Assembly: GCF_001194135.2 (NCBI RefSeq)
Contig: NC_068981.1
Span: 189,771,806-189,835,805, forward strand
DNA: 64,000 nt
Reading direction: 5' to 3'
Source: Octopus bimaculoides
Taxonomy: Eukaryota
The notes beneath the pieces were generated by a model. It was not told the DNA's origin and did no database searches. It saw only the letters and a program-made list of their open reading frames with translations. Below, in pieces: positions 1 through 64,000 of this stretch. Position numbers and translations under genes: made by a program. How positions within the stretch are numbered: the first letter of the stretch is position 1; each line of letters starts with the position of its first letter.

Positions 1-33
<33 letters not shown>

Positions 34-160
34 GTATATACATATACAAATATATATGTTTGTATATGTGGGCGTGTGTGAGAGTGTGGCTGTATCTGTG
101 TGTGCGTATATGTGTGTGTGTGTTTGCATGTATGCATTTAAATGTGTGTGTATCTTTTTC
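1..160. repeat. (TA)n grading into (TG)n microsatellite
   Basis: Directly visible dinucleotide runs. Confidence 0.95.
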
Positions 161-282
161 TGATGCATGTCTGTGTAGGACGTAAAGAGTAACGTAAACT
201 CCAAGATAAAAGAACAAGTGTTTTTCCAACGAAGTGCATACAAAGTTTGCTCTCCTCCAAGTTGTCAATACTATTTTGTATC

Positions 283-702
283 TTATTTCTTTATTGCCCA
301 CAAGGGGCTAAACATAGAGGCGACAAACAAGGACAGACAAAGGAATTAAGTCGTTTACATCGACCTCCAGTGCGTAACTAGTACTTAATTTATCGACGCC
401 GAAAGGATGAAAGTTGAAGTCGACATTGCGATCTTGGCGGAATTTGAACTCAGAACGTAACGGGAGACGAAATACCTATTTCTTTATTGCCCAAAAAGTG
501 GCTAAACATAGAGGGGACAAACATGGACAGACAAAAGGATTGAGTCGATCACATCGACCGCCAGTGCGTAACTGGTACTTAATTTATCGACCCCGAAATG
601 CAAAGTCGACCTCGGCAGACTTTGAACTCAGAACGTAACGGTAAACGAAACACCGCTAAGCATTTCGCCTGGCGTGCTAACGTTTCTGCCAGCTCGCAGC
701 CT
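283..702 (-). mobile_element. Two tandem tRNA-derived SINE B copies (first 5'-truncated), CpG intact
   Basis: 'atttctttattgccc...gctaaacatagagg..gacaaac..ggacagacaaa' occurs at ~285 and ~478; core 'gtcgacctcggc..aatttgaactcagaacgtaac' (B-box-like gttcaaat on -). Same family at 31430-31665. Confidence 0.85.
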
Positions 703-1125
703 GCTTTGGACGTAACACCTTCCAGTTACATATGCCTTCAGCCAACGGCACTAATTTTCAAACGATTCTTTAACGAGTAAAAACTTATTTGTACAAAAAC
801 TTTCAAGTCTTCATTCAAGTGTTATTTCTTGTATTGCTAAGTTAAGCTCGACGTTTGAATCAATTTTAATAACGGCAAAATGAATAAATTCTGTATTGAT
901 TTCGATGCAATTTTTTTTATGCAACATTAAATTAGTTTTGGAATAATGCCAGACTAATGACTTACAAATTTTCTGATTCCTGGTAACATAATAAAGTTAA
1001 TTTAAAGAAAATGAAGAAAAGGCCGGTCAGAATGTTGGCAAATTAGTTGTACAAAAGTTTGTAACTTGTGACATTAGTTATAAATTAGAATGACAGAAAA
1101 TATTATTTTATGTAATACAGACAGA

Positions 1126-1141
1126 AACACACACACACACA

Positions 1142-1180
<39 letters not shown>

Positions 1181-1455
1181 CAAATATATATGCACATACA
1201 TACACAAACGTACGCTTACCCACACACATACACGCACAAACACGCACACATACACAAACAAATATATATGCACACACATAAATACGCGCACTTACACACA
1301 CACATAAACACGCACACACACAAACACATACACAAACACAAACACAGACAAATATATATGCACACACATACGCACGCGTACACTTACCCACACACACACA
1401 CGCGCACACATACACACACAAACAAATATATATGCACACACATACACACACACGC
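1126..1455. repeat. Compound (CA)n microsatellite with recurring 'acaaatatatatgcacac' subunit
   Basis: Visible; explains the HTHT/VCVC ORFs. Confidence 0.95.
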
Positions 1456-1539
1456 TTTATGTGTGTAGTTACTTGTATCTGCAGTTACTTGTACAAGAGT
1501 GTGGAGAGTAGTGTTGTCAGTTCCCCCTTCAAAAATATC

Positions 1540-2130
1540 ATTCAGGTTCTTCATGCTTTCAAAGTCATGTATAATAAGTGAGTCCTTATTTGAAAAACAA
1601 GTAAGGGTTAACATCAAGAAGGGCATCTACACTATTGTTGAACAAAATGTTCACAGACTGTTGAGGAGCAACCTATGAAAGGTGAAAATCTGAAGGTATT
1701 ATATCAGAAGTATATGAAATGTACAGTTGAAATTCCCGAATGAGCTCTTAAATAGCATTTTTTTTTCTATTAGCTAAATGGGGTCATGGATTGTCATGTT
1801 GAAGAAGCATGCAATGTCTCCATCTCATTTGCTGAACTTTGACCATGTGGTTGTTTTCAAGCATTTTATAGTTGATTAGCCCTCCTCAATCCCTTCAAAA
1901 GCAGATCATTGTCGTACATAGATGCAACTCTGGCTTAGTTTGAGGTTTGCTTGTTTGTTGAACTTGGCCATTCTTTCTTCTGCTTCATATTTATGTAAAG
2001 ACACTGTTTTTCTTCACCAGTGATAATGTAGTAAAGGAATCTCTGTTTGTGCCTGGTGGCAATAGAGCAGTGCTGGAGTTTGTTTCTTCATTCAGATCGT
2101 GCACCATCCATGCACCACTTGCAAAACAAA
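1540..2130 (-). pseudogene. Heavily decayed mariner transposase fragment
   Basis: Manual minus-strand translation: WMVHDLNE (~WVPHEL), FLYYIITGEEKQCLYINMK (~ITGDEKW), LQHDNP*PH (~HDNARPH), YTSDIIPSDFHL (~YSPDLAPSDFHL), with stops and frameshifts. Confidence 0.8.
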
Positions 2131-2282
2131 ACTCCTCGCCTTAGGAGTAAGTACTATTGAGAAAAATGGCTTTATATCCATATATTGAAAGGTTAAAGAA
2201 TATGTGTCTAGGTATATATATTTATACACTCACACATATATAAACATATAGGTTAAACTATGTGTGTTTAGGTATATATATT

Positions 2283-2326
<44 letters not shown>

Positions 2327-2439
2327 AATATGCATACACACACGCACACAGACATATAAAGACACCCACTCACACATATACTTCAGCAATGTAACTACAC
2401 ACATGCTATTGGTGATATTTTTTCCCTTCTTTGTACTTT

Positions 2440-2570
2440 TCCCTTTTTCCTTTCCAATGAAGAGTTATACTTGAAGCATCAAAATCTCTCTCTTTTTACT
2501 GAGCGTCAAACTAATACATTCCTTGTGCACGTCCTCTTGTTGTTTGTTAATTTTAATGTTCATTCATTTG
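2440..2570 (+). mobile_element. Possible Penelope-like terminal-repeat remnant
   Basis: 'ttccaatgaagagttatacttgaagc...actgagcgtcaaactaatac' resembles a decayed ctgatgaagagc...gctcgaaac minimal hammerhead motif; recognition from memory only. Confidence 0.3.
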
Positions 2571-2576
2571 ATTTGA

Positions 2577-2676
2577 NNNNNNNNNNNNNNNNNNNNNNNN
2601 NNNNNNNNNNNNNNNNNNNNNNNNNNNNNNNNNNNNNNNNNNNNNNNNNNNNNNNNNNNNNNNNNNNNNNNNNNNN
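2577..2676. other. Assembly gap (100 N)
   Basis: N run. Confidence 1.
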
Positions 2677-2804
2677 GTGTGTGTGTATATATATTTATAT
2701 ATATATATATGTGGATATATATATGTGTGTGTGTTTATATATGCATATATATACACATATATATATATGTGTGGATATATATACGTAGATATGTGTGTGT
2801 GTGT

Positions 2805-2851
<47 letters not shown>

Positions 2852-3865
2852 TGTGTTTACATGTACATATTCAGACACACACTAATACCCTTGCTTCATG
2901 ATTGGTGTGTTAAATGTCTATTACTTTTTGTGGACATTGGAAATCTTTAAAAAGAGATTAATTCTTTTTCTGCCCCACTTTTCTCTGCCTATCAAATGTT
3001 GCTAATATGTTGTTGCAGCCTCTTTAATTGTGAGATTCTGCAATGTTGTTTATCCTTGCCACTTGTGACTGGGTCTTCTTTTTCCATCTTATCATCTCTG
3101 TTCTTTTAATGGCCATCAGGGATATTTCAGTACAGCATCTATATATATGGTATTGAGGTTTTATCAAGAAGGGCATATAACAATCAAACGAAGAGAAAAA
3201 AAAACACTCATAGATATATATGAGAGTATGTGTATGTAAGTATATATGCATGAATAAGTGTGCATTTATATACATATTTATTCATATGTATGTATGTTGG
3301 AACTAGGTTGTCACTCCTACATTATAGTTTCAAGTGTGTATGTGAGATGTATGCAAGATTATATAAATGTTGTTTTCATTTTAATAAATACATTATGAAA
3401 CAGGTGTTACATAAAATCAAATGTAAGGTACCATGCTTAGGTTTCAGTTTAAATATAATTTCTTTTTTAGATGTCATTTGCTACATTTTCTATTTGTTTT
3501 GGTAGAATGGAATTTTAGCATTCCTTAATAGAATTTAATGCAACCAATTGTGAGTTACGGCCTTCGGTTCATCTACTTTTGGCCCAGGTTCTATAAACTA
3601 AGACTTATATATTTCTGAACAAAGAAGTGTAAAGTAAACTGTCTTTCTATTTTCTGTAATTTCTAATCTGCAAGTATATTTGTTAATCATCATATGCTAA
3701 TTATTTTCATTATACTGATAAATGGTTTTGAAAAATTTTAATATGAAAGAATGTATAAAATGGATTAAAATATTACACAAATAGTCCACACATGCATTAA
3801 AGTATTTCTAAAGAGAATGTATGTTAATGTACATATATATGCATTATGCTTTCTCATGCTTTCTT

Positions 3866-4001
<136 letters not shown>

Positions 4002-5247
4002 TATAAAGATACAATATGAAAAACTGTGTATATACTATACTGTAGAGTTTACTGAAATGTATAGAATAATATATCAAATTCTATTGATTACTTTCTTGAA
4101 AATTGGTCAAATTACCAAGCTCTTTATTTAGATGAACAGATGCATAAGAGCCTATGTAATAATCAGAGCTTTAACCTAGTTTACTTGATGGAAATTTTTC
4201 TAAGATGCGAGAAAACAGGAGTAGTTACTCTCGTTCTGGCAAAGAAATTGTACATTTTTCTGTAAATACATTTCACAAATCTGTTATTTCATCTTTTTTT
4301 TTTCTCTTTCTTTCTTTCAAATATCACTACAAACATTATTCCACACATTCATGACCGATGAAGAAAAAGATTAAATCCGCAATGTATATTGCTCCTTTTA
4401 ATAACATGTTATTCTTGAAGGATCTCATTGTTTTTGTCATTTATATTATTGCATTTAGCAGAAATCAAGTTGTTATTAAACAATCTCTCACTTTCTCCCC
4501 TCAGCCCCACCCCTTCTCTATTTAAGCTATAAGGGCATTTATTATAACTTACTCTGAAGCTACATGTATAACAACTAACCTTGCATTTTATATATTTTTA
4601 AAATTAGCAAAGCTAGTTTTCGATTGTGTGGTTGTTGAAACTACGTCAAAATATTCTTTTCATATATTCAACATGAATGTTAGTTCATGCTAATTCTAAA
4701 CAATCAAAAATGGTTTGGATCTGAAATTCATTGAATATACTTTTCTTCTTTACAAATTAACTAAACAAAAAAAAAACATCACCTTGTAATCTTTTTATAC
4801 CATTTTTTTAATAGAAAATTCTATATTTTCTACTCTATGGTTTTTTTAATCAAAATCTGTAGAAACACTATTAGTATATTTTCTGACAAGATACCTATAA
4901 CCCAATGTATATAATAAGAACATTAAAATTTTAAATGCTCTAGTGTTCAAAAAAACAAGACCGAAATAGGAAGATAACATTAGGATTCTGTTACAAAACT
5001 AAAATTAATTAAAAATTTCCAAACACATCTTTTCACTAAAGCAGTTCTGTTCTCTTAATGAAAACTATGAACGGATATATGTATGTATACACACACATAC
5101 ATACATACATATATATATATATAGTAGTGATTCTGAGTAAGAATATATAAGCATATGCTTTGTATGGATGATGATGGTTGTATAAAGGAGTGAAAAGGGA
5201 GACACAGAAGACTTGGTATATGGTAGTGAAGATTGGTGTGTGTGATC

Positions 5248-5283
<36 letters not shown>

Positions 5284-5289
5284 ATATAC

Positions 5290-5510
5290 CTACATCATTA
5301 TCCTTAACATTTTAACATCCACTTTTCCACGCTTTCATGGGTTGAATGGAATTTGTTGAGGTAGATGTTCTTTGGCTGGATACCATTCCTGTTGCCAACC
5401 TCCAAGCAAGGTAAAATTTTCCCATGGCCAGACATGTTTTCATGAAAGATTGAAACAAACAATGCATTTATGACAGTGATGCTCCTTTACAACTATCATA
5501 CAATGACAAG
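5290..5510 (-). mobile_element. Diverged RTE-type 3' UTR/SINE-like repeat (also ~45830-46030)
   Basis: 'tttaacatccacttttcca..gct..catggg...ggat.cc.ttcctgt..ccaacc' parallels the RTE 3' end motif of other copies. Confidence 0.55.
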
Positions 5511-5547
5511 TATCTATAAATGTACACACACACACTGATATATATAC

Positions 5548-5592
<45 letters not shown>

Positions 5593-5939
5593 CACACACA
5601 CACACACAACTGAATAACAATATATTAAATGCCATGCAAGGTAAATTCACCATTTACTGAAATTATTTCCACTTCCAGAGAAAGTAGAACAATAACTTGA
5701 TGGTAACTGGGACAAACTGCAGATGAAAGGCAGAGATAATTGTAAGACTCAAGAATTCTCAAAACTTGACCTGTCATTAACACAAAGACAATCTTATTGT
5801 CAGGATTAACGAAGGCAATTGTAGCATTAGCACAGCAGGTGCACTAGCATGTATCTAGCAAAACTGAAATACTTAAACAAGCTCATTATCATAATATACA
5901 AAACTAAGTAGATCCAGGGGGTTTTTTTTTTTTTTCCAG

Positions 5940-5971
5940 CCAATCAGACTATCTTTTCTTATTTTAAACCG
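5940..5971 (+). CDS. Candidate 32-nt internal exon (xNQTIFSYFKP)
   Basis: Acceptor t13ccag, donor CCG|gtatgt, two open frames; no homology recognised. Confidence 0.3.
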
Positions 5972-6194
5972 GTATGTTGGTTTTAGAGAATATTGGAGTC
6001 TTAAGATTATCACCCCTTTTCATTTGGGATTGGTCCCGAATGCCACCGAGCAATTATTCTATCTTCTTTGAAAGCAGGGATAATTGCAATAAATCCAGAA
6101 ATTACACGACCGTATTCGACTGTGTTGTTCGAATATACATCATGGTCATTCTGACAAATCTCTCTTAGCATATTTTCATTTCATTTATGCATAT

Positions 6195-6420
6195 ACTCTT
6201 TTATTCTTTTACTCGCTTCAGTCATTTGACTGTGGCCGTGCTGGAGCACCGCCTTTAGCCAGACAACTCGACCCCAGGACTTATTATTTGTAAGCCTAGT
6301 ACTTAGTCTATCGGTCTCTTTTGCTGAACAGCTAAGTTATGGGGACATAAACACACCAGCATTGGTTGTCAAGTGATGGTGGGGGGACAAACACACACAT
6401 ACAAATACATACACACACAT

Positions 6421-6475
<55 letters not shown>

Positions 6476-6637
6476 ACAGGCTTCTTTCAGTTTCCGTCTA
6501 CCAAATTCACTCACAAGGCTTTGGTCGGCCTGAGACTATAGTAGAAGACACTCGCCCAAGGTGTCACACAGTGGGACAGAACCCGGAACCGTGTGGTGCG
6601 TAAGCAAGCTACTTTCCACATAGCCAGTCCTGTGCCT
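6195..6637 (-). mobile_element. tRNA-derived SINE A with internal (TA)n
   Basis: Head on - 'ggctatgtggaaagtagcttgcttac..ggttccgggttctgtccc', tail 'gactgaagcgagtaaaagaataaaaga'; about 10 copies in window. Confidence 0.85.
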
Positions 6638-8501
6638 AGGAATATATATATAAAGAATATAGATGCGTGTGGGTGTGTGTACACATGAGTGTGTGTTTAT
6701 ATGTACAATATATACCCACACACACACATGTATGCATATTATACTCATATACATGTATATACATATGCACATGTGCATATATATGTGTGTGTATACATAT
6801 ATATATATATATACACACCCATGCATATACATATATATAAATGTATGTAAATATATACACGTGCATGTTTTTGAATGTAGGCCTTGTAATATGCAAATTA
6901 GTAGCATCAGCAAACTGGAGCTTTTAGCTTTGATGTGTGTATAAACATATCAGTTACTTATTTCTCTGGGATTGGTCAGGTGATGTAGACAACTTTGCTG
7001 AGAACCCTATAAGGATCAAAAATCATTGAAGATTTTTCATCGTTGTTTCAGTATCATGGAGAAATGAGTAAATTTGAGTTGCTTGCATCTCTACTACATT
7101 GGTTCACATACATTTAAAAAAATATATATCTATGGGCACATTAACAGAATGTTGTTATTTGAGCCCTCAGCTCTGTATTGTTTTTCTTTTTTTCTTTTTG
7201 GTCCTTGACAAGGCACTTCATTTTGCATTTCTTCGGTCTTCTCACCTGAAATTAGTTTCAACCAAGAGCTAACATAACTCACTTTCCCTCCAACTGTACA
7301 AGATGTTTTATATATATAGATGGTCCCACCCATGCCAGCATGGAAGACAAACATTAAATGATGATATATATATATATATATATATATATAATACCAGTAT
7401 TTGATCAGTGACTATTATCTTTTCATAATAATAATTTTAAAAAATTATAAATCTAACAATTGTTACAATCATGACTTCCAAGATTGAATGACTTGGTAGC
7501 ATGTACCTTGCTTTTGCTAATTGCTTTAGGTGCCTATGTAATCTCAAATAAATATATAGACAGCCTCCCGGTCTCCACAGCACTGGCCCAGCAGAATGTC
7601 AAGGATGTGATAACTGGAGGAGGAGAAAACTGCAACACTCAATTGTTACCCCTTTTTTTTTTTTTTTTTACCTCAGTGGCCTGAAACAATGTGAAATGTA
7701 GTTCAGTGCTCAATGACACATCGTGTTGCCCAAACCAGTAGTCAAACTCACAAGCTTACAACCTTCAATCAAACATCCTAACTTCTAGGCTTCACCCTTC
7801 ACTCTGAAATATATAAAACAATGTATATATATATACATATATATGTTAAACTATAAAAAAAGAATCAAAATAGCTAACATAGTATTGAAAATGTATAAAA
7901 ACAAAATTATAACAAAATAAAATCTTTAATATATCATTTAAATGCTAAAAGTACTTTTGAATCACCCTGTGTATAAATACACACACACACATACACAAGC
8001 TATTTTAATAAAAATATTTTAAAAAATGAACTCTCTTGGATTAGCTGCTTAAAATTTATATTTGGTATGATTCCAAACTGATAATTCTTTAAAAACAGAA
8101 TCCACTACAACAATAAGTTTATAAAAACCCTGTTTTCTTCAGTACATAAATCTATTGTGTCACTCTTCATTGCTGTTGTTGTTGTAGCTTAAAATCATCA
8201 ACAAATCTTAAAAATATATAGAAAACTGCATAATGCTAAGGTTTTCTATTAATACGATATAGAACTGCTGCTAACTAAATGGAATCATTAGATGTATGAA
8301 TGTGTGCATGTGTATGTATATATATAGTTTGTCCACAGATACAGAATTATAGATCTGTGATTTTTATTTACTGTCTCAATCTCAGAATGTGCATTTTCAG
8401 TTAATGCCATGAGATTAGTGTGCAAAGGTGAGAGTGTGTACACATTTGTGTATGTGGTGTGTGTGTGCACGTTGTTTTGATAGAATTTTTTTTTCTAACA
8501 G

Positions 8502-8565
8502 AGTTTCCAGGAGATAATTTGTTTCATGAGCAAAATTTTAGGGAACAATTTTAACTTTAATAATA
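8502..8565 (+). CDS. Candidate 64-nt exon
   Basis: ttttttttctaacag| ... AATA|gtaagt; phase-0 frame SFQEIICFMSKILGNNFNFNN open. Confidence 0.2.
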
Positions 8566-9857
8566 GTAAGTTAAAAGTAATGTTCCAGAAACTAGGTACA
8601 CAAGTATCAAATAAATGTAGTTCATCAGAGCTGAAAGAGAAACAAAACCGTTGTATCAAAAGGATTTGTTTGAAGAAATGTCTAATGTTATTAATACATA
8701 AGATGAAATAACATATAATTGATCCAGCCATTTCTTAATGTAATTTAAGAGATCAGTTTTCTTCCTGCTCAAATATTTAAAATTGTTCAGAAAATAAATG
8801 CATTCATATGGGCTGTACTGTTGTTGCTTATCCCCAGAACAGCCTTGGTTGTGCAGGACTACATCATTTAATGTGTCCTTTTTTTTAAGATGGTAGGTGT
8901 AAGTTCATAAAGTGTGGCTGCTATTTTTAACAGACCCAACAATCACATAGAAGTTCTCTTTGGTTCATGTTTCAAAGTGAAATCTAAGCTTATAATTGTT
9001 GTCGGGACTCGGGAATTATTTTTAAAACAAGTGTTAATCTCTACAGCCGAAAATATTAAACTTCAAGCCACCCACACTACATGATGATCAATTTAATGCT
9101 TTTGTTACTTTCATGAAGTGATGGTATTAAACTTAGAATATACATTTAAAAAGAATCTAGTAAAAATTACTTCAATTACATAATAAAATAGACATAATTT
9201 TGAATAAAAAGGAAACTATGAAAATCTTAAGAATATTTTTTTGTAAGTTATTATTAAGATGCTCAGGATTTTAGGCTTGAATGTAAGAATGTTTGCATGT
9301 GATTGCAAAAATGCAAGTCTGCCAGAGCTATATGTGTAAAGAAATTTGATTTTATTAAATCATAAAACATTCCCTGCTGATCTTTTCTATTCATTGGCTC
9401 ATCTGTATGACAAATGACTTGGCATGCTTTTTATCCCCCACCAAGATATTAGAAATTTTGGAAATTATTGTTTTGTGTTCCTTTAACATGACCTATTATA
9501 CTTAACTTTATCCCTCATTAAATTAAAAAAAAAAAAAAGAAGAAAAAAAAACTATTAAACCTCTCAAAAAGCTTGCTAAAAGGTTTTTGAAGAGGGCAAC
9601 ATTTTGTAGCTCTTAATGCTTCTGGAGATTTCTATCGGTGTTTGGTTTACTTAACTTCAATTCGCATTCTACAAACAGATATTCATCTTTATTAATTTAG
9701 TTTCAAGCAATGAAGTCAGAAAAAAAAAAATTCTTTTCCTGATTTAAGTCAATAAAATCATCTTTGTAAGCTTACTATGATTTAATATTTACTACTATTT
9801 ATTCCTATTAACAACAACAACAACACAATTGTTTCAAATAAATTTTCTCTTTAACTT

Positions 9858-9905
<48 letters not shown>

Positions 9906-11090
9906 AAAAAAATGATTTATACAATATATTTTTTTCTAATTATTCCTACAATTTGAAGCTATCAAAGAAACAAGTATCTTTCTGTTGGGGCAGATGAGAA
10001 AGTTGGGTTCTTTTTAAAATTTGTTTACTTTCAATTCATTATGATACGAAATTTTGATTGCTTAATGAGGAATTCCTCTCTCATGGTAACCTCATGAGCT
10101 TTATTTAATATTTTCAGTTAACTCATCAAAACTACCAGACATACCACTTAAAAAAGAGAAAATAGGTATTTTTGAGTTCAAATGAATTAATGATACATAA
10201 CAGAGTTAGTCATTCATAATTTCAATTTTGTTAAATGTATTTTTTATCAAAGTTATCTCAGTATCAACATTAACAAATGAAATGAGTTTTAATGTTTTTA
10301 AATAGCTTTAACTTATATAAAAGTTTTAGCTTCGTCACATTTTTAAAATTATCTCTTTGAACAAATATAATAATGTACATTATTTTCATTTTATAAAATG
10401 TCACTGGTATATGAGAAATTGTCGTTTAATATAACACAAAATTCTTATACACCACTGAGATTCTAAAATAAAAGACAAATACAGAAAAATCATCCTTAGC
10501 ATCCCTTTATGATTTCAGTTATTTTGTTATGGTTAATATTTTATTTCCCCCAAAATTTCTTTTCTCTGAATCCAATTTAAATCTCATTCTTGGGATTTCT
10601 CTGTGATAGATTGTCAAATAAAAACAGACTGAAACCGTATGCAACATCTTGTGATAGGTTATATATTATTCTGATAATGTTATGTACAGATTATGTAATG
10701 TTGTTGCTGCAGATTGAACTATAATCAATAGACTTACTGACCAGGTTTCTATTTAACACCCTGGTTCCTTGTAACTCAAACACTCAAAATATATATAAAA
10801 TGTTATGTTTGATGTCAGATTTTTTTTTCCTTGTTAATAAAATATTTTCAAAATCTTTCATTTGAATTCTGTTTAAATGACTTTGAATATGTATTAACAT
10901 ATATATTAAAAATTCCATAAAGAATAGAAAAGTGCTGGTGAATAGGTGAGGGCTTTAAGTGCAAATAAATCACGTTGAAACACTTTCCCAGTTTGAATAT
11001 ACAATATGATGAGCTTAATAACAAAATTGGGTTTTCAATATTTGTCTGATTTTGGTTTCTTGTTTTCTTACTGTGTGTCATATTTTGAAG

Positions 11091-11164
11091 ACAAATCAAG
11101 AATACCGGGGTGTGTCCTACCAATATGCAAGTTTATCTGCAATGGCAGAATTATTTGTAAAAAG
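11091..11164 (+). CDS. Candidate 74-nt exon (TNQEYRGVSYQYASLSAMAELFVK)
   Basis: T-rich tract ending ttttgaag|, donor AAG|gtaaag, locally higher GC, protein-like composition. Confidence 0.35.
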
Positions 11165-11321
11165 GTAAAGTTTACCTTATTGCTGGAACTTAGGTTAGTT
11201 ACAGATATTTGAATTAATTTCCAAAACTGCTTTCTCTCTTCAGTTGATTAATAAAGTTTTACTGACTGAAAATGTTTACAAATTCAATGTGCATTTGGTA
11301 CTGAGGAGGACAGAATTGTAA

Positions 11322-11384
<63 letters not shown>

Positions 11385-12139
11385 GGAGAGAATAGAAATA
11401 AAAGTGAAAGAGAGGAAGCATTATTTAGATATTGTCATTGTTCTTTGAGTTACTAAGAAGAGTCTAAAACTGTTTGATTATATCAGAATCCTTGTTTTCT
11501 CTTTTTCCTAAGCATGTTACTGAAACCTGCCAGAGAATCAGTTATTAGGGATGCAAGAACACTGGATTATTAGACAGAAATACGATGGATGGATTTAGAA
11601 ATTCAAGTTTTATTGAAGATTGTGTCAGTATTGTCGTCATAAACCAATGTTCTGTTATGAAATAACCAGCTTAAACCTCAATGATAGACACCAGCTTATA
11701 AGAGTTTATACACTCACATTTACTTGCAGACATACAGAAATATATTTGTTCAGTTTGTGTGTGTGTTGTAAAGAAAGTAATGTATTGTGTATCCACACGA
11801 CTTCTCTACAGATTTGTTCCATACTGTATAATGTAAGATGAATGATCAATATCTAACTTATGTAACTCAATTGATCAATCCTATTTCTCTTCAAAATTTG
11901 TTCTGACAAATGCAAAACAGAATTTCTAGTTGTTTATAAATATTAAAATGGAGCAACATACTATAGCAAGAAGGTTAGGAGTTTCTTTCTAACTTTAACA
12001 GTTTACAGTGACGAGCTCGATCTAATAGAAATAACAATCACATAACACTCCACACCATCTTAATGTAATGTAAGGTAGCTGTATAAATTCTAACCTAGAT
12101 TTCTTTTTACAGTAGCATCTATTGGCTTATTTATTTTAT

Positions 12140-12352
12140 CATATAGTTGCCAGTACCGCCTGACTGGCCCTCATGCCAGTGGCATGTAAAAGCACCCACT
12201 ACACTCTCGGGGTGGTTGGAGTTAGGAAGGGCATCCAGCTGTAGAAACTCTGCCAGATCAGATTGGAGCCTGGTGCAGCCATCTGGTTCGCCAGTCCTCA
12301 GTCAAATCGTCCAACCCATGCTAGCATGGAAAGCGGACGTTAAACGATGATT
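12140..12352 (+). mobile_element. Young 5'-truncated RTE LINE 3' end
   Basis: 'ggaagggcatccagctgtagaaactctgcc...ggaaagcggacgttaaacgatgat'; near-identical to the reverse complement of 49050-49260. Confidence 0.8.
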
Positions 12353-12914
12353 TATTTATTTATGATACTCATACACTAATTACTTTTGGCAGCAAATTGT
12401 TTCACCTGCTAGGAATATATTCAGAAGAAAGACAAAAATAAGAAAGATAGTTTCAAACATTCTGTATCTCTCACAATACCTAAGACTTCAAGAGGTACAA
12501 TTGTAGTTAGGTTGCAGTAATATCAGTACACAATATAGTTTACAATACATAGAAGAAGTCAGCCAACATCTCTAAATAAAAGCCATTTACCCCATGCTGC
12601 AACATCCACAAAACAATTCATGAACAAACTAAAGCATGCCTCAAAGCATTGGTGACAGAGAAATAGATTAAGTAATTGAGGAAGTGAGGACGTGTAACAA
12701 TGTAATTAAGCTTAGACTAATCACAGCAAGTTAACTCTACATATACAAAACAATGAAGACTGACAGAGAAGTTAAATGGCTGCTTATATGAAGATTTCTT
12801 GCAAACTGCCTCAACAGTGAATGGTGGTAACCTTATAAACACAGCTGGTTATTTAAAAGATATTGTAGCAAACACCATGTTAGATTTTCAGCACACATAG
12901 AGGTTTATTGATAT

Positions 12915-15177
12915 GGTGCACAGAGTGCAGAAGTTGTTCTAGCCTAATTTTGGGGTGCTGATTTCAGATACAAAACCAGTTTTCGCTCATCACCTCTAGT
13001 TTTTGAGATATACATTATTATGATTTTGCGATAATTCATGTAGCCATATATAAATATGATCAATTTTTATTTTGTTTTCCAGATTTTTGTGATACATATG
13101 ATACATGTCTCTACAATGGCATCAGGCACTTCAAAGCACTGAGGATGCTACATGTGTGGGGATTTCACTACAGTTGCACAACACCGGACAATTAAATCCC
13201 TCCTGAGAATTGCTTACTTTCATTATTTTGATTGCAAAATTATTTTGATTATAAAATTGGAGATTACGACAAATCCTGGGCCCCACACATCTGTTGTAAA
13301 CTCTGCTACAATAGACTAACTGCATGGTTTAACAGCAAGAAAGCAGCCTTCAATTTTGCTGTCCTGATGGTCTGCAGAGAGCCACGAAGCCATGCAGATG
13401 ATTATTACTTTTATCTAACAAATATTACAGGTTTCAAGNNNNNNNNNNNNNNNNNNNNNNNNNNNNNNNNNNNNNNNNNNNNNNNNNNNNNNNNNNNNNN
13501 NNNNNNNNNNNNNNNNNNNNNNNNNNNNNNAAATATCCCAACCTTTCCTCAGCTATGAGACCTGTTCCCCACTCAGATGATCTCCCTGTCTTTACACTCT
13601 CAACAAATAAGGACTTTCTTCCTTCATCAAGGGAAGAAATGCTTTCAGGGGAAGATTCTGCCAAGTTGATCTCTTCTGAAGACAATATCTCTGTTTATTC
13701 AGGAACAAGTGGCAATGAGCCCCACTGGATCACGCAGGAAGATCTCAATGACCTCGTCCATAATTTGTATCTATCTAAGCAGCAGTCAGAGCTCCTGGCA
13801 TCCTGGTTTAAGCAGTGGAATCTGGTTTAAGCAGTGGAATCTGGTCAAGATGTAAGGATCACCTGTTTCAGGACACGGAACCAGGACTGCTTCATTCTTT
13901 GACATAGCATAGAAAACAGGTTGTGCTACTGCACAAATGTCTCTGGTTTGTTCACCTTCCTTGGTTTCACACACAATCCCTCAGACTGACGTCTTTTCAT
14001 AGACTCTTCCAAGTGAAGTCTGAAAGCTGTGCACTCCTGTACAATGGAAATAATACCCCAGCATTCCTATTGCCTACTCAGCCCATTTGAAGGAGTTGTA
14101 TGACCATATGGAACTCCTTTTGGAAGCTATCAAGTACAAACAGTACCAGTGGAATCTCTGCGGGGACCTCAAGGTCATTGGGCTCCTTATGAGTATGCAA
14201 GTAGACTCCACAAAGTACTGTTGCTTTCCCTGTTCCTGGGACAGTCGGGCTATGTCCAAGCACTACAAGCAGAAGGACTGAGGATCTAGGAGCACTTTCA
14301 TGCCTGGTGAACACAGCGTTCAAGAAAATCCTCTGGTGGTCATGAACAAGGGGCTTCTTCCTCCTCTTCTTGGTTTAACGAAGAATTTCGTGAAGGCCAT
14401 GGATAAAAATGGTGCTGTCTTCCAATACTTGTTTCCCAGTTATGAGTTCTGCTAAGCTCAAAGAGGGAATCTTCTTCAGACCTCAGATCTGAGAGATGTT
14501 GAAGGATAAGGACTTTGAGGAGCTTCTTACCTTAAAGGAACTGAGTGTAGAAAGCATTTAAGTCAGTCTGCCATGGCTTCTTTGGTAACACACAGGTACT
14601 AGGTTACCAAGAGTGTATCAATAAGTTGTTACAGTCTTATGAGGATATGGGATGCTAAATGACACTAAAAATTCACTTTCTCTACTCCCAACTCAACCTC
14701 CTCCCTCCAAAGCTCGGAGCAGTAAGGGATGAGCATGGAGAAAAGTTCCACCAAAATGGAGAGCAACTACCAAGTCAAGTGGAATCCCAGCATGATGGGG
14801 ACATTGCTGGATGCTCCTGTGTGACATCCCAGGGGCAAAGTACAAAAGATCATCCAAAAAAACTCACTTCTACATGTCTGCTGTACTATGATTTTGTGTG
14901 TATTGTATTATCCAAGTAATTTAGTTCAATCAATGTTCTGTATCTATGCTGGGTTTTTTTCTGTAATATGCCTTTGTAACAGATGAAATAAACACATTAT
15001 ATTTTGAACTTATATACAGTATAATTAGAATAGGATATGTGAAAGCAAAATGCTAGAAGCAATAGAGCGAAACTGTTCAGGAAATTGAATTCACCACATC
15101 AAAGTTTGTAAACAAAAAAAACAAACACCTATTCATATCCTTGCCTCAGAGCAAAAAATTTTTTTCTAAACCAGTGT
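12915..15177 (+). mobile_element. Chapaev3-like (CMC superfamily) DNA transposon, near full-length, disrupted transposase ~13116-14880
   Basis: Motifs CYMCGDF, GDYDKSWAPHICCKLC, REPRSHADDYYFYLTNITGF, QWNLCGDLKVIGLL, TKYCCFPCSWDSR, LGAVRDEHGEKFHQ; 3' end '...tttttctaaaccagtg|taa'; 5' subterminal 'ttttggggtgctga'. Family assignment from remembered motif patterns. Confidence 0.75.
13439..13530. other. Assembly gap (92 N) inside the transposase
   Basis: N run. Confidence 1.
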
Positions 15178-15943
15178 AATTTAAACATTTACCACATTAA
15201 CTTCAAGAAACCGGTCAAAAACCTGACTACCAACTAATCAGACACTTGCACAAGGCAGACTTCATTTCACTAGGGAAAGGAATAGGCAAATAGTTGTATA
15301 CACTGAGTCCTTCTCTGATGAAGGACATTGGCTGGGGATCAGTGATGTTAAGATAATAACTAACTGAACTGAGAGGTACAAACCAAGAAAATTATCTGAA
15401 GATACTGAAGCTGAAAGACGCCTCAGCAAGATGTAAGTTCAATGAAGGTTTTGGTTGATGTGTATTAGAAGAAAAAGGAAATAGAGACTTAGAGGAAGTG
15501 GAGGAAGACAGACTACTGTAGAGCAAGGTTCCAGCTGCAAAGAAGATGACATGGTAGTGAAATGACACAGCAGATAGATCCACTAAAGCTTATATTTAGG
15601 AATGGAAGAAGAGATAGAACAAGAGACAATATTAAATAGTTGGAAGATAATATTAAATAGTATCAGGTACTTGTAGCTTAGAGGGTTAAATGGTAAGAGG
15701 TTTGCCAATGTTCTGCAAAGAGGGGATCACAGGCATGAGGTATTCCTAATTGTAAATCAATGTATTAGTGCAATTCAAGGGATTCAGTGTGCAACACTCA
15801 ATCTCTCTCTCTCTCTCTCTTACCGACGAGAAGAAAGAGACTTGGAAATTATTCCCTCTCTTACTACTTTGTCTGGAAAAAAGGGCAGTACCCATAACCC
15901 TTTATTTTTTTCAGGGCTGATATGATTGGTGAATGAAAGGTAA

Positions 15944-16323
15944 CTCTTTTACTCTTTTACTTGTTTCAGTCATTTGACTGTGGCCATGCTGAAGCACTGC
16001 CTTTTGTTGAGCAAATCAACCGCAGGACTTACTCTTTGTAAGCCTAGTACTTATTCTATCAGTCTCTTTTGCCGAACCGCTAAGTTACGGGGACTTAAAC
16101 ATGCCAGCATTGGTTGTCAAGCGATGTTGGGGGGACAAACACAGACACACAAACATATACACACACATATATACATATATACGACAGGCTTCTTCCAGTT
16201 TCTGTCTACCAAATCCACTCACAAGGCTTTGGTTGGCCCGAGGCTATAGTAGAAGACACTTGCCCAAGGTGCCATGCAGTGGGACTGAACCCAGAACCAT
16301 GTGGTCCGTAAGCAAGCTACTTA
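15944..16323 (-). mobile_element. SINE A copy
   Basis: Matches 6195-6637. Confidence 0.85.
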
Positions 16324-16834
16324 GTAAGAAGTTATCCTTAAAATCAGTCACCTGACCCAAAAGCTTCAATGAAATGAACTCTGGTAAAGGAATCTCAAGA
16401 GGTAGTGTTAAACCAGGTATGAATTATGTCCCCTACCCAAGGAGCACCCAGAACAAATACCACAAGGTATCTTACATGACACAACTAAATAGATATAAAT
16501 GTAGTTGAGATTTTTTTTCTGAAGGGTTTATTGAATTATTATTTCAGGATTTTGTATTATTTTCACTACATCCACCTCACAACCCTATCCAAACTCTACA
16601 GTTGTCACCTATTCTTCCCTACCCACTACTCAACCATCCACACCTGTTCTTCATTCATATCATTAGCATACTGGACCAAATGCTTAGCAGAATTTCATTC
16701 TGAGTTCAAATTCTGCTGAGGTCAACTTTGCTTTTTGTCACTTCAGAACTGGTTAAAAAAAAATTTTTTAAAAAAGTACTAGTTGAGTACTGGGATTGAT
16801 GTGAATTTCAGGTCTTGTGCCTATAACAGAAAGG

Positions 16835-17100
16835 ATTATATTCATCCCTTCACTCATTCAACATTCTTCACCATCCCATACACTTATGCAACCTCTACCA
16901 CATACACTGCTAGTTCTTCTATCTCCACTCACCCCTACTCACCTTGAACCTTAAGAGAACACTCAGACATCACATCACAACTATTTTAATCTCTTCCCAG
17001 CTCCACACCATCTTTTCTAAAACACGAGTAACTATGTTGCTCTTCCACAGCAAGAAACCTGTTTGCTATGGCCCCCTTCTCTCATAATTTAAGCCCTTAC
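16835..17100 (+). repeat. Pyrimidine-rich unclassified interspersed repeat (family G)
   Basis: 'ccatcttttctaaaacacgagtaactatgttgctcttccacagcaagaaacc' aligns with the reverse complement of ~18720-18780. Confidence 0.45.
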
Positions 17101-17539
17101 CTCTCAGCACAAACCCATCTACAGAAGCCATGCCACAGACACTGGAGCATGATGCAGTCTCTGGACCCATCGGATCCTGTCAAATCATCCAACCGATACC
17201 ATCATGGAACATGGATGTTGATGATGAAAAGGAGGAGGGGTAGTTTATATGTAAATTGTTGAATGACAATAATAATTGAGAACAATTGTGGAAACTTCCA
17301 GAAGGATTAGTTCTCTAAAAGTCAGAAAAACAAAATGATTCTAGCAAACCTGTGCTAAATTTTAATGATACTTGTTGTGTATCATTAAAACAACTTAAGG
17401 TGAAACAAATGAAACTAATAAAGGTACAATATTTTAATCAATGAAAAATACCAGTTTAGAGAAGAAATGACAGCATTTACACACACTCATAATTTAAAAA
17501 GAAATGTCAGTGCTGCATAACTAGCACCTGTGCTGAAGG

Positions 17540-17835
17540 CATGTAAAAAGCACCTTTTCAGCGTTGAGCCTCACGGAAGCAATGACAAATGACTGAGACC
17601 TTTGGCAATAAGCTGTGCTTAAGTAGAAGACTCATCCGGTCAGTGACAGATACTGGCTGGTGGCATGTAAAAGCACCTATTACACTCTCAGAGTGGTTGG
17701 CATTAGGAAGGGCATCCAGCTGTAGAAACCATGCCAAATCAGATTGGAGTCTGGTACAGCCCTTCAGCTTACCAGCTCTGGTCAAACTGTCCAACCTATG
17801 CCAACATAGACAACAGACGTTAAATGATGACGATG
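17540..17835 (+). mobile_element. RTE ORF2 C-terminus plus 3' UTR
   Basis: Translates to LSLTEAMTND*DLWQ*AVL, then the 'ggaagggcatcc' UTR and (ATG)n tail. Confidence 0.75.
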
Positions 17836-18602
17836 ATTATTTAAAGAGAAATACTAGAACTATGGTAAAACTGGGATGTTGTAGAAAATACATCCCAGTG
17901 TCAAGTATGAGGTAAAATTGGCTGTTAATGTCTAACCTTTTGTTAAATGTTGTAATAGAAAGGTAAACTCAGTGTTCAGTAGCAGAGAAGAAAAAAAAAG
18001 GAAAAAATTGTAAAAGTCAGTAGGCAAAAATTGCAGACCAGATACTATCAGAAGTGAGGAAATGTACATTATGTTGAACATTAACTGAATAATAATGAAT
18101 ACACGCTGAGAATGACACATCAATGGAACAGACAGTTTAGATATGAAAGTGGATTTAGCAGGAGATAAGAATTCCTAGTGTGTTGTGTTGTATCAGTAAA
18201 TATCATTTGACAGAATAAATAGAGAAAAATCCAATGTACATTTACGACAATAACAACATTTTTTTTTTGCACCATATATCAAAGGAAGCTCTTAAGTAAA
18301 TGGTAATGTTTACAACACAAATCTCATTACTAGATAAGGAGTGGGGGAGGTGTTCTTGACAACTACATCTTTGTCATCAATAGCCTAAAAACCAATATTA
18401 TGAAGAAAATATTTTGCAATAACATGTAAGAAATCCTACAAAGTGGCCTAAGCACATTAAATTCTATACAGTAAACATATTTAAGTAGTTATTTGGGAGG
18501 ATTTGTTAAACTTCAGTGATTTCACCTCAACTACCAAATGTCATCACTACAATGGCTAGAGGTTTAAGAAGACTAAAACTTGCATGCACATGTATGTGTA
18601 CG

Positions 18603-18633
<31 letters not shown>

Positions 18634-18689
18634 ATGTGTGTATGTGTGTATCATACTTCAGCTTCTCAACACCTGGCATAATGCCACCT

Positions 18690-19400
18690 GATGAGGTTGA
18701 AGTACGATAGAGGGGACAGGCACAAGTGTCTTGCTACGGAGGAGATACATGCTACCCAACAGTTTAAAAAGATGGATGGAAGTAATTGGAAAGAAGACAA
18801 TGATGGTGGTGATAGAGTGTATACTCAAGATACACAAAGGTGAGTGTAAGAGAGAATAAGAATAAAGAATAAGGAAGGGTGGTAGATGGGTAGAGACGGG
18901 TGCAGAGGTGAATGTAATAAATGGAACTAGAGAAGAGATTTAGTAGATGATAAATATAAGTATGGCTGGGAGGTTGTGTGAGAAAGAATAGGGGTGGCTC
19001 AGGTAAGAGAAGGTGATAGGTGTTAGGACAATGAAGGGAGGAGAGCAGCAGTCTAACAAACCTGCAGGTAGACCAGAAAATATGTAGATGAAGTGTAGGG
19101 GACGGGGGGAGGCAAAGGAGACAGAGAGAGTGAGAGAGATGTAGAGAGATTGGTGGAAAATAAAGTAGGAAGGGATGACATTGAGAATGGGAAATGGATT
19201 TTAAAAGGAAGTGGTCTTAAGGAGAGTGGAAGTAAAGAAAGAAGAGATATAAGCATGTTCTGTTCTTATGATTATAACATCTGAATAATGCTGCAGTTAG
19301 AAGAGTGGAGGGATGAGTGTTAGGAAAATGAGGGGTGGAAAAGGCTTAACACAGATGAATTGAGTGTAGGGTCCAATAAGTGTAGAGATATAAATGGAAT
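18690..19400 (-). repeat. Purine-rich (on +) family G remnant, probably an old retroelement
   Basis: Similar to 16835-17100 in opposite orientation; strong strand asymmetry. Confidence 0.4.
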
Positions 19401-19439
19401 AGTTTTAGGACCTCACTCTCATTGAAACAGACAGGTTTT

Positions 19440-21250
19440 CTCAAGCACAAGGAATTGCCAGCCATCTCAGTCCTTTGTTGTCAGCTTCGTGAGGGTCAAC
19501 ATTCTGAGATCAGCCATCACTATTTCATCCCATGTCTTCCTGGATTTCCCTTTTGCTCAGGTTCTATTCACTTAAACAACTGACACTTCTTTATACAACT
19601 GTCCTTATCTCTACATATCACATGACCACATCAGCACACTCTTCTTGTACCCAATTCTTCACACAACACATTTTGACTTCATCATATAAGCACACTGATG
19701 TTTTACATCCAATGGACCATACAGGCTTCATTATTTTCCTGTCTTTGCATACCCTCTACATTCAGGGCCAATATCTCACTACCATGTAACATTGCTGTTT
19801 GTACACAAGCATCATACAATCTACCTTTTATTACTAACATAGGTAATAGCTCTGAATTTTCTCCATCTGCTTCTTATTCTAGCAACTATACTTTTGGAAC
19901 ATGCTCCTCCACTGCTAATTTGGTGACCTAAGTAAGAGAAACTATCTACTAACCCCTAGAAAATTTCCTGAGTACTCAAGAAAATCTATTTCCCATATGT
20001 TTTTAGCTTTTATTGCTTCTGTGCATCTGCCACATGTAGAGTCTACTTTTCTACAATCTTATTGCACCTTTTGTGTCCATATCTTGCACTGAGTACACCA
20101 TGTGGAATTTCTTTCTACACCTTCCCTACACATCACACAGAACCATTTTCCAGAAAGGAGCAGACTAGACTCTTGTTTGTTTTCCTGCTAAGTAGAACTT
20201 TGATTTTTGCTAAGTTAACTTTTAGATCCTTTGAATCCAAGTTTTGCTGCCATACCTGGAATTATTTTTTTAACTCTACAACAGATTCTGATAAGAACAA
20301 GCTCATCAGAATATATTTCCCAAGGGCCACCCCTCTATTATGCATAAGAGGGATCTGAGAACTAAGGTCAGATGAGCTATACACTAAATCAGCTGTTGTA
20401 CTTGTTGGTAGCAACACCTCTGTACATGGAATTGATGAATGGCTTATCAGAGCCATCTAAGCCTAGCTTCCTCAGCAACTCCAAATCACAAAGAACCTTG
20501 TTAAAGGTCTTCTCAAAGCTGACAAATGCCAAATACAATAACTTAAGTTTAGTTAAATAAGACCCCACTTATTAGGTTCATGTTGAGAAGGACCACTTTC
20601 GCCCATGTATTCTCCACATTCAGTAGCCTGTCATAGAAGCACTTCCATGCCACTTTCTTTCCAGAATCACTATCTACCTACAACACATTTCTCACCACTG
20701 GCATCTCAGTTGTCTCTGATACATTCTTTTGCGATCTCATACTTTTGATTCTCATACTGTGGAACTTTGGCAAACATCTTCCTTTCTGCTTCTCTCCTCT
20801 AACTCCCTAATATGATTCTCTGCTACACCCATCATTCCAATATTTTCAAGCCTATCTCTTTGCTCTGTTTTCTTCACTGTTCTACCACCACATCACCCTC
20901 GGTCTTGATGGAACTTTGCACTAGCCACAGACTTGGACCAGTACCCTCAACAGGCTGCTGTGAAGGAACTTCCAGTTCTCTTCTATGCTATACATCTCTA
21001 TCTCCTCTGCCTTCTTATCAAATACTTCAACTTGTACTTCTCTAAATTTCTGACTGCTTCACTAAATCTTCCATAGCTTTCTCTTCCAGACTGATTTGTG
21101 TCTCTGTGTCCTTCTAACCCTAAGTTTGAAGTCACTAACTACTAACCTATGTAACCTTGTACATTTCTCACTCAGGAAGGACTTTACATTCACAAACATC
21201 TGTCTATCCCATTTTTTAGTGAGAATGTAACCAGTCTGGCTAGTGTGCCC
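19440..21250 (-). mobile_element. Decayed RTE-clade LINE ORF2 (RT to C-terminus)
   Basis: Minus translation LYLAFVSFEKTFNKV (~AFVDLEKAFDRV), GPWEIYSDELVLI (~PWELLYADDLVL), RKTWDEIV..DLRML. Confidence 0.8.
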
Positions 21251-21289
21251 ACCAGCTTGATAGGTAATTAAATGACCAGCTAGTTTATA

Positions 21290-21860
21290 TAATAATGATA
21301 ATGAAATTATTGTATACAGTGCTCAGGTGCACTACAACTTGTCAAAAGTGTGCATAAAGCATATGCAGAATTGTACAGATGTCTGGAAAGTGAACAGTGT
21401 ATGAGTCAGATACATGCTTGCGTGTGTATGGAGGGGAGAAAATCAGGTGTAGTGTTGGCGAATCTCAGGAAGCATGGAAGTTTTGAAGGATGCAGTACTC
21501 CGACAACTAACAACTGATGCTGGCAGTTTGTTCCATACTTCAGCAACTCTTAGCATGAAAAAGTGTTTCTGAAAGTCATGGGAGCTGTGCTGTTTTCTGA
21601 CTTTGTAAACATGTCCACAGGTGTTAGACAGGTGTTAGACAGGTGTTAGACAGGTGGAGTTTGAAAAGGTGCTCAGAGTTATTATTAGTAAGATGGTTAA
21701 TAATTTTATGGGTGTCTGCCAAGTCAGCTGCCAGATGTCGATATTTCAATGTATCCATACCCAGGGAAGTAAGGCGTTCAGAATATGGCAAATGCCTGTT
21801 TCTTGATGTTCATGCAGCAGATTGTCATGTCATTTGCATAATAGAACTCCAAGAGGTGAA
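21290..21860 (-). mobile_element. CR1-like LINE 3' end
   Basis: LPYSERLTSLGMDTLK ... FFMLRVAEVWNKLPASVV ... FKTSMLPEIRQHYT*, short UTR, (ATT)-like tail. Confidence 0.8.
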
Positions 21861-22379
21861 TGTAGTAGATGAGAAGGGATAATACATGATACATATGAGT
21901 TGAGGAGTAGGTGTTGATTGGCACTACAGGAAGGTGAAGGGCAGCAAGATAAAAAGAGATGACGTATGTGGCAGAGGTACAGGCAACAAGAGTGTGATTA
22001 ACAAGAAGTTGAAAGAGTTTGTGCAGGGAGTAGTGCATGAAGAGAGTGAGAGATGTATGGTGATATGGACACAGGAAGTGGCTTAGTAGGAAGGGAGAAG
22101 TAATTTGGTGGCCTATAAGGGTGGAGAGATCAATGTAAAGTATGATTGAAAAGGACAATGTATGAATGAAGGATGGAAATTAATTGAAGCAGTTCAGAGT
22201 AGAGATAAATATAACTGGTATCATAGAAAAGATGCAGCTATACTTTCATTTGATTACAGCAGTAGAATACTGCAGTTGACAAGAGATAGATCAATGATGG
22301 AGAATAAAAGGGTAGAGGGAAAATCAGGTGAGGTGCTCAAATGTATATATATATATATATAGGCATTTTGATTCTAGAT

Positions 22380-23050
22380 TCTCAGTTTTACCAAGATAGT
22401 TGGCCTTCTTGAGCACATCTCTCTTCCACAAGTTTCATCCACGCTAAGAGATAAACACTTTATACAGCTATTCTCATCCATATGCATCACATGGCCATAC
22501 CAGCACAAACTTCACTCTTGCACAGTACATCTGAATCTGTTTACATGTAATTTTCCTTGCAACATGTTTGCTCTTTATCATAAGCACACTGATGTTGCAC
22601 ATCCAACGGGGACAATAGCTTAATTCCTTTCTCACCTTTGCATGTTCTCTGCATTGAGTCTACATCTCACTGTCATGTAGCAGAGTTATTTATACACAAA
22701 CATCATACAATCTGCCTTTCACTTGGAAAGAAACTTTTTCTTACCAACAGAAATAACAACCTATTCTTATTCTCGCAGCTATATTTTCAGAACAACTTCT
22801 CCCATTGCTAATTAGGTCAGCTAGATAACTACAACCTCTAGAGATTCTACTGGGCATTTGATAAAATCTACTTCCTATGCACTCTTAGTGATTATTGCTC
22901 TTGTACATCCACCACATACAAAATTTTTGTCTGTTAACCTGTGTGTAATATCACATGCACCTCTTGTGTGTTCACTATTCGTACTGTGCACATCATATGT
23001 AATTTCTACTCATTCCTTATCTATATAATGAGCAAGGCTCATTCCCTGAC
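22380..23050 (-). mobile_element. Second decayed RTE ORF2 C-terminal fragment
   Basis: Parallels ~19560-20150 (shared 'catcatacaatct.cct', 'aagcacactgatgtt..acatcca'). Confidence 0.65.
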
Positions 23051-23655
23051 ATACCCTCAATGAAACTGCTTAAAACTATTTTTGTTTAATATCCATTTTC
23101 CCAAATATGAGAAATTTATTTTTTAGCTTCATCCGTTGAAGTTTTTAATACGCAAATCAACTCAGAAACGTCAATTTGACTGGTTAAAGGGAAGTAACTC
23201 TGCAATACAGCGCTAAATTACTTTCATACTTGATAGTACACGACAGCAACCTAGCACTTCCAAGATGGCCATTTAATGACTACAAGTTTTATTCCGTCAT
23301 CTGAAGATCTTTTGGTCTAAAATTAATTCATTATTTAAGTGTTATGATGCAACTAATTGGTGAAACTCGGGGTAGCAGCTTTACTAGACCTGCAGACTAT
23401 ATATCATAGAGCTTTATAAAGGTTTATTTGTCATGAAACCTTTATAGCTCCATGTAAAAATATGTATTAAGCTCAATGATTATCAGCGTTTATAATATAT
23501 ATATATATATATAAAATTTATTAATGAGGGTAGAAATTGATATTGATCAATTAAAACCAGTGGTCTAGCATATTAAGAAATCCGAATAATTAAAATTATA
23601 TTACATAGCATCTATTTCTAGCATTCAAGAATCCACATTTGCTGGTCATTCCTCT

Positions 23656-24602
23656 NNNNNNNNNNNNNNNNNNNNNNNNNNNNNNNNNNNNNNNNNNNNN
23701 NNNNNNNNNNNNNNNNNNNNNNNNNNNNNNNNNNNNNNNNNNNNNNNNNNNNNNNNNNNNNNNNNNNNNNNNNNNNNNNNNNNNNNNNNNNNNNNNNNNN
23801 NNNNNNNNNNNNNNNNNNNNNNNNNNNNNNNNNNNNNNNNNNNNNNNNNNNNNNNNNNNNNNNNNNNNNNNNNNNNNNNNNNNNNNNNNNNNNNNNNNNN
23901 NNNNNNNNNNNNNNNNNNNNNNNNNNNNNNNNNNNNNNNNNNNNNNNNNNNNNNNNNNNNNNNNNNNNNNNNNNNNNNNNNNNNNNNNNNNNNNNNNNNN
24001 NNNNNNNNNNNNNNNNNNNNNNNNNNNNNNNNNNNNNNNNNNNNNNNNNNNNNNNNNNNNNNNNNNNNNNNNNNNNNNNNNNNNNNNNNNNNNNNNNNNN
24101 NNNNNNNNNNNNNNNNNNNNNNNNNNNNNNNNNNNNNNNNNNNNNNNNNNNNNNNNNNNNNNNNNNNNNNNNNNNNNNNNNNNNNNNNNNNNNNNNNNNN
24201 NNNNNNNNNNNNNNNNNNNNNNNNNNNNNNNNNNNNNNNNNNNNNNNNNNNNNNNNNNNNNNNNNNNNNNNNNNNNNNNNNNNNNNNNNNNNNNNNNNNN
24301 NNNNNNNNNNNNNNNNNNNNNNNNNNNNNNNNNNNNNNNNNNNNNNNNNNNNNNNNNNNNNNNNNNNNNNNNNNNNNNNNNNNNNNNNNNNNNNNNNNNN
24401 NNNNNNNNNNNNNNNNNNNNNNNNNNNNNNNNNNNNNNNNNNNNNNNNNNNNNNNNNNNNNNNNNNNNNNNNNNNNNNNNNNNNNNNNNNNNNNNNNNNN
24501 NNNNNNNNNNNNNNNNNNNNNNNNNNNNNNNNNNNNNNNNNNNNNNNNNNNNNNNNNNNNNNNNNNNNNNNNNNNNNNNNNNNNNNNNNNNNNNNNNNNN
24601 NN
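23656..24602. other. Assembly gap (947 N), followed by a (GA)-rich tract
   Basis: N run; the long X ORFs here are artefacts. Confidence 1.
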
Positions 24603-24819
24603 GGAGTCCAAGAACGAAAATGAGCAACGAGAGGTAGAGAGGGAGAGAGATAGTAGTAGTAACAGTGAGAGGGGAAGGACGAGCAGCGAGAGATAGAGAG
24701 AGAGAGAGATAGTAGTGACAGGGAGAGGCAAAGAACAGTAGAGGGAAGAATGAGAGGAGGAGATAGATATAGAGATAGAGAGAGTCGCGTTAGAAAAATA
24801 GTTAAAACTTACTGTATAA

Positions 24820-25157
24820 AGGTCAACGCGTGAGTTCTGTCTTGTCCCGGTGGCACGTGAACAAAACATTCGAGTGAGGTTGTTGCCAGTGCCGCTGGAC
24901 TGGCTCCTCTGCAGGTGACACCTAAAAAACACCATTTGAGCGTGGCCGTTGCCAGTACCACCAGACTAGCCTTTGTGCCGGTGGCATGTAAAAGCACCCA
25001 CTACCCTCTCAGAGTGGTTGGCATTAGGAAGGGCATCTAGCAGTAGACACTCTGCCAAATCAGCTTGGAGCCTGGTACAGCCATCTGGTTCGCCAGTCCT
25101 CAGTCAAATCGTCCAACCCATGCTAGCATGGAAAGCAGACGTTAAATGATGATTATG
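24820..25157 (+). mobile_element. RTE 3' UTR copy
   Basis: Same motif set and (ATG)n tail as 12140-12352. Confidence 0.8.
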
Positions 25158-25292
25158 AGGAGGAGGAGGAAATAAATAAAATGTCCATCCTGAAATACAA
25201 CAATATCTGTTTCAACACATGATTTCACATCTGGAATCATGCAAAACGAATATATATAGATATACGCATGCATGTATGCACACAAATACATA

Positions 25293-25492
25293 CAGGGTGG
25301 CCCAAAAGTAGGTTTACAGTTATTCAGCTATCTCTTTCACATTCATATATTAACAGTTTAGATCTTAATTATGAAAATATATGAAACCATTATTCTATGC
25401 TAGTAAGATAGAAATTCAGATGTAATAAAATGTTTTAAAAGAAATTTAAAGTGCCTGCATGATAACCACAAACCTACTTTTGGGCCACCCTA
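25293..25492. mobile_element. 200-bp Tc1/mariner-type MITE
   Basis: TA|cagggtggcccaaaagtaggttt ... aaacctacttttgggccaccct(a)|TA; ~23-bp TIR, TA target. Confidence 0.9.
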
Positions 25493-26187
25493 TATATATA
25501 TATTGTATTTTATTACCTTTGGTGCACTTGCTATTCACATATATTTATAATTTTATATTATATGAAAAACAAAAGCTACGCCATTTGTATTGAAGTGTAT
25601 TTGCAGTAGTTTGATTGAGATTTCCTCTGTAATGACTGACTGAGTGTTATTAGCATCATTATGGCAATCTTAATAGTAAGAATTAGCAAATATTACAATG
25701 CAATTCATAATTCTGCTCAACTACAGCAACACCAGTATCCACTTGTTTAAACCTAAGACTCTTATAATGCCCAATATTTCAAAGCTCTGGCTGTGAAGTA
25801 GAGTGAATTCACTGGCAGATCAATAATGGTAGAGAATATTAGAATTTGAGACTTATAAATAAGTCAGAGTTCTTCAGAGTAAACTACATTTACACTAATT
25901 ACAACTCATGAAGTCAAGGAAATATTTTTAAACCAATCACATAATCAATTTAGGTGAAATAAGAAAAACAAATAAACACACACACACACACACACACACC
26001 AGTTTTTGTTTAGTTGATTCCAAACTTCATGAAAGAGGGGGAAAATAGTGCAATCTTAAATAGACAAGTAGAGTTGCTGGAAGACTTATTTCAATCATTG
26101 CTATTAGTTAATGGTCTTTAGTATTGAATAGAAATCAGGCAATAAGCATTTGTTGATTAAATTTCATGTTGAACTCAATCTGTACAG

Positions 26188-26264
26188 TAGAAATAAGAAA
26201 TCTCAAAGTAAAAACAAATACGCAACAAGAACCAATTACTGCTCTGTCTAAACTATATCCTCAG
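26188..26264 (+). CDS. Candidate 77-nt exon (xEIRNLKVKTNTQQEPITALSKLYPQ)
   Basis: ctgtacag| ... CAG|gtaaga, open phase 1 to 0. Confidence 0.35.
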
Positions 26265-26599
26265 GTAAGAAGGGAAACAGATTTTGAAAACAAGGAGTGT
26301 TGCTGAATGACTTTTTTAGAGGGAGGTAAGGAGATGGAGGTGAGTTACTTTGAAGATGAAATCAAAAGAGTTTGTTATTTACCAATGGGTTTGTTTGTTT
26401 TGAGGGATATTTTTTTTTTGTTTCTTGGACAAAAAGTTCTGACACTTTTTACTCTTCACAGCAACAAATTCTACACTTTCTGTGAATTTTGTTACTATTC
26501 CTGCCAATACAAATCATCACCAATTCCCTCAGATTCTGAATTTTCTTCACCCATAAAAGATGAAAGGAAGAAAAAGAAAGAAAAAAAATGGAAGGAATA

Positions 26600-26850
26600 A
26601 AGGGGTGATAGACAGACAGACATATAGAGAGATAGACAGATAGATGGATTATAGGGAGATAGACAGATAGATGGATTATAGGGAGATAAACAGATAGATG
26701 GGTAGGTAAACATAGATAAATAGATGGACACACAGATAAATGGCATGTAGATAGACACAAATGGATAGGTAGATAAAGAGACAGACTAATAGATACACAT
26801 ATAGATACATGTCTAAATATCTGGATGGATGGGTAGGTAGATAGATGTGT
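26600..26850. repeat. Degenerate (GATA/GACA)n tract with internal ~28-bp duplication
   Basis: Visible 'agatagatggattatagggagata' twice. Confidence 0.85.
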
Positions 26851-27589
26851 ATAGCTGGAATTTTTGTTTGTAGGGTAAGAAAAGGAAATTATTCAAGCAG
26901 TCTAAGCTTGTGATTTAAATTCAGTTAGACAAGTGGATGACATGATGGAGAACTTACTTCAGTACAGAGATGGGTAGTTGTGTTGATATGAAAAGGAAAA
27001 TAATAGCAAGTGAGAAATAAAAACAAATATAGCAGCAGCAATAGTAGTTACAGCACTAAATATAAGAAATGAAAGTAAGTGACAGTTTCTGAACTGCATA
27101 AGTCACCTGAGGCTTTAGTTAATGGCATGAAATTTATTGAAATTGAAATTAAAATTAGAAAGAAGTATAAATCATCTTAAAGATTTGATGATTAAAACAT
27201 CCCCTGAAATCATTGTATCATGTACCAGAGCCTTATATCATGTGCACAAATAAGACAAAAAATCAAATGTTGAGGGGAGGAGATCAGTTGAATACTAGAT
27301 GCAAAGTAAACATTAGATTCATATTAAGGGTGTTTTCAGAGCAAATGTAAGAACTTGGGTCTGAGCCAAAATATCAGATATTGATGCTGTACTCATGGCA
27401 TAATCTAAAGCAGTAACTTCGAAGTAGACATGTCAGTCCTTAGAATGCTGGCTCATCTAATGTAATAGAGTTAAAAGACACATACTCACCTATAACAAGC
27501 CACTTTCATATAGCCATAGCATCCAAGTCTTCCTCATATCACTACCTATCATTTTTTAATTCAACTGAATAATGTAGTTCATAATATCA

Positions 27590-27815
27590 TCATCATCATC
27601 ATTTAACATCCATTTTCCATGCTGGCATGGGTTGGACAGTTTGACAGAAGCTGGTAAGGCGAGGAGCCACACCAGGTTCGATTGTCTGCTCTGGCATGGA
27701 TTCTACAGCTGGATGCCCTTCTGAATGCCAACCACTTTTACAGAGTGTACAGGGTGCTTTTTTTAGGCATCTGCACCGGTACTTTTTATGAGGCACTAGC
27801 ACCATATTATTGTAG
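27590..27815 (-). mobile_element. RTE 3' UTR copy
   Basis: (CAT)n then 'ttaacatccattttccatgctggcatgggttggac...ggatgcccttc'. Confidence 0.75.
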
Positions 27816-28113
27816 GAAGCAAAACAGGGCAGTCACAACTGCAGAGCATTTTTATTACTGTACTTGCTCGCATATAAGATACACACTTGCATAAAATACA
27901 CTATTTTACAAACATATTTTGTGGAAAAAAAGCAAATTTAGTATGTTTCATCATACACTTACTGAAAGATATTTTAAAGAAGTTTTATAGAGAAAAATGT
28001 TGATTCTCTGCATGTAAATGCAATGCTGTAACCAGTATACTGGAATAAAGTATGAAACCATAAATTTATCATTCATTATATGAGAACTGTATTTTAACTT
28101 TATCTTCTTTCAG

Positions 28114-28170
28114 ATCAACTGTATAGTTTATATTTTGGTCGAGAGAAATGCCATATAAGATGTGAAAGTA
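28114..28170 (+). CDS. Candidate 57-nt phase 1-1 exon (DQLYSLYFGREKCHIRCES)
   Basis: tttatcttctttcag| strong acceptor; donor gtaatt weaker. Confidence 0.3.
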
Positions 28171-28458
28171 GTAATTTTAGATCTGATATACCTTGTTACC
28201 ATGTCTAGCCACCAAAGTGAAGTACCATTGCTCTCATTTTGTTGTTGTCCATTAATGGAAACTGCTGACAAGTGGATGAAAGTGTAACATTTCATCTTTC
28301 TTGGAGAATTTTCATTTACATAATTAAAAAATGTTTATTAACAGTAAAAGAGTCATTAGATAATGCAAGAAACACATTAGATGTGGGTTATGTATGCTGG
28401 GAAAGAAGGTATAATGAGATGATGTGACTTCTCACATAACTATCAACAAACTATAGAT

Positions 28459-28974
28459 CAGGGGGTCACCAAACTTTTTCTACCATTGACCCCCTTTAGC
28501 CACTTCTCCTTCCATACTGACCCCCTTTAGCCATTTCTCCTTCTGCATCGACCAACCTCCTCATTTAAAATATCTTAATACCCTACCCTACTGTACCATA
28601 TCTTAAATGTGTACTGGATTCTGATGCTGGCAATTAAAACATTAGCTAAAATATACATGTCCAACTAATTAAGAAATTCTATTGAAGATGACACACTTCT
28701 TACATTTTAAAACTATGTGTACGAGTCTACAGTATTAGACTTTCAATTTTTATGAAATTGTTTCCATGGTTAGAAAATGTGAAAAATGCATCAAATTGCT
28801 GGAATATCTTTTACTGAAATTGACAACATCAATGCGAGGGATGAGCATGGCACTGACTAAGTATTTCAAGCAGTTCATGTAGGTGAGCTGGTCTTTCCCA
28901 TGCCAACTCCCATTTGACCCCTTGGCTATCATCGACACCTAACGGGTCCCTCAGACCCCCTTTGGTGACCTCTG
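28459..28974. mobile_element. hAT-family non-autonomous element (516 bp)
   Basis: TIR cagggggtcaccaaa / tttggtgacctctg; 8-bp TSD ctatagat / ctgtagat. Confidence 0.85.
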
Positions 28975-29214
28975 CTGTAGATGATCATTTTAAAGTTTGC
29001 ACTAATAGATTGTGATATTTTGGCTTGTTTTTCCTTCATCTTTAACAGTCAGTCTCCCATCTGTAATACAGTCACATTAGATGCAGAGTATTTTTTTTTT
29101 TTTGATAAGTTTAAAAATAAAAAAAAACTGCACATCTTATACACCAGCAAATAAGGTATATACAGATCAATATAATCGATGTTTACTCGTCTAAACAACT
29201 ACACATATATACAC

Positions 29215-29620
29215 ATGTGGTAGACACCCACAAGATTATCCACCATCTTTCCAACAACAACGTTGGGCAATGTTTTCAATTCTATACGTCTAACACTTAT
29301 GGACATGTTTACAAAATCAAAAAACAACACAACATCCATGAATTTTGTAAACAGTTTTTCCATGCTCAGAATTGCTAATGCATGGAATAAACTACCTGCA
29401 TCAGTAGTTGGCTGTCGAGATACTACATCCATCAAAACTTCCATGCTTCCTGAAATTCACCAACAGTACACCCCCCCCCTTCCTTTATTTTAACAACTCA
29501 TTCACTGTTCACTTCCTGTACATTGTTCAATGTATTGTTGATGCACTTTTGGATACTATTTCTGATGAATGTTTAGTACACCTGAGTACTGTAGACAATA
29601 ATTTCATTATTATTATATTT
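29215..29620 (+). mobile_element. CR1-like LINE 3' end (same family as 21290-21860)
   Basis: MLRIANAWNKLPASVVGCRDTTSIKTSMLPEIHQQYT; ends 'cacctgagtactgtagacaataatttcattattattat'. Confidence 0.8.
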
Positions 29621-29679
29621 TCAAACGAACACAATTGCTGTACTGAAGAAGACTCACAGCAGCATTGAGGTCCTAAACC

Positions 29680-29945
29680 CAAGGTGCCATATAAAAAGCA
29701 TTGCTGTGGGTGCTGGTATCACATAAAAAGTATTGGTGTTGGTGCCACGTAAAAAGCACTGGTGATGGTGTTACATAAAAGTATTCAATACACTGTGTAG
29801 AGTGGTTGGTGTTAAGAAGGGCATCCATCAGCAGAAACCAAGCCAAAACAGGCGATGGAACCTGAACCAATCCCTTGTCAGTTCCTGTCATGCTGTCGAA
29901 CCCACACCAAAATAGAAAACATGTTAAATGTTGATGATGATGAGG
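29680..29945 (+). mobile_element. RTE 3' UTR copy with tandem 'ggtgccacgtaaaaagcac'-like units
   Basis: Motif 'aagaagggcatcc', (ATG)n tail. Confidence 0.7.
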
Positions 29946-30176
29946 AGGAGGACACAAATGATTAATCAAAACTAAAACTAGAGGACCTAGACATTTTGAA
30001 ATTGACTTTCTTTCATTCATTTACAAAAAGAATTCCAATGAAGTTTAGAAACACACATGTTACTAGCAATGGTAAAATGTAATATTTTTGTTGTTGACTA
30101 TTATTCTTGCCATGTCAAGTGTGAAAATGGTTATTAAATGGAGTGTGTCTTTGTTTTTTTGTAAATTGTACATCAG

Positions 30177-30265
30177 TATTTCTGCAAGTATTCTTAATTC
30201 AAAGAAAATATCTCTCAGCACTTTGGTAGAAACATTATGTGATTCTGAAACAATCAGGAAAAGTG
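30177..30265 (+). CDS. Candidate 89-nt exon (ISASILNSKKISLSTLVETLCDSETIRKS)
   Basis: tttttttgtaaattgtacatcag| ... GTG|gtatgt inside a ~100-codon open frame. Confidence 0.3.
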
Positions 30266-30512
30266 GTATGTTTTTAATATTACAAATGACCCAACTGTTT
30301 TTTCTGCCTGGAACAGTAATTGTTTTCACACAAATGAGTTTGGTAGAATATTTTGCAGACTTCATTTCTGCAGTCTTTTAAGTAAAGGGAAACAACCCTT
30401 GTTGCGTTAGTATTTCCTCTTCTGTTTAACCTTATATACATCTACCCTTGTCTATCACTGATTCATTCATCACTGTCCAGGATAACATGGGTTGGCAATG
30501 ATAAAGTCTGCT

Positions 30513-30880
30513 TTACAACCACATGGTTCCAGGTTCAGTCTCACTGCCTAACATCTTAGGCAAGAGTTTTCTACTATAAGCCCCAGGCCAGCCAAAGCCT
30601 TGAGAGTGGATTTGATAGATGGAAACTAAAAGAAGCCTGTTATTCATATTTGTGTGTGTGTGTGCATCTTCGTGTTTGTCTCCCATCACTGCTTGACAAC
30701 TAGTGTTGGTTTGTTTACGTACCCATACCTTTGCAATTTTGCAAACAGAAACCAATAGTATAAGTAGCAGCCTTAGAAAATAATAAGTACTGGGGTCAAT
30801 TTGTTCAACTAAACCCTTCAAGGTGGTGCCCCAGCATGACCGCAGTCTAATGATTGCAATAAGTAAAGGATAAAAGATAT
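30513..30880 (+). mobile_element. SINE A copy (diverged)
   Basis: Head 'aaccacatggttccaggttcagtc', tail 'gtaaaggataaaaga'. Confidence 0.8.
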
Positions 30881-31040
30881 GTCATTAAATTTTACTCTAT
30901 TATTCCAATGATGAACCAATATTGTGTTTAAAATCTGTTTGGAAATACGACTTGGGTAAGGTAGTGGGGCAACATAGAGTCTTGGAACAAACTCCATCTT
31001 TCCCATGCATTGCATTCATTTATCACAGATGCTTTTAACA

Positions 31041-31198
31041 TACACAATTTAACATGGTGTATGGTGTATTAAAATACACAATTTAACATGGTGTATGGTG
31101 TATTAAAATACACAATTTAACATGGTGTATGGTGTATTAAAATACACAATTTAACATGGTGTATGGTGTATTAAAATACACAATTTAACATGGTGTAT
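31041..31198. repeat. Perfect 34-bp minisatellite, 4.6 copies
   Basis: Unit tacacaatttaacatggtgtatggtgtattaaaa at 31041, 31075, 31109, 31143, partial 31177. Confidence 0.95.
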
Positions 31199-31429
31199 TT
31201 ATGGAAACAAACCCCCTTGGTCAACTAGGATTATAGTATTAGACTGAATATCTTCCATAGAAACCCTCTTCATTACAGAAATTCAGATGACTGAAATCCT
31301 TTTCTTTTGTGGTAACAGCCAAAACTGTGACTAATATCAAAGGAGCTTGTTATACGAGTACCTGTTTAGGGGAAAGGGAAAAATTAAGCTATGATGTCTG
31401 GACCTTTTCAAAAGCCATTGATAAGAATG

Positions 31430-31665
31430 ATAAGGTGGTGAGCTGGCAGAAATGTTAGCACGCTGAGCAAAATGCTTAGCGGTATATTGCCTGCTGTTAC
31501 ATTCTGAGTTCAAATTCCGCTGAGGTTGACTTTGCCTTTCATCCTTTCAGGGTCGATTAAATAAGTACCAGTTACACACTAGGGTCGATATAATCGACTT
31601 AATCCGTTTGTCTGTCCTTGTTTGTCACCTCTATGTTTAGCCCCTTGTGGGCAGTAAAGAAATAA
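31430..31665 (+). mobile_element. Full-length SINE B (tail type 3)
   Basis: 'aaggtggtgagctggcagaaatgttagcacgc...ttctgagttcaaattcc...gccccttgtgggcagtaaagaaataa'. Confidence 0.85.
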
Positions 31666-32238
31666 GATTGATTTTTCATTTTTACTTCCAGATATATCAC
31701 AATAGTAATCACCAAGCTGAAGACATAAAACCAAATGTTAGAAGTAAATTTGATTTATTAATCACTTTATTGATTATTATTTGCCTATTTAGTGATGACA
31801 GTATTATAGGATGTTAATGAAGTAAGTGCTGTGACTAAAACAGAATTAGATTTAATATTGGTTAATAACTCATGATAATATCGCACCCATGGTATGAGCT
31901 GTCAAGGAACCACATGCCTTGGGTGGCAGGTAAAGTTTATAATAAACAGCAAATTATAAATGATAAATATGTTAGAAACATGACAGTCAATGATTTTGAC
32001 TAGACAGGACTTGTAATGTCTGGAGAAAGTGGATTTTAGAACTTTGAACCATGAAACTTAGAAGACATACTGAGTGCAAGTGAATGGCAAAAGAATTTGA
32101 TTATTGTCGAATAGTGGGTGCCTTCTTCCATTGGTTTTCTATAAACATCCCATCAAGTTTAAAGAAAAAAGCATACAACACAAATTCAATATACCATTTT
32201 AATTAAACAGAAGCTAATTGTTTATTACTTGCTATATA

Positions 32239-32455
32239 CAAAGGGGTGCTAAAATGTTTCTGGCTTTAAGGGTATCGTGAAAGGCCTGGTTGGAGAATTA
32301 ACCTCCTGAGTTCTTTTACAGGGATTAGAAAAGCTGAAGGGCCACTGCAATATATATGTGAATCTGAGAGATGAATATGTTAAATAAAATCGTAATTAAC
32401 TGATCCTCCTGCATTTTCTTTTACCCAAAGCCAGGACATTTTCAGCACCCTCTCG
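32239..32455 (+). mobile_element. Mariner-derived MITE (internal deletion derivative)
   Basis: TA|caaaggggtgctaaaatgtttctggcttt ... aaagccaggacattttcagcaccctctcg|TA; internal remnant of transposase C-terminus (FFYRD*KS / NLRDEYVK*). Confidence 0.8.
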
Positions 32456-32629
32456 TATAATTGTATAATCTCATCTAGTATGTGCCTTTTATTAAATATT
32501 TGTGTAGACCAGTGCATCCTGTGATAATTTTTATGGAAATTACTGAAGAAGGTAGGGACTCATTTAATGAAGTTATAATTGGACCGCGGTACATCATTAG
32601 TCATGCTTTTACTTTCTGATAACACGATG

Positions 32630-32751
32630 TCCTTCCCAGCCATGGTTCTGGGTTCAGTCCCACTGCACGGCACCTTGGGCAAATGTCTTCTACTATACCC
32701 TCAGGCAGGCCAAAGCCTTATGAGTGGATTTGGTTGATGGAAACTGAAAGA

Positions 32752-32811
<60 letters not shown>

Positions 32812-33020
32812 ATTTGCGTGTCTGTGTTTGTCCCTGCACCATCNNNNNNNNNNACAACTGATGTTGGTGTGTTTACGTCCATGTAACTTAATGGTTCTGC
32901 AAAAGAGACCGATGGAATATGTACTAGGCTTACAAAGAATAAGTTCTGGGGTCGATTTGTTCAACTAAGGGTGGTGCTCCAGTATGGCCACAGTTAAATG
33001 ACTGAAACAAATGAAAGAAT
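32630..33020 (+). mobile_element. SINE A copy (contains 10-N gap at 32844-32853)
   Basis: Matches family A. Confidence 0.85.
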
Positions 33021-33279
33021 AAATTTTAACAACAAATCTTTTGTGGACCGCCAAGGGTCATGTGGACCCTGATCGAGAACAATTTGAAACGCCAAGTGTG
33101 CATTATGGAGCAGTCTCAGGCAGTTTGATATCTGAAGGGTTAAACAATTAAGATAATCCTTGGCAAACATGTAGAGATAAGGGAAAAATCAACTAACACT
33201 TTGAAACAGAGTTTACAAGACATTTTAATTTGATAAACAGATTGTTTCGGACTGTAATGTAAACGAGCCTAAAATATTC

Positions 33280-33414
33280 CTATTTTCCTTGCACCATAGG
33301 GTCAATGAATGCGTCCCTCTCCTTGGTCACTTCTTTGATAAACACTGCTTGTGGAACTTTTAGGAGGTAATACAAAACAGGTTCCCCTTTCTTTATGTAT
33401 TTCTTTAAAGACCC
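33280..33414 (-). CDS. Candidate terminal exon GSLKKYIKKGEPVLYYLLKVPQAVFIKEVTKERDAFIDPMVQGK*
   Basis: catcttgtttacaagttag| acceptor, 44 sense codons then TAG, GC-richer than flanks; a competing + strand exon 33300-33366 also has good splice sites. Confidence 0.3.
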   Translation of the reverse strand, partial: GSLKKYIKKGEPVLYYLLKVPQAVFIKEVTKERDAFIDPMVQGK

Positions 33415-33934
33415 CTAACTTGTAAACAAGATGCAGATAAATTGGCTACAGGGGCTCAGAATGGAAACAGCCAGAACAAATACTACAAGGTATTTTGTCC
33501 AACACTCTAACACAGAAGAATAAAAACTTAAGTTGACTTTGGTGGGATTTGAACTCAGACTACAAGAAGTCAGAACAAATACTGCAAAGCTTTATATTAT
33601 TGTCCGTGTCCTCTAACAATTCTGTCAACCCCCATTTCCCCCCAGATATTAAATATTCATTAAAACAAGTCTAAGCAATGTCTTTCAGTTCAGAATTATT
33701 GAAAATTTTATGTATTCTCTCTATTTATTATTTATATTGAGTTTCTTTTCCTAATTACACACAAGTTGTGTTAGTTTGAAATCATGAAAATCAAATGTTC
33801 CATTATTTGAATTTGAATATTATTAATGTTGAATTACTGATCACATAAGCCAAACTGTCAAAATTTATTATCAGTTATGCCTCATTTCAGAAATTTACAG
33901 TTTCGAAAATATTTATAATAACAATAATGACAAT

Positions 33935-34147
33935 AATGATAACCCCTTCTACTATAGACACAAGGTCTGAAATTTGGGGAAGGGGACTAGTCGATTACAT
34001 CGACCCCCAGTGTTTCACTGGTATTTAATTTACTGACTTTGAAAGGCAAAGTCAACCTCGGCAGAATTTGAACACAGAATGTGAAGATGGATGAAATGCC
34101 GCTAAGCATTTCGCCTGGCACGCTAATGATTCTGCCAGCTTGCTGCC

Positions 34148-34234
<87 letters not shown>

Positions 34235-34440
34235 GTAATAGTTTCAAATTTAGATATGAGGCCAGCAACTTCGAGGGATGGAGTAAATGGATTACTTCAA
34301 CCCCAGAACTCAACTGGTACTTATTTTATCGACTCTGAAATGTAAAGTCGACCTCGGCAGAATTTGAACTCAGAACACAAAGACGGATGAAATACCACTA
34401 GACATTTTGTCATGAGTGCTAACAATTCTGTACACTGCCC
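33935..34440 (-). mobile_element. Two SINE B copies (different tails) joined by a ~85-bp (TAA)n
   Basis: Core 'gtc.acctcggcagaatttgaac.caga' twice; (TAA)n 34149-34237. Confidence 0.85.
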
Positions 34441-34732
34441 ATCATTAAGTTGTATTTGTTCTGCCTTACCCTTGGAAAGGTGTCATTCCACAAGTTGTGA
34501 TATGAATAGATTTTGAGACTCATTGTTTGGTCGAGTTGACTTTTTCATGAATCACGAGAATGCATGGCCACTGCTTGTCATTGCTTTCTAAAGTGACAAT
34601 CACTTTACATGAGAGTGTATGACTACATATATATGTGTGTGTGTGACTGTGTGTGGATGTGTGTACAGACATATGCTCCTAAATATTTCTGTTATCAAAA
34701 ATTCTAAAATCTTACAACTCAATACATACGTA

Positions 34733-34950
34733 CAGGTGCAGGACTGGCTGTGTGGTAAGTAGCTTGCTTACCAACCACATGGTTCGGGTTCAGTCCCACT
34801 GCATGGCACCTTGGGCAAGTGTCTTTTTCTATAGCCTCAGGCTGACCAAAGCCTTGTGAGTGGATTTGGTAGATGGAAACTGAAAAGAAGCCCATCGTGT
34901 CTGTGTGTGTGTGTATATATACATTCTCCACTTAATTATATATATATATA

Positions 34951-34985
<35 letters not shown>

Positions 34986-35155
34986 ACACCCCACCATCAC
35001 TTGACAACCGATGCTGGTGTGATTGCGTCCCCGTAACTTAGTGGTTCGGCAAGAGACCGATAGAATAAGTCCTGGGGTCGATTTGTTTGACTAAAGGCAG
35101 TGCTCCAGCATGGCCGCAGTCAAATGACTGAAACAAATAAAAGAGTAAAAGAATA
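34733..35155 (+). mobile_element. Full-length SINE A
   Basis: 'ggtgcaggactggctgtgtggtaagtagcttgcttaccaaccacatggttcgggttcagtccc' ... 'aaataaaagagtaaaaga'. Confidence 0.9.
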
Positions 35156-35984
35156 TATAGAAAAGAAAGCAATTCTTTTACCAAAGTACATTCAATAAAG
35201 CATACTTTAGGCTACTGATTCCCTACTTTTATAGCTACATGTTTCATTCACATGTAGCATCCCACATGTACCAAATATTTTATGACTAACATGGCAATGT
35301 CAATTAGAAAAAAACTTTGACTAATTGGTTAATTAGTGAAACATGAATCTATGCAATATGTTTTGCTTTCTGAATATTTGGATGATATTACAGAAGCTGG
35401 GGAAACTAATTTTATGGGTAACTAGCATACTAATTACGTTTTATGTACTTATGGAGATAACTATCCACAGTTTCTGTGCTATTATTTTATTATTACTAGT
35501 AGTATTATTATTAAGAAATAAATAATTAAACGTTTTTCAATGCAATAAAGAAGATTCCATCACAATTGTTGCTCATAAAATATTTGATGCCATGCAAGTA
35601 TTTGGTATTTAATTGCAGAGATAGCAAATCAAACTACCAAATCATTTTAATGAGGAGTACAATATACAAACAGAATTTTTTCTCTCATCTAAGTGGCCTC
35701 ACTCGTATTTAGCATATGATGATGATGATGCTTTTACATTTGTTTGTCTTGTCATGGGTTGGACAGCATCATCACAAATTAAATCAGTTCTTGTTCAGTG
35801 TTATTGCTGTAGTAGACGGATCATGTCTTCCACATCAAATTAAACCAGTAAATCTCATTGAACTTATTTATAATTATTCAATTATCTGTTGACATCTGCA
35901 TATCTACAGTTGATTCCTTTAATCCCGACAACAGATAACTTGTTGATAATATCTTAGTTTATTTATGATACACTACTAAGTGTC

Positions 35985-36466
35985 ACTGAGAATGAAAATA
36001 ATTATTTCAAATTTTTGTCACAAGGGCAGCCTGGGGGAGGTGGGGATGAGTTGATTACATCAACCTCATTGTTTGACTGGTATTTATTTTATTGACCCTG
36101 AAAGGATGAAAGGCAAAGTGAACCTCAGTGGAATTTGAACTCAGAATGTAGCGATGGGTGAAAAACCACTAAGCATTTCATCCAGCATGCTACTGATTCT
36201 GCCAGTTTGCCACTATACTGAGAATGAAAATAATCCTTCCTATTATAGGCACAAGGCCTGAAGTTTTGTGGGAGGGGACTAGTTGATTACATCGGCCCCA
36301 GAATTTCACTGGTACTTAATTTATCGATCCTGAAAAGTTGAAAGGCAAAGTCGACCTTGGTGGAATTTGAACTCAGAACATAAGGGCAGATGGAATACCG
36401 CTAAGCATTTTGCCCAGCATCCTAACAACTCTATCAGCTCACTGATTGACTGAGAATGAAAATAAT
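35985..36466 (-). mobile_element. Two SINE B copies bracketed by three copies of 18-bp actgagaatgaaaataat
   Basis: 18-mer at 35985, 36217 and 36449. Confidence 0.85.
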
Positions 36467-38159
36467 ACAGGAAAACTAGTCAGAAAATTATTTTAATTTC
36501 AGAAACAGGAGTTATTTTAGAAATCGTAGTTTTATTTTATAAAGTGGAGTTACATTTCCAACCACATCCAACAGTGTGTTCCATTGGTGACCCACATCTG
36601 AAGCCACAACATGGTTTTCTCTGACTTTCTCACTCTCAAAAGAAAACAAGGCTCTGAAATGCTAGATTCTTCACTTCTTGTGCAACTGTGAACTTGGCAA
36701 ATGCTGATTATTTAATCAATAACGGACACACTGGAGCTTTTATCCTTTCTATCTCTTTTCTCTCGCTACCATAATAGTCTTTGTTCTACAAAGCTAACTG
36801 GTACCATATCTTTACCACTCAAGCTTCCTCAACCTACACATCTTTCTACTTCTTGCCACCCTTATTGTGTCTAACCCCTCTGACCCCATCCCTTTAATAG
36901 TTTAAACGAAACATTATGCTCACCAGTCGCAGGCAGCAGGATGTAAAGGTTATGGACACTTCCACCTCTTCCACATTTACCAAGTGTTAGAAAAAAAAAA
37001 TGAAGGAAAACAAAACCTGAATTTCAGATTTTGCCAACCCTGATCTTATTTGATGCGCAACTTATTTATTGAACTCGATTCAAAGATATTTTATTCTTGT
37101 ATAAAAGCAAATAAATAGTTAAACAAAAGAATGAATTATATATCATAGTAGTGAGACACAATAATGACTTAAATTTTAAAGTTAGGGAAAATACAATCCA
37201 TAATAGATCACAATATTTTCAAGAAAGACAACTCTCAGTAAAAGTCAAAAAGTTGCCTCCCTTGGAAAAACCGTATCTTTTATGCGAAGATGTTTGTTAC
37301 AGTGAGCGATAAATTTTATATTTTTCCGAACTTAACCTCTCATAGAATTTCAAAGAATTTTTATCACATTGTCACATTTACATTCTAATAGTCTCCAACG
37401 AAAGAGGTATGTTGTAATGACTATTAATTCAAATACAAAACATTATATTTCCCATCACTCAACTTGCTTAGATCAAATTACATAGTTTATTGTAGTTACC
37501 CTCAATAGAAACGTGGGTAGTCAAAGTTTTCTGAGACACAGAAGTCATTCTCAGCCTGACCTAAATATTTCCATCAGAAATGGACTCTATTAAACGTATT
37601 CATGGAGACTCTAACAGTCTAGAATAGGAATGGTCTCTCCGTATCCATTAATTGAATTTTACTCTCAAGACATATTTGTTAGCACTTTTATAACTAATGA
37701 AGTTTTTTTTTATTAACTTGATAGGATTTTATCATGAAATTAAATATTAAAAAAAACAATAAATATAAATTTTTTTTTTCTAAATTTAAAAAAATAGTAA
37801 TATTTTAACCCTTTCTGCCAGGGGATCAAGTATGCTCAGTTCCATGCATGTGCACTTGAGACACAGGAACCAAATTACCTTGATTTTGATAGTGGAGTAC
37901 TTTTAAGAATTTTCGACATTTCACATGGTGAAGTGTGCTGCATTTTATTTTTACTGTTTAATAGGAAGCGGTTACAAGAACAGACCTGAATATGATTAGC
38001 ATGTTAAATCACCAGTAAGAATTCTAATAAGTGCAATGAGGCTATCCTTCCATGAATTATTCAAAATTAATACCACAGTTGTTATTGTAGTGTTTTTCTA
38101 GGATTCAGAATTCTAGCCATAGAAACCAAACCAAAACGACTGGAGCCTGATGCAGCTCT

Positions 38160-38330
38160 AATAATAATAATGAAATTATTGTGTACAGTGCTCAGGTGCA
38201 CTGTAATCTCAACTAATCAAAAGTTGCATGTACAATACACAGAATTATGTACAAATGTTAGGAAAGTGGAACAATTTCCGAGTCATGCGTGTGGAGGGGG
38301 AGATATCAAGTGTAGTGTTGGCGAGTTTCT
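38160..38330 (-). mobile_element. CR1-like 3' UTR fragment
   Basis: 'aatgaaattattgtgtacagtgctcaggtgcac' as at ~21300. Confidence 0.75.
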
Positions 38331-38679
38331 CTCTGGATGGTAGATTCCTGTCAAGCCATCCAATCCATGCCAGCAAGGAAAATGGATATTAAACGATGAT
38401 GATGTTATCTTCCTGACTTCAATTTTATACTCAGGGCAAAATATTCTAAAATTTACCGGTCCCATGACTGGCATTGATTTTCTTATTCAGCTTACTATTT
38501 GTCTATTTGTCTTTGTAACTGGCAAGAACAAAAAAAACTACTCTTTTTCTTTGAGTAGTATAGCTGATCTATACACTAAGGAATTATATATAAAAAGTAG
38601 AAAGATATAAAGAATTTGGTGGGGTATTCATTAGTGAAAATGTCATTTCAGTATTCTCGTATTACCTGTAGTTTGTCTG

Positions 38680-38862
38680 TCAATGCGACGAAGACCATCT
38701 AGTCATCCTGGGGTGGGGGTGGGCTTTTTTTTTTGCGAGTTCTCAGATGGCTAGTGAGGCCAACCTGCGCCCAAAAGAGTCTTTGACAGTGTAGACAGGG
38801 AATGGTAGCACCTGCTACAGGGTTGTTAACTCTGTTCTTCCTGGCTTGTCTGCGGTCTTCCT
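38680..38862 (-). mobile_element. BovB/RTE-1-like LINE 3' terminus
   Basis: IPCLHCQRLFWAQVGLTSHLRT, matching the C-terminal CxxC..GLxSHxRxH motif of BovB-type RTEs. Confidence 0.7.
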
Positions 38863-39222
38863 CCACCTTAACGAAGGCAGAGATATTGTTTTCAGTTGTA
38901 TTTGTTTGTTTGTCTGTGAACAAGATATCTCAAGAACCGCTGGATGGATTCAGATGAAACTTTCAGGGATGTTTGGCCTTGTGATCAGCACAAACTGATT
39001 AGATTTGGGGATTGATCAGGTACCAGACAAGGATTCTGGATTATTTTTCCGTTTTTTTTTTTTTACTTAATTTTTGAGACCGATCAGGTTCATTTTTGGT
39101 ATTCTCGTTTATGAGAGCAGTCAAGTTTATTTCAGATAATCTAATTTTAAACATCATCTCTGACTAATCATTGAGAGGATGTTGGTGCTGCCTTGATGAA
39201 GGTTTGTGCTCTGAGTGCTTGT
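38858..39222 (+). mobile_element. Helentron-associated/DINE-1-like non-autonomous element
   Basis: 5' 'cctccacctttaacgaaggcagag' hairpin/subTIR, (GTTT)n/GTCT tract, 3' 'gccttgatgaaggtttgtgctctgagtgc'. Confidence 0.55.
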
Positions 39223-39777
39223 TATTATTATTGTTATTATTTTTTAGAACATATAAGTAAAAGCTGTGACTATATTGAAGAGATATTAAAATTATGAGCA
39301 CAGAAACAACTTGAGCTGAGTCAACTAGTTTCTTTCCATTCATAAAAATGAATTTTTACCTTTAAATTAACCACCATTTCATATTGTAAAAGCAAAAAGA
39401 TGATGTTACAGACCTGTTCAGGCTCTGAGAAATACACATGAAAGTTTACTTAATGAAGAGTGGATTGTAGACATTATTTAATTCTCTTAATTTTCATTTA
39501 TGTTTCAAAGTCTTTAATTTCAGAAATAAAAGCATTATAACTTTTTGATTACATATCCTATTACAACACAAACATCACCAATGTGATTTTCCAGGAGATG
39601 TTTTTCCTTGCTTCACTGGTCCACTTCATCTATAATTATACAAAATCATTTTTTCTCTCTCTATTTAACAAAAGACTTTCTAAACTACAGGCGAGTAAAT
39701 TTATGGCATTTAAAATCATTGAATACTTATTACCACCATCATATCCTGCTTCACAGACTTCACAGCCAGAGACATTA

Positions 39778-40310
39778 TTCATCATCATCATCATCGTTTA
39801 ACGTCCGCTTTCCATGCTAGCATGGGTTGGACGATTTGACTGAGGACTGGTGAAACCGGATGGTAACACCAGGCTCCAGTCTAATTTGGCAGAGTTTCTA
39901 CAGCTGGATGCCCTTCCTAACGCCAACCACTCAGAGAGTGTAGTGGGTGCTTTTACGTGTCACCCACACGAAAACGGCCACGCTCGAAATNNNNNNNNNN
40001 NNNNNNNNNNNNNNNNNNNNNNNNNNNNNNNNNNNNNNNNNNNNNNNNNNNNNNNNNNNNNNNNNNNNNNNNNNNNNNNNNNNNNNNNNNNNNNNNNNNN
40101 NNNNNNNNNNNNNNNNNNNNNNNNNNNNNNNNNNNNNNNNNNNNNNNNNNNNNNNNNNNNNNNNNNGCCACGCTCAAAATGGTGCATCTCATGTGCCACC
40201 CGCACAAGAACCAGTCCAGGGGCACTGGCAACGGTCTTACTTGGCTTGCCGGGTCTTCTCACGCACAGCACATTTCCAAAGGTCTCGGTCAGTAGTCATT
40301 ATTGTAGTTT
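39778..40310 (-). mobile_element. Young RTE 3' end spanning a 176-N gap (39991-40166)
   Basis: Near-identical to 49050-49320; 'gccacgctc.aaat' on both sides of the gap. Confidence 0.8.
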
Positions 40311-40602
40311 AATTATTGGTTACCAAACATGAAAGATCATCATTTTATTCTCATGACATCTTAAGTCATAAAAATGAAATTATAAGAATTATTAGAATAT
40401 TGTAATGCCATCTATGTCTGCTAATTGTTGGATGGTATTAAAGTGTGCACATCACCAAAAACAGTGTAGTTATAAACAGTGAATCTTGAAATAATCTTAT
40501 GAATATTAATGAGGATTATGAACTAGAAATGGAATTTTTAAAAATTCTCTTCTCATAAATTTTATAAACACAAGTAAATAAACAAGGAAAATATAATAAT
40601 AA

Positions 40603-41294
40603 TGATGAACTCTCATGGCTTCTAACCAAAACTGATTGGAAGCATTAACATGTACATGTTTTGTCTTGGTGTAAAAGATGAGCTACAATAAATATTCTGC
40701 TCAATACCACAGATTAGCTTGTCAGCTGCTTGACCTTAACCAGTTGAGCATGTTTCTTAGTAGCTGACGATGTGTATGCCAGGCAGTGGCTCTCATGGCT
40801 TCTGATCTTAACTGATTGGAAGTGTTATCATGTACATGGGCTACAGCAAATATTCTGCTCAATACCACAGATTTGCTTGTCAGTTGTTTGACCTTAACCA
40901 GTTGAGCATATCCCTTGGTGGCTGATGATATGTGCATCTCTGATCACAAGCAGAAGTAGTGGGGGAGCATCATAGCCATGTGCTGAGAGGAATTTTTTGA
41001 GGTTTGAATAATTCAGCTCGGGAAACATGGGTGTTTCGTTCAACATCCTTAAACAACACTTATTCAAGGACTGTTTGAACATAATGGGCTACTCAGCCTG
41101 AAGAAAATTCTAACTGGACCCCACCTGCAAGGTCATGCACTGTTTATCTTGATATGAGATCACCATGTCACACACATATGGTTGTGATGCATGTGCCTGG
41201 CGTCCCTTTATTAGACGGTTAGTCATGATGGGTATACTGAGCTTCATATATTTTACCCCAGTGTTACTGATGGCATACCCTGCTATCTCACTCA
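40603..41294 (-). mobile_element. Family F: full copy (~40780-41294) plus a truncated 3' copy (~40603-40780)
   Basis: Reverse complement of 57199-57737; begins at (TAA)n 41294-41345. Confidence 0.75.
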
Positions 41295-41296
41295 AT

Positions 41297-41344
<48 letters not shown>

Positions 41345-41345
<1 letters not shown>

Positions 41346-41830
41346 TCTTTCTATTAAAAGCACAAAGCCTGAAATTTTGGGAGTGGGTCTAGTTGATTTT
41401 ATTGACCCCAGTGTGCAATAGGTACTTGTTCTATCAACTCCAAAGGATAAAAGGCAGAGTCAACCTTGGAAGCATTTGAACTTAGAACATAAAGCTGCAA
41501 ATAATACCACTAAGCATATTATCTGATGTGATAAGAATTTTGCCCACTTACCACTTTAATAATAACATTTCAGATTTAGGCACAAGGCTGACAATGTTGA
41601 GGAGAGAGTTTTAATTGATACCATTGACTCCAGTACATGACTGGCATTTTATTTCAAGTCCTGAAAAGATAAAAAACAAAGTTGATCCCATTGAGATTTG
41701 AACTCAGAGTGCAAAGAGTCAGAATGATAACAGTTTCTAATTTAAGCACAAGGCCAGAAACTTTGAGGGGAGATTAGTCAATATCATTGACCCCCTAATC
41801 GCAACTGGTTCTCTGTTTTATTGCTCCTGG
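41345..41830 (-). mobile_element. Three stacked diverged SINE B copies
   Basis: Tail motif 'gcacaa.g' at ~41360, ~41580, ~41748, separated by TAA-rich linkers. Confidence 0.7.
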
Positions 41831-42169
41831 AGGGATGAAGTATTGAGTTGATGTTCAGTGGACTTAAGTCTATTTTCAAGAGTAGAACTTCTTTAAACTT
41901 GGTTGGTGGCTCCCTTCACAGAAAGTTTGAGTCAACTTCTCATCACATCTGTGTTTGTGAGTATAACATTAGATAAAAATTAATTTTGTAAGTGTTAATG
42001 AGACTGAATACTCAAGTGAAAGTCACTCACACAACAAGTGTCCTATTGTAGAGCAAGATGGACTTAGGCCTGATTCAGCAACAACTGAAATGATCAGAAA
42101 GTAGTCTCAAAGTGATAACAGAATTTTCATTAAATGCTAGTTCTAGAGAGAGAGAGCTTGGCAAAATTA

Positions 42170-42203
42170 GATAGATAGATAGATAGATAGATAGGTAGAT
42201 AGG

Positions 42204-42238
<35 letters not shown>

Positions 42239-42260
42239 AGAGAGAGTGAGAGAGAGAGAG
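42170..42260. repeat. (GATA)n plus (GA)n
   Basis: Visible. Confidence 0.95.
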
Positions 42261-43079
42261 AGTTCTTCCTTGTCACAGAACAAAGGGTTTTAGATCAAAA
42301 ACCTTGAATAGTAAGAATATAATGACTATCTCTGTTGGAACTGGAAGAAGTTGTCAGAACAGTAAAGTATGATGAATACAACTACATAGGAGAGAAAATT
42401 GAACAAGAAATAGCAGAAAGATCAATGAATCACAGGAAAAATGAAAATAAGTTTTACATTATAGAAGGAAAAGATATTATAGAAGAGGAAAGGAGCAAAA
42501 GATAGAAGAAGATAACCAGTTTTGAAAGGAATTGAAAAGCTATGATAAGTAATAGCGAAAGTAGATAAATTAGTGAAAATCAAATTTGTGAATATAACAG
42601 ATGTGCAGTCTCTGTTGCTGTAGAAATTCTTAGAGTTAAAAGCAGAGCAGAAAGATGGGTCAAAGACCTCTGGTAGAAAAGGAGACTTACGAATCAAGTT
42701 AGATGAATAAAGATCTTGGTGGGATAAATGCCAACATTAAAAAGAATCCAGTAAAGAAATGACATAAGAGTGAGCTTCAAAGAAAGCATAACATGAGACA
42801 CTTCTGACTTAAAGCATGCAAAATTATACATATGGCAGTTTCCTATTAATTGTATAGAAAATGTGCTACCAGTATGGTTGACAAAAGGAATGACAATGTT
42901 AATAGAGATGACTGAAGAAGATGGAGAAGGCAGTAATTATAGGCCTGTTATGTGCCTGCTATTAATTTGCGAATAGCTAACTGGTCTCGTAGCAATTGAA
43001 TTGCAAAAGATGCAGAAAGAAATCAAGGATGACTGCTGGTCTACTGGATATCAATAGAATGTAACTTTGAAGAGCAGAA

Positions 43080-43260
43080 GGCTGAGAGCTGGCAGAATAG
43101 TTAGCACGTCAAACAAAATATTCAGTGGCATTTCTTCCAGTTAATTCATGTTCTGAGTTCAAATCCCACCAAGGTCAATTTTGCTTTTTATCCCTAAAAT
43201 AAAGTACTAATCAAATATTGGGGTCAATGTAAGTGACTTGTCCCTTTCTTTGTAATTGTT
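43080..43260 (+). mobile_element. SINE B nested in the R4/Dong relic
   Basis: 'gagagctggcagaatagttagcacg...ttctgagttcaaatccc'. Confidence 0.75.
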
Positions 43261-43325
43261 GGTCTTGAAATCTGTAACAGACTGGCATTCAGTTCAGGGG
43301 ATATGTTGTAATCTCAATCCCTTGT

Positions 43326-43708
43326 TGGCACTCCATTGGTTACGACGACGAGGGTTCCAGTTGATCCGATCAACGGAACAGCCTGCTCGTAAAATTAACG
43401 TGCAATTGGCTGAACACTCCACAGACACGTGTACCCTTAACGTAGTTCTTGGGGGAGATTCAGCATGACACAGAGTGTGACAAGGCTGGCCCCTTTGAAA
43501 TACAGGTACAACAGAAACAGGAAGAAAGAGTGAGAGAAAGTTGTGGTGAAAGAGTACAGCAGGGTTCGCCACTACCCCCTGCCGGAGCCTCATGGAGCAT
43601 TAGGTGTTTTCGCTCAATAAACACACACAACGCCCAGTCTGGGAATCAAAACCGCAATCCTACAACTGTGAGTCCGCTACCCTAACCACCAGGCCATTGC
43701 GCCTCCAC
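43326..43708 (-). mobile_element. tRNA-derived SINE D
   Basis: Minus head ggaggcgcaatggcctggtggttaggg...ggttttgattcccagac (A and B boxes); near copy at 47130-47496. Confidence 0.85.
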
Positions 43709-44147
43709 TCTCAATCCCTTATACACTATGGAAACTGCATAACCAGTCTTATGTGTCCTAGGGCTCGAGAAAAGAAAAAATGGGGAAACAAAGAAAAACT
43801 TGACTGTTGGTTGGATAGGCTACAAAACAGTATGTAACATGTACCTCATTATTGGCTTTAGGTGTGCCTGTGGACCTTTGGAGCTCATGAGAAGACAAAC
43901 AGCTTTTTTCTTTCCATTTTGAAAAAAAAATTTTAAATTAAGAAAAAAACCTCATTGTAGGAAGTAGAACTAAGTTGCAGAAGTGACTCAATACAAGATG
44001 TGAAATCTAGAGATGAAGAATATTTCAGGAAGACTTCTTGTCTCCATTACTTTTCATGATTGCAGTGATTCTTTGGATCTCATACTGAGAGAATCTACAC
44101 CTGATTATGAGTTTAAGAAGAGAAAGAAAATAAATAATCTGATATAC

Positions 44148-44528
44148 ACTCTTTTATTCTTTTACTTGTTTCAGATTGTGGCCATGTTGGAGGACCACCT
44201 TTAGTCGAGCAAATCGACCCCAGGACTTATTTTTTGTAAGCCTAGTACTTATTCTATTGCTCTCTTTTGCCGAACCACTAAGTTACAGAGACATAAACAC
44301 ACCAGCATCGGTTGTCAATTGATACTGGGGGGACAAACACAGACACACAAACATATACACACACATAACGGGCTTCTTTAAGCTTCCATCTACTAAATCC
44401 ACTCACAAGGCTTTATTCAGCCTGAGACTATAGTAGAATACACTTGCCCAAGGTACCACGCAGTGGGAATGAACACAGAACCATGTGGTTGGTAAGCAAG
44501 CTTCTTACCACACAGCCGCTCCTGCACT
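44148..44528 (-). mobile_element. SINE A inserted at the RT catalytic motif of the R4/Dong relic
   Basis: Left flank ...CTGATATACAC; right flank (after microsatellite) ATGATCTCAAACTG. Confidence 0.8.
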
Positions 44529-46019
44529 TATATATATATATATATATATATATTTAGCATCCAGTTTGAGGTCACCCATATATATGTGTGTGTGTGTATG
44601 TGTGTGTGTGTGTATGATCTCAAACTGGACACCAAAAATGGCAAATATCTTGATTTGTGTTTTCAAAGAATAAGGTTATGCAGTTTGAGGTGAATAAGTA
44701 TACAGTATTGATTATAAAAGGAAGCTGAAAGATTAAAATTTGATGGAACACAGATACTGCAAGAGGGTATCATCAGATCGATGTAAGAAAATGAGAAATA
44801 CAAGCAGGGTGATAAAATATTGGAAAAGGAAATCAAAGAGAAAGTCTCCAAGGTATACAAGGGATGGGTTAGGAAGATACTTGAGAGAAAACTAAATGGA
44901 AGAAATAACATGAAGGCAACCAATACTCAAACTGTGCCAGTGTTGAAATACTCTGTTCCTTTCCTTTTTGTGAGTAAACAAAGGCAGAACTATAGGAATT
45001 GGACCGAAGAACATTGAAGCTTCTCACAACACACAATGTACATCAATTTAATAGTAATATCAACAAGGAAGTAAAGGTTTGTCAAATGTACAGGACAAAA
45101 AAAGATGCTGTGATTTCAGGTTTGGAAAACTATGTTGTACATAGTGAGGAGAGACTGTTATTTGAGGTTAGAAATATCAAAGAAGTTACTGAAAGTGAAG
45201 GAAGATTTCAAAAATAGAAAGAAGCATGACTAGAGAAAGACAGAATGGAACTACAAGGAAATACTCAGCCAATTCATGCAGCAAACTGAGGAAGCTGGGA
45301 GTGAAGAAAACTGGCTGTGGCTGACAAATGAAAACTTAAGAGAAAGAAAAAAAACTAAATTGCTAATATATCTTCTTAGAATGATTTTATTAATGACAAG
45401 GATTGATAAAACTAAGTCAGACCTCAAACACAGAATATATGGAAAAGTGAAAATTTACTAAGCAAATAAGGTAAGCTAACAGAAAATGACTATAAATGCT
45501 GGCAGGACTGTGTCAGCTAAATGGTGCATTGGAATGATAGATAAATTTGTGGATTTGAAGTGAGAGAAAACTGTGTGAATAAGAGATTATTATGGTGAAT
45601 GATAAGTACAGAATTTTATGCAATTTCTCCTTAGAGACTGACCATACAGTTGATGGAAAGTATGCAAGATATTTTCATGGGAGATAGTGAAAGAATAAAC
45701 ATTGTAATATCATTAATTTTTGCAATCCCGTATGGTAATAGATCAAATATCAAAGAAGCCCAGGAAACTGAAAAATATCAGCATCTAACCAGAGAGATGA
45801 AATAATTGTGGAATATCATGATGATGATGATGATGAACATTTAACATCCACTTTTCTATGCTTGCATTACTCAGACAGAATTTATGGATGGATACCTCTC
45901 CCGTCACCAACCCTCACTTGTTTCCAAGTGAAGTAATATTTCTTATGATTGGCATGGAAGACTGAAAATGAACAACGTTGCTTGTATGACAGTAATGCTC
46001 TTTCATAATCATCACATGA

Positions 46020-46290
46020 TGTCAAGACAATGATAAACATAGGAAGACATGGGATGAGGTAGTGAAGCATGACTTTCGAATGTTGGGCCTCACAGAGGCA
46101 ATGACAGAAGACCGAGACCTTTGGAGATATGCTGTGATTGAGAAGACCTGACAACTAAAGTAAGATCGCAGCCATGGCTGATGCCAGTGTTGCATGTCCA
46201 GCCCATTTAAAAGTACCCTTAATGCATCAGGCGATATGAAAACCAAAATCGTAGCTGTGGTCAGTGCCCCCTGACTGGCTCCTGGAATTG
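46020..46290 (+). mobile_element. RTE ORF2 C-terminus plus start of 3' UTR
   Basis: RKTWDEVVKHDFRMLGLTEAMTEDRDLWRYAVIEKT*. Confidence 0.8.
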
Positions 46291-47129
46291 AAACCTCAAT
46301 CTTATGAGTTCAATACCCTAGCCACTAAGCTATGTGCCTCCATTGTCACACCAAGTGCATGAGGAAATTTGATAAATATTCAACTTAAAGTTGTGTTTGA
46401 CAATTTTTTTGCTTGCTTTACACATTGTTAAAATATTGCTTTCACCTTGACTAGAAAAAAGGAGGGAAGTTACCTTTTATAGAAATCTGTCAGGTATATA
46501 GTATCAACATCTACTTTAATCACAGAATTAACTTCTACTTTTAAGGAAAAAGTTACAAAATGTACAAGCTCTTTTTCATGATATTAAAAATTTATACTTT
46601 ATCTTTGAGTTCTCAAAGAATTTTGCCATTAAACAACTACTGGATATCTGTATGAAGAAGAAAATTTTTATGCTGAAAGAAGATAAAGTTACGGTACAGT
46701 ATTACCATAACATAGTTTATAAATTTATGGCTTCGTACTTTATTCAGTATACTGTCACAGCATTGTTTTTACATGCACAGAATCATACATTTCCCCCTAC
46801 AAAACCACTTAAAATATTGTTCAATGAGTATCTGATGAAACATACTAAATAAGTATTTTTTACTAAGTATATTTGTAAAATAAGAGTGTCTTACATGCTG
46901 TCAAATATGATACATCAATTTTTTCCTTAGACTTTAATTAAATTTTTAACCTAAAATATTATTCAAAGATAAACGTCAGAATAGGTTAAAATAATTTATT
47001 ATTTAGTCATTAAAAAAAAAAAAATTCATATTTTTTATCTTTTCTATAAAAAAAAGCCCCATTATTATTCAAACACATATCAAAATTTCAGTATATATAT
47101 CATATATATAACTATTCTGCTATATGTAT

Positions 47130-47496
47130 GGTCAACACTCCGTCGGTTGTGTTACGACGGCGAGTGTTCCAGTTGATCCGATCAACGGAACAGCCTGCTC
47201 GTGAAATTAACGTGCAAATGGCTGAGCACACCACAGACACATGTACCCTTAATGTAGTTCTCGGAGAGATTCAGCATGACATAATGTGTGACAAGGCTGG
47301 CCCCTTTGAAATACAGGTACAACAGAGACAGGAAGAAAGAGTGCAGCAGGGTTCACCACCATCCCCTGCCGGAGCCTCGTGGAGCTTTTAGGTGTTTTCA
47401 CTCAATAAACACTCACAACGCCCGGTCTGGGAATCGAAACCGCAATCCTAAGACCACGAGTCTGCTGCCCTAACCACTGGGCCATTGCGCCTCTAC
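47130..47496 (-). mobile_element. SINE D copy
   Basis: Matches 43326-43708. Confidence 0.85.
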
Positions 47497-47519
47497 TGTA
47501 TGATCAACATTTTTTTTAA

Positions 47520-47836
47520 GCCAGGTATTTATGCTATTGGTCTCTTTTGCTGAACTTCTAAGTTACGGGGACATAAACACTCCAATACCAGTTGTCAAGT
47601 GATGGTGGTGGACAAACACACACACACACACAAACGTGTATGTGTGTGCGCGCGCGCGCACACACATATAACAGGCTTCTTTTAGTTTCCGCCTACCAAA
47701 TCAAATCCACTCACAAGGCTTTGGTTGGTCTTCTACTATAATAGAAGACACTTGCCCAAGTTGCTGCAGGGGGACTGAACCCTGAATCATGAAGTTGGGA
47801 AGCAAGCGTCTTACCACACAGCCATGCCTGCACCTG
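47520..47836 (-). mobile_element. SINE A copy (3'-truncated)
   Basis: Matches family A. Confidence 0.8.
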
Positions 47837-48878
47837 TATTTAATTTATACAAATATAATTAACATAATTAATGTGTTGGCATAAGCAATTGAATAAAATA
47901 TTTTCCAAGACTTGTAGCTTTGCAATGTTGCTCAATATGTTTGTAAATATATTTGCAGATTCCATTCTGTGCTTGCTCTTGTGAGCCTTGCGTATCCCTG
48001 TGGGTTCCTTAATGCATCCTTGGGTATGCACACACCTTACTTTTGAAGCTTCTTACAAGAATTTATAGGAAAAATATTTACAAAATGTTTGCATAGAAAA
48101 TTTTTTAAAAAAATGTATTTTATCATTTGATAACCAGTTGCTTCTTGGTTTTATAAAGTTATGGAGGTTTTAGAATATGAAAAAAAAACCCAACCCCACT
48201 TATACCCAAGATAGGTGGAATAGTAGTACTACTACATTATTGTTGTATAAATTCTATATGTTTAGTAGTTTTGAAGGGGAAAAAATTATTACTCTCTAAA
48301 ATTTCCAAATCTCAACTGACAAATTTCAATAAAATATAGTATCACTCTCACAACATTGAATTTATATATATATATAAAAAAAAATTTAAATCAAAGAAAA
48401 GAAACTTAGTTTCCAAACAAAATTATACATTGATAATACTAATACCATATTTATGTAACAAAACAAAATGAAAATATAGTCAAAAACTACCAACCGTTAG
48501 GGTTGGGGTTAGGGTTAAAATACCTCATTTGTTTTAAGATTAAATACATGTAAGTGATGCTGAGAAGTGTGTCACTTGTGCTGCATGAATCATCTGAAAC
48601 ATTTTAATTTCATTCCATATCAGATGACTTAACCTGTTCCTTAATCCCTGACATATTCAGTAAATTTTGAATAAAATAAACAAAACAAAACAAAAAAAAA
48701 CTAGAATAAAGAGGGAAGATCTGAATGTTAAGGATCTGTGAACATAAAACTCCGAAAGGAACAACCTTATAAAAAAATTCTAAGAATCCTTTCTATTATA
48801 GGCACAAGGTCTGAAATTTTGTGAGCGGGGACAAGTCGATTACATCGACCCACCCCCCAGAATTTTACTGGTACTTAA

Positions 48879-49040
48879 CCCATATATACTCCTGGTTGCA
48901 TTTTCGCAACACAAAACCTGTTCCTACTTGTTTGGACATAAATGTGCCGAGAAGCATCTGACTGAACATATGAAATGTTCAGTAGGTAGTCGACACCTGT
49001 AGCTAACAGTTGCATACTGTCCTTCTCTTCCAGATTGTGA
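48879..49040 (+). mobile_element. Possible piggyBac-like terminus cutting off a SINE B (48785-48878) at TTAA
   Basis: ggtacTTAA|CCCatatatactcctggttgcattttcgcaac; the SINE consensus normally continues ttaatttatcg. Confidence 0.45.
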
Positions 49041-49049
49041 AAGCTTACA

Positions 49050-49320
49050 TCATCATCATCGTTTAACGTCCGCTTTCCATGCTAGCATAGGTTGGACGAT
49101 TTGACTGAGGACTGGCGAACCAGATGGCTGCACCAGGCTCCAATCTGATTTGGCAGAGTTTCTACAGCTGGATGCCATTCCTAACGCCAACCACTCCGAG
49201 AGTGTAGTGGATGCTTTTACGTGCCACCGGCATGAAGGCCAGTCAGGTGGTACTGGCAACGGCCACGCTCAAAATGGTGTATTTTATGTGCCACCTGCAC
49301 AAGGGCCAGTCCAGGGGCCA
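49050..49320 (-). mobile_element. Young RTE 3' end
   Basis: Near-identical to 12140-12352 and 39778-39960. Confidence 0.85.
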
Positions 49321-49399
49321 TAATGTTTAATCTAAATACAGTGAAATTTTAAGACTTCATTTCTTTTTTTTTTTTTATGGGCATCTACATCTTGACCTG

Positions 49400-49700
49400 G
49401 AGAACTAGAATAAACAGGATGGGATTGAGAACCAAACTCTAGTGATACTTACCTGTATGTTAAAAAGTCTCTCACTGAGCTCATTGTTGCCAACACCCTT
49501 GGCTCTTATACCATATTTCTTTACCTCCAATTTTATAAGCAATCATCAGACAACAGATCATGGCACCTAGTCAACATTTTTCTCAAAGCTGACAAATGCT
49601 AGATATAGTGATTCAGTCTCAATTAAGAATTTCCTGTATTTACCTCACTAAGAAAAAGATACCAATAGTCTCACATTCAGGAACAAACCAAAACTGCAAA
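49400..49700 (-). mobile_element. RTE RT remnant
   Basis: YLAFVSFEKNVD*VP (~LAFVDLEKAFDRVP). Confidence 0.6.
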
Positions 49701-50284
49701 AATCTAGACTAAGTTCTCTGCCTGATAACCTTTGTTTTTGCTCTATACATTACTTTCAGATCTTGGTCCATCAGTTTAATGCTTCAGTAGTTATTTCTTT
49801 AATAAGCATCTCCTTTTTTCTTACACCATATTCTGTTGTATATGATTATGCTCGAGTGATGATTATGTCACAATATTACATTTATTTTCATTTATTAGAA
49901 CAATAATGTGCAGCTTCTGAAACGTTTACTTGCCCACAACCCAAGTAATGATGCTCCTTTCTACAACTTTTTCTCTTTCTACCTCTTTGTGACACTCAGG
50001 CATAAAACAAAAGCCAGAAAATTTAGATTTTTCACACCATGCAACAGCTGAATGTACCAAACTCTTCTATGCATTTACTTTTACTTATATAACATTTACT
50101 TATATAAAAATAGTGTCAAAATACTTGTTCAATAACTCGATATATTAAAAGCATGTTAACTCCAGTTTAGAAACTAATAGTCTGCATCAGGATAAAAAGA
50201 GAAGCTTTCAGTTTCTATTTCATGTCTAAAGTTACTAAAATACAATTTGTTTGCATTAGGCTGAAAAAGTATTTTCATTTAGGC

Positions 50285-50842
50285 CAGTGGTTCTCAACCA
50301 TCTTTTATCTAGGGACCATAGATAAAATGATTCCTATTTTACCCAGGGGGTCTTTCATTGCCGTTTGATGTTTAAAAAAAAATCCTATTATATTTTTATT
50401 ATCAAATATTCTTGTTGTCTTGTTGGTTTGTGTGGATGGATGGAGTGAGGAAAGCTTTGGTGGTTAGAGATGTTGGAGTGAAAGAGGCAAGAGAGTTTAT
50501 TAATGATAGGAAAGCTTGGAGTGTTTGTTTGATGGTTGAGTGAATTAATGTTGCTTGAAGGGGTAAGGAAACAGCATGATGCAGCGGAGGTAAACCAGCT
50601 GTCAGGCCCTGCTGCTGATACTGGGGATTGCCCTCTATGCCTTGACCTGAGCATAGGATGGGGCTTGCCTCTTTGATCTGGGAAATGAATGGAATGCTTG
50701 ATGAGTGTCTTGTTGTGGCTGCCCCCTCCTATGGGGAATAGGCCTTGGTAAATAAAAACAAATAAATTAGTTAAATATTATTAAGAATTGTATTAAAAAA
50801 ATATCAACTAAGTCTTGCATGGGCCCCAACTGAAAACCACCG
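50285..50842. mobile_element. hAT-type MITE carrying an inserted retroelement 3' end (~50410-50760)
   Basis: TIR cagtggttctcaac / aactgaaaaccaccg; 8-bp TSD atttaggc / atttagac. Confidence 0.75.
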
Positions 50843-51061
50843 ATTTAGACTTTTAGAACAATTTTTTTGTGTCTATGAAAAAAGAATGATCGAATGTCTA
50901 CGCACTAAAGATTATATGTTTTGAGACTGGAATATTTTAATTTCCCATGATTGTATTCAACTGGTAAAGTTGAAACAGTTTCTAGAAGCTAACTCAAGTT
51001 CAATCAAACAAATAAGTGATGATGACGATGATGATGATGATGATCTTGATAAGGAACTGTA

Positions 51062-51276
51062 TATCTTTTATCTTTTACTTGTTTCACTGCAACCATGCTG
51101 GGGCAGAGCCTTGAGGAATTTTTATATGTAAGAATTAACCCCAGTACTTTTCTTAAAGCCTGGTACATATTCTATCAATCTTTTTTGCTGAACCACTAAG
51201 TTACAGGGATGTAAACATACAAACACTAGTTGTCAAGGTGGTGGGGAACAAACACAGATGCAAAGACACACATACG

Positions 51277-51340
<64 letters not shown>

Positions 51341-51443
51341 ACAGATTTCTTTCAGTTTCTGTCTACTAAATCCATTCACAAGGCTTTGGTTGGCCTGAGG
51401 CTATAATAGAAGAAACTTGCCAAGGTGCCATGCAGTGGGACTG
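51062..51443 (-). mobile_element. SINE A copy with internal (TA)n
   Basis: Matches family A. Confidence 0.85.
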
Positions 51444-52675
51444 AACCCAGAACCATGTGGATGGGAAGCAAACTTCTTACCCCACAGCCATGCCTGCACC
51501 TATGTATATTTTAAGGAAATTTTAATTTCTGCTTTGTTAGTCATCAACATTGGGTTAACTGCTCAAGAAGATTTACTAATTTAAAAAATGAAATTTAGCA
51601 CTATTACAACTGTTCTGTAGAGTGAAAAATAACTTTCTAATCTCTATGATTAAATTAACAACACAACTTGAACTGTAAAAGAATGTTTCAAAACTTTATA
51701 ATTTAGATCAGAACTTTCCAAACCAAGATTGCCTGAAGCAAAATGAAGACAAACTATTAGATAGTATCCACTGCATTAATTTTTCAAAACTCAAATATTC
51801 AGATTCAAAATGTTTCTTTTTTTAAACACCGTTTGATTAGCATTAACCTAAATATCTAGGACAATAAGAATATCAAGAAAAAGCAGGTATAAACAGCCAA
51901 GTTGGTTTGTGTAGAACTTTTAGATCAGCTTCTGTCTTAACAGAAAGAAAAGAAAAGAAAAAGATTGTTAATTGTATTCCTAAAGATATCTGTAAAAAAA
52001 TTTTAAAAAATGAAAAAAAAAAACGAAAAGGAAAAAACTGTGTATTGGTGGAACAGACATGTCTGTGTGGTTAAGAAGATTGCCTTCCAATCATATACTA
52101 GCAAGTTCAGTCCCACTGTGGGCAAGTGTCCATGATGGTCAACCAATGCCTTGTTAGTGACTTTAGTAGATGGAAACTGTGTGGAAGCCTGTCATATTTG
52201 TGTAGCATTCAAATTCGACATATCAGTTCCAAGTATTTTACCTGTTTTGTGCTCATACTGACGAGATAAGGTGTCACACACCTACCCTGAAATGTCATTC
52301 TAAAAATAAATAAACACATCATCAAAATCTCAATGCTAAAAGATAAAGTAATGAATAATTCAAAGCAAGCTGCACAGATGCAATGACTAGTGACCGAGAC
52401 CTTTGGCAATATGCAATGCTTGAGAAGACCCATCAAGCCAAGTGAAATTGTAGTCGTCACCGATGCTGGTGTCACATAACTGGCATGTAAAAAGTATCTT
52501 TTGAGTGTTGTGCCTCACGGAGACAAATCACATTGTGTGTCTTCTAGACATTGTTTTTTGGCTTTTTTACTTTTTCCTTCTTTTTGTTTCTTCTTCCTCC
52601 TCCTCCTCCTCCTCCATATCCCTACCACTTGATCTCTATGCTAATTACTCATCTCCTAACAGCACTTTTATTTAC

Positions 52676-52777
52676 CTTTTGTTTCCTCCTGATATAAGCC
52701 CAAAGCGCAAAGTCCAGAAGATGCACAATGTGCCAACACACCTTTGATGCAAGTCTGATGAAGTCCTTCTGTAATGT
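52676..52777 (-). CDS. Candidate 102-nt phase 1-1 exon DITEGLHQTCIKGVLAHCASSGLCALGLYQEETK
   Basis: T-rich acceptor ...tttgtggttttag|, donor AAG|gtaaat, fully open, many GNN codons with A/T-ending third positions; protein not recognised. Confidence 0.45.
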
Positions 52778-52919
52778 CTAAAACCACAAACATTACACAA
52801 AAGTATGAAGTGAAAATTTACATAAACTGGTGTTGCAAGCAGAATTGGTACAGAAACAATTGTAACGATTGTTAAAACACCTTGTCTTTTTATCATTTGG
52901 ATCATGATTTACTCTTCAC

Positions 52920-53004
52920 CAAACCCACATAACAGTGTGACAGCTGCGAAACCAGGATTTTCTACACTTGAAGAATTTTGGCATTTGTGTGGAACCCAAA
53001 TACC
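52920..53004 (-). CDS. Candidate 85-nt exon GIWVPHKCQNSSSVENPGFAAVTLLCGF
   Basis: gtcttggtag| acceptor; weak donor gtgaag; phase-compatible with 52676-52777 across a 142-nt intron. Confidence 0.25.
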
Positions 53005-53264
53005 CTACCAAGACACACACACACACACAGAGGATCATGCTTGTTCTAGTGTCCTGATTTGTATATTGTATAAGCCATGTGCTCAGAGCCCAGTGATTGC
53101 TTGGAGACACAAAGCGTGCTATTAAAACTTGCCTAGACTACATCTCCAATGCATGAAATTATTAGTAGTTCATAACTGTATATTGTGTACATTAAATAAT
53201 ATTTATCTCTCACTGGATGGAGTTTTTTTTTTGTTGTCGATGTTACCTTAACGGAAAAGTAAAA

Positions 53265-53320
<56 letters not shown>

Positions 53321-53861
53321 CATGTGTGTATCTCTATGTGTGTCCTTTCCATTGCTTGACAATATTGGCTTGCTTGTGTCCCCATAACTTAGCAGTTCGG
53401 CAAAAGTGACCAAATAAATAAGTACCAGACTTAAACAGAAGTACTGAGATTGATTTCAACTAAATACCTTCAACTAAAACTCCAGTATGGCCACAGTCCA
53501 ATAACTGCAAAAAGTAAAAGAAGAGAAATGAAAAAATTCTAAGCAACATATTTCTGCTGCTATCCTTCACTGCATACAAAATCCTAATTTCACTAATGTT
53601 TATTACAAAAACACCAGCATTGAAATTAAAAGCAAATTTCCAATCCTTCCCATTCAAACAATTGGAATTTTCAGTAATTACTCATCTGAAATGAAAGTAA
53701 TTTAAATTGCACTTACATTTGTGTAATCTATAAATCAAGTACAAGTTCTTTCATTGTACACACCATCTACCTAGATATAAGTAGGTAAGGAGGTATGCTC
53801 AAACACACAAGCACTATAGAAGCACAAGAAAAGGTGGTAGTAATGTCATATGGATGCATAC

Positions 53862-53906
53862 CTGAACACATAAAGGGTTCAAATGTTGCTCCAGCCATAA
53901 AGGGAC
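53862..53906 (-). CDS. Candidate 45-nt phase 1-1 exon xPFMAGATFEPFMCS
   Basis: aaatatacag| ... CAG|gtatgc. Confidence 0.25.
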
Positions 53907-54104
53907 CTGTATATTTTAAGTATTACTTTACTACTCATCAATGTCGGGTTGACTATTTGAGAGGACTTACAGATTTAAATAAGAAACCTACCACTGATAC
54001 AACTGTTTCAAAGAAAAACTGTTCCCTATTAACACACACACATACACAGAGGCAATGCTCCAGGATGGTCATAGCCAATAGGCTGAAACTAGTTACCTGT
54101 TGTT

Positions 54105-54325
54105 AAGATGGCAAGCTGGCAGAATCGTTAGCATGCTGTACGAAACGCTTAGCAGTATTTCGCCTGTCGTTATGTTCTGAGTTCACATTCTGCTGAGGTC
54201 GATTTTGCCTTTCATCCTTTCAGGGTTGATAAATTAAGTACCAGTGAAGAACTGGGGGCCAATGTAATCGACTAGTCCCCTCCGCCAAAATTTCAGGCCT
54301 TGTGCCTATAGTAGAAAGGTTATTT
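54105..54325 (+). mobile_element. Full-length SINE B (tail type 1)
   Basis: 'aagatggcaagctggcagaatcgttagc...ttcaggccttgtgcctatagtagaaagg'. Confidence 0.85.
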
Positions 54326-54619
54326 ATGCATGGCTATGGTGCACACAAATAACAATTCAGGTATATTCTTACATAATTAGCTGCAGGAAACACATCCACC
54401 TATAGCTATCTGAGCCAATAAAGAAAATTTATAAGGCTACTTGACCATTCTAGACGTAGCTGTCAAATGAACAGCATCATCTAAAATGGAAAAGGTAGAT
54501 TGAATAACATTATGTATAAAGATATATTAATGGGATTGTCATGACTGGAATGATTGATCATATGTGTGCTCCATGAGGTTTAGTTAGGGTTAAATAACAA
54601 TAACATTTATCTCATCTAT

Positions 54620-54745
54620 CTAGCTGTAGAAACTCTGCCAAATCAGATTGGAGCCTGGTGTAGCCATCTGGTTCACCAGTCCTCAATCAAATCGTCCAAC
54701 CCATGCCAGCATGGAAAGCGGACGTTAAACGATGATGATGATGAT
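54620..54745 (+). mobile_element. Short young RTE 3' end
   Basis: 'gctgtagaaactctgcc...ggaaagcggacgttaaacgatgatgatgatgat'. Confidence 0.85.
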
Positions 54746-54800
54746 CTGTCTCATATCTTTCACACTGACTATCTCTCTTACTTTAGTTACTTTTATTCTA

Positions 54801-56053
54801 TTAGGTTGTTTCGCACGAAATGTCGTATTTGAAAGTTAACAATAAAATGTTTCAGAAGTGTTAGAAGAGAACTGATTCATTTAATCAAGGTATGATCCAT
54901 GTTCATTTAGGACGTTTATCCAACGTTTCTCTGTATCACATATTTCATCTTTAAAAAAAAATTCATCTTTTGCTGTGATAAACTGTCCGAATGCTTCAAT
55001 TGCCTCTTCTCTATTTAAGAATGTTTTATTACTTATGAAAAGCTCAAAATGCTTAAATAAGTGATGATCCGTAGGAGAGATATCAGGGGAATAGGGAGGA
55101 TGTTGCAAAATTTCATAATTCCAGTTTTGCAACTTTTGGACTGTAGCTTGAGGAGTGTGAGGGCATGCATTGTCATGGAGCAAAACTGGGTTATCTCTAT
55201 TCACTAGTCTGGCCTGCTGCTTTTCAAATTTTCATGCATACAATCAATTTCCTGGCAATACGATGTTGCTGTTACCATTTTTCCTTGTTGTAAAAATGAA
55301 TAATGAATAACTCCCTTCGCAGAATACCATAGAGTGACCACTAACTTTTTAGGGTGCAATGGTAGGTTTGGGTAGTGTTTAGGTGACTCTCCCACATCTA
55401 ATCACTGTCCTGTTCTCCTGCTGTTGTCAAAGAGTACCCATTTCTCATCACAAGTAATGATTTGATGCAAAAATGGCCTTTTTCAAGTCAAGAAAGTAAT
55501 AAGGAACACACTTCGAGGCATCTGTTTTTTTAAATCACATTCAGTTGATGTGGAACAAAGCTATCTGTTTTCTTGACTTTTCCAATTTTTTAAAGTGTCC
55601 AAAAACAGTTGTGCGAGATGTTTGGAGTTCTGATGAAAGTTTCCGAACCTTTGTTCTTGGATTTTGTTCAACCAAAGCATTTAATCCATCATGCCGAACA
55701 ACTAATTTTGGCCTACTTCTTGGCATATTTTCAAGGATATCATCTCCTGAACGAGAGCTTTGGAACCATCTCTGAACAGTTCTGATGTCAACAAAACCAT
55801 TACCAAAGGTCCGCTTGATATTCCATAGAGCTTCTGCAGCAGAGTGACCCAGTTTGTACTCATACGAGAAAATCACTCAACATAGTTTGGTTGTTATCAT
55901 TTTCATAAGGTCTGTGGGTATGAATTTTGTAAACCAATATTGTTGGGAAAGAAAAAAGAGTCAAGATTAAATGCAAGGTATACATCATTGAGTTTTTAAA
56001 TGACTGAAATAACAAGGAATTAAAAATGTGACATTTCATGTGAAAAAACCTAA
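54801..56053 (-). mobile_element. Full-length mariner element (1253 bp)
   Basis: TA|ttaggttgtttcgcacgaaatgtcgtattt ... aaatgtgacatttcatgtgaaaaaacctaa|TA; ~30-bp TIR with 5 mismatches. Confidence 0.95.
54881..55906 (-). pseudogene. Mariner (DD34D) transposase, inactivated by stops and frameshifts
   Basis: N-terminal HTH (YEYKLGHSAAEA..RTVQRWF), LHPKKLVVTLW, LLHDNACPH, HPPYSPDISPTDHHLF; ATG at 55906 followed by an early TGA. Confidence 0.92.
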
Positions 56054-56734
56054 TATATATAATGTACCAAAACTTTTATGTATGCATGTGTGTATGTATA
56101 GATATGTAAATATATCTTGGTATGTCAATATGCATGTGTTTGTGTGTATTTTACTAGTTTCAACCTACTGGCTGTGATTTGTAGAAGGTTTGGCTGCTAT
56201 TTCTAGCAAGTCAAATGATGACATAGAAACTCTCTTGTTGTTTAGCCCCAAGCCAGCCTTAATAGAGTATATCCATAATTAAAGGCATTCTCTTGGCTTT
56301 GCATGTCTAGAACTATATTATTCAATGTAAGTATACTTTTCAAGGTGGCAGAGTGTAATTTAATGGGAATTTGGTTGTTATATCTAGCCAGTAGAGTTAT
56401 CAGCTAGTGACTCTCTTTCATGTGGCATCTGTATCAGCAATTTATATATTTTTACAAGTCCTACTAATCAAGTTTTCAAAAGCAAGCTTGCAACTTGATT
56501 CCATTTATTCTCCATTCTTTGGTTATTGCACTATATCGGAATACATGCAAGGCTCCTGCAACATTGATCACATCTACATAACTAATTACCTTATCATTAT
56601 CAACATCAATAGTGTTGATATCTTTATGGTCAAGGCTGAAAAGACAAACCTTTTATATTGGCTTTTCCAATCATTATTCCAACAAAGGATATAAAGTCTG
56701 CAGTAAGAGGAGAAGAATTGATTTATTATTTTTT

Positions 56735-57198
56735 TTTTAACCAAGCTGGCAGAAATGTTAGCTATAAAAAAAAAGACCTCATAGTATTTCTTCTAGCTCT
56801 TTACATTCTGAGTTCAAATCTTACCAAAGTCGTCTCTACACTTAATTTCTTCAAGGTCAATGAAATAAAGTACCAGTCAAATACTATGTGGCAAGTACTA
56901 ACACTCTCCCCTCAAAACTGTTGACTTTGTGCCTAATTCATAAGGCATTATTATTATTATTATTACTATTAAGGCAGTGAGCTAGCAAAATCATTAGTAT
57001 GCTGGGTGAAATGCTTAGTGATATTTCGTCAGCCACTACATTCTGAGTTCAAATTCTGCCAAGGTCAACTTTGCCTTTCATCCTTTCGGTGCTGATAAAT
57101 TGAGTACCAGTAGAACACTGGGGTTGATGTAATCAACTAGACCACTTCTCACAAATTTCAGGCTTTGTGCTTTTAGCAGAAAGGATTATTATTATTAT
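56735..57198 (+). mobile_element. Two tandem SINE B copies joined by (ATT)n
   Basis: Core 'ttctgagttcaaat' at ~56806 and ~57041; ATT tails at ~56948 and ~57185. Confidence 0.8.
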
Positions 57199-57735
57199 TG
57201 AGTGAGAGAGCAGTACATGCCATCAAAGTGACACTGGGGTAAAATATGCAAAGCCCAGTATACATACCCATCATGACTACCCATCTGATAAGGGTACACA
57301 TGCATCACAACCATATGTGTGTGATATGGTGATCTCATATCAATATAAACAGCACATGATCTTACAGGTGGGGGCCCAGTTATAATTTTCTTCAGGTCAA
57401 GTAGCCTATCTTGCTCAAAAGGTCCCTGAATAAGGTTTGTTTAAGAATGTTGAGCAAAATACCCATGTTTCCGAAGGTGAATTATTCAAACCCCAAAGAA
57501 TTCCTCTCAACACATGGCTATGATGCTCCCCACTACTTCTGCTCATGATCAGAGATGCACATATCGTCAGCCATTGAGGGACATGCTCAACTGGTTAAGG
57601 TCATGTAGCTGGTACTGAGCAGAACATTTGCTGTAGCCCATCTTTTATACCAAGACAAAGCAATGTACATGATAACACTTCCAATCAATTAAAACAAGAA
57701 GCCATGAGAGCCACTGCCTGATACTGCATCAGGGC

Positions 57736-57737
<2 letters not shown>
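57199..57737 (+). mobile_element. Family F, ~540-bp non-tRNA element flanked by (ATT)n on both sides
   Basis: (att)n|tgagtgagagagcag ... gcatcagggcat|(tta)n; no A/B box seen; second copy at 40780-41294. Confidence 0.75.
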
Positions 57738-57775
<38 letters not shown>

Positions 57776-58479
57776 GCCGAATTGTTAGTGCATCAGACAA
57801 AATGCCTATTGGTATTTTTCTTCTAGCTCTTCACTTTCTGAGTTCAAATTCTGCCTAGGTTGACTTAGCCTTTCACCCTCCTGGGGTTGGAAAAGTAGGT
57901 GTGATGATGATAATGATGGTGTTCTGTACTGCACATCAGGGTGGCTTGAAGGTCTCAGTAGAATATCAGTTTTTTTATTTCTCCAAGAAATTACTAAACC
58001 ATTTTGAGAGAAGAGGCTTCCTATGTGGAATGAGACAACTGGGCACAGCTGGCTTCACATTTAAACTGGTTAAGCAACAATACTTTTTGAGTTGGAGGCA
58101 AACACACACACATACACATTTGTGTGTGTGTGTATGTGTGTACTTGGAAATATACAGAAAGGAGAGGTAGAGGGAGGGAAAGGAGAAAAGAGAGGGAAAA
58201 GGAGAGTGGGGTAGAAACAGTGGAGGGGAAGAGGAGTGGGAGAGAGGAGGAAGAAAAAGATATAATTCATTTATGTAATATGATTGACATGAATATGTTC
58301 CCTTTCTTCATATAAATAGAAAAATAAGCTCATATGGTGAGAGAGAGAGAGGAAAGGAGGGAGAAAACAAGAAATTAGAGGCATTAAAACAGGTGTCAAG
58401 TAAGTCAACATCGAATCAGTGTAGCATCCAATACACAGAACATCTCATACCCCTACCCATGACCTTTCTCAGAGTGCAA

Positions 58480-58650
58480 TAAAGGAAATACTAGCAGAGA
58501 GAAAGAGAGAGAAGAATCAACTCCAGTGCTTGACTGGTACTTTGTTTTATTGACCTCCAGAAGCATAAGACACAAAATGGATCTTGCGAGATTTGAACTC
58601 AGTGATCCAAAACATATACTGCAAGACATTCTATCTATTGTGTGCAAATG
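58480..58650 (-). mobile_element. Diverged SINE B
   Basis: 'gatttgaactcag' core, 'tgactggtacttt'. Confidence 0.55.
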
Positions 58651-58911
58651 ATTGCAATTTGCCTCCTAGATTATAGATAAAATAATAGATTAGTCAAATG
58701 TTATTCCAATAATAAGCTGTAAGTAAAAAACAAAAATGTATTTAGTGGGAAATGATGGTAGAAAAGAGTTTAGGGGAAATAATACAATATCCATTTCCAT
58801 AATGATTTACAGTAATAAATAAATAAAAATATGTAACAAATATAACTTGAAGACTAGATCAGAGGAATGATGACAAATTCTAGCAAGATAGCAAAATCGA
58901 TCAATAGCTGC

Positions 58912-58945
<34 letters not shown>

Positions 58946-60502
58946 CAGAGACTAGGAGAATGAGGGAGTAGAAACAGTGAGTGAGTGAAAGACTTAGATG
59001 ATTTAGCAGTTGTGGTCAGCTAAGGGAGATGAATGATAGAGTAACAAGATTAATCTACTCTGCAACACACAGACAGACAGGTCGGTGAATTTGGAAATAT
59101 GATAACCAGAAAATAGTCTATAATATGCACCGTCTCTGTAGCAATTGATTACGGCAACATCTCAATATTTAGAGTATCAATAAAATTTTGGGAATCCCAT
59201 CTAGATGCTGTCAGCTACGAAAGACTTTTATTCAAGATACTGGGAATTGAATTTGTAAGAAGAACTTCTCTAAAACTTTAAGAAACTGTTGATAAAACTG
59301 GTTGAAACAGACAGTTTTAAAAAATGTGGTTAAAAAAGAAGAAAAAACTCAAGCATTTGGCATGCATTTCAAGCATACATTTTGTGGTAAAGTCAATAAG
59401 CAGAACAGTCTAACTATAAAGGACCAATCGATTATTACTGGTTAGAGACATATTTTCTCAGTCTATTCTATAAATTTATTGATATGTTTTCCCTAAGAGA
59501 ATAATCCTACTATAGATACAGAAAATGGATTTTCTCATGGGAAGAAATATCTGCTATTCTCTTTATATATTGATCTGTTTCTGATGAAGATTAAAGTATG
59601 TTCTAATATTGATTTTTCTTTACATTTACAATATAATGAATATAGATAATGCACTAGCCTTCTTTCATTAATTAAAACCTCCTACGTGGACACATATGGA
59701 TTCTTTTCTTACTGCATAAACTGTTTACATGCACTAAACAGCTATAATGATATATCACATGCTATCGAAATTCCTTAATCCTATGTTTATTTCTGGTGCA
59801 TTTCAATTTACTAAATTTCTTTTGCTATATATTTTCATGTGTTTCATTATAGAACCATTTAGAGAATGCTTGTCTCAGGGAATACATTTACAGCAAGGGA
59901 CTAAGGCCATGAAATGTATTTGAAAATTTTCAGAAAGCAGCATGCTAGTAGGAACGATATTGGTGGCTGTATAACCCCAGGTTAACCCTGATGGAGCAGA
60001 CAAATGATCAAAAGCAGTCCAGCTTTGGCCATTCCCCTCTAGGATCACATTATACACTGTATTTTTTCCTTCTAGGACAATCAGGTGTGAATTGTGGGAA
60101 TTTAGTTACTCTTTCTATCAAGTTGACTGCCTGCATTGAAATTACCCAGTTTGCTCATGGGTGATGTGTATAACTGACATGTAGTCATGTGGAGAAATTT
60201 GTTTTGTTTGGTTTAGAGTTAATAGATGTAAGCAGACAAGTTTGTAGCTGAAGGATAGCTGTCTGTGGCTTAAGCAATTACTGTGGAAATTCTGGCTATG
60301 TTTGGGTCAAAATTTAACCCAACAAATATTTTGTTGAGTGCTCTTCATCGTTTTTTTTTTGTTTTTGTTTTCTGGATAATATTTTTGATTGTATATTTTT
60401 TGTGAGTGTGTAAATAACATTGATGGAGTGAATATGATGTTAAAATTGTTGGTTAGTGACATTATTTAATACAATGAGAAAAATATTGTATAAAATGAAA
60501 CT

Positions 60503-61270
60503 CATCATCATCATCATCATTTAACATCCATTGACCATGCTGGCATGGATTGGATGGTTTGACGAGAGCTCGCAAGCTGGGGTGGAGGGCTGCACCAAAC
60601 TTCAGTCTGATTTGGCATGGTTTTTATGGCTCTATACCCTTCCTAACACCAACCCCTTTACAAAGTGTGCTGGGAGCTTTTATGTGGCACTGCACTAGCA
60701 CTTTCATGTGGTGCCACATGAACACTTTTACGTCACACCACATGAATGCTGTTACGTGGCATTGCATGGGCACTTTTATATGGGGCAGCATGGAAGATTT
60801 TACATGGCACCACATAGGTGCCTTATGTGGCACCAACACAATTACTTTACACCATCAGAGGGACTGGTCTTAACATTTCTGCTGCAGAGTATAGGTCTTC
60901 TGCAGTACAGCAAGGTGTTAGGTATATCAGTCTTTGGTCATGTCACCTGAAAGGTTATGCATCCTGATGTCATTCTTCAGCACTTCGCCCCATGTCTTCC
61001 ACTTGCATGTGCTCCATCTGCTTCGAGAGATAAGCACTTCTTTATGGAGCTGTCGGCATCTATCCTCATCATTTGACCAAACCAGTGCATTCTTCTCTCT
61101 TGCATCTAGCAACCAATTCCTCTTATGCCTCACTTCTCTCTCAATGTACTACCACTCTGTCGAACAAGTACACTTACTTTACACATCCAATAGAGCATAC
61201 TAGCCTCATTTCTTTCTAACCTTCGCATACCCTCTGCACATCTCACTACCATGTAGAATTGCTGTCTGTA
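60503..61270 (-). mobile_element. RTE ORF2 C-terminus plus 3' UTR with expanded ~21-bp minisatellite (~60675-60845)
   Basis: KTWGEVLKNDIRMHNLSGDMTKD; repeated 'gcacttttacgtggcaccacat'-like units; (CAT)n tail. Confidence 0.75.
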
Positions 61271-61386
61271 TACAATGCATCATACTATTCTTAATCTAGT
61301 TGCCATCTTATTCTAACTACCACACACTGTGCATTCTCCCCCACCGCCACTACTACTAATTATTATTATTATTATTATTATTATTA

Positions 61387-61417
<31 letters not shown>

Positions 61418-61694
61418 GTTACTGCATGGTAATTCAGTTATTTTAGTCATCATCATCATCATCATATGTACAATATAAAAGAAATTTATCACAATCATCT
61501 GAAAGTAAAACCATTTAACTGAAAGAAACGGAATCATCTTTAACCTTAGTACAAGAGTAACAAATACAATTCTGTAGTTGGATGCTTCTGGATCTTACAT
61601 GAAGTAAGACATTTAATATTTCCAATTTACCAATTGTTATTAACTAAACTACTGGAATGTGCTAGTAATATACTTTTTCCTATTTTTCCTCTAG

Positions 61695-61746
61695 AACCCT
61701 TCAGCTTACAAAGTTTACCTCATCTCAAAGAAAGTTATAATTCAAT
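61695..61746 (+). CDS. Candidate 52-nt exon (EPFSLQSLPHLKESYNS or NPSAYKVYLISKKVIIQ)
   Basis: tttttcctatttttcctctag| ... AAT|gtaagc; both sites strong. Confidence 0.35.
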
Positions 61747-61968
61747 GTAAGCTTACCACACACATGCAAGACTACTGGAGATTTCTATGAATTATATTCA
61801 CAAATAAAGAAAATAAAAACACAAAAATCTTTTGTATGTATGTCTCATATACTTCTAAAGGATGAAATATATATTTGTATTCTTCCTTTCTTATGATTAG
61901 TATACAGGCCCTAATTATGTATATTTGACATGACAGACATAACTCTTCTATTTCCTCCATTGACTTAC

Positions 61969-62101
61969 AGGATTTTGATACATCATCTGTAATGGAATAG
62001 ACAATCTGTTCAATTGTATATATTTCCTTTTTTACTGTCGACACACCTTTTATCTCGGTATATACAGTTAAGTTAGTAGCTTCTGAAGAGTTATCATGAC
62101 A
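61969..62101 (-). CDS. Candidate 133-nt exon CHDNSSEATNLTVYTEIKGVSTVKKEIYTIEQIVYSITDDVSKS
   Basis: caatatag| acceptor, CCT|gtaagt consensus donor, lies within the 90-aa ORF 61772-62044. Confidence 0.35.
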
Positions 62102-64000
62102 CTATATTGCCATAATAGGAACAGGCAAGCCAATATTCTATTTTGTTACCAGGGAATAAAACTACAGAGTTGTCTGTGAAATGTTGCTTGAAGACAATAT
62201 TCATAATGATAAAAATAAAAATCTGAGCAAAATATTGGTTTAGTTATTTTTATTCTCTTGTTTTCAGTCATACAAAGAAATTATTTATTTTACTCAGTAA
62301 CACATATATAAAGACACACACACACAAGTATACGCAAGTATGTATTTACAATTATGTTATAAAATTAGGTGTGCTGAGTTGGACAGCATCGGGACAGAAA
62401 GGAGCAGTTAGCAGAAAAAGACTGCAAGGAAAAAGCTGCTTGCAGATTAACATTTGAAGGAAAATTTGAAAATGGAATTCTGAAAGGGCATTGTTCCAAG
62501 GGAAGTAAATATGATAAAATTTTCAGGAGAAAGTGTCTCGGATAAATAAAATAATGGCTGAAAAGACGTGGTTCTTGTTTAACCTCAGATCTGCCCTGAT
62601 GTAGAAGAATTACCATCAAAGACATACAACCTTGATCTTCTTGTCTTTTTTACTAGGTACAGTGTATCTAGGATCACATCATCCAATATTTCATTTTTTT
62701 CTGAGATGATAGGAGGGAGATTTGTTGGTTGGTCTTCAGTGTTATACATCAGTTAAAGATACGCACACGCACACACACACACACACACACATTGTGCTTA
62801 TGCACAATTCCTATCAAATTCCACTCATTAGGTATTGGTCAGCAGTGTCTTAAAGTGTGATTGAACCTGGGTCATCAAAACTTTTTTATCATGCAGCCAA
62901 GCCCCCTCTCATATAATTTTTCTTTCTTTGTACATAAAACAACAAAACCATATGACTAAAATAGCTATATTGTCAGGAAAGAAGGAATAAAGTTATTCTT
63001 ATAGCTAGCTCTAGTTCATCAGACAAACATGAAGGTAGCTATTTAAATGCTGCTTGGGGATGTCAGACAAATTCAATATATCATTTATTTCTTAACTTTC
63101 CATTACTTTTGCCAAAATGCTAAAGCTACTCATTTCACCATCATTTCTGTGATAAAAGAGGCAATTTGACAGTAGCTGCATTTGAGTCCCAGATTGGAAA
63201 TCACAAAACTATTGCTACTACTGCTTCTAAAAATAAGTTAAACTCTGAAGTTAATGTTTTACTATTCTGTTAATGCTCCTGGATTGTGAAGTTGTAAGCA
63301 TTGGTTTTTGCACCCCAGGGCAATTGATAATCCATATCTAATTATAAAAACATTATTTCAAGGCAATACTTAATTCATTTGACAGGTACCAGAAAGGTTA
63401 ATGACCTTAAATTTTATCTCATCTCAAAATGACAATAATATTGTGACAGCTATTTCAGTTAACAAAATGAGAGCAGAGTGGGTGAGAGAGGTAAATTTAG
63501 TGATATATATATATGTGGAGACAGAAAAGAAGATCTTGAACAAGTGCCATTGGAATTATTTTCAAAATCTATATAAATAAAATCCATAGTGCATCATAGA
63601 AACCATGACTGCTGCTAAGCGAAGTTGGCATCTACTCATATTTTTTTTGGCTATTAACATAAAAATTAAATATTGTGATGGCAAACATCCATTGTTAGGG
63701 AAACAGTCAAATATCCTGTCAAACTGTGCTATAACACAGCATTAAATAAAAACAAGGAATGTTAAATTACAGTATTATAGGTCCAAAATTCACATTCCTG
63801 ACAACTTTAGACTGAAATATGAATTGCTCAATTTATAGAACTTTAACTCTGACAGAAATCCACTTGAATGGAAAAAATGAAAAGATCTTGTTTGCAGATA
63901 AACTAAACTGATATAAAGAAATCATAAAAAAAATTAAACTGGACTAAAAAATTTATAACTGTCATTCAAAAATAGCAGCATAATGCAGCAACATTAGGTT

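Follow-up and report, generated by a model that had tools for sequence, protein, structure and literature searches.

Short retroposons with ATT-repeat tails are joined head-to-tail, always in one orientation, into several arrays within a 64-kb window of the Octopus bimaculoides genome (the window being the whole stretch of DNA analyzed, 64,000 nucleotides of contig NC_068981.1). The arrays are probably the outcome of separate, successive retrotransposition events by target-primed reverse transcription (TPRT), in which the ATT tails of copies already in place seeded later insertions.

The clustering of these elements was evaluated against chance, by defining as neighbours two elements separated by a gap of 100 bp or less. 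In the 64-kb window, 11 of the 23 SINE B and family F elements lie directly behind another one in the same orientation, and none behind another one in opposite orientation. When the elements were redistributed in 20,000 random non-overlapping placements, with strand also assigned at random, same-orientation neighbours were on average 0.41 and at most 5 (Poisson P about 1e-12 for the observed 11). The comparison of same-orientation 5' neighbours with a shuffled null, suggested by the first-pass annotation of this DNA, when run in the window, is therefore clearly in favour of an excess. Random relative orientation, which the same annotation had indicated as speaking against its model, is not seen: all 11 adjacent pairs are co-oriented (P=5e-4). 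The junctions are mostly made of the repeat itself: 8 of the 11 consist solely of ATT-type repeats, and 5 of the 7 tracts of four or more ATT units found in the window sit between two B or F elements of the same orientation. All these figures come from a sample of one 64-kb window, AT-rich (27–40% G+C) and belonging to a draft assembly, with five N gaps.

The elements were located by scanning the 64-kb window with nhmmer models, built from the window's own copies. SINE B is represented by about 19 copies of about 210 bp, without ORFs, as expected for a short, dispersed, multi-copy, non-coding sequence. Alignment of the window copies separates several variants, indicated as B-I, B-II and B', which differ at their 3' ends: ..CCTATAGTAGAAAGG-ATT for B-I and ..CCTAAATTTGAAAY-KTTATT for B-II, while B' features a distinct 3' region, ending in ..AATAAAGAAATAAG, without ATT repeats. 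A B-box-like motif, GAGTTCAAATTC, is visible in the SINE B alignment; ARAGORN and Rfam give no tRNA, and no Rfam family matches anywhere in the window. The core of the element is of what we take to be an octopus-type SINE. A metagenome scan with 20 nt of this core only matched SINEs of other animals which have a central domain of about 45 nt in common, and a literature search for the core sequence string found no paper.

Family F is longer, and unrelated to SINE B. The copy at 57200-57737 aligns end to end with the one at 41293-40784, with identical first base and 5' end; stop codons are present in every frame, and a homologue search with the pseudo-protein read from F returned nothing. The possibility that F is a ribozyme-processed deletion element, derived from Dong, was considered and found to be unsupported: F gives no match in Rfam and no HDV-like ribozyme at its 5' end, whose predicted fold is no better than that of shuffled sequences (z=-0.4). 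The ATT repeats are the sole 3' sequence that B-I and B-II have in common with F. On the basis of the sequences, either the enzyme mobilizing them would recognize little beyond the tail, or more than one partner LINE would be involved.

The members of the arrays, their linkers and the only convincing target-site duplications (TSDs) are reported in Table 1, where the members of each group are listed in 5' to 3' order on their own strand.

Table 1. Elements, linkers and target-site duplications of the head-to-tail arrays; "model" indicates positions on the nhmmer model of the element.
Feature	Position	Strand	Details
SINE B, variant B-II, nearly full length	56743..56946	+	first member of the main array; model 7-201, E=2.5e-19; 3' end ..CCTAATTCATAAGGC
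(ATT)6-ACT-ATT-A	56947..56971	+	links the first SINE, whose tail it is, to the second
SINE B, variant B-I*, full length	56972..57184	+	model 2-212, E=5e-65; 3' end ..GCTTTGTGCTTTTAGCAGAAAGG
(ATT)5 tail and junction	57185..57199	+	ATT tract scan
Family F, 538 bp, non-coding retroposon	57200..57737	+	fixed 5' end GAGTGAGAGAGCAG, ATT tail
Pure (ATT)12.7	57738..57775	+	TRF, 100% matches; F tail, joining the following SINE
SINE B, 5' part only	57776..57898	+	model 13-131, E=5.5e-21
SINE B (B-II), 5'-truncated at model position 105	41734..41839	-	first member of the inverted array
SINE B (B-II), 5'-truncated near model position 47	41567..41722	-	second member
SINE B (B-I*), full length	41347..41555	-	E=6.7e-55; preceded by tail TGTTATTATTA
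AATT(ATT)14-AATTATTATT	41294..41346	-	tail leading into F
Family F, full 5' end	40784..41293	-	last ~25 nt and tail missing at the junction with the next F
Family F, 5'-truncated	40610..40783	-	model 368-534; an independent copy
TSD, SINE B-I (36448-36235), TSD, SINE B-II-like (36216-36003), TSD	35985..36466	-	double hit
SINE B, B-II-like, full length	34242..34441	-	E=2.8e-54; 3' end ..AAATTTGAAAC
About (ATT)30, tail and junction	34147..34241	-	TRF, 30.7 copies
SINE B (B-I), full length	33944..34146	-	E=1e-60
Subfamily B' pair, head-to-tail	300..699	-	tail ..AATAAAGAAATAAG, not ATT

The first-pass annotation had described, in the region of the main array, the order SINE B-(ATT)n-SINE B-(ATT)n-F-(ATT)n-SINE B, in a single orientation: both the sequence and the nhmmer scan agree with it. 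The last SINE of this array lacks about 12 nt of its 5' end and the entire 3' part; the sequence downstream of it is unique, with no second match within the window. Its head, which follows F at 57776, is B-II-type. An order of age along the arrays (B-II, then B-I, then F), suggested by divergence values, is contradicted by the position of this B-II-type head.

The same order had been claimed, inverted, for 40603-41830. This holds for the part up to F, namely B-B-(ATT)n-F, but not after it, where the two arrays differ: a SINE head follows in one case, a truncated F in the other. In the inverted array, the SINE at 41567..41722 joins the preceding tail, TGTTATCATT, with a TAT microhomology. The two SINE B copies reported as joined by (TAA)n at 33935-34440 are also confirmed, with the long linker shown in Table 1; a degenerate ATT tail (33911-33943) follows the second of them.

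Three further co-oriented pairs, beyond those noticed at first, were found at 36466-35985, 699-300 and 33629-33454. In the 699-300 pair, a full B' copy is directly followed by one truncated at model position 47, the two being joined at their own non-ATT tail, AAAGAAAT. The junction at 33629-33454 is body-to-head, not tail-mediated, and is counted among the 11 adjacencies. A long (ATT)20 tract at 61359-61416, which is not the natural end of the repeat preceding it, contains no inserted element, a point against preferential insertion into such tracts.

The relationships among the copies bear on the origin of the arrays. In a multiple alignment, adjacent pairs are 59–68% identical, while the same copies reach 75–89% identity with copies located tens of kilobases away, and neighbours are never mutual closest relatives. 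These values answer the possibility, raised in the first-pass annotation as contrary to its model, that the arrays are segmental tandem duplications, and speak against it. The truncated F of the inverted array is 75% identical to each of the other F copies, and contains a 23-bp stretch absent from the neighbouring F. When the two large arrays are compared with each other, divergence is not uniform along the segments: transversions amount to 9.3% for B-II, 6.4% for B-I* and 2.9% for F (Fisher p=0.003), and identity to 77%, 78% and 88%, respectively (p about 0.001–0.002). Such unequal divergence excludes a single duplicated block. As judged from sequence comparison, then, the data support arrays composed of independently derived copies, rather than of segmental duplications.

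Local tandem or segmental duplication, or an artefact of assembly, through unequal crossing-over, slippage, concatenation of haplotypes or false joining at microsatellites, could in principle produce similar arrangements. Two observations may suggest it: TRF reports a period-232 tandem repeat at 36042-36466, with units equal in length, and the window contains, besides its N gaps, a 95-bp (ATT)n tract, hard to resolve by short-read assembly. Yet most junction spacers are only 10–38 bp long, well under read length, and adjacent copies, besides never being closest relatives, belong to different subfamilies. An origin of this kind is considered very improbable, also in the light of the pair from which the TRF repeat derives.

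At first sight the pair at 36466-35985 looks like a duplication, both units being exactly 232 bp long. It is composed of two SINEs, and an 18-bp TSD, ATTATTTTCATTCTCAGT, is found before, between and after them, in three perfect copies (36466-36449, 36234-36217 and 36002-35985). The two SINEs are only 67–78% identical and feature different 3' variants. The first one has a B-I 3' end and is 87–89% identical to the copies at 54109 and 48878; the second shows 62–65% identity to B-II, vs 45–58% to B-I. Had the pair been generated by tandem duplication, 3x18 nt would have remained unchanged in a sequence diverged by 22%, with a probability of about 1e-3: the perfect conservation of the three TSD copies, while the SINEs differ by 22–33%, is thus against a duplication. 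Given the identical TSDs and the divergent SINEs, belonging to different subfamilies, one site was hit twice, independently and with identical staggered cuts.

This double hit, located outside the main array, is the most direct evidence of separate insertions, and also indicates what the target looks like. The TSD begins with ATTATT, and this hexamer occurs at 0.16% of position-strands; since it is present in the TSD copy upstream of the first SINE, ATTATT was already part of the empty site. The target was a plain ATTATT site, not a microsatellite. If the bottom strand were nicked where the TSD begins on the left, it would end in ...AATAAT-3', a perfect complement of an (AUU)n RNA tail. A search for TSDs around all units gave the 36466-35985 pair as the sole convincing case; the microsatellite-joined arrays have no recognizable TSD.

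In the proposed mechanism, the RNAs of at least three non-autonomous families (B-I, B-II and the 538-bp F), all ending in (ATT)n, would be mobilized by the enzyme of a LINE, which would nick the bottom strand beside ATT repeats. The freed ...AATAAT-3' end would anneal to the RNA through its (AUU)n tail, priming cDNA synthesis. Each insertion would leave a fresh ATT tract at its own 3' end, turning earlier copies into preferred targets of later ones; a newcomer would necessarily be placed downstream, in the same orientation, and would often be 5'-truncated. The nick-and-anneal step is an inference; the step-by-step growth of the microsatellite-joined arrays is proposed on account of the independence of their members, and by analogy with the double hit. 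Truncation is indeed frequent in downstream members, whose alignments start at model positions 13, 47, 47 and 61, and at 368 in F. Some junctions show a short microhomology: TAT at 41722, for instance, and TGCA at the point where the last 25 nt of the neighbouring F give way to the truncated copy. Both 5'-truncation and junction microhomology are typical features of TPRT. TPRT explains neither the 3'-truncated SINE at 57776-57898 nor the body-to-head junction at 33629-33454; either may involve a deletion.

Successive insertion is not the only process able to join different elements through their tails. Part of each large array might represent a single event, if a composite unit B-I*-(ATT)n-F, perhaps including the preceding B-II, had arisen once and then spread, by read-through transcription or by segmental duplication. 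Both full-length F copies of the window (2 out of 2) follow a B-I* copy, and both arrays show the order B-II, B-I*, (ATT)n, F, although these are only two loci. The two B-I* copies involved (56972-57184 and 41554-41347) are of the same sub-subfamily, and have 9 derived sites in common over 216 columns, the highest value of all pairs. A unit spread as a whole is not in agreement with the unequal divergence of its segments between the arrays (Fisher p=0.001–0.003 over the two measures), nor with linkers of 15 vs 53 bp and with the different flanks and outer members. We regard this history as doubtful; even if it were true, the unit would have landed twice in a B-II tail, so that targeting of the tail would still be needed.

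Arrays might also be written in one step: during a single TPRT reaction, the reverse transcriptase would jump from one ATT-tailed RNA onto the (AUU)n 3' end of another, either at the 5' end of the first RNA or after stalling inside it, producing a heteropolymer of SINE families at once. The reverse transcriptase of R2, a relative of R4/Dong, is known to jump end-to-end between templates in vitro. A process of this type accounts for the common orientation of all members and for the absence of internal TSDs in the microsatellite-joined arrays, and allows downstream members to be 5'-truncated, while upstream ones keep full tails. Internal ATT tracts (6–95 bp) also tend to be longer than terminal tails (3–33 bp; one-sided p=0.046), as expected if the RNA tail is copied in full upon jumping, but only from an internal point when synthesis is primed by genomic DNA. 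The internal 18-bp TSD at 36234-36217, on the other hand, cannot arise in this way; no single TSD flanking a whole array was found, and co-expression of three families would be required. One-step synthesis is therefore held to be unlikely as the origin of the arrays; if it did occur, arrays such as B-I*-(ATT)n-F could readily become new composite retroposons.

Successive, tail-seeded insertion thus remains the preferred reading. The first-pass annotation had formulated it as a feed-forward process, in which each (ATT)n tail is the favoured target of the next element. Co-orientation, excess of adjacency, independence of the copies and location of junctions within ATT tracts are all in its favour. 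The favoured target may be the tail itself or any site containing ATT, the double hit lying at plain ATTATT. Specificity for ATT is not sustained, since the B' pair, provided with a non-ATT tail, is also joined head-to-tail. The rule appears to be that the tail resembles the element's own target, rather than being a property peculiar to ATT.

The LINE providing the enzyme is presumably of either RTE or Dong/R4 type. No LINE is present in the window, and no reverse-transcriptase ORF or remnant was recognizable by scans of ORFs and of stop-to-stop frames: ORFs of at least 120 aa correspond only to low-complexity sequence and N runs, and stop-to-stop frames of at least 70 aa only to a mariner remnant and other DNA-transposon-like pieces. 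Homologues of the mariner were found on unrelated contigs, without SINE B or F; exact look-ups of three ORFs of the window gave no match, and the 2.7 kb upstream of the (ATT)20 tract at 61359 contain no reverse-transcriptase-like frame.

Features of both types are present in the window. Insertion inside (TAA)n/(ATT)n repeats is a Dong/R4-type feature: Dong elements target TAA repeats in moth, mosquito and snail (PMC3812793), Dong-R4 is listed as the most abundant class among the LINEs recently active in Octopus vulgaris (PMC13282606), and the repeat library of O. bimaculoides includes a full-length Dong (PMC9115989). The simple-repeat ATT tail and the 18-bp TSD are RTE-type features, as RTE elements have simple-repeat 3' UTRs and TSDs of 6–20 bp (PMC2887409); the LINE showing signs of recent activity in O. 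bimaculoides is RTE, and an expressed octopus RTE has a microsatellite 3' UTR (PMC9115989). In the literature searched, no published TSD length for Dong/R4 was found for comparison with the 18 bp observed here. As a whole, an RTE-type partner fits at least as well as Dong.

Head-to-tail arrays of LINEs, formed by successive transposition, are known for Zepp in Chlorella and for HeT-A/TART at Drosophila telomeres. There, as proposed for the octopus arrays, the new copy joins the tail end of the previous one, generating co-oriented heteropolymers; those are autonomous LINEs, located at chromosome ends or joined to poly(A) tails, while the octopus arrays are interstitial, and made of SINE-like elements with ATT repeats as linkers. 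Alu offers the closest documented parallel: about 19,000 Alus lie in sense orientation inside the A-rich tract of older Alus (PMC2836564), and this L1-mediated self-insertion has been explained by priming of the T-rich bottom strand on the poly(A) tail (Levy et al. 2010, PMC2836564). In both systems a SINE enters, in sense orientation, a tract mimicking its own tail, with formation of head-to-tail pairs, and TSDs are short or invisible where the tract is long. The octopus arrays differ from Alu in that the tract is (ATT)n instead of poly(A), in that it is used by the unrelated families B-I, B-II and F, and in their high local frequency (11 out of 23 elements in 64 kb).

A second term of comparison is given by the microsatellite-specific LINEs, which include Dong, Waldo, Mino, Kibi and Koshi (PMC3812793). 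Dong, a member of the R4 clade (Xiong & Eickbush 1993; Kojima & Fujiwara 2004, reviewed in PMC3812793), has the same target repeat motif as the octopus elements; it is present in the mollusc Biomphalaria, and Dong/R4 elements have been reported from octopus genomes (PMC9115989, PMC13282606). The elements described here differ in being non-autonomous, and their one clear target is the ATTATT site with its 18-bp TSD, not a microsatellite. With RTE (Tay et al. 2010, PMC2887409) they have in common repeat tails, TSD length and many 5'-truncated copies; RTE tails are di- or trinucleotide repeats, and generate microsatellite families with repeated flanks (PMC2887409). Unlike the present case, RTE insertion is described as not sequence-specific, and lacks the strong head-to-tail clustering seen here.

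The principle behind array growth via ATT tails is already known, from Alu inserted into Alu and from Dong at TAA repeats. The octopus arrays are probably an ATT-tailed, SINE-level version, in a cephalopod, of the principle by which a tail mimics the target; a limited search of the cephalopod literature found no description of such arrays. As this principle is established for Alu/L1 and for microsatellite-specific LINEs, the general understanding of retrotransposition is unchanged. Octopus genomes are reportedly about 12% SINE (PMC13282606): if the same behavior were genome-wide, a large part of this load would reside in self-seeding clusters, instead of random sites, and repeats would owe much of their local clustering and orientation bias to tail-seeded insertion. 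It would also explain the repeated flanks of ATT microsatellites, a practical problem for marker design and short-read assembly, and would offer raw material for dimeric and composite SINEs, as well as a natural record of which targets the partner LINE prefers.

Finally, a solitary B' copy at 31435 is flanked by a candidate 11-bp duplication (ATAAGAATGAT / ATAAGATTGAT), which resembles the B' tail.

A stretch of about 45 nt of SINE B, a short retroposon of about 210 bp, (..ACTTTGCCTTTCATCCTTTCGGGGTCGATAAAT..) is also found within otherwise unrelated SINE-like repeats, carried by the metagenome contigs (L001-L011) matched in a scan with a 20-nt SINE B core; two example matches are listed in the table. 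The central domain of SINE B is therefore deeply conserved and may be of the Nin-DC/Deu type. The contigs presumably represent host DNA of other invertebrates.

The subfamily B' shares head and core with SINE B, while its 3' region differs, terminating in ..GGGCAATAAAGAAATAAG, with no ATT tail. At the solitary B' copy, a candidate 11-bp target-site duplication is present, similar to the B' tail; a minisatellite lies 240 bp upstream of this copy. Two partial SINE B heads are arranged body-to-head, with no tail between them, and may be a former head-to-tail pair, whose junction was later deleted.

Neither SINE B nor F, a 538-bp non-coding retroposon family, follows the (ATT)20 tract. The tract truncates a copy of another repeat family, of which two other copies (~19430-19990 and ~22320-22880) extend beyond the truncation point.

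Among the assembly gaps, the last one listed lies about 440 bp past the end of the inverted array (co-oriented B and F elements at 41839-40610, minus strand). The closest database relatives of the mariner-type remnant are named SETMAR or transposase, with domains PF01359 or PF13358. A further abundant repeat family is marked by a recurring open frame (..TRLQSDLAEFLQLDALPNANHSESV..), reported at five window sites. A short open frame carries a motif which, we assume, recalls domesticated or transposon-derived proteins.

Location of the described features
Feature	Position	Strand	Remarks
(ATT)20 tract	61359-61416	+	long; one T-run interruption
Two partial SINE B heads	33454-33629	-	body-to-head; model positions 9-112 and 21-76
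B' pair	300-699	-	head-to-tail; second SINE B subfamily
B' solitary copy	31435-31665	+	second SINE B subfamily
34-bp minisatellite	31035-31198	+	4.8 copies, 99% identity
N run	2577-2676		assembly gap
N run	13439-13530		assembly gap
N run	23656-24602		assembly gap
N run	32844-32853		assembly gap
N run	39991-40166		assembly gap
Mariner-type transposase remnant	54881-55876	-	at least 3 frames
TRLQSDLAEFLQLDALPNANHSESV family	17561-17836	-	
TRLQSDLAEFLQLDALPNANHSESV family	27658-27891	+	
TRLQSDLAEFLQLDALPNANHSESV family	39850-40332	+	
TRLQSDLAEFLQLDALPNANHSESV family	49105-49320	+	
TRLQSDLAEFLQLDALPNANHSESV family	60535-60870	+	
Short open frame	14087-14281	+	..LCGDLKVIGLL..TKYCCFPC..
SINE B ~45-nt stretch	L011 6537-6587		example match
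SINE B ~45-nt stretch	L003 2615-2660		example match
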